A stretch of 13,906 bases of DNA, taken from NCBI GenBank assembly GCA_965223905.1, contig CBDCXV010000003.1:1-13906 (forward strand), in the 5' to 3' direction. A program made the translations under genes and the position numbers. The notes under the pieces were generated by a model. That model did no database searches. It worked only from the letters and a program-made list of their open reading frames with translations, and had not been told where the DNA came from. This stretch comes from Candidatus Latescibacterota bacterium. Lineage in GTDB: Bacteria; Latescibacterota; UBA2968; UBA8231. This document shows, piece after piece, positions 1-13,906 of the stretch (the stretch's first letter is position 1; every line of letters begins with the position of its first letter).

Positions 1-2721
1 GCGCACGTCCCGCAGCTGCAGGAGCATGAACTTGAACTGCGGCTGGATTTTCAACTTGCCCCAGTAGCGGGTGTAGTCCGCCCTGCTGACCGCGTTCCAC
101 TGGTCCAGCCGCCGCTGGCGCTGGAAAGCCCCGCCGGGCAAGAGCCTCTCCTGCTGCCAGTTGAGGCGCAGGCGCAGCTTCTGCACCGCGTTGAACCCCG
201 GCCGGGGACGCCAGTGTCCTTCCAGGTAGGTCTCGTTGACGTAGCTGTCCGCATACAGCAAAGGATCCGTGCGGATGACGATCGGGTTGCCGGCGATGAC
301 GGCCGGCAAACCGTCGAAGGTCGGAGAGTAGGCGCCGCGAACGATGAGCTCGATGTCCTCCCGGGTGCGGTTGAACTCGTCGGGGATATCGTCCTCCACC
401 CGGCGGAAGTGGTTCTCGAAGAAGATCCGGCGCAGCCGCTCGAGGCCCTCCCGGCGATAGGTCAGCAGGGCGTAGGAGGAGTGGTTGCGGCCGCCACCGG
501 CGATGCTGACCACGTGGTGGCGCCCCATGCCGAAGGAGAGCCGGGGCGTCATGTCGTACTGGGCGAACAGGTGATAGCCGCGCTGGTCGGGGTCGTAGGG
601 GTAATCGGGCTCGTAGTCGTCTTCGCGGATGTCGGGCTCGTCGTTGTTGTTGCGATCGAGGCCGTAGACGAAGTCGTTGGGATCGACCTCGTACATCAGG
701 AACGGCTCCTCGTAGTCGGGCAGCGGGTTGAGGTTGCGGTTGACGTCGGAGATGCCATCGTTGTCGGCGTCCTGACCCGGAAAGGTGCCGTCGCAGTCGA
801 AGCTCCAGCATGTCTGGCCCCGGTCGCCCCCAGCAGGCGCGCCGACGACCGCGCCCAGAAGGACTTCCGGCCAGCGGTCGCCGTCTTCGTTGTCCTGCAC
901 CAGGCGCCAGACCATCGTGTCCTCGGAGAGGCCGAAGAAGGGGTCTATTCTCCTCGTGTACCCCTGGGAGCTGTCCCGCGGCAGGTACGCGACCATCTCG
1001 GTGGTGAAGTCGGGATTCATGGAAAACAGTTCGAAGCCCGCGCGTCCGCGGCCGAACCAACTGGTGCCGTTGACGAAACAGGCAGAGCCCTGATCGGTGA
1101 ATCGCGGGCTGCGGTCGAAGGCCGGAGTGCCGCCTGCTCGAGCGGGGAAGCGGGCGAAGCGGGCGGAGCGCGCGTACTCGCCGGTGATCTCGAAACCCGG
1201 CAGCCCGAGATGCACGTCGGCGCTGTAGGTGAAGATCCCGGTGTTGGCGCCGACGTCGAAACGCACGGTCTCCACGTTGGACTGGTCGCGCACGTTGCCC
1301 CTGGCCCGCAGGACCGTCTGGTAGGGCGTGCTGCGATACTTGCTGTCCAGGTTGCCGGGGGCCTCGACCTCCTCGTAGATGCTGGCCATCTCGACCCGGT
1401 AGTCGTTGCCGACAACGGCCTCGATCTGCACGGATTCGATATCGGGTTCCGCCGACAGATCGTAGATGAAGACGAGGACCTCCTCGCCGTCGGCGCTGAG
1501 GATGTCCTCGGGCGACTCGAGAACGAAGGTCGACAGCAGACCCTCCAGGTGGGTGTTCTTCTCGATGAAATCGGGGTTTTTGTCGCGCCACCGGGTGTCC
1601 TCGTTCTGGAGACGGAAGAGGAAGTCGGAGTCTTCGTGCGACAAGCGGTAGAGAAGGTCGGCGTACAGGGGGATCTCCAGGTCCCGGTAGTAGGACGGCG
1701 CCCTTATGAACTCGTTGTAGTCGAATGTCGGCTGGAACCCGGTCGACAGGTGCCTGCCCACCTGGGTGCCGGTCCGGGCCGGGTGTCGGATCACCGCAGG
1801 GGTGATATCGGGCCGCGGCCTGCCGTCGATGAGGAGCCGGACCTCCTGGACCAGGGCTCCGCCGCTGCCGTCTCCGGGCGAATCGTCGCTGAAGCGCACC
1901 AGCAGCAGCTCGGTCAGGGGATGGTCGGGCCGCAGGATTCCCCTGAGGCTGTTGTCGGTGCCCGTGCTCCGGAACGGGTGCAGGTTGACGCCGTTGAAGC
2001 CGATGCTCAGGGCGCCGATTTCCGCCTGCGTCCGGCTGCCCACCAGCATGGTTGAGTTATCTGTATTCTCCTCGAAGGCGTTGGGGTTGCCGCGCCAGTC
2101 GTGCTCGACGTTCGGCCGGGCGATACGGGAGCCCAGTGCCGTGAACTTGAGATGGGGCGCCGACAGGTCCAGGCGGACGCCGTTGAAATCCGTCATCGAC
2201 AGAGTCAGCGGCGTGAAACGGGAGATCAGACCGTCCCCCACAATGATGCTGTACCCCCACTCCTTGTAGCTGTCGCGTCCCACCACGACCTGGTCGAACA
2301 CGTAATGCCACGAGGTCCAATCCTTGAACAGACTGCTGCCGCTGACCTGTCCCGGCCGGCGGGTTTCCCTCCAGTCGAACAGGTCGTATCCGGTTATCAT
2401 GAAATCTCCCATGCCGCTGTAGAAGGCCTGCGGCCGGTTCTGGAACCCGACGTTCTCATCCAGATCCCAGGGGAAGGTGTGGTCCTTGCGGTGCTCGTAG
2501 AGATCGAAGGCGTAGTTGCGGTAGGGGGGCCGTTCGATGCGAAGGAACGGTCTGGAGTCGAAGATCTCGGGAAGGGCCAGATGATCCTCTTCTTCGGACG
2601 GAGCCGGATCTTCGGCTTCGGAGGAAGCCTGAAGACTCCACAGCAATGTCAGCAGCAACAGGCCGGCGCGCCGGGCGGAGCGAGCGGCCCGCAGATCGAA
2701 TCCCCTTGCGCGCTCAATCAT
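1..2721 (-). CDS. Large exported protein, probable outer-membrane beta-barrel with inserted soluble domain and acidic Dx[DN]xDG-type loops (3' end outside window, >=907 aa)
   Basis: Hand translation from ATG at 2721 gives a stop-free frame to position 1. It begins MIERARGFDLRAARSARRAGLLLLTLLWSLQASSEA (Sec-type signal) 6 nt after the upstream TGA (2728-2730). It has many amphipathic strands (FNGVRLDLS, LKFTALGSR, LSIGFNGVNL, YSADVHLGL, FEITGEYAR, KLRLRLNWQ, LKIQPQFKF) and an acidic block (DNEDGD, DADNDGISD, DRNNNDEPD). It is absent from the ORF track because no stop lies in the window. The ORF is solid; the barrel call is inference. Confidence 0.8.
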   Translation of the reverse strand, partial: MIERARGFDLRAARSARRAGLLLLTLLWSLQASSEAEDPAPSEEEDHLALPEIFDSRPFLRIERPPYRNYAFDLYEHRKDHTFPWDLDENVGFQNRPQAFYSGMGDFMITGYDLFDWRETRRPGQVSGSSLFKDWTSWHYVFDQVVVGRDSYKEWGYSIIVGDGLISRFTPLTLSMTDFNGVRLDLSAPHLKFTALGSRIARPNVEHDWRGNPNAFEENTDNSTMLVGSRTQAEIGALSIGFNGVNLHPFRSTGTDNSLRGILRPDHPLTELLLVRFSDDSPGDGSGGALVQEVRLLIDGRPRPDITPAVIRHPARTGTQVGRHLSTGFQPTFDYNEFIRAPSYYRDLEIPLYADLLYRLSHEDSDFLFRLQNEDTRWRDKNPDFIEKNTHLEGLLSTFVLESPEDILSADGEEVLVFIYDLSAEPDIESVQIEAVVGNDYRVEMASIYEEVEAPGNLDSKYRSTPYQTVLRARGNVRDQSNVETVRFDVGANTGIFTYSADVHLGLPGFEITGEYARSARFARFPARAGGTPAFDRSPRFTDQGSACFVNGTSWFGRGRAGFELFSMNPDFTTEMVAYLPRDSSQGYTRRIDPFFGLSEDTMVWRLVQDNEDGDRWPEVLLGAVVGAPAGGDRGQTCWSFDCDGTFPGQDADNDGISDVNRNLNPLPDYEEPFLMYEVDPNDFVYGLDRNNNDEPDIREDDYEPDYPYDPDQRGYHLFAQYDMTPRLSFGMGRHHVVSIAGGGRNHSSYALLTYRREGLERLRRIFFENHFRRVEDDIPDEFNRTREDIELIVRGAYSPTFDGLPAVIAGNPIVIRTDPLLYADSYVNETYLEGHWRPRPGFNAVQKLRLRLNWQQERLLPGGAFQRQRRLDQWNAVSRADYTRYWGKLKIQPQFKFMLLQLRDVR

Positions 2722-2727
2722 TGCTCG

Positions 2728-4812
2728 TCAATACACCACGGCGACCGGCGCCGCCCTGATCTCCACCTCGCGCCCGAAACGGACTCGCACCCTGGCCAGG
2801 TAAATCCCCGGGGGCACCAGGGCGCCCGACTCGTCGCGGCCGTCCCAGTACCCGGGCAGCGCGGTGGCGTCCCCTCCGCCGAGAGGCCGTACGTACTCGC
2901 CGCCTTCCAGGGGTCCGGCCCGCACCATTCGCACCATGCGACCCCTCAAGTCGAAAACGCCGACTTCCACCCACTGAGGGTCTTCGACCCTGGCCAGGAA
3001 GAACTCGATGGCCGTGCCCTCGTTGACTCCATCTCCGTTCGGACTGAATACATCCGGCTCGGCCCGCACCCCGCCCAGCAGGTCTCCCTCTATCGCGCTT
3101 GCCCGCACGAGCCAGGACCGGCTGGTTCCGGGGTCCGTTTCCCCGGTGTCCTCTTCCGTCTCCAGCGAGACATTTTCAGGACCGTAAACCCGAGACCTCA
3201 TCCTGAAGGATTCGGTCAGCAGGCGAGCCCGGAATTCGACTCTGAGCGTGTCGGATTGCCGCCACACGGATGCGAACCGCAGCTCCAGCCGGTCACCCCA
3301 TGCCACCGCCTCCTCCACGCCGACGCCGGCAGGTGCCTCCACCCTCTCGACCACCGCCCGGCTCGGTGTGGCGATGCGCACCCGCTCCACCCCCGGGTCG
3401 TCCTCCGCGAAGTCGAGGACCAGGAGGTAGGTGAACCGTGTTTCCCGGCCCAGCACCGCCTCGTTGGGTGATACGGAGGCGCGGGTGCTGGAGACCGGAA
3501 TCCGGTCGGTAAAGCCGATGACGAGACTGTCGAGTCGGGGGGCCGCATCCTCGAATCGAGTCTCCAGCTCCACCCGGTACTGCAACCAGACGCGCGGCTC
3601 GGGCACCTGCAGAGCGGCTTCGTCCGCCTCGATCGGCGCGCTCCAGGGACTCCAGGTCACGGCGTCGTCGCTGCTGCGAAACCGCAGCAGCAGGTCCGTA
3701 CCCTCGGGGCGGTCGCCGACCCGGCGGACCGACTCGAAGTTCTTGCGCCGGCCCGGACTGCCCAGATCCATGGGCGCCGATACGAAGCTGCCTTCCGGGG
3801 CCGTACCCGCACCGAGAACCTGGATCTCGGCCACGCGGGCGCTGTTCACCGGGTCGACCTCGGCGACTACGACTTGGAGGAAGCGCGCCATGACCGGATC
3901 GAAGGCGATTCCGGAGCGAATGTACTCTTCGACCCCGTGGCGGACTCCCACTTCTTTCCACAGGAGCCGGTCGTTGCTGACCTGGACCCCGTAACCGAGC
4001 AGCGTGTTGTCGGCCAATTCATCCGGGTCGCTGCCGAAGGTGATGACCCGCACCTCGCCGATAAGGCGAGGCTGCAGCAGATCGACGCGGGCCGAGGCGC
4101 TCAGCGCATCCGGGTTGACCTGCCACCTCGTGGCGAAGTCCCCGTCGAACACCTCGTCGGGGAGGCCCGGTTTTTCATGGGCGAGGTTTTCGCCAAACGT
4201 CGTCCGCAGGGTCAGTCCCCCCTGCGGCCGCCCGGCATCGACTCCCCCCGGAAACCCGGCGATCACTTCGGCTCCCAGGTCATCCGACCAGCCCACCAGC
4301 CGGCTGCGGTCGAGCTGTCCTCTCTGCACCGGCCTCCACACCTCCTCGTCCAGTCTGGCGCTCGTGCGCCAGCCGTCCTCCTCCTGAGGCTCGCCGGTCC
4401 AAAGCCACGGCTCGCTCACACCGCTGGTGTTGCTGGCCCACACCCGGCCCTCGGGTCCCGTGATCTCGACCAGCAGGCCGCTGCCCTGTCCGCGGCCGCT
4501 GTTGTCGACCTGCACGGCGAGATGGTTCCCCCGTCTCCGGAGGGTAACCGGATACTCTTCCACCGTTGTCCAGTTCTCGTCGATTCCCGTGCCCAGCGAC
4601 TCGCCGCCGAAAAAAACCTCGAACGCGTCGACGGCCGTCAGGCGCACGACCGCGCCCCCGGCGACCGCGGCGTTGAAGCTGAAACGGTAGTACACCGTCT
4701 GCGGCCACCGGCCCTGCGAGCATTCGTTCGCCGAGCACACGACCGCACCACCGCCCGGCCGGACGCAGCACAGCAGACAAAGCCCGATGGGAATGATGCG
4801 TATGCCCGGCAT
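2728..4812 (-). CDS. Exported multidomain protein (694 aa): N-terminal beta-sandwich/lectin-like domain, F5/8 type C (discoidin/CBM32-like) domain, further beta domains, C-terminal FlgD-Ig / gliding-motility-CTD-like domain
   Basis: This is the C-terminal part of the listed 2728..5973 ORF. ATG at 4812 lies 5 nt after the upstream TAG (4818-4820) and starts a signal-like MPGIRIIPIGLCLLCCVRPGGGA. Discoidin pattern: ENLA..FDGDFATRW..VDL....IGEVRVI..YGVQVSND..W..FDPVMARFLQV..ARVAEIQVLG (~4194-3810). C-tail: PDVFSPNGDGVNE..VGVFDLRGRMVR..WDGRDESGALVPPGIYLARV (~3060-2731). Confidence 0.85.
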   Translation of the reverse strand: MPGIRIIPIGLCLLCCVRPGGGAVVCSANECSQGRWPQTVYYRFSFNAAVAGGAVVRLTAVDAFEVFFGGESLGTGIDENWTTVEEYPVTLRRRGNHLAVQVDNSGRGQGSGLLVEITGPEGRVWASNTSGVSEPWLWTGEPQEEDGWRTSARLDEEVWRPVQRGQLDRSRLVGWSDDLGAEVIAGFPGGVDAGRPQGGLTLRTTFGENLAHEKPGLPDEVFDGDFATRWQVNPDALSASARVDLLQPRLIGEVRVITFGSDPDELADNTLLGYGVQVSNDRLLWKEVGVRHGVEEYIRSGIAFDPVMARFLQVVVAEVDPVNSARVAEIQVLGAGTAPEGSFVSAPMDLGSPGRRKNFESVRRVGDRPEGTDLLLRFRSSDDAVTWSPWSAPIEADEAALQVPEPRVWLQYRVELETRFEDAAPRLDSLVIGFTDRIPVSSTRASVSPNEAVLGRETRFTYLLVLDFAEDDPGVERVRIATPSRAVVERVEAPAGVGVEEAVAWGDRLELRFASVWRQSDTLRVEFRARLLTESFRMRSRVYGPENVSLETEEDTGETDPGTSRSWLVRASAIEGDLLGGVRAEPDVFSPNGDGVNEGTAIEFFLARVEDPQWVEVGVFDLRGRMVRMVRAGPLEGGEYVRPLGGGDATALPGYWDGRDESGALVPPGIYLARVRVRFGREVEIRAAPVAVVY

Positions 4813-4817
4813 ATCGC

Positions 4818-6059
4818 CTAATCGGCAGCTACCGAGAAGTCGAAGGGGTAGGTCACGACCACCGGCAGGGGAGCCGGCGGAGGCATCGAGGGCCGGGACG
4901 GGTCCGGACCGTCCTGCGGATCTGCCGCCGCCGGAGGGGACTCGGCAGGCCGGAAGCCCAGTTGCTCGATTTCCCGCGCCACGCAGGGACCCACCGAGTC
5001 GTTGCCAACCGTCGACTCGGTCACGGAAACCTCGGTTACCGCCCCTCCCACGCCGATGGTGAAGCGGACGACGACGCGCCCCTGGGTCGCCTCCCCTCTG
5101 TCGAACGGCTCGGCGAAGCAGCGGTCGAACTCCGCCAGTTGCCGGCGGACCTCGGCCCGGATGGCGGCCTCGTCCCGAGTGCGGTCTCCCGGCAGATTTC
5201 CGAGGATCTGGAAAGGGCCGTTCTCGGAGACCATCAGCGCCGCGGCGGTCGCGGCCGGGCCGGCGCCCTTCCCCTCCAGCAGGCGCTGCTCCACCCGGTG
5301 CCGGAAGGCGAAACGCAGATCCCGGGTCTCCTCCGGGATGTCGAAAGCGCCGAAGCGGAGGACGAAATTCCTCAGGTGAAGGATCACCTCTTCGCTTTCG
5401 GCGTACACCGGATCGAAGACGATGAAACCACCGTAGTTCTCGCCTTTGAAAATCGCCTGATTCTCTTCGTAGTTGTGGCTGCGCACGGTTCCCAGCCGCA
5501 CCTCGAAGCGGTAGAACTCGTTTCCGCTCTGTCCTCGGCGGGAGCGGTAGTAGTTCTCGAAGTTTTCGTAGGGCGAAGCCGAAGTAATGCCGTAGGCGCG
5601 CAGGTGCTGGCCCTGGTCGGTGGTGACGACGGCCTCGAGGGGATCGAGCAGCACCTTCGGGAAGGTGCGGTTGAAGATGGTGACCTTGAACACGGTGAAG
5701 CGGTTGGGAGTGTACCCCAGACGGGTATCGACCCAGTTGCCGTAGGTATAGGGATTGGTCGAGTACTTTCCGCGCGACGACTCGTCGGGAAAGAGCCGGT
5801 TCAGCTTTTCGTCGGTCATATGCTCTACCTCGACCCGAAGGCCGGACAATTCCCACGAGATACTGCCGTCCTCCTGGATTGCGTATCTCTCCTCCCCGCT
5901 CCCGGTCTCTCCTGCTCCCCCGACAGGAGTCAGGATCGTCTCGTGCTTGATGGCCGCAGGAAACAGGAAGCATCCGGCCGCCAGCCCCGACAGGGCGGCG
6001 ACCAGCGGTACGGTCAGCCGCCCCCCTGCTCCCGCCGCTCGGGACGCAGGCGACCTCAC
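4818..6059 (-). CDS. Lipoprotein (413 aa) with unknown N-terminal domain and C-terminal AgmX/PglI-type TonB-C-like domain
   Basis: GTG start overlaps the upstream TGA (GTGA, 6056-6059) with AGGA upstream. Lipobox-like LAAG-C30 (Cys codon 5972-5970). The C-terminus AAIRAEVRRQLAEFDRCF..GRVVVRFTIGVGGAVTEVSVTESTVGNDSVGPCVAREIEQLGF..VVVTYPFDF fits the two-Cys AgmX/PglI tail pattern. Confidence 0.85.
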   Translation of the reverse strand: MRSPASRAAGAGGRLTVPLVAALSGLAAGCFLFPAAIKHETILTPVGGAGETGSGEERYAIQEDGSISWELSGLRVEVEHMTDEKLNRLFPDESSRGKYSTNPYTYGNWVDTRLGYTPNRFTVFKVTIFNRTFPKVLLDPLEAVVTTDQGQHLRAYGITSASPYENFENYYRSRRGQSGNEFYRFEVRLGTVRSHNYEENQAIFKGENYGGFIVFDPVYAESEEVILHLRNFVLRFGAFDIPEETRDLRFAFRHRVEQRLLEGKGAGPAATAAALMVSENGPFQILGNLPGDRTRDEAAIRAEVRRQLAEFDRCFAEPFDRGEATQGRVVVRFTIGVGGAVTEVSVTESTVGNDSVGPCVAREIEQLGFRPAESPPAAADPQDGPDPSRPSMPPPAPLPVVVTYPFDFSVAAD

Positions 6060-7312
6060 CTCGTCCTTTCCGTGTAGAAGTCGATCTGCTGCCGAGCGAT
6101 CGATCCCTGCTGCGTCATGGCAAAGACGACAATGTTGACCCCGATCTGCAGCTGGGGCGTATTGCGGAATTCCTTTTCCCAGGCGCGGCCGTATTCCTTG
6201 GTTGACAGCACCACCACGAGCCGGTCCCCGAGGAAGATCCCCTCCAGAAACGGTTTCTCGGGGCGGAACTCGCGGGTGAAGATGACGATGTCCTGGGATC
6301 GTTGCGGCGGCGGACCGTCGTCGAAGTCGTAGAAACTGTGGTAGACGGGATGGTCCTCGGGCAGGACCCGGAAGCGGGCGTCCCGGCCCAGGGCCCCCTT
6401 CAGCATCTGCCGCAGCGAAGCCTCGGCAGGGGTGAACTCTTTCGCCACGGCATCGTGCCGCGTGCCGGATTCGACCATGGCCTCGACGAAGGCGAAGCCG
6501 CCCTGGCGCAGGTAATCACCGAGGTTGGCCATCTCCCTCTCCGTCGGTTCGAAGGCCTGCTCCGCCGCTATGTAGACGAAGGGCGCCCGGAAAATCTCGC
6601 GCGAATCGAGGAACAAGTGGTTGTCCACTTCGGCGCGAATCTGGGTGAAATCGTTTATCGCCTCAACGAGCTCGAACATGGCCCGTTGAGTAGGGGGATC
6701 GAGATCGTTGCCCCAGGCCAGTGCGAGGTAGACGAAACCGGTGATATTCTGCTTGTCGCCGGGATCCTGGATCACCAGCCCCTTGTAGCGGCCGATGTCC
6801 AACGCCTCCAGATCGAGAAATTCCTCCTGCATGCTGATCCGCTTGTCCGGCTCCTTGGGGCTTTCGATGGCAACTCGCTTCACCTCGGGCTGCACGATTT
6901 CCAATCCCAGCCCGGCGCCGCTGTCGACGCCGAACCGGAAGGTGCGGATCTTTCCGGCCAGATCGGGCCGGCGGATCTGCAGCCGATGCGCAATTTGTGG
7001 TTTCGCGGCCCGCACCTGGCGGGTCATCTGCCGCTTGGGCATCTTGCGTTTCTCGAATTCGAAGGGCTTGGTCATGCGCGGTTTGCGCACCACCAGGTGC
7101 ATGACCGGCGGCTTGGGCGGCTTCTTTTTTTCTTCGCGCAGGGAGAGAAAGGCGAGGGGCAGCGACAGAAGCACGAAGGCGACGGCAACGGCAGCCCAGG
7201 TCAGCCGCCGCTGGAGCCGCAGCAAGTCCTCCAGCTGGAGAAAATCGGTCGGGGTAGAGAAACGCCGCGATCTCCGGCCAGGCCGATCCGCCGCGGAGCT
7301 CTCCCGGTTCAT
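6056..7312 (-). CDS. Bitopic membrane protein (418 aa): TM helix, Lys/Pro/Arg-rich linker, C-terminal DUF4159-like domain
   Basis: ATG at 7312 overlaps the TPR gene stop (ATGA, 7309-7312), so it is preferred over 7333. TM LTWAAVAVAFVLLSLPLAFLSL is followed by EEKKKPPKPPV. DUF4159-like motifs: PFVYI..EMANLGDYLRQGGFAFVE..LPEDHPVYHSFYDF..LEGIFLGDRLVVV..GVNIVVFAMTQ. Confidence 0.82.
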   Translation of the reverse strand: MNRESSAADRPGRRSRRFSTPTDFLQLEDLLRLQRRLTWAAVAVAFVLLSLPLAFLSLREEKKKPPKPPVMHLVVRKPRMTKPFEFEKRKMPKRQMTRQVRAAKPQIAHRLQIRRPDLAGKIRTFRFGVDSGAGLGLEIVQPEVKRVAIESPKEPDKRISMQEEFLDLEALDIGRYKGLVIQDPGDKQNITGFVYLALAWGNDLDPPTQRAMFELVEAINDFTQIRAEVDNHLFLDSREIFRAPFVYIAAEQAFEPTEREMANLGDYLRQGGFAFVEAMVESGTRHDAVAKEFTPAEASLRQMLKGALGRDARFRVLPEDHPVYHSFYDFDDGPPPQRSQDIVIFTREFRPEKPFLEGIFLGDRLVVVLSTKEYGRAWEKEFRNTPQLQIGVNIVVFAMTQQGSIARQQIDFYTERTR

Positions 7313-10300
7313 AGGCGGGTGGTCTCGATCCATTCCTTGTGCATGCGCGCGAAGCGATAGGCCTCGACCTGCTCGGCCGCCTCGCCGTCGAAGCGGCTCA
7401 GAACCCTCTCGTACGCTTCAACCGCCTTGTCCCACTCTTCCAGGGACTCGTAGCAGACACCCATATTGCTCAGCGCCCCGATTTCGCTCTCGGTACCTGG
7501 ATATGTCTCGACGATGCCTGCGAACCCTTTAATGGCCTCGCGGAACTGGTCCGGGTCCTGTTCCTCGAGCGCTTTCACGAAAACCGCCTCCACCTCGGCG
7601 TAAGTGCGATAGGCCACGACCTCGCGAAGATCTTCCAGCAACGGCGGCACCTTCCGCGCCGCGTCGCTGTCGGGGAAACGGGCCAGCACCGCGTTGTAGG
7701 CGTCGAGCGCTTCGACGTAGCGCTTCTGGTTGTAGAGGAAGTCGCCGATCGTGAACTGGGCGTCGGCGGCCAGAGGACTCTCCGGATACCCGGAAGAGAG
7801 TCGCTCGAAATCCCTCAATGCCTCTCCGTCCCGCTCGAGGTTCAGAAGTGACCAGGCCTTGTTGTAGAGCGCGCCGTCCGCCAGGTCGGCCGCAGGGTAT
7901 CGGTCCAGGAGACCCTGATAGGAGTCCAGGGCTTTGTCGAAACGATCGAGGTTGTACTCCGCTTCCGCGGCGCGAAAGAGCGCATCCGGCGCCAGTTCGC
8001 TGGCGGGGTAGGTCGAGGCCAACTCGCTGAAGACGACCGCCGCCCGCTCGAAGCGGGTCAGGTTGAACAAGGCGTAGCCGAGATAGTAGAGGCCGTAAGC
8101 GCGGTTGGGGTGTCCCTGGTGAGCGTGCAGGTAGGACTCCAGCGCCTCGCCGGCAACTTCGAGATCGCCCTTGTCGAACAGCGCCTGACCCAGCGCAAAC
8201 CGCATGTCGCCGGCGTAGTAGGAGTCGGGGTATTCGTCCAGGGCCCGGCGATAAACGGCGATCAGGCTGTCGGCCATGTCCTGCTGGCCGTACCCGTCGC
8301 CCAGCAGGAAGTAAGCCTTCTCCTTTTTCGCGTAGGGCTGGTCGCCGCGCCCGTCGGGAATATCAGAGGATATGAGCTCGCGGCACAGCGATTCGAGGCG
8401 CGTGAAATTTCCCAGCCTGAAATGCAGCTCGGCCAGCACGACCAGGTGTCGGGCGCGCTCCTGCCCGGATGCCGCGGCCGCCGCCAGTGTTTCGAAGTCC
8501 TCCAAGGCCTCCCGCTCGCGTCCCATCTCCAGATGGACAAGACCGAGCATGCGGCGCGCAGAAGCTGCCATCTCAGCGTTTTCCCCCTGCACCAGTTGCT
8601 GCAGATCGGACGCGGCCGCCGGCAGACGCCCGAGCTTCAGCAGGCTGACCCCACGGCCGTAAAGGGCGCCCTCGCGAACTGTGCGATCATCCGCGATGTC
8701 GATGGTCCGGGTAAGTGCCTCGACGGCATCTTCGAACTTTTCCATCTCGATCGCCGTCCGGCCCTTCATGTAGTGGAAGCGCGCCCGGTCCGCCGCTACG
8801 GTGACGGCTGCCAGGCCCCGGTCCAGCACCTCGAGGGCGGCCCCATGGTCGCCTTCGGATGCCAGCAGATTGGCGGCTTCCAGCATGGCCTTGGCAAACA
8901 GCTCCGACTGCGGCTCGATGCTTTCGAAGGCCGCGACCGCCGGCTCCGGCTCCCCCAGGTCCCGGTAGCACAGCGCCATCTCGAACCGGGCTCCGGGCAA
9001 CTGCGGGTCTCCGGGAAACTCCTCCAGAATCTGCTCATAGGCCGCGATGGCCAGCCGGTATTCGCCGCGCTGGAAGCGGATTCTTCCGATCTGGAAGAGG
9101 GCGCTGCGCACATATTCCCGCTCTATCCCATCCTCGACGATGGAATCGAAGAGCTCCATCGCCCGCGTCTCGAAGGGGGTGTCCCCTTCGCCGATCATCT
9201 GGTAGCAGAGGCCGATGTTGAACGGAACCGCCCCGGCGGCCAGCTCGCCGTCGGGATAGTCCCGCGCGATCGACTCGTAGACCTCGATCGCCTTCAGATA
9301 GGAGACCCTGGCGGTCCGGGGCCGTTGGGCCCGGCGTTCGATTTCGGCTGCTTCGAAGTGCGCCCTGCCGATCTTGTAGCTCGCCCAGGGTTCCGACAGC
9401 CCCGCGGCCATTGCCACGTCTCCGTAGGCGTCCAGGTAGAGGTGGTATTCGAAAATCGCCTGCTCGTAGTCCCCGTTGTCGTAGTAGTATTCGGCCAGCA
9501 GCGACTGCATGCCGCCCTGAAAGATTCGATCCCGGCTGTTGTCGATGGCCTCGCCGTAAGTGCGCACGGCGCTGTCCCGGTCCCCGGACCGGGTGTAGAT
9601 GCCGGCCAGCCGGATATACGCCTCCGAGACCAGCCGCTGCTCCTGGGAAAACGCGGTAATCACCTTGCGGTACGACGCTGCTGCTGCCTCTGAGTCGCCG
9701 CGGCGGGCATGGCTGTCGCCGATCTTGATCTGCGCCTTGGCCGCCAGCTCGATCGCCGTTTCGTCCACCAGTCCGGCCATCTTCTCGCGCCGCATCTTGA
9801 GCAGCTCACGGTCGCTCATCAGGTCGATGTTCTGCCGCTCGACGACTTTCCTGTACGCGGCAGCGGCCTCGGCGAAGCGTTCCTGTTCGAAGTTGGCCTC
9901 GCCGAGCTGGAACTGGGCTCTTTCCGACCGGTATCCGGTCGGAAACCGCTGCTGGAAGTTCTCGAACGCCTCTATACTCTCGGAATGGCGCCCGGCGTCG
10001 AAGTAAGCCCAGCCAATATTGTAGAGCACGTTCTCCAGGAAATCGCTACCGGGGTATTTCTCGAGAAAGACCCTGCCCTCTTCGACCGTCTCGTCGTAGT
10101 TCCCGCTCTCGTAAAGGCAGGTGATCAACCGGTTGCGGGCGAGGTCCGGCAGCCCCGGGGTCAGCGCCTCCGACTCGGTCCGGCGGAAGAAATCGGCGGC
10201 GCGAGCGAAATCTTCCGCGGCCTGTACCCGGAGGCGCTCGGCGCGCCGCGGGTCCCGGGAGTGAAGCGCCAGGTTCTTCCTCTCCTGGGCCCTTTTCAGG

Positions 10301-10563
10301 TAGCTGTTGCCGGTCTGATACAGGGCGATCTCCTGAATCGGACCCTGGATCTGTCCGACCTCCGTCGTGATTTCCAAACTGAACAGAAGAGAGCTCCGGA
10401 TGCGGTTGATGCGTTCGTAGGTCTCTATCGCCTGCTCGTAGTCTTCGGCGGCGTAAAACTTCTGGGCCTGCTTGAAGGAAGCCCGCACTTCGTCAGGGGT
10501 GGGCACGAAGTGCGAACCGATCACGAGCCCGGTCAGGGCGGTGACGATGAGCCAGGGAGCCAT
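7309..10563 (-). CDS. Large tetratricopeptide-repeat protein (1084 aa), BamD/CpoB(YbgF)-style TPRs, N-terminal hydrophobic anchor/signal
   Basis: Long ORF with repeated TPR hairpins of the type YP.S..A..A.F..G (KYPGSDFLENVLYNIG, RFPTGYRSERAQFQLG, TYPASELAPDALFRAA, GYPESPLAADAQFTIG). N-terminus MAPWLIVTALTGLVIGSHF is hydrophobic. Confidence 0.92.
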   Translation of the reverse strand: MAPWLIVTALTGLVIGSHFVPTPDEVRASFKQAQKFYAAEDYEQAIETYERINRIRSSLLFSLEITTEVGQIQGPIQEIALYQTGNSYLKRAQERKNLALHSRDPRRAERLRVQAAEDFARAADFFRRTESEALTPGLPDLARNRLITCLYESGNYDETVEEGRVFLEKYPGSDFLENVLYNIGWAYFDAGRHSESIEAFENFQQRFPTGYRSERAQFQLGEANFEQERFAEAAAAYRKVVERQNIDLMSDRELLKMRREKMAGLVDETAIELAAKAQIKIGDSHARRGDSEAAAASYRKVITAFSQEQRLVSEAYIRLAGIYTRSGDRDSAVRTYGEAIDNSRDRIFQGGMQSLLAEYYYDNGDYEQAIFEYHLYLDAYGDVAMAAGLSEPWASYKIGRAHFEAAEIERRAQRPRTARVSYLKAIEVYESIARDYPDGELAAGAVPFNIGLCYQMIGEGDTPFETRAMELFDSIVEDGIEREYVRSALFQIGRIRFQRGEYRLAIAAYEQILEEFPGDPQLPGARFEMALCYRDLGEPEPAVAAFESIEPQSELFAKAMLEAANLLASEGDHGAALEVLDRGLAAVTVAADRARFHYMKGRTAIEMEKFEDAVEALTRTIDIADDRTVREGALYGRGVSLLKLGRLPAAASDLQQLVQGENAEMAASARRMLGLVHLEMGREREALEDFETLAAAAASGQERARHLVVLAELHFRLGNFTRLESLCRELISSDIPDGRGDQPYAKKEKAYFLLGDGYGQQDMADSLIAVYRRALDEYPDSYYAGDMRFALGQALFDKGDLEVAGEALESYLHAHQGHPNRAYGLYYLGYALFNLTRFERAAVVFSELASTYPASELAPDALFRAAEAEYNLDRFDKALDSYQGLLDRYPAADLADGALYNKAWSLLNLERDGEALRDFERLSSGYPESPLAADAQFTIGDFLYNQKRYVEALDAYNAVLARFPDSDAARKVPPLLEDLREVVAYRTYAEVEAVFVKALEEQDPDQFREAIKGFAGIVETYPGTESEIGALSNMGVCYESLEEWDKAVEAYERVLSRFDGEAAEQVEAYRFARMHKEWIETTRL

Positions 10564-10597
10564 GGAATGAGTGCCCCGCGCAATTTTCTGCGGTCAG

Positions 10598-10618
10598 CGA
10601 CGCGTTACGACGCGTTAC
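10598..10618. repeat. Perfect 10-bp tandem direct repeat (CGACGCGTTA x2 + C)
   Basis: cgacgcgtta at 10598-10607 and 10608-10617, followed by c. Each unit contains the palindrome ACGCGT. Confidence 0.85.
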
Positions 10619-10645
10619 AATGGTCGCTGGGAGGTCACGAGTCAA
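10617..10645 (-). promoter_or_regulatory. Putative sigma70-type promoter for the minus-strand operon
   Basis: The minus strand reads TTGACT (10645-10640), a 17-nt spacer, then CATTGT (10622-10617), about 54 nt upstream of the TPR start. The -35 matches 5/6 and the -10 only 3/6. Confidence 0.45.
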
Positions 10646-10726
10646 GCCGGCCGGGAGGTGAAAGCGGCCTTGAAAGGGCTAGAATCCTGAAATCGGCCGC
10701 GGTCTATCCGCGACCACGTTTTCATT

Positions 10727-10739
10727 CTATACCGTATAG
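10727..10739. promoter_or_regulatory. Palindrome CTATAC-C-GTATAG in AT-rich intergenic patch, possible regulator site
   Basis: Perfect 6-1-6 inverted repeat midway between the two putative divergent promoters. Confidence 0.3.
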
Positions 10740-10761
10740 CATCAATACATACAATAAATGT

Positions 10762-10790
10762 CATTGGTCGCCGATCCATTGGTTGCCGAT
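10762..10790. repeat. 14-bp direct repeat with 15-bp period (CATTGGTYGCCGAT x2)
   Basis: cattggtcgccgat (10762-10775) and cattggttgccgat (10777-10790) match at 13/14 positions. Confidence 0.8.
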
Positions 10791-10809
10791 GGAACGGGTT
10801 CTATATTTG
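10779..10809 (+). promoter_or_regulatory. Putative housekeeping promoter for exbB-exbD-exbD
   Basis: TTGGTT (10779-10784), a 17-nt spacer, then TATATT (10802-10807). The same bases also read TTG-N20-TATATTTG, which fits the Bacteroidota TAnnTTTG element. Confidence 0.5.
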
Positions 10810-10872
10810 CGGCCCTGCAGGACTCCCGGGCTTCGAACGAAGTTGAACAACCGCGTTGACTGGAGATTGACA

Positions 10873-11616
10873 ATGGAAACGCTGATGTCAGGCGGCATCC
10901 TGATGATCCCATTGGGGCTGTGCGCCCTGTTGGCCCTGGGCTTCGCCCTCGAACGGCTCTGGGTCCTCTCCCATATTCCCGACGCGGAAAATGCCCAGAA
11001 CATCCTCGAAGAGGCGGAACGATGCCTCGTCGACCGGGGAGAGGCAGCCGCGGCCGAATACTGCCGCGACCACGATGGCCCGCTGACCTACATCTTCGCT
11101 TCCCTGCTCAAGCGCTTCGCCACCCTCATGCTGGAGCGGCGCGAACTTCAGGCCACCGAGGAGCAGATGGCGCGTTTATCGGAGCAGGCCGGCGCCGGTG
11201 CGCTGTCTCACTTCATGCTCCGGCTGAAGGCTTTGGGAGACCTGAGGGACGAGCTCGTGCTCGAGACCGACGAGGCCGGCAAAGCCTACCTTGGCCGGCA
11301 CCTGGTCGTGCTCAACACAATCGGAAACATCGCGCCGCTGCTGGGACTGTTCGGCACGATTCTCGGCATGATCACCGCCTTCGAGGCGATTGCCGCGGCC
11401 GGCACCGGCGATCCCAAGGTGGTAGCCGGGGGAATCTCGCAGGCGCTCGTCACCACCGCTGCGGGGCTCGCCATCGCCATCCCCTCCATCGTCGTCTACC
11501 GCTACCTGGCCCGGCGGGCCGAGCATTTTCGCGGCCACCTGGAAGTGTACGGGCTGGCCTTCGTCAACAGCCTCCTCGTCGCCGGGCAGAAACAGCTCGA
11601 CGAGGCGGGCGCCTGA
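10873..11616 (+). CDS. exbB: MotA/TolQ/ExbB family proton-channel protein (247 aa)
   Basis: ATG 10873 has RBS GGAGA at 10862-10866. TM1 is GGILMIPLGLCALLALGFALERLW. Family signature: TIGNIAPLLGLFGTILGMITAF..VAGGISQALVTTAAGLAIAIPSIVVY. ExbB and TolQ cannot be separated by eye. Confidence 0.93.
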   Translation: METLMSGGILMIPLGLCALLALGFALERLWVLSHIPDAENAQNILEEAERCLVDRGEAAAAEYCRDHDGPLTYIFASLLKRFATLMLERRELQATEEQMARLSEQAGAGALSHFMLRLKALGDLRDELVLETDEAGKAYLGRHLVVLNTIGNIAPLLGLFGTILGMITAFEAIAAAGTGDPKVVAGGISQALVTTAAGLAIAIPSIVVYRYLARRAEHFRGHLEVYGLAFVNSLLVAGQKQLDEAGA

Positions 11617-12035
11617 TGGCGCTGGTCCGCCACCGGGTCCGCCAGGCCCTTGCGGAGGAGGGCGAGACCGACCTGACGTCGTTGATCGACTGCGTGTTTC
11701 TGCTGCTCATCTTCTTCATGGTCACCACCGTCTTCATCCACACGAAAGGGCTCGACGTCGACCTGCCGGCCAAGAGCGAGACGACGGAGCAGAAGAAGAA
11801 GGATATCAACGTCCACGTAGGTGCACAGGGGCGCATCCGGATCGGCGGCGTCGACGCGGCGCCGAGCGCACTGGTAGCGCGGCTCAAGCAGGCCATGCAA
11901 GAAGCGAACAACGACAACATCATCATCCAGGGCCATCCCGACTGCGCGCAGGAACGGATCGTGCTCGTCGTGGATGCAGCCAAGGCGGCGGACGTAGCCG
12001 GCATCGCCTTTGCCAAGGAAGAGGGTGGGCGCTAG
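11616..12035 (+). CDS. exbD: ExbD/TolR family biopolymer transporter subunit 1 (139 aa)
   Basis: ATG overlaps the exbB stop (TGATG). DLTSLIDCVFLLLIFFMVTT carries the conserved TM Asp, followed by GLDVDLP and the IIIQGH..IVLVVDAAKAA periplasmic fold pattern. Confidence 0.92.
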   Translation: MALVRHRVRQALAEEGETDLTSLIDCVFLLLIFFMVTTVFIHTKGLDVDLPAKSETTEQKKKDINVHVGAQGRIRIGGVDAAPSALVARLKQAMQEANNDNIIIQGHPDCAQERIVLVVDAAKAADVAGIAFAKEEGGR

Positions 12036-12475
12036 TGCCTGCGCGCGCGACGATCGAGGAGGAACTCGATGGCGATCGGCTCAACATGACGCCGATGATC
12101 GACTGCGTGTTTCTGCTGTTGATTTTCTTCATGGTCACCACTGTCTTCAGGCAGCCTCACACCCTGAAGGTCGAGCTGCCCCAAGCTCGTGAGGCGACGA
12201 TAGTGGAAGAGAAGAAACTGGTGGCCTCCATAGACAGTGGCGGGGCGCTCGAGCTCAACCGCCAGCACCTTACCACGGCGGATCTCCCAGGTGTACTGGC
12301 TCGGGAGAAGGAGAGGACGCGCAGCCTGACGCTGATCATTCGCACCGACAAGAAGACCCGGCACGGAATGGTCCTTGAAGTGATGGAAATAGCCAAGGCA
12401 CTTAAAATCGACAAGGTGGTCCTGGCGACGGACGAGCTCGAGGACGCAGCCGCAGGACTGTATCCCACACCCTGA
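12035..12475 (+). CDS. exbD: ExbD/TolR family biopolymer transporter subunit 2 (146 aa)
   Basis: GTG overlaps the upstream TAG (TAGTG) with GAGGG upstream. Motifs LNMTPMIDCVFLLLIFFMVTT, LKVELPQA and LIIRTDKKTRHGMVLEVMEIAK. Confidence 0.93.
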   Translation: MPARATIEEELDGDRLNMTPMIDCVFLLLIFFMVTTVFRQPHTLKVELPQAREATIVEEKKLVASIDSGGALELNRQHLTTADLPGVLAREKERTRSLTLIIRTDKKTRHGMVLEVMEIAKALKIDKVVLATDELEDAAAGLYPTP

Positions 12476-12576
12476 ACCCGACTCCAGGCCCATCGACCTG
12501 ACCGCCTCGTCGAGGATCGCCGCGGGAAAACATCAAGGGCACCGGGAAACCTGAAGGACAAGAGACGGGACGACCT

Positions 12577-13906
12577 ATGACGGAGACTGCGGGTTTCACC
12601 GTGCCGGCAGGGCAGCGCCAGCTGTTCATCGACGGTCACGGCATCGCCGCCATCGAAAACCTCAAGCGCAGTTTGCACCAGCCCTCCAAGAAGGGAGCGG
12701 TTATCCGCCCGACTCGGGACGAAAAGGGCGTGCAATCCCGCAGCACCCCTCACTGGAACGAGCAGCTCGGACTGTTCCGGTTGCTCGCCGACGGCAAGTG
12801 GTATCAAAGCCCCGACGGACTGCACTGGACCCGGGATAAAACCCCGCCGCTCGTAAACGAGGAGGCGCCCTGGGCACACGTTCTCTACGAGCCGGACGAC
12901 CCCGATCCACAACGCCGCTACAAGGGCCTCACTTCGCACGTCGTCAATCTCGATACCGGCAAAAGAGTGGTGCATTCCTCCGAGCGCGTCGACGAGTTCG
13001 GCAAGCCCCTGAAGGGCAAGAGATTCGCACGCACGATGGACTTCATGACCTCTGCCGACGGCGCCGACTGGAATCTGCTCGACGCCGGAATACCGACCTT
13101 CGACGAATGGAACCTGAGCTGCGACTCACTGGGTGGGCAGTACATAATCGCCTGCAAGACGTCGGGTACCTACGGCCGCTCGCATGCTATCAGCACGAGC
13201 CCCGATTTCGCCGACTGGACCGACCCCGTGCTTTCCATTCAAGCCGATGATCTCGACCAGGAGCTCGGCCGCCTCCACATCGAGGAGTACCTGAAATCCT
13301 CGAATGCGGACTACCTGAAACCGTTTCCCAATACATGTGAATGGGCCTGGCAGAACGTTGACATCTACAACGCCGGAGTCTTCCGCTACGAGGGCATCTT
13401 CCTCGCGTTGCCGGCGATTTACCACGCGCGCGGCGAGCGCTGGACCAGCCATACCCTGCGTTTCACGCTCATTCAGCTCTGGTCGAGCCGCGACCTCTAC
13501 ACCTGGGAGCGGGTGGCGAATCGACAGACATTCATTCCCTGGTCAGCGGGCGGGGCCGGCGCCTACGACCTCAACAAGAACCTGCCCCCTTCCTATCCGC
13601 TCGTGCGCGGCGACGAGCTCTGGTTTTACTACAGCGGGCGCAAGGAACAGTCCGTCTACCCGGATCCGGACCCGGACATCTCGGCCATCTGCCTCTGCAT
13701 CCTGCGGCGGGACGGATTCGTCTCGCTCGATGCCGACTCGGAAGAGGGCCGTCTCGTCACCGAGGCGTTCCCGGTCCCCGGCGACAGACTCTTCCTCAAC
13801 GCCAACGCGGAGAAGGGGCAGCTCATTGTTGAAATGCTCGATGAGAGCGGGGAAAGGGTGGCGTTGTCGACCCCGATTGAAAGCGACGAGCGACGGGTCG
13901 AGATCC
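12577..13906 (+). CDS. Asp-box beta-propeller protein, glycoside-hydrolase-like (GH32/GH43/sialidase-like fold), no signal peptide; 3' end outside window (>=443 aa)
   Basis: Hand translation from ATG 12577 is stop-free to the edge: MTETAGFTVPAGQRQLFIDGHGIAAIENLKRSLHQP... It has four Asp-box-like motifs (SPDGLHW, SADGADW, SPDFADW, SRDLYTW), plus DELWFYYSG and LRRDGFVSLDA leading into a C-terminal beta domain. It is absent from the ORF track. Substrate unknown. Confidence 0.8.
   Translation, partial: MTETAGFTVPAGQRQLFIDGHGIAAIENLKRSLHQPSKKGAVIRPTRDEKGVQSRSTPHWNEQLGLFRLLADGKWYQSPDGLHWTRDKTPPLVNEEAPWAHVLYEPDDPDPQRRYKGLTSHVVNLDTGKRVVHSSERVDEFGKPLKGKRFARTMDFMTSADGADWNLLDAGIPTFDEWNLSCDSLGGQYIIACKTSGTYGRSHAISTSPDFADWTDPVLSIQADDLDQELGRLHIEEYLKSSNADYLKPFPNTCEWAWQNVDIYNAGVFRYEGIFLALPAIYHARGERWTSHTLRFTLIQLWSSRDLYTWERVANRQTFIPWSAGGAGAYDLNKNLPPSYPLVRGDELWFYYSGRKEQSVYPDPDPDISAICLCILRRDGFVSLDADSEEGRLVTEAFPVPGDRLFLNANAEKGQLIVEMLDESGERVALSTPIESDERRVEI

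Follow-up and report, generated by a model that had tools for sequence, protein, structure and literature searches.

The window analyzed here, a stretch of 13,906 nucleotides that makes up one entire contig (C3) of its Latescibacterota assembly, begins with a minus-strand open frame of 907 aa that leaves it at its edge. The question raised by this locus is what kind of protein the frame encodes and what this protein may do for the cell. Latescibacterota are uncultured, widespread, and thought to live on complex polysaccharides. Judged from the labels of RNA runs, the Latescibacterota considered here are present in sponge-associated samples.

Reading frame, domain layout and predicted fold

Since the window is a complete contig, it is the end of this contig that truncates the gene. 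The initial annotation of the window had postulated a hidden protein of more than 907 aa and had proposed recovering the full gene from other contig sequence, and both were borne out. A protein of 1021 aa from another assembly (P0005) is 100% identical across the 907 residues of the target, and the final 100 residues are also encoded, with two residue differences, on the minus strand at the end of contig C8, the gap between contigs C3 and C8 covering about 14 residues. Hundreds of homologs were found, and a crude estimate of dN/dS for the target gene versus its syntenic ortholog was ~0.33. Identical contigs were present in the RNA libraries of four sponge metatranscriptome runs, all from one study, and one sponge metatranscriptome contig spans the stop of the upstream partner gene and the start of the barrel gene; both may represent DNA carry-over.

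Table 1 Features of the window, with residue numbers of the barrel protein or, where stated, of its upstream partner
Feature	Position	Strand	Basis or remark
Barrel-protein gene, first 907 of 1021 codons	1..2721	(-)	"Type c" family member; runs past contig start
Signal-peptide-like N-terminus, residues 1-34	2620..2721	(-)	Translation; model helix 19-30, low pLDDT
Conserved N-terminal region, residues 35-144	2290..2619	(-)	Four short strands (98-133), low-to-middling model confidence
First six long barrel strands, residues 145-251	1969..2289	(-)	Model: 145-152, 155-170, 174-188, 191-200, 222-235, 238-251
Inserted domain, residues 255-485	1267..1959	(-)	Beta-sandwich with five-helix sub-insert; folds alone
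Further long barrel strands, residues 484-606	904..1272	(-)	Model; site of recurrent sub-threshold Pfam SlpA_C match
Acidic, mostly coil block, residues 607-712	586..903	(-)	One DxDxDG-like motif at residue 651
Long barrel strands of the C-terminal part, residues 713-907	1..585	(-)	Remaining strands, up to 1001-1013, past contig end
Upstream partner gene, 683 aa from Met at 4779	2728..4779	(-)	F5/8 type C lectin-like domain and C-terminal T9SS-type beta-sandwich domain
F5/8 type C / NedA-like galactose-binding domain, partner residues 206-307	3859..4164	(-)	Pfam
Partner C-terminal domain, last ~100 residues	2731..3030	(-)	Alignment with CHU_C/FlgD_ig-type tails of 16 other partners
Lipoprotein-like protein, AgmX/PglI / TonB_C-like C-terminal domain	4818..6059	(-)	Context gene
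DUF4159 protein	6056..7333	(-)	Context gene
1084-aa TPR protein	7309..10563	(-)	Context gene, first of minus-strand run
ExbB (about 10873-11616), ExbD (about 11616-12035), ExbD (12035-12475)	10873..12475	(+)	Divergent from minus-strand run

In the translation, basic residues precede a hydrophobic segment at ~17-33, in agreement with the signal peptide proposed earlier, and a crude pattern assigned such a signal-like start to 112 of the 148 members of the family. AlphaFold2 modeled the full-length protein with a mean pLDDT of 85.2 and a pTM of 0.84; residues 1-94 were mostly of low confidence, with the segment 19-30 as the sole helix. The model contains over 20 strands with lengths of 10-18 residues, and counting from the secondary-structure list leads to an estimated total of roughly 24-28 long strands. 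The earliest long strands (145-152 and 155-170) match the onset of strands that had been read from the sequence at about residue 150. Likewise, the soluble-looking insertion of ~230 aa (nt ~1950-1250, residues ~257-490) was recovered as a separate domain: when residues 255-485 were modeled alone (pLDDT 87.9, pTM 0.86), they formed a beta-sandwich with five short helices. The expected architecture of a barrel interrupted by an inserted domain is what the models predict. In structure comparison, the inserted domain resembled only generic beta-sandwiches, with a Z of at most 7.4, and a Foldseek search with this domain gave no match at E ≤ 0.001. Aspartate and glutamate account for 25% of residues 596-720. 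Here an acidic insertion had been noted; the acidic block is present at residues 607-712, but it is no variable insert, since conservation within the family peaks here and the block contributes 14 of the 34 columns that are invariant among 91 aligned sequences. We infer that the block probably binds calcium. Near the C-terminus, the family proteins share a conserved terminal strand.

For the 1021-aa exported protein, the high-confidence prediction is a large beta-barrel of outer-membrane type. Every good structural match of the model, in both VIA and Foldseek, was an outer-membrane barrel, and neither a soluble fold nor a standard plugged 22-strand barrel emerged. The best and longest VIA match was the Deinococcus SlpA barrel (Z 13.5, rmsd 7.7 Å, 402 aligned residues, model residues 142-1013), with the runner-up barrels within about 1 Z unit. 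Maltoporin, AlgE and CymA had Z scores of 12.5, 12.4 and 11.9, and TonB-dependent receptors Z scores around 11 (FecA 11.3, BtuB3 11.0, SusC chains about 10-11.6); FhaC/CdiB, FimD and LptD were further matches. In Foldseek, MtrB (E 2e-8) and SlpA (E 9e-8) ranked highest, the SlpA TM-scores being only 0.23/0.24. The proposed closer resemblance to SprA was not specifically supported, as SprA (VIA Z 11.2, 325 aligned residues; Foldseek TMq 0.23) was one of many barrels and the genome encodes a SprA of its own. Searching solved structures by sequence yielded nothing meaningful with either the single protein or the 91-sequence profile, and the ESM Atlas returned unnamed clusters, the nearest named one being DUF6029 at 0.89.

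The target protein matched no Pfam or NCBIfam family. At E ≤ 0.01 the number of Pfam families detected in the 907-aa protein was zero, in keeping with the earlier reading that a plug is absent, and at E ≤ 10 SlpA_C alone appeared for P0005. Also the claim that this is not a classical TonB-dependent receptor was upheld: Plug (PF07715) and receptor-barrel (PF00593) matches were lacking in the 907-aa protein and in 16 paralogs, and in these paralogs no TonB-dependent-receptor-like Pfam family was found at E ≤ 1. The 27 Plug and 26 PF00593 matches of the genome are all located outside the target gene, and no TonB box was evident by eye in the target translation or the consensus of the 91-sequence alignment. 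The protein belongs to an unnamed family of predicted barrels without a Pfam, NCBIfam or solved relative.

Family range and the recurrent upstream partner

At E ≤ 0.001, 543 representative clusters were related to the barrel protein, and 406 family stretches were confirmed in contigs of genomes. Titles of the 75 loci retained refer to Latescibacterota, "Gemmatimonadetes/Gemmatimonadaceae" or "uncultured bacterium". Within the phylum, the family occurs in 35 of the 61 sampled genomes and in 10 of 13 families. The genome of the window contains 35 paralogs, which occur alone or in groups of two or three, and we assign the target gene as "c" within a conserved a/b/c triplet; in the genome of a relative, up to 83 first-look candidates were counted. 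With 35 copies in one genome, the family is likely a main feature of the cell surface. It merits a name and a domain-library model, by which thousands of "hypothetical proteins" would become annotated outer-membrane proteins.

The barrel gene starts 7 nt past the stop of the partner gene. A longer partner ORF reaching back to 5973 was rejected as an out-of-frame artefact. The partner passed the cut-off of PF22633 (29.4 bits, cut-off 27.8) and remained just under that of PF00754 (28.0 bits versus 28.2), and no NCBIfam match was obtained. Its tail scored below the cut-off of 27 for Pfam CHU_C (PF13585; 18.1 bits, E 0.003) and aligns over the whole length with other partner tails, with which it has the V-V-Y type terminus in common. 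None of 19 partners passed TIGR04131 (T9SS type B), the best score being 32.3 bits versus a cut-off of 35, and the partner tails also resemble tails of type A and that of PorU.

By our own grouping, a partner-like gene lies upstream of 22 of the 25 family arrays in the same genome. Among 20 upstream proteins, 16 end with CHU_C and/or FlgD_ig, with CHU_C scoring at or above its cut-off in 11 cases, and seven contain F5/8 type C domains. Conversely, 16 of the 46 CHU_C domains of this genome end no more than 300 nt ahead of a family gene, and 27 do so within 5 kb, whereas 2000 trials of random placement gave means of 0.06 and 0.45 and maxima of 2 and 4, respectively. In this genome, nearly all family arrays occupy the position known from PorP/SprF, directly after a gene for a type B-like cargo with a C-terminal domain (CTD). 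Among 79 arrays of other genomes whose flanks are complete, 28 have a detectable CTD-bearing gene directly upstream and 50 have none, which indicates that the barrel can do without a neighboring cargo. Two genomes (G001 and G031) show the order CHU_C protein, PorP/SprF-like gene, family gene(s). Where present, the PorP-like gene could itself anchor the cargo and leave another role to the big barrel.

The initial annotation had also regarded the protein as the likely outer-membrane channel of the system formed by the neighboring genes. This view was not specifically supported: the TPR/DUF4159/TonB_C-like/ExbBD neighborhood is common to only one of the 75 related loci, the closest relative L028, and was not found at the other own-genome arrays looked at, while the recurrent partner is the directly upstream lectin/T9SS-CTD gene. 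The TonB_C-like protein has a lipoprotein-type signal, no proline-rich spacer and a tail of the TonB_C/AgmX type, and looks like a lipoprotein rather than a membrane-anchored TonB.

A single SprA_N match (C10:1150349, in an open frame of 2069 aa) and at least 150 FlgD_ig-type tails elsewhere were detected in the genome of the window. SprA is present in 55 of the 61 genomes of the phylum; G015, a high-quality genome that has the barrel family, gave no SprA_N match. Co-occurrence of SprA and the family was discarded as an argument, because a nearly universal SprA makes it uninformative. PF11751 (PorP/SprF) was not found in the genome of the window (93.6% complete), in a weak search that was silent for control genomes as well. 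It occurred mainly in one genus without the barrel family (14/14 genomes versus 0/14). A simple replacement of PorP by the barrel was dropped as an explanation, since the PF11751 genomes form one lineage and four genomes carry both. No paper on Latescibacter together with type IX secretion or T9SS was found in the literature searched.

Proposed role and alternative explanations

Because the barrel is usually encoded just behind a secreted sugar-binding surface protein, it may be the docking or uptake partner of that protein. We tentatively propose, with a confidence that falls somewhat short of even, that the barrels are an outer-membrane docking or uptake platform for lectin-like proteins delivered by the T9SS. 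The upstream partner would be exported by the T9SS and then be kept at the cell surface with its C-terminal domain docked on the barrel, comparable to PorP/SprF and type B cargo in Bacteroidota. Published work describes that the porP/sprF shuttle gene comes directly after type B cargo genes (PMC12618676) and that PorP-like proteins anchor type B cargo (PMC9143113). Barrel and partner would form a surface unit that captures glycans, and the wide plug-less barrel may also let captured fragments diffuse into the periplasm. The sugar-related setting of family genes in other genomes, next to sulfatases, GH106, FG-GAP/ASPIC and DUF2961 proteins, is in line with this proposal. Calcium bound by the acidic block would stiffen the loops, and the products of the a/b/c triplets may assemble together. 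A complex prediction for a short paralog barrel (L025, residues 27-849) and the C-terminal 127 residues of its upstream partner L107 scored 0.00 in two runs and speaks neither for nor against binding.

A bolder version, which we consider rather improbable in its entirety, is that the family constitutes a third kind of T9SS cargo receiver. It would consist of giant, plug-less, calcium-stiffened barrels, some of them a/b/c hetero-trimers, that anchor T9SS-delivered lectins or enzymes and act as the uptake pore for their catch, and would represent a TonB-independent, T9SS-fed counterpart of SusCD with dozens of substrate-specific copies per genome. If the barrels receive T9SS cargo, the rule of a cargo plus its cognate shuttle barrel would reach beyond the Bacteroidota and involve a barrel of quite another kind. 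As uptake pores, they would provide a new route of glycan import.

Among the alternatives, a plug-less nutrient channel survives best and, while unlikely, retains an appreciable chance. The barrel would then be the phylum's counterpart of SusC or specific porins in polysaccharide-utilisation-type loci, with the lectins as optional, undocked helpers. This would fit the many arrays in other genomes without an adjacent CTD protein, the large and variable copy number reminiscent of SusC-like genes, and the matches to maltoporin, AlgE and CymA. It would also suit the genes beside family members, which encode sulfatases (directly upstream of the family gene in L034), GH106/GH2_N, FG-GAP/UnbV_ASPIC, FGE-sulfatase, peptidases and the membrane protein DUF6785/DUF6784. 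However, about 27 classical TonB-dependent receptors are already encoded in the genome, and a channel function alone leaves unexplained the tight, repeated order behind T9SS-type cargo that this genome shows.

It is improbable that the barrel is a pore devoted to exporting or assembling the upstream protein, following the logic of two-partner secretion, ushers or SprA and thus close to the earlier translocon idea. That the cargo gene precedes the barrel gene, the very large size of the barrel, and the presence of SprA, FhaC/CdiB, FimD and LptD among the fold matches agree with such a pore. Yet the partners carry T9SS-type tails, and the genome's own SprA together with the numerous FlgD_ig-type tails elsewhere implies that a general export route exists. 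Moreover, SprA_N (PF14349), POTRA and usher families had no match among the family members, and SprA fitted the model no better than unrelated barrels.

We assign an even smaller probability to a structural protein akin to SlpA/OmpM that tethers or stabilizes the envelope. SlpA, whose barrel has 30 strands according to PMC9388160, is the best structural match, and SlpA_C (PF21620) is the sole recurring Pfam family, appearing in many members and always at profile positions ~217-323. All SlpA_C scores nevertheless stayed below the 35-bit cut-off (P0005 13.7 bits; relatives 13-22.7, best 27.0), and the next barrels in the structural ranking follow closely. Neither an SLH domain nor any other Pfam match was found, and the model shows no long N-terminal helix. 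In addition, 35 divergent paralogs, most of them linked to a particular cargo gene, are not what one would expect of a housekeeping tether. Finally, an atypical TonB-dependent transporter energized by the adjacent ExbB/ExbD and TonB_C-like proteins is highly improbable: these genes (ExbB, two ExbD and the TonB_C/AgmX-like protein) lie within 10 kb, L028 keeps the same gene order, and FecA and BtuB3 are among the fold matches, but the barrel lacks a Plug or receptor-barrel match and a visible TonB box, the synteny is confined to that single related locus, and the TonB_C-like protein has the lipoprotein-type features described above.

Comparison with known systems

The family can be set beside several known systems. 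Like SprA/Sov (about 2000-2400 aa), it has a very large barrel that is interrupted by inserted domains and encoded by an organism with a T9SS, whereas the target is half the size, lacks SprA_N, and coexists with the separate 2069-aa SprA. SlpA of Deinococcus radiodurans (PF21620; PDB 7zgx/8ae1) gives the best structural match and the only recurring Pfam family, although the target scores below the Pfam cut-off, aligns with low TM-scores, and has no SLH or coiled-coil part; furthermore, SlpA is one abundant tether, while the family is multi-copy and locus-specific.

Like SusC/SusD of Bacteroidota, the family combines a multi-copy big barrel with a surface glycan-binding protein in sugar-degradation clusters. 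In contrast to SusC, its barrel has neither a plug nor an evident TonB box, and the binder gene comes first, opposite to the SusC/SusD order. What binds in the family is a T9SS-type cargo, whereas SusD is a lipoprotein of the SusD fold.

Compared to PorP/SprF of Bacteroidota, the family barrel is much larger (about 1000 aa versus about 300) and has no sequence relation: PF11751 did not match any of 16 paralogs at E ≤ 1, and when the family profile was aligned by hhalign with a PorP-like protein from Latescibacterota, the probability was 0.2%. It also differs by the inserted domain and the acidic block, by its frequent arrangement in runs of two or three, and by the many copies in other genomes that lack an adjacent cargo gene. 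What both have in common is a barrel gene directly after a CHU_C/type-B-like T9SS cargo gene and many cargo-specific copies per genome, and in two Latescibacterota genomes the same cassette holds a PorP/SprF-like gene.

The barrel gene and its paralogous family

The barrel gene comprises 907 open codons that start with an ATG at position 2721 and leave the sequence end, which agrees with the initial annotation of a hidden barrel-like protein of more than 907 residues; open frame, homologs and predicted barrel all confirm this observation. Because the window is the entire contig C3 (13,906 bases) of a 7.9-Mb assembly of 11 contigs, the break in the gene stems from the contig boundary rather than from a mutation. 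A protein collection search retrieved a 1021-residue version (P0005, whose numbering is used here) from a 3.7-Mb contig of a different assembly, with 100% identity across all 907 residues. Contig C8 encodes the final 100 residues, with two differences, in its terminal 300 bases (minus strand) and therefore continues C3, with a gap that swallows ~14 residues of the protein. Further downstream, C8 contains two more family members and a second gene of the partner type, whose coding sequence is spread across several frames and represents either a decayed gene or assembly indel errors. A TPR gene in the closest relative, L028, is split across frames likewise.

Among the candidates scored, 178 proteins passed E ≤ 0.001, many with 45–70% identity, as did 543 representative clusters (50% identity). 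On one-genome-per-species contigs 406 stretches were confirmed, and 75 loci were kept, whose titles read ‘Candidatus Latescibacterota’ or, in the case of some MAGs, ‘Gemmatimonadetes/Gemmatimonadaceae’ or ‘uncultured bacterium’. Compared with the syntenic ortholog, a crude count of synonymous and non-synonymous changes gave a dN/dS of ~0.33 across 877 codons. RNA-library contigs (four libraries from one sponge metatranscriptome study; DNA carry-over is possible) matched segments of the barrel gene and its upstream neighbor with full identity; one of them bridged the 7-nt barrel/partner junction, and another extended 41 nt beyond the first base of the window. Judged by sequence, the ORF is a real and constrained gene.

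No known family was matched by the 907-residue protein in Pfam (E ≤ 0.01) or NCBIfam (E ≤ 0.1), and a sequence search of the Protein Data Bank returned nothing with either the single protein or a 91-sequence profile. Searching 16 paralogs against Pfam at E ≤ 1 yielded just weak Excalibur and FimA noise and SlpA_C. The latter was the sole recurrent signal (profile positions ~217–323) and always remained below the 35-bit cut-off, scoring 13.7 bits for P0005 and up to 27.0 bits in a relative. The family itself is undescribed in the libraries searched.

The organism’s own genome contains 35 stop-to-stop family frames of 867–1564 aa (tblastn). A FastTree phylogeny (midpoint root, branch supports not considered) placed 20 genes with a common distinctive N-terminus in one clade, apart from a few divergent genes, and resolved three subfamilies that track position in three-gene runs, with a directly behind the partner, b in second place and c in third. 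The gene studied here is of type c, and its array, spanning C3 into C8, reads partner, c, second partner, a, b; the order partner-a-b-c occurs in two other arrays of the genome. The patterns among the 75 related loci (c, 42; cc, 13; abc, 10; ccc, 5; cab, 1) indicate that type c multiplied alone in related genera, while the triplet was kept in 11 loci. This conserved triplet hints at a possible hetero-oligomer. Across the phylum, the family was found in 35/61 sampled genomes (E ≤ 1e-10) and 10/13 families, and was not found in the sampled genomes of families f2 (0/16), f3 (0/3) and f7 (0/5).

Features of the barrel gene, its protein and associated loci (G000, own genome; G001 and G031, other genomes of the phylum; C, contigs; L, loci)
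Feature	Location	Description
Barrel gene	window 1–2721 (−)	type c
Partner gene	window 2728–4779 (−)	683 aa from internal Met; F5/8 type C / NedA-like galactose-binding domain; weak CHU_C match at end
Partner tail	window 2731–3030 (−)	
Rejected single gene	window 2728–5973 (−)	1081-aa ORF; real only from ~4779 downward
TonB_C-like gene	window 4818–6059 (−)	same strand, upstream; AgmX/PglI / TonB_C-like tail
TPR and DUF4159 genes	same strand, upstream	TPR protein 1084 aa
ExbB and two ExbD genes	divergent	
ORF without Pfam family	window 12577–13905 (+)	443 aa, open-ended
Loci with homolog of 443-aa ORF	L032, L036, L044, L048, L067, L073, L076, L090, L093, L096	
a/b/c array	window 1–2721 with G000:C8:36645-45018	
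a/b/c array	G000:C10:2104866-2116020	
a/b/c array	G000:C1:1494109-1504660	
Second partner-like gene	G000:C8:42114-44049 (−)	four matching pieces, different frames
DUF6785+DUF6784 proteins	G000:C1:1219103-1221112; L030:5484-7589; L060:14139-16124	~660–700 aa
PorP/SprF-like cassette	L136 (G001:C224:1-10270)	PorP/SprF-like protein 317 aa; just above Pfam cut-off
PorP/SprF-like cassette	L137 (G031:C46:1-6776)	PorP/SprF-like protein 297 aa; just above Pfam cut-off
N-terminus	residues 1–94	mostly low confidence; signal-peptide-like helix 19–30 (AlphaFold2)
Short strands	residues 98–133	four (AlphaFold2)
Long strands	residues 145–251, 484–568, 713–1013	10–18 residues, in hairpins; last strand 1001–1013 (AlphaFold2)
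Inserted domain	between sixth long strand and next run	short strands plus five helices, 353–398 (AlphaFold2)
Acidic block	residues 607–712	chiefly coil; DxDxDG-like motif at 651

Partner genes with T9SS-type tails and other neighbors

The first ~400 residues of the 1081-aa ORF directly upstream are an arginine-rich read-through, which overlaps the TonB_C-like gene in another frame. Homologs of the partner, chiefly of its C-terminal half, precede 22/25 arrays of the genome as we grouped them. Among 20 upstream ORFs scanned, 14 carried CHU_C, which reached the cut-off in 11 of them, and two more FlgD_ig alone, all at the extreme C-terminus; seven contained F5/8 type C, one contained CBM9, and one was a DUF6785/DUF6784 membrane protein. 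Seventeen tails, including that of the window (the others from L102–L121), align along ~100 residues and have a [VIL][AV]Y terminus in common, which is preceded by a PNGDGxN ... WDGxD ... PPGxY pattern. Since none of 19 partner tails exceeded the cut-off of the NCBIfam type B model (best score 32.3 vs 35) and the tails also bear a weak resemblance to type A tails and to the tail of PorU, we limit the label to ‘T9SS-type, type-B-like’. By these scores, they are a distinct sub-type that falls between the models for type A and type B.

Of the 46 over-cut-off CHU_C domains in the genome, 16 end ≤300 nt upstream of a same-strand family gene and 27 do so within 5 kb (random expectation 0.06 and 0.45; maxima 2 and 4 in 2000 trials). 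The placement of the family behind T9SS-type lectin-like cargo genes is thus strong and non-random in this genome, which also encodes one SprA, weak PorV-like matches and at least 150 FlgD_ig tails. SprA_N was present in 55/61 genomes of the phylum; a search of one literature collection found nothing on T9SS in Latescibacteria. The reading we favor, with slightly less than even confidence, is that the cargo would exit via SprA and its tail would be passed to the big barrel and retained there, so that both proteins would form a glycan-capturing surface unit, with captured material possibly passed inward through the barrel.

In the other genomes, two small HMMs built from the partner tails and applied to the 75 loci detected a tail-bearing ORF directly upstream in 28/79 arrays with full flanks, downstream only in one, and none in 50; eight of the upstream proteins carry a type-A-like tail (e.g., in locus L030). 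The upstream neighbor of 97 family genes was a family member in 25 cases, partner-like in 20, and otherwise diverse or absent. A Pfam scan of 79 neighbors at 13 partner-less loci revealed sulfatases (one directly upstream), FG-GAP/UnbV_ASPIC, GH106 with GH2_N, FGE-sulfatase, PhyH dioxygenases (L040, L053, L060 and L063), peptidases, DUF6785/DUF6784 followed by a FlgD_ig protein, unrelated housekeeping genes and mobile elements. PhyH-family dioxygenases adjoin barrel genes in five loci (at the start side in L033, L053 and L060, at the end side in L063, and in L040). Many family copies thus reside in sugar- or sulfated-glycan-type surroundings without dedicated cargo. These copies would suit a plug-less uptake channel with no physical tie to cargo, an explanation that we consider rather unlikely given the cargo-linked arrays of the own genome. 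DUF6785+DUF6784 proteins adjoin barrel or partner genes in three genomes and are possibly an inner-membrane part of the same system.

The initial annotation had regarded the barrel as the likely outer-membrane channel of the neighboring TonB/ExbBD-type system, an assignment that is not supported. The complete TPR-to-ExbBD order is kept in L028 but absent from the remaining 74 loci, and the TonB_C-like protein has a lipoprotein-type signal at its start, lacks the usual anchor and spacer, and ends in an AgmX/PglI C-terminal domain (NF033768, 59.6 bits); it is not a classical TonB. This domain type is known from Myxococcus gliding-motility proteins. We therefore read the neighborhood as the organism’s ExbBD cluster adjoining by chance and treat it as not being the energy source of the barrel. 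Homologs of the 443-aa ORF in the window (24–68% identity) lie ≤10 kb from a barrel gene in 10/75 related loci.

Predicted fold of the barrel protein

AlphaFold2 modeled the protein with a mean pLDDT of 85.2 and a pTM of 0.84 (91-sequence alignment A1), with ~24–28 long strands as estimated from the secondary-structure list and not from coordinates. Residues 255–485, containing the inserted domain, folded alone (pLDDT 87.9, pTM 0.86; 62-sequence alignment A4). The domain resembles generic beta-sandwiches, such as Ig-like domains of pilins and adhesins and some carbohydrate-binding modules (best Z 7.4 across 99 residues); a structure search with it gave nothing at Z 8 and no Foldseek match at E ≤ 0.001. 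The acidic block (25% acidic residues, block pLDDT 58–92) contains 14/34 invariant columns of the 91-sequence alignment and is where the gene cross-matches its paralogs in DNA comparisons; it is thus a hallmark of the family, not a variable insertion. From its motif type, the block may bind calcium. In sum, the protein is predicted to be exported and to form a giant outer-membrane-type barrel, which is interrupted by a sandwich domain and carries the invariant acidic block.

With the whole model, Foldseek retrieved exclusively outer-membrane barrels at low TM-scores, namely MtrB (E 2e-8, TM 0.20/0.30), SlpA (9e-8, 0.23/0.24), TonB-dependent receptors, SprA (TMq 0.23), LptD and ushers. The top match of the VIA exhaustive search was SlpA (7zgx_A; Z 13.5, rmsd 7.7 Å, 402 residues, model 142–1013), followed by maltoporin (12.5), AlgE (12.4), BamA (12.2), TonB-dependent receptors (about 11), SprA (11.2, 325 residues) and LptD (9.4–10.1). 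We read the model as an outer-membrane barrel of large size to which no solved structure is closely related. The specific likeness to SprA proposed initially did not hold up, as SprA scored below SlpA and several other barrels. A dedicated export pore, with SprA and ushers among the matches, is improbable in view of these scores. The structural lead of SlpA agrees with the sub-threshold Pfam signal, and the barrel is perhaps distantly akin to that of SlpA; that it is an SlpA-like structural protein appears still less probable, considering its low TM-scores and its cargo-linked gene order. The initial view of a barrel with inserted domains that is not a TonB-dependent receptor was right: none of the 27 Plug and 26 TonB-receptor-barrel matches in the genome falls at a family gene, and the insert folds separately. 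An odd TonB-dependent transporter, despite receptors among the structural matches, is very improbable.

Comparison with PorP/SprF cassettes

The favored surface unit of barrel and retained cargo would have a counterpart in Flavobacterium johnsoniae, where a porP/sprF-like gene commonly lies directly after a type B cargo gene and encodes its cognate shuttle (PMC12618676); PorP-like proteins have been proposed as surface anchors for type B cargo (PMC9143113). The Latescibacterota barrel gene shows the same cargo-then-barrel order, whereas its product has three times the size and no sequence relationship. A search of the own genome (93.6% complete) did not find PF11751, but this search was weak, as the control genomes were silent too. 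PF11751 was present in 18/61 genomes of the phylum, 14 of them in one genus without the big-barrel family and four with both. In two of the latter, a CHU_C protein, a PorP/SprF-like protein and the big barrel (in G001 as three copies) follow one another in the cassette, which links the family with T9SS cargo cassettes. The PorP/SprF-like gene within these cassettes also counters the idea that the big barrel is a plain replacement of PorP. The general kind of arrangement, in which a T9SS cargo cassette pairs an outer-membrane barrel with a surface protein, is already known; for the barrel family, the libraries searched hold no description.

Follow-up and report, generated by a model that had tools for sequence, protein, structure and literature searches.

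A conserved gene set of an ExbB/ExbD motor with a giant TPR protein, a DUF4159 anchor, a lipoprotein, a lectin and a barrel in Candidatus Latescibacterota

A contig of a Candidatus Latescibacterota bacterium (CBDCXV010000003.1, assembly GCA_965223905.1) carries a gene set that is genuine, conserved and so far unstudied; it encodes a proton-driven ExbB/ExbD motor together with a giant TPR protein, a TonB-like anchor with a DUF4159 head, a lipoprotein, a lectin and a barrel. The motor of this gene set probably powers sugar capture or surface-protein handling. We consider it close to an even bet that the whole is a Ton/Tol-like trans-envelope module, driven by the proton motive force, and that it works for the neighbouring lectin and barrel genes.

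Gene layout and conservation

The window analysed here is the entire 13.9-kb contig C3, 13,906 nt in length. Its eight genes form two divergent sets, five on the minus strand and three on the plus strand, as listed in Table 1. The six junctions, read from the sequence, are ATGA, which holds if the DUF4159 protein starts at Met8, GTGA, a 5-nt gap, a 6-nt gap, TGATG, where the start of the first exbD overlaps the exbB stop codon, and TAGTG, the overlap at the start of the second exbD. GC content reaches its minimum for the window (0.592) in the 1-kb bin 10001-11000, within which the divergent intergenic region lies. A preliminary description of this DNA had reported two divergent gene sets with tight junctions, and sequence reading and profile searches bore out all eight genes and all six junctions. 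It had also stated correctly that tonB, tolB and pal are all absent from the window.

Table 1. Features of the 13,906-nt window
Feature	Position	Strand	Remarks
Barrel-like ORF (BAR)	1-2721	-	907 aa present; 3' end cut by contig end
Lectin-like protein (LEC)	2728-4812	-	694 aa; F5_F8_type_C_2
Lipoprotein (LIP)	4818-6059	-	413 aa; lipobox, NF033768
TM-DUF4159 protein	6056-7333	-	425 aa; PF13709, 100.4 bits
TPR protein	7309-10563	-	1084 aa; TPR families
Divergent intergenic region, TPR operon vs exbB operon	10564-10872		309 bp
ExbB/TolQ-family proton-channel subunit	10873-11616	+	MotA_ExbB (PF01618), 97.9 bits
ExbD/TolR-family subunit 1	11616-12035	+	PF02472, 85.1 bits
ExbD/TolR-family subunit 2	12035-12475	+	PF02472, 100.5 bits

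Is the proximity of the motor genes to the minus-strand genes accidental? Five further paralogous modules occur in the same genome, and the exact divergent arrangement of the window is found in 12-13 other species-level genomes, so the linkage is not due to chance. Six loci of this genome join TPR, DUF4159 and lipoprotein genes with barrel, lectin or ExbB/ExbD genes. At C2:277991-297241 and C11:901180-913060, every part is encoded on the same strand, the order being LEC-BAR-TPR-ExbB-ExbD-ExbD-(DUF4159)-LIP, and the TPR, motor and DUF4159 genes are collinear at the paralogous locus C2:360933-368512 and at loci L078, L079, L096, L098, L099 and L101. The long form of the DUF4159 protein is present in all 18 genomes of the family. 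At least one partner family is present at 57 of 78 DUF4159-anchored loci taken from GTDB species genomes (TPR at 41, barrel at 37, lipoprotein at 35 and ExbB/ExbD at 24). The TPR, TM-DUF4159 and lipoprotein genes accompany exbB and the two exbD genes, and the set is conserved together with lectins and giant barrels in which no Plug domain is recognisable. The proposals that the minus-strand genes are conserved beside exbB-exbD-exbD, and that the two divergent sets form a conserved functional unit, are upheld by this recurrence in other genomes and in the paralogous loci. One study yielded near-identical short contigs spanning all of the genes in four of its RNA-library runs, a weak hint that the gene set is expressed.

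Motor, candidate transducer and periplasmic partners

The motor subunits belong to the ExbB and ExbD families by their Pfam scores. However, they fall far below the equivalog cut-offs, at 80.9 vs 221 bits for TolQ and 75.5 vs 206.2 for the ExbB model TIGR02797, while the two ExbDs score 35.5 and 39.8 vs 152.95 with TIGR02803 and 55.2 and 65.1 vs 127.3 bits with TolR. The transmembrane segment of ExbD subunit 1, LIDCVFLLLIFFMV, contains an Asp, and a transmembrane Asp is also present in subunit 2. The two are about 30-34% identical in cross-matches and are heterologous partners. In the ExbB tree, which is built without named Ton, Tol or Agl references, the window ExbB and 13 orthologues form one clade (SH-aLRT 99), and the ExbB copies of the modules as a whole do not.

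The DUF4159 protein consists of a cytoplasmic RFxxPxD motif, a transmembrane (TM) helix that is its single hydrophobic segment (residues 47-65), a basic 'PRMTKPFEF' segment conserved among homologues (alignments A2 and A4), a linker of about 100 aa and the DUF4159 head (residues 202-406 in the Pfam match). The post-TM motif has an invariant Pro and Lys and, in most members, follows a His in the TM helix, which is seen in five of the six aligned copies of this genome and in most homologues. The clade of the window copy (L024-L042 and the window) has no such His and reads LLSLPL or LLAIPVIY, so that TonB-like docking is less certain for the window protein. At L078, L079, L092, L096, L098, L099 and L101, the DUF4159 gene follows exbD, the usual position of tonB. 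On sequence grounds, we propose that the DUF4159 protein is a candidate force transducer of the TonB/TolA type.

The preliminary description had put the locus forward as an undescribed, separate class, and this can no longer be maintained as worded, since the available portion of a 2025 paper (PMC12204202) already describes a class of loci with TPR, tolQ-like and two tolR-like genes and a transducer without a TonB head; the novelty of our gene set is reduced accordingly. According to the portion available, those transducers have a vWA-fold head and a TM helix that leads into a strand-like 'motor box' and contains, in most members, a conserved His (SHLS-type). All four components have counterparts in the window, but divergently arranged, and most DUF4159 proteins likewise have the TM His, although the window copy does not, and a conserved post-TM motif. 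The head here is DUF4159 by its Pfam profile, with no match to a VWA family in that search, and may or may not be of the same family. DUF4159, Gemmatimonadota, Latescibacterota and FCB do not occur in the available main text of PMC12204202, which also names neither a lipoprotein nor a barrel or lectin as a partner.

The TPR protein scores 213.6 bits with TPR_6 among the TPR families of Pfam and has YbgF/CpoB-like repeats in seven stretches. A short N-terminal hydrophobic anchor is followed by a 'PTPxE..SF..AQKFY' motif, which is kept in paralogues and orthologues. We suggest that this protein is a periplasmic scaffold.

The lipobox Cys30 of the lipoprotein is kept in every one of 21 aligned homologues. 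This protein had been labelled a 'TonB-C' lipoprotein; the Pfam match is below threshold (E 0.019), but the NCBIfam AgmX/PglI C-terminal domain model NF033768 is matched above its cut-off (59.6 vs 40 bits), and the fold agrees with the label. In the AF2 model (pLDDT 78.6), residues 290-412 match the TonB C-terminal domains 9ddz_A (Z 8.3, rmsd 2.3, 83/83 aligned) and 6i97_E (Z 8.1, 90/90 aligned), and residues 46-259 match the beta-sandwiches of YcdA, YjhA and MPT63 (Z 6.8-8.3). The lipoprotein is thus predicted to be an N-terminal beta-sandwich with a C-terminal TonB/TolA fold. The modelled TonB-fold tail counts for the Ton/Tol-like reading, and the presence of such a tail in only three of the ten lipoprotein paralogues of this genome counts against it.

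The barrel, the lectin-like protein and their cassettes

The full-length barrel has 1021 aa (P0001, 100% identical to the window ORF), and its AF2 model is a large all-beta barrel (pLDDT 81.2, pTM 0.80). The structure matches are generic only, to MtrB (E 2.5e-8), SlpA and, near 1e-4, TonB-dependent receptors, all with TM < 0.31; the VIA Z was at most 13.5. The preliminary description had allowed that the barrel might prove to be an ordinary plugged TonB-dependent receptor. It is not recognisable as one: no Plug or TonB_dep_Rec domain was found in Pfam at E ≤ 1, and hhalign of the barrel against 22 receptors of its own genome gave only 0.15-0.35%, while the half-against-half controls both gave 100%. 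None of the 27 Plug matches of the genome falls in a barrel gene of this family. Neither a TonB box nor a plug could be demonstrated in the barrel, which counts against the Ton/Tol-like reading. The 27 Plug-domain receptors lie elsewhere in the genome, as does a canonical exbB-exbD-exbD-tonB set (C1:234841-237005). By its sequence, the protein appears to be a very large outer-membrane barrel that is not recognisable as a plugged TonB-dependent receptor.

The lectin-like protein has a signal peptide, a discoidin/F5-8 type C domain and a CHU_C/FlgD-Ig-like C-terminal domain. The discoidin half of its earlier designation as a discoidin-FlgD protein stands above the Pfam cut-off (F5_F8_type_C_2, 29.3 vs 27.8 bits), but the FlgD half does not, with FlgD_ig at 20.1 and CHU_C at 23.2 bits for the C-terminal fragment, both below the cut-off of 27. 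The proteins of about 650 aa at the paralogous loci score 48-57 bits with FlgD_ig.

The genome has 57 paralogues of the lectin-like gene and 35 barrel genes. Other genes recur in the lectin-barrel cassettes elsewhere in the genome, encoding SurA-like PPIases (12), polytopic DUF6785+DUF6784 proteins with at least nine hydrophobic segments (12), a secreted protein of about 300 aa (14) and membrane PMT_2+TPR glycosyltransferase-like proteins. The downstream gene orf9 belongs to a family with 21 paralogues in this genome; in the Atlas it is nearest to GH32/BNR-like clusters (score 0.94), which is a lead only, and Pfam, NCBIfam and PDB sequence searches with it returned no match.

These cassettes admit a reading as an export and display system, in which the type IX-tailed lectins are the cargo, the barrel is a translocon adaptor or surface anchor, and ExbB, the two ExbDs, the TPR protein and the DUF4159 protein are the energy source. 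In Flavobacterium, PorP/SprF-like barrels play such a part for cargo with type B tails. Consistent with export, 32 of the 35 barrel genes lie directly downstream of a lectin-like gene on the same strand, and these lectin-like genes encode type IX-style tails; the proteins of about 650 aa pass the cut-off of the T9SS type A sorting domain (TIGR04183, 33.4 vs 23). SprA is over its cut-off in all 26 genomes of the family, and therefore tail-bearing proteins can reach the surface, whereas GldM and GldL are over theirs in none of the 26. On a Bacteroidota genome used for validation, the GldM model scored 363 bits; the searches for GldL, GldN and PF12081 had no positive control, and divergent PorLM homologues could escape these equivalog models. 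The TPR protein also resembles PorW/SprE, though below threshold (100 bits vs a cut-off of 250). However, the tail of the window lectin is below every curated cut-off, the barrel has nothing in common with PorP/SprF or PorV beyond its barrel shape, and the polytopic DUF6785/DUF6784 proteins and glycosidase-like orf9 suit uptake better. The SurA-like chaperones and PMT_2+TPR proteins would be equally at home in surface-protein biogenesis and in import. We regard export as rather unlikely, and as the main rival to glycan uptake.

Known systems and the proposed role

Could the module instead be a Tol-Pal-like system for envelope maintenance, which tethers or stabilises the outer membrane, and in which ExbB/ExbD, the DUF4159 protein, the lipoprotein and the TPR protein would correspond to TolQ/TolR, TolA, Pal and CpoB, respectively? 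The TolQ and TolR models are the top NCBIfam rows of the motor subunits, the YbgF/CpoB-type repeats score 242 bits, TolB is absent from the genome over its cut-off (best 111 vs 343 bits), and a TolQ-like gene at C1:1530246 has no adjoining TolA, TolB or Pal. However, the motor falls well short of the Tol equivalog cut-offs, and neither Pfam nor comparison of the model fold shows an OmpA-like peptidoglycan-binding domain in the lipoprotein. Six modules per genome, each linked to lectin-barrel cassettes, are also not what one would expect of a single housekeeping system. This makes the Tol-Pal-like reading improbable.

A gliding machine of the Agl-Glt type is less probable still. Like the Myxococcus system, the gene set has one TolQ-like and two TolR-like subunits, TPR repeats and the AgmX/PglI C-terminal domain, and the preliminary description had noted an Agl-Glt-like parts list. 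That likeness comes down to one common C-terminal domain: the GltG equivalog NF033760 gives 34.1 vs 650 bits, over the shared tail only, and the Agl and other Glt models were unmatched at E ≤ 0.01. The partners and copy number also differ, and motility, which had been offered as an option, is unlikely for a multi-copy system that accompanies 35 barrel and 57 lectin paralogues. Finally, the motor genes might be no more than neighbours of the minus-strand operon, with no common function. This view could draw on their divergent transcription in the window and on contig C10, where exbB is about 52 kb from the exbD pair, but it is largely refuted by the recurrence of the same partners on one strand in paralogous loci and in other genera.

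The gene set resembles Ton in four respects: its motor is of the ExbB/ExbD family, a TonB C-terminal fold is present, a barrel in the outer membrane is the partner, and the transducer gene takes the place of tonB. Unlike in Ton, the features of TonB are split, with the TM anchor on the DUF4159 protein and the modelled TonB fold on the lipoprotein with its invariant Cys; the partner barrel has neither a Plug domain nor profile similarity to the 22 receptors tested, and a separate canonical Ton set is present in the same genome.

Polysaccharide utilisation loci of Bacteroidota comprise many paralogous SusC/SusD cassettes, in which a surface glycan binder is paired with an outer-membrane barrel and glycosidase-like genes are near. 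The many cassettes of the present genome similarly pair a lectin with a barrel, with glycosidase-like genes nearby. Unlike those loci, they have no SusC-type receptor and no SusD, their binders have type IX-style tails rather than lipid anchors, and dedicated motor modules are built into some of them.

Another parallel is the FCB-superphylum cluster FSU_2396-2403 of Fibrobacter succinogenes S85, for which the available portion of PMC6851124 gives OmpA, two TPR proteins, ExbB, two ExbDs and a TonB-family protein, up-regulated on cellulose. It shares the combination of TPR, ExbB, two ExbDs and transducer, and is connected there with the use of polysaccharides and with surface enzymes secreted by the type IX system, with no partner barrel identified in that portion. 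It differs in its TonB-family protein and OmpA, and the same portion reports neither a DUF4159 protein nor giant barrels.

We suggest the following mechanism. ExbB and the ExbD1/ExbD2 pair would make up a stator of the usual 5:2 stoichiometry. The analogue of TonB/TolA would be the DUF4159 protein, with its TM helix, a conserved and putatively strand-like post-TM segment comparable to a 'motor box', the linker and a globular head. Scaffolding of the periplasmic span would fall to the TPR protein, and the lipoprotein would be an adaptor on the outer-membrane side, whose TonB-type tail might bind the barrel through strand addition. The lectin would be displayed on the surface via type IX secretion, as the presence of SprA allows, and the barrel would be a gated channel for glycans. 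Since only 12 of the 35 barrels, about one-third, are within 12 kb of a motor-module gene, most cassettes would have to borrow a motor or work without one, which weighs against the proposal. The hints of glycans are the discoidin domain of the lectin-like protein and the GH32/BNR-like lead for orf9. Energised glycan capture and uptake, in the manner of a polysaccharide utilisation locus, is in our view the likeliest role of this gene set, one to which we give somewhat less than an even chance.

Gene content and conservation of the locus

The assembly of the source genome comprises 7.9 Mb in 11 contigs and is 93.6% complete. The window is the whole of one of these contigs, C3 (13,906 bp), so both of its ends are assembly breaks. 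The preliminary description had divided eight genes into two divergent sets with six tight junctions, and each of the six quoted junctions was confirmed exactly when the sequence was read. The transmembrane Asp is retained in both ExbD proteins, and in the TPR protein a short hydrophobic anchor at the N-terminus precedes a motif that is kept in all paralogs and orthologs.

Features of the window, in order along the contig
Feature	Position	Strand	Remarks
Barrel-like ORF	1-2721	-	907 aa, 3' end cut
Lectin-like protein		-	694 aa, secreted; F5/8 type C (discoidin) domain, 29.3 bits (cut-off 27.8)
Lipoprotein		-	413 aa
TM-DUF4159 protein		-	425 aa; one TM helix and DUF4159 domain, 100.4 bits
TPR protein		-	1084 aa
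Intergenic gap			309 bp, between the minus-strand set and exbB
exbB		+	97.9 bits
Two exbD genes		+	85.1 and 100.5 bits
orf9	12577-13905	+	443 aa, downstream of exbD2, cut by contig end

The product of orf9 gave no match in Pfam, NCBIfam, or PDB sequence searches. It has 21 paralogs in the source genome; paralogs are also found beside orthologous loci and a lone exbB at C10:2171754. Its nearest Atlas clusters are GH32-N/BNR-like β-propellers (score 0.94), which would make it glycosidase-like; we take this as a lead only.

The module, consisting of ExbB, two ExbD, the TPR protein, the DUF4159 protein, and the lipoprotein, is linked to lectin and barrel genes beyond chance, both in the source genome and in others. 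By tblastn and phmmer, the source genome contains 35 barrels, 57 lectin-like proteins, 10 of the lipoproteins, 8 DUF4159 proteins, 6 long TPR proteins, and 5 module-type ExbB. Six loci join motor-side genes with barrels and lectins, two of them entirely on a single strand. The synteny is kept in four orthologous loci from other genera, and all 18 family genomes contain the long form of the DUF4159 protein. When GTDB species genomes were scanned with DUF4159 as the anchor, 78 loci emerged, whose carriers are titled Candidatus Latescibacterota, Gemmatimonadota, Gemmatimonadetes MAGs, or Ca. Latescibacter anaerobius. At least one partner family is found at 57 of these loci (TPR at 41, barrel at 37, lipoprotein at 35, and ExbB/D at 24), and the exact order ExbD-ExbD-ExbB, then divergently TPR-DUF4159-lipoprotein-lectin-barrel-barrel, at 12-13. 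At 21 loci, DUF4159 stands alone or in tandem arrays. A tree of 30 ExbB rows places the window copy in a well-supported clade with 13 orthologs; named Ton, Tol, or Agl references are not part of this tree, and its deep branches are unsettled and subject to long-branch effects.

The exbD pair of the closest paralogous module lies with the operon (C10:2118799-2119653), but the matching exbB is about 52 kb away (C10:2171754-2172512), which looks like a rearrangement. This lone exbB is 59% identical to that of the window and still has an orf9 paralog downstream. The closest paralog of the window lectin (50-57% identical; C8:42114-44049) was found as four tblastn pieces and is split by gene calling into ORFs of 121 and 122 aa. 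It adjoins two barrels near a contig end; a frameshift in the gene or a fault in the assembly may account for the split.

Contigs of 175-439 nt from four RNA-library runs of one study, labeled sponge metagenome, cover parts of every gene with 0-4 mismatches, and some of them span the lipoprotein/DUF4159, DUF4159/TPR, and exbB/exbD junctions. They are only a weak hint of expression of the locus, since they are blind to strand, level, and single transcripts and may stem from carried-over DNA. The uncovered stretches (e.g., window 1393-2320) are without meaning.

The DUF4159 protein and the lipoprotein

The DUF4159 protein has, in order, a cytoplasmic RFxxPxD motif, a single TM helix, a conserved basic segment (..KPP.M.LVVRKPRMTKPFEF..), a linker of about 100 residues, and the DUF4159 head. 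Its gene fills the position of tonB, after exbD, in collinear loci. The N-terminal 130 residues of four such proteins have no Pfam match at E ≤ 10. A His in the TM helix is kept in most members; the clade of the window does not have it. This is the main point against strictly TonB-like docking, which is therefore less certain for the window protein. The top-scoring DUF4159 protein of the source genome (219 aa, secreted, 218 bits) lies in a locus at C1:997494-1008696 whose other products are a MoxR AAA+ ATPase, a DUF58 protein, a PorZ-like propeller, and a TPR protein, unlike the context of the TM-anchored window form. It follows that the module form of DUF4159 is a diverged subfamily with a TM anchor. 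On four Latescibacterota MAG contigs (L060, L061, L086, and L095), three or four DUF4159 genes stand in tandem, with no motor gene within the stretch examined. A further gene, 38% identical to that of the window, lies on a contig titled Nanoarchaeota archaeon MAG (L088), which is probably a mis-binned bacterial contig.

The lipobox Cys of the lipoprotein is invariant in all 21 sequences. Its tail scores above the cut-off of the NCBIfam AgmX/PglI C-terminal domain (59.6; cut-off 40), and the cut-off of Pfam TonB_C is not passed. In the AF2 model (pLDDT 78.6), residues 290-412 superpose on the full length of TonB C-terminal domains, with Z = 8.3 and an rmsd of 2.3 over 83 of 83 residues for 9ddz_A, and Z = 8.1 over 90 of 90 residues for 6i97_E. 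TolA domains rank slightly below TonB domains as structural matches. The N-terminal domain has no Pfam match at E ≤ 10; in the model, it is a β-sandwich resembling YcdA, YjhA, and MPT63. PDB sequence searches with the lipoprotein, the DUF4159 protein, and orf9 gave nothing useful.

We suggest that the module would transduce force in a Ton/Tol-like manner. Its transducer would be the DUF4159 protein, which has the three-part TolA/TonB layout, and the TPR protein is a natural candidate for a scaffold across the span. Contact with the barrel would fall most naturally to the lipoprotein and its TonB-fold tail. When the DUF4159 head (160-425) and the mature lipoprotein (31-413) were predicted as a complex, the score was 0.00, which is uninformative either way.

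The giant barrels and their cassettes

A full-length barrel of 1021 aa (P0001), 100% identical to the window copy, was found in the protein collection. Its AF2 model, built with 81 homologs (pLDDT 81.2, pTM 0.80), is a very large all-β barrel with inserted domains. Foldseek and VIA returned only generic barrels, with MtrB the best match (E = 2.5e-8), followed by SlpA and by TonB-dependent receptors at about 1e-4; all matches have TM < 0.31, with VIA Z ≤ 13.5. Some of the receptor alignments start near residues 50-63 of the model, which could hint that an N-terminal segment fills the lumen. Pfam shows neither Plug nor receptor domain in the barrel, only a weak SlpA_C row, and none of the 27 Plug matches in the source genome lies within a barrel gene. 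Furthermore, the profile of the barrel family matches the profile of 22 receptors from the same genome with a probability of 0.15-0.35%, while the two half-against-half controls each gave 100%. The family has an invariant acidic loop, D610-P708 of P0001 (window ~600-900, minus strand), where model confidence is low. Its invariant residues run from D610, N611, D613, and D615 to D689, R690, N691, N693, D697, E700, D701, D702, D706, and P708, a pattern reminiscent of calcium-binding repeats.

Of the 151 genomes sampled across the phylum, 94 carry barrels of this family; in the window's own family, 63 of 63 genomes do. They were found in none of 30 and none of 19 genomes of two other families, including a genus with many closed genomes. 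In the source genome, 32 of 35 barrels lie directly 3' of a same-strand lectin-like gene, and only 12 have a motor-module gene at a distance of 12 kb or less. The neighbors that recur in these lectin-barrel cassettes are SurA-like PPIases (12), DUF6785+DUF6784 proteins (12), which have 9 or more hydrophobic segments, a family-less secreted protein of about 300 aa (14), and TPR proteins. Some of these TPR proteins, e.g., at C10:1842199-1844493, begin with a PMT_2 membrane domain (GT-C glycosyltransferase-like), and this domain hints at a possible glycosylation of envelope or surface proteins. In paralogous modules, proteins of about 650 aa adjoining the lectin score above the cut-off of the T9SS type A sorting domain. 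Separately, the genome has a canonical exbB-exbD-exbD-tonB set together with 27 plugged receptors, and no TolB above the cut-off.

Possible uptake or secretion, and relation to known systems

What do the modules energize? Proton motors of 5:2 stoichiometry are known to power import in Ton, envelope stabilization in Tol, gliding in Agl, and type IX secretion in PorLM. We favor nutrient uptake, most likely of glycans, because the multicopy cassettes bring a binding protein together with a barrel, a polytopic inner-membrane protein, and neighbors that may be glycosidase-like. The gene order, in which a tail-bearing protein is followed by a barrel, also matches the logic of cargo and adaptor. As the main alternative, it is possible, though less likely, that the modules drive export instead, with the tail-bearing lectins as cargo and the barrels behind them as adaptors.

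A more specific form of export concerns type IX secretion. SprA, the type IX translocon, scores 608 bits in all in the source genome, with a PorV-like match below threshold, and is above the cut-off in all 26 family genomes (this genome and 25 others, at least 90% complete). By contrast, the motor proteins GldL and GldM are above the cut-off in none of the 26, with one weak row each. The GldM model gave 363 bits in a Bacteroidota genome as a positive control and no match in a closed relative; the GldL, GldN, and PF12081 searches were run without a positive control. Around SprA, a gene-caller listing contains no module-family member and no motor candidate. Since SprA is kept and GldL/GldM were not detected, the modules could energize a type IX-like pathway lacking PorLM. 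That they are the missing energizers of such a branch, with a Ton/Tol-type stator driving tail-bearing lectins out through the giant barrels that follow them, or powering their surface attachment to these barrels, seems to us quite improbable.

The closest published match is the class of 'vWA'-headed transducers described by Williams-Jones et al. 2025 (PMC12204202), TolA/TonB-like proteins with an SHLS/His TM helix, motor box, linker, and non-TonB head, with which the module shares its core architecture. That paper gives the function of these transducers as unknown, and its main text names neither DUF4159 nor Gemmatimonadota, Latescibacterota, or FCB. A TPR-TPR-ExbB-ExbD-ExbD-TonB cluster of Fibrobacter succinogenes is reported to be induced on cellulose and to have no known partner barrel (PMC6851124). 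In the literature searched, DUF4159 is named only in the Pfam database paper, DUF6785/DUF6784 nowhere, and work on Gemmatimonadota or Latescibacter with ExbD, TonB, or polysaccharide utilization contains nothing on the module; the relevant passages of PMC4454575 and PMC10581226 deal with canonical Ton alone.

The window contributes the massive cassette expansion, the division of TonB features over two proteins with the TonB fold verified, the exclusion of a receptor relationship of the barrel at profile level, the His-less transducer clade, and the contrast between SprA, which is present, and GldL/GldM, which were not found. The module is a real, conserved, uncharacterized machine. It represents a further way of wiring a 5:2 motor to the outer membrane, through a TonB-like anchor with a DUF4159 head and a separate TonB-fold lipoprotein, to very large barrels without a recognizable Plug, in dozens of copies per genome. 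Its carriers are widespread uncultured bacteria with public labels of Latescibacterota or Gemmatimonadota. If the barrels serve secretion, they could explain type IX-like secretion without PorLM. If they import glycans in an energized manner, they would correspond in function to SusC/SusD systems while consisting of unrelated parts, and the annotation of carbohydrate uptake in Latescibacterota/Gemmatimonadota would change.
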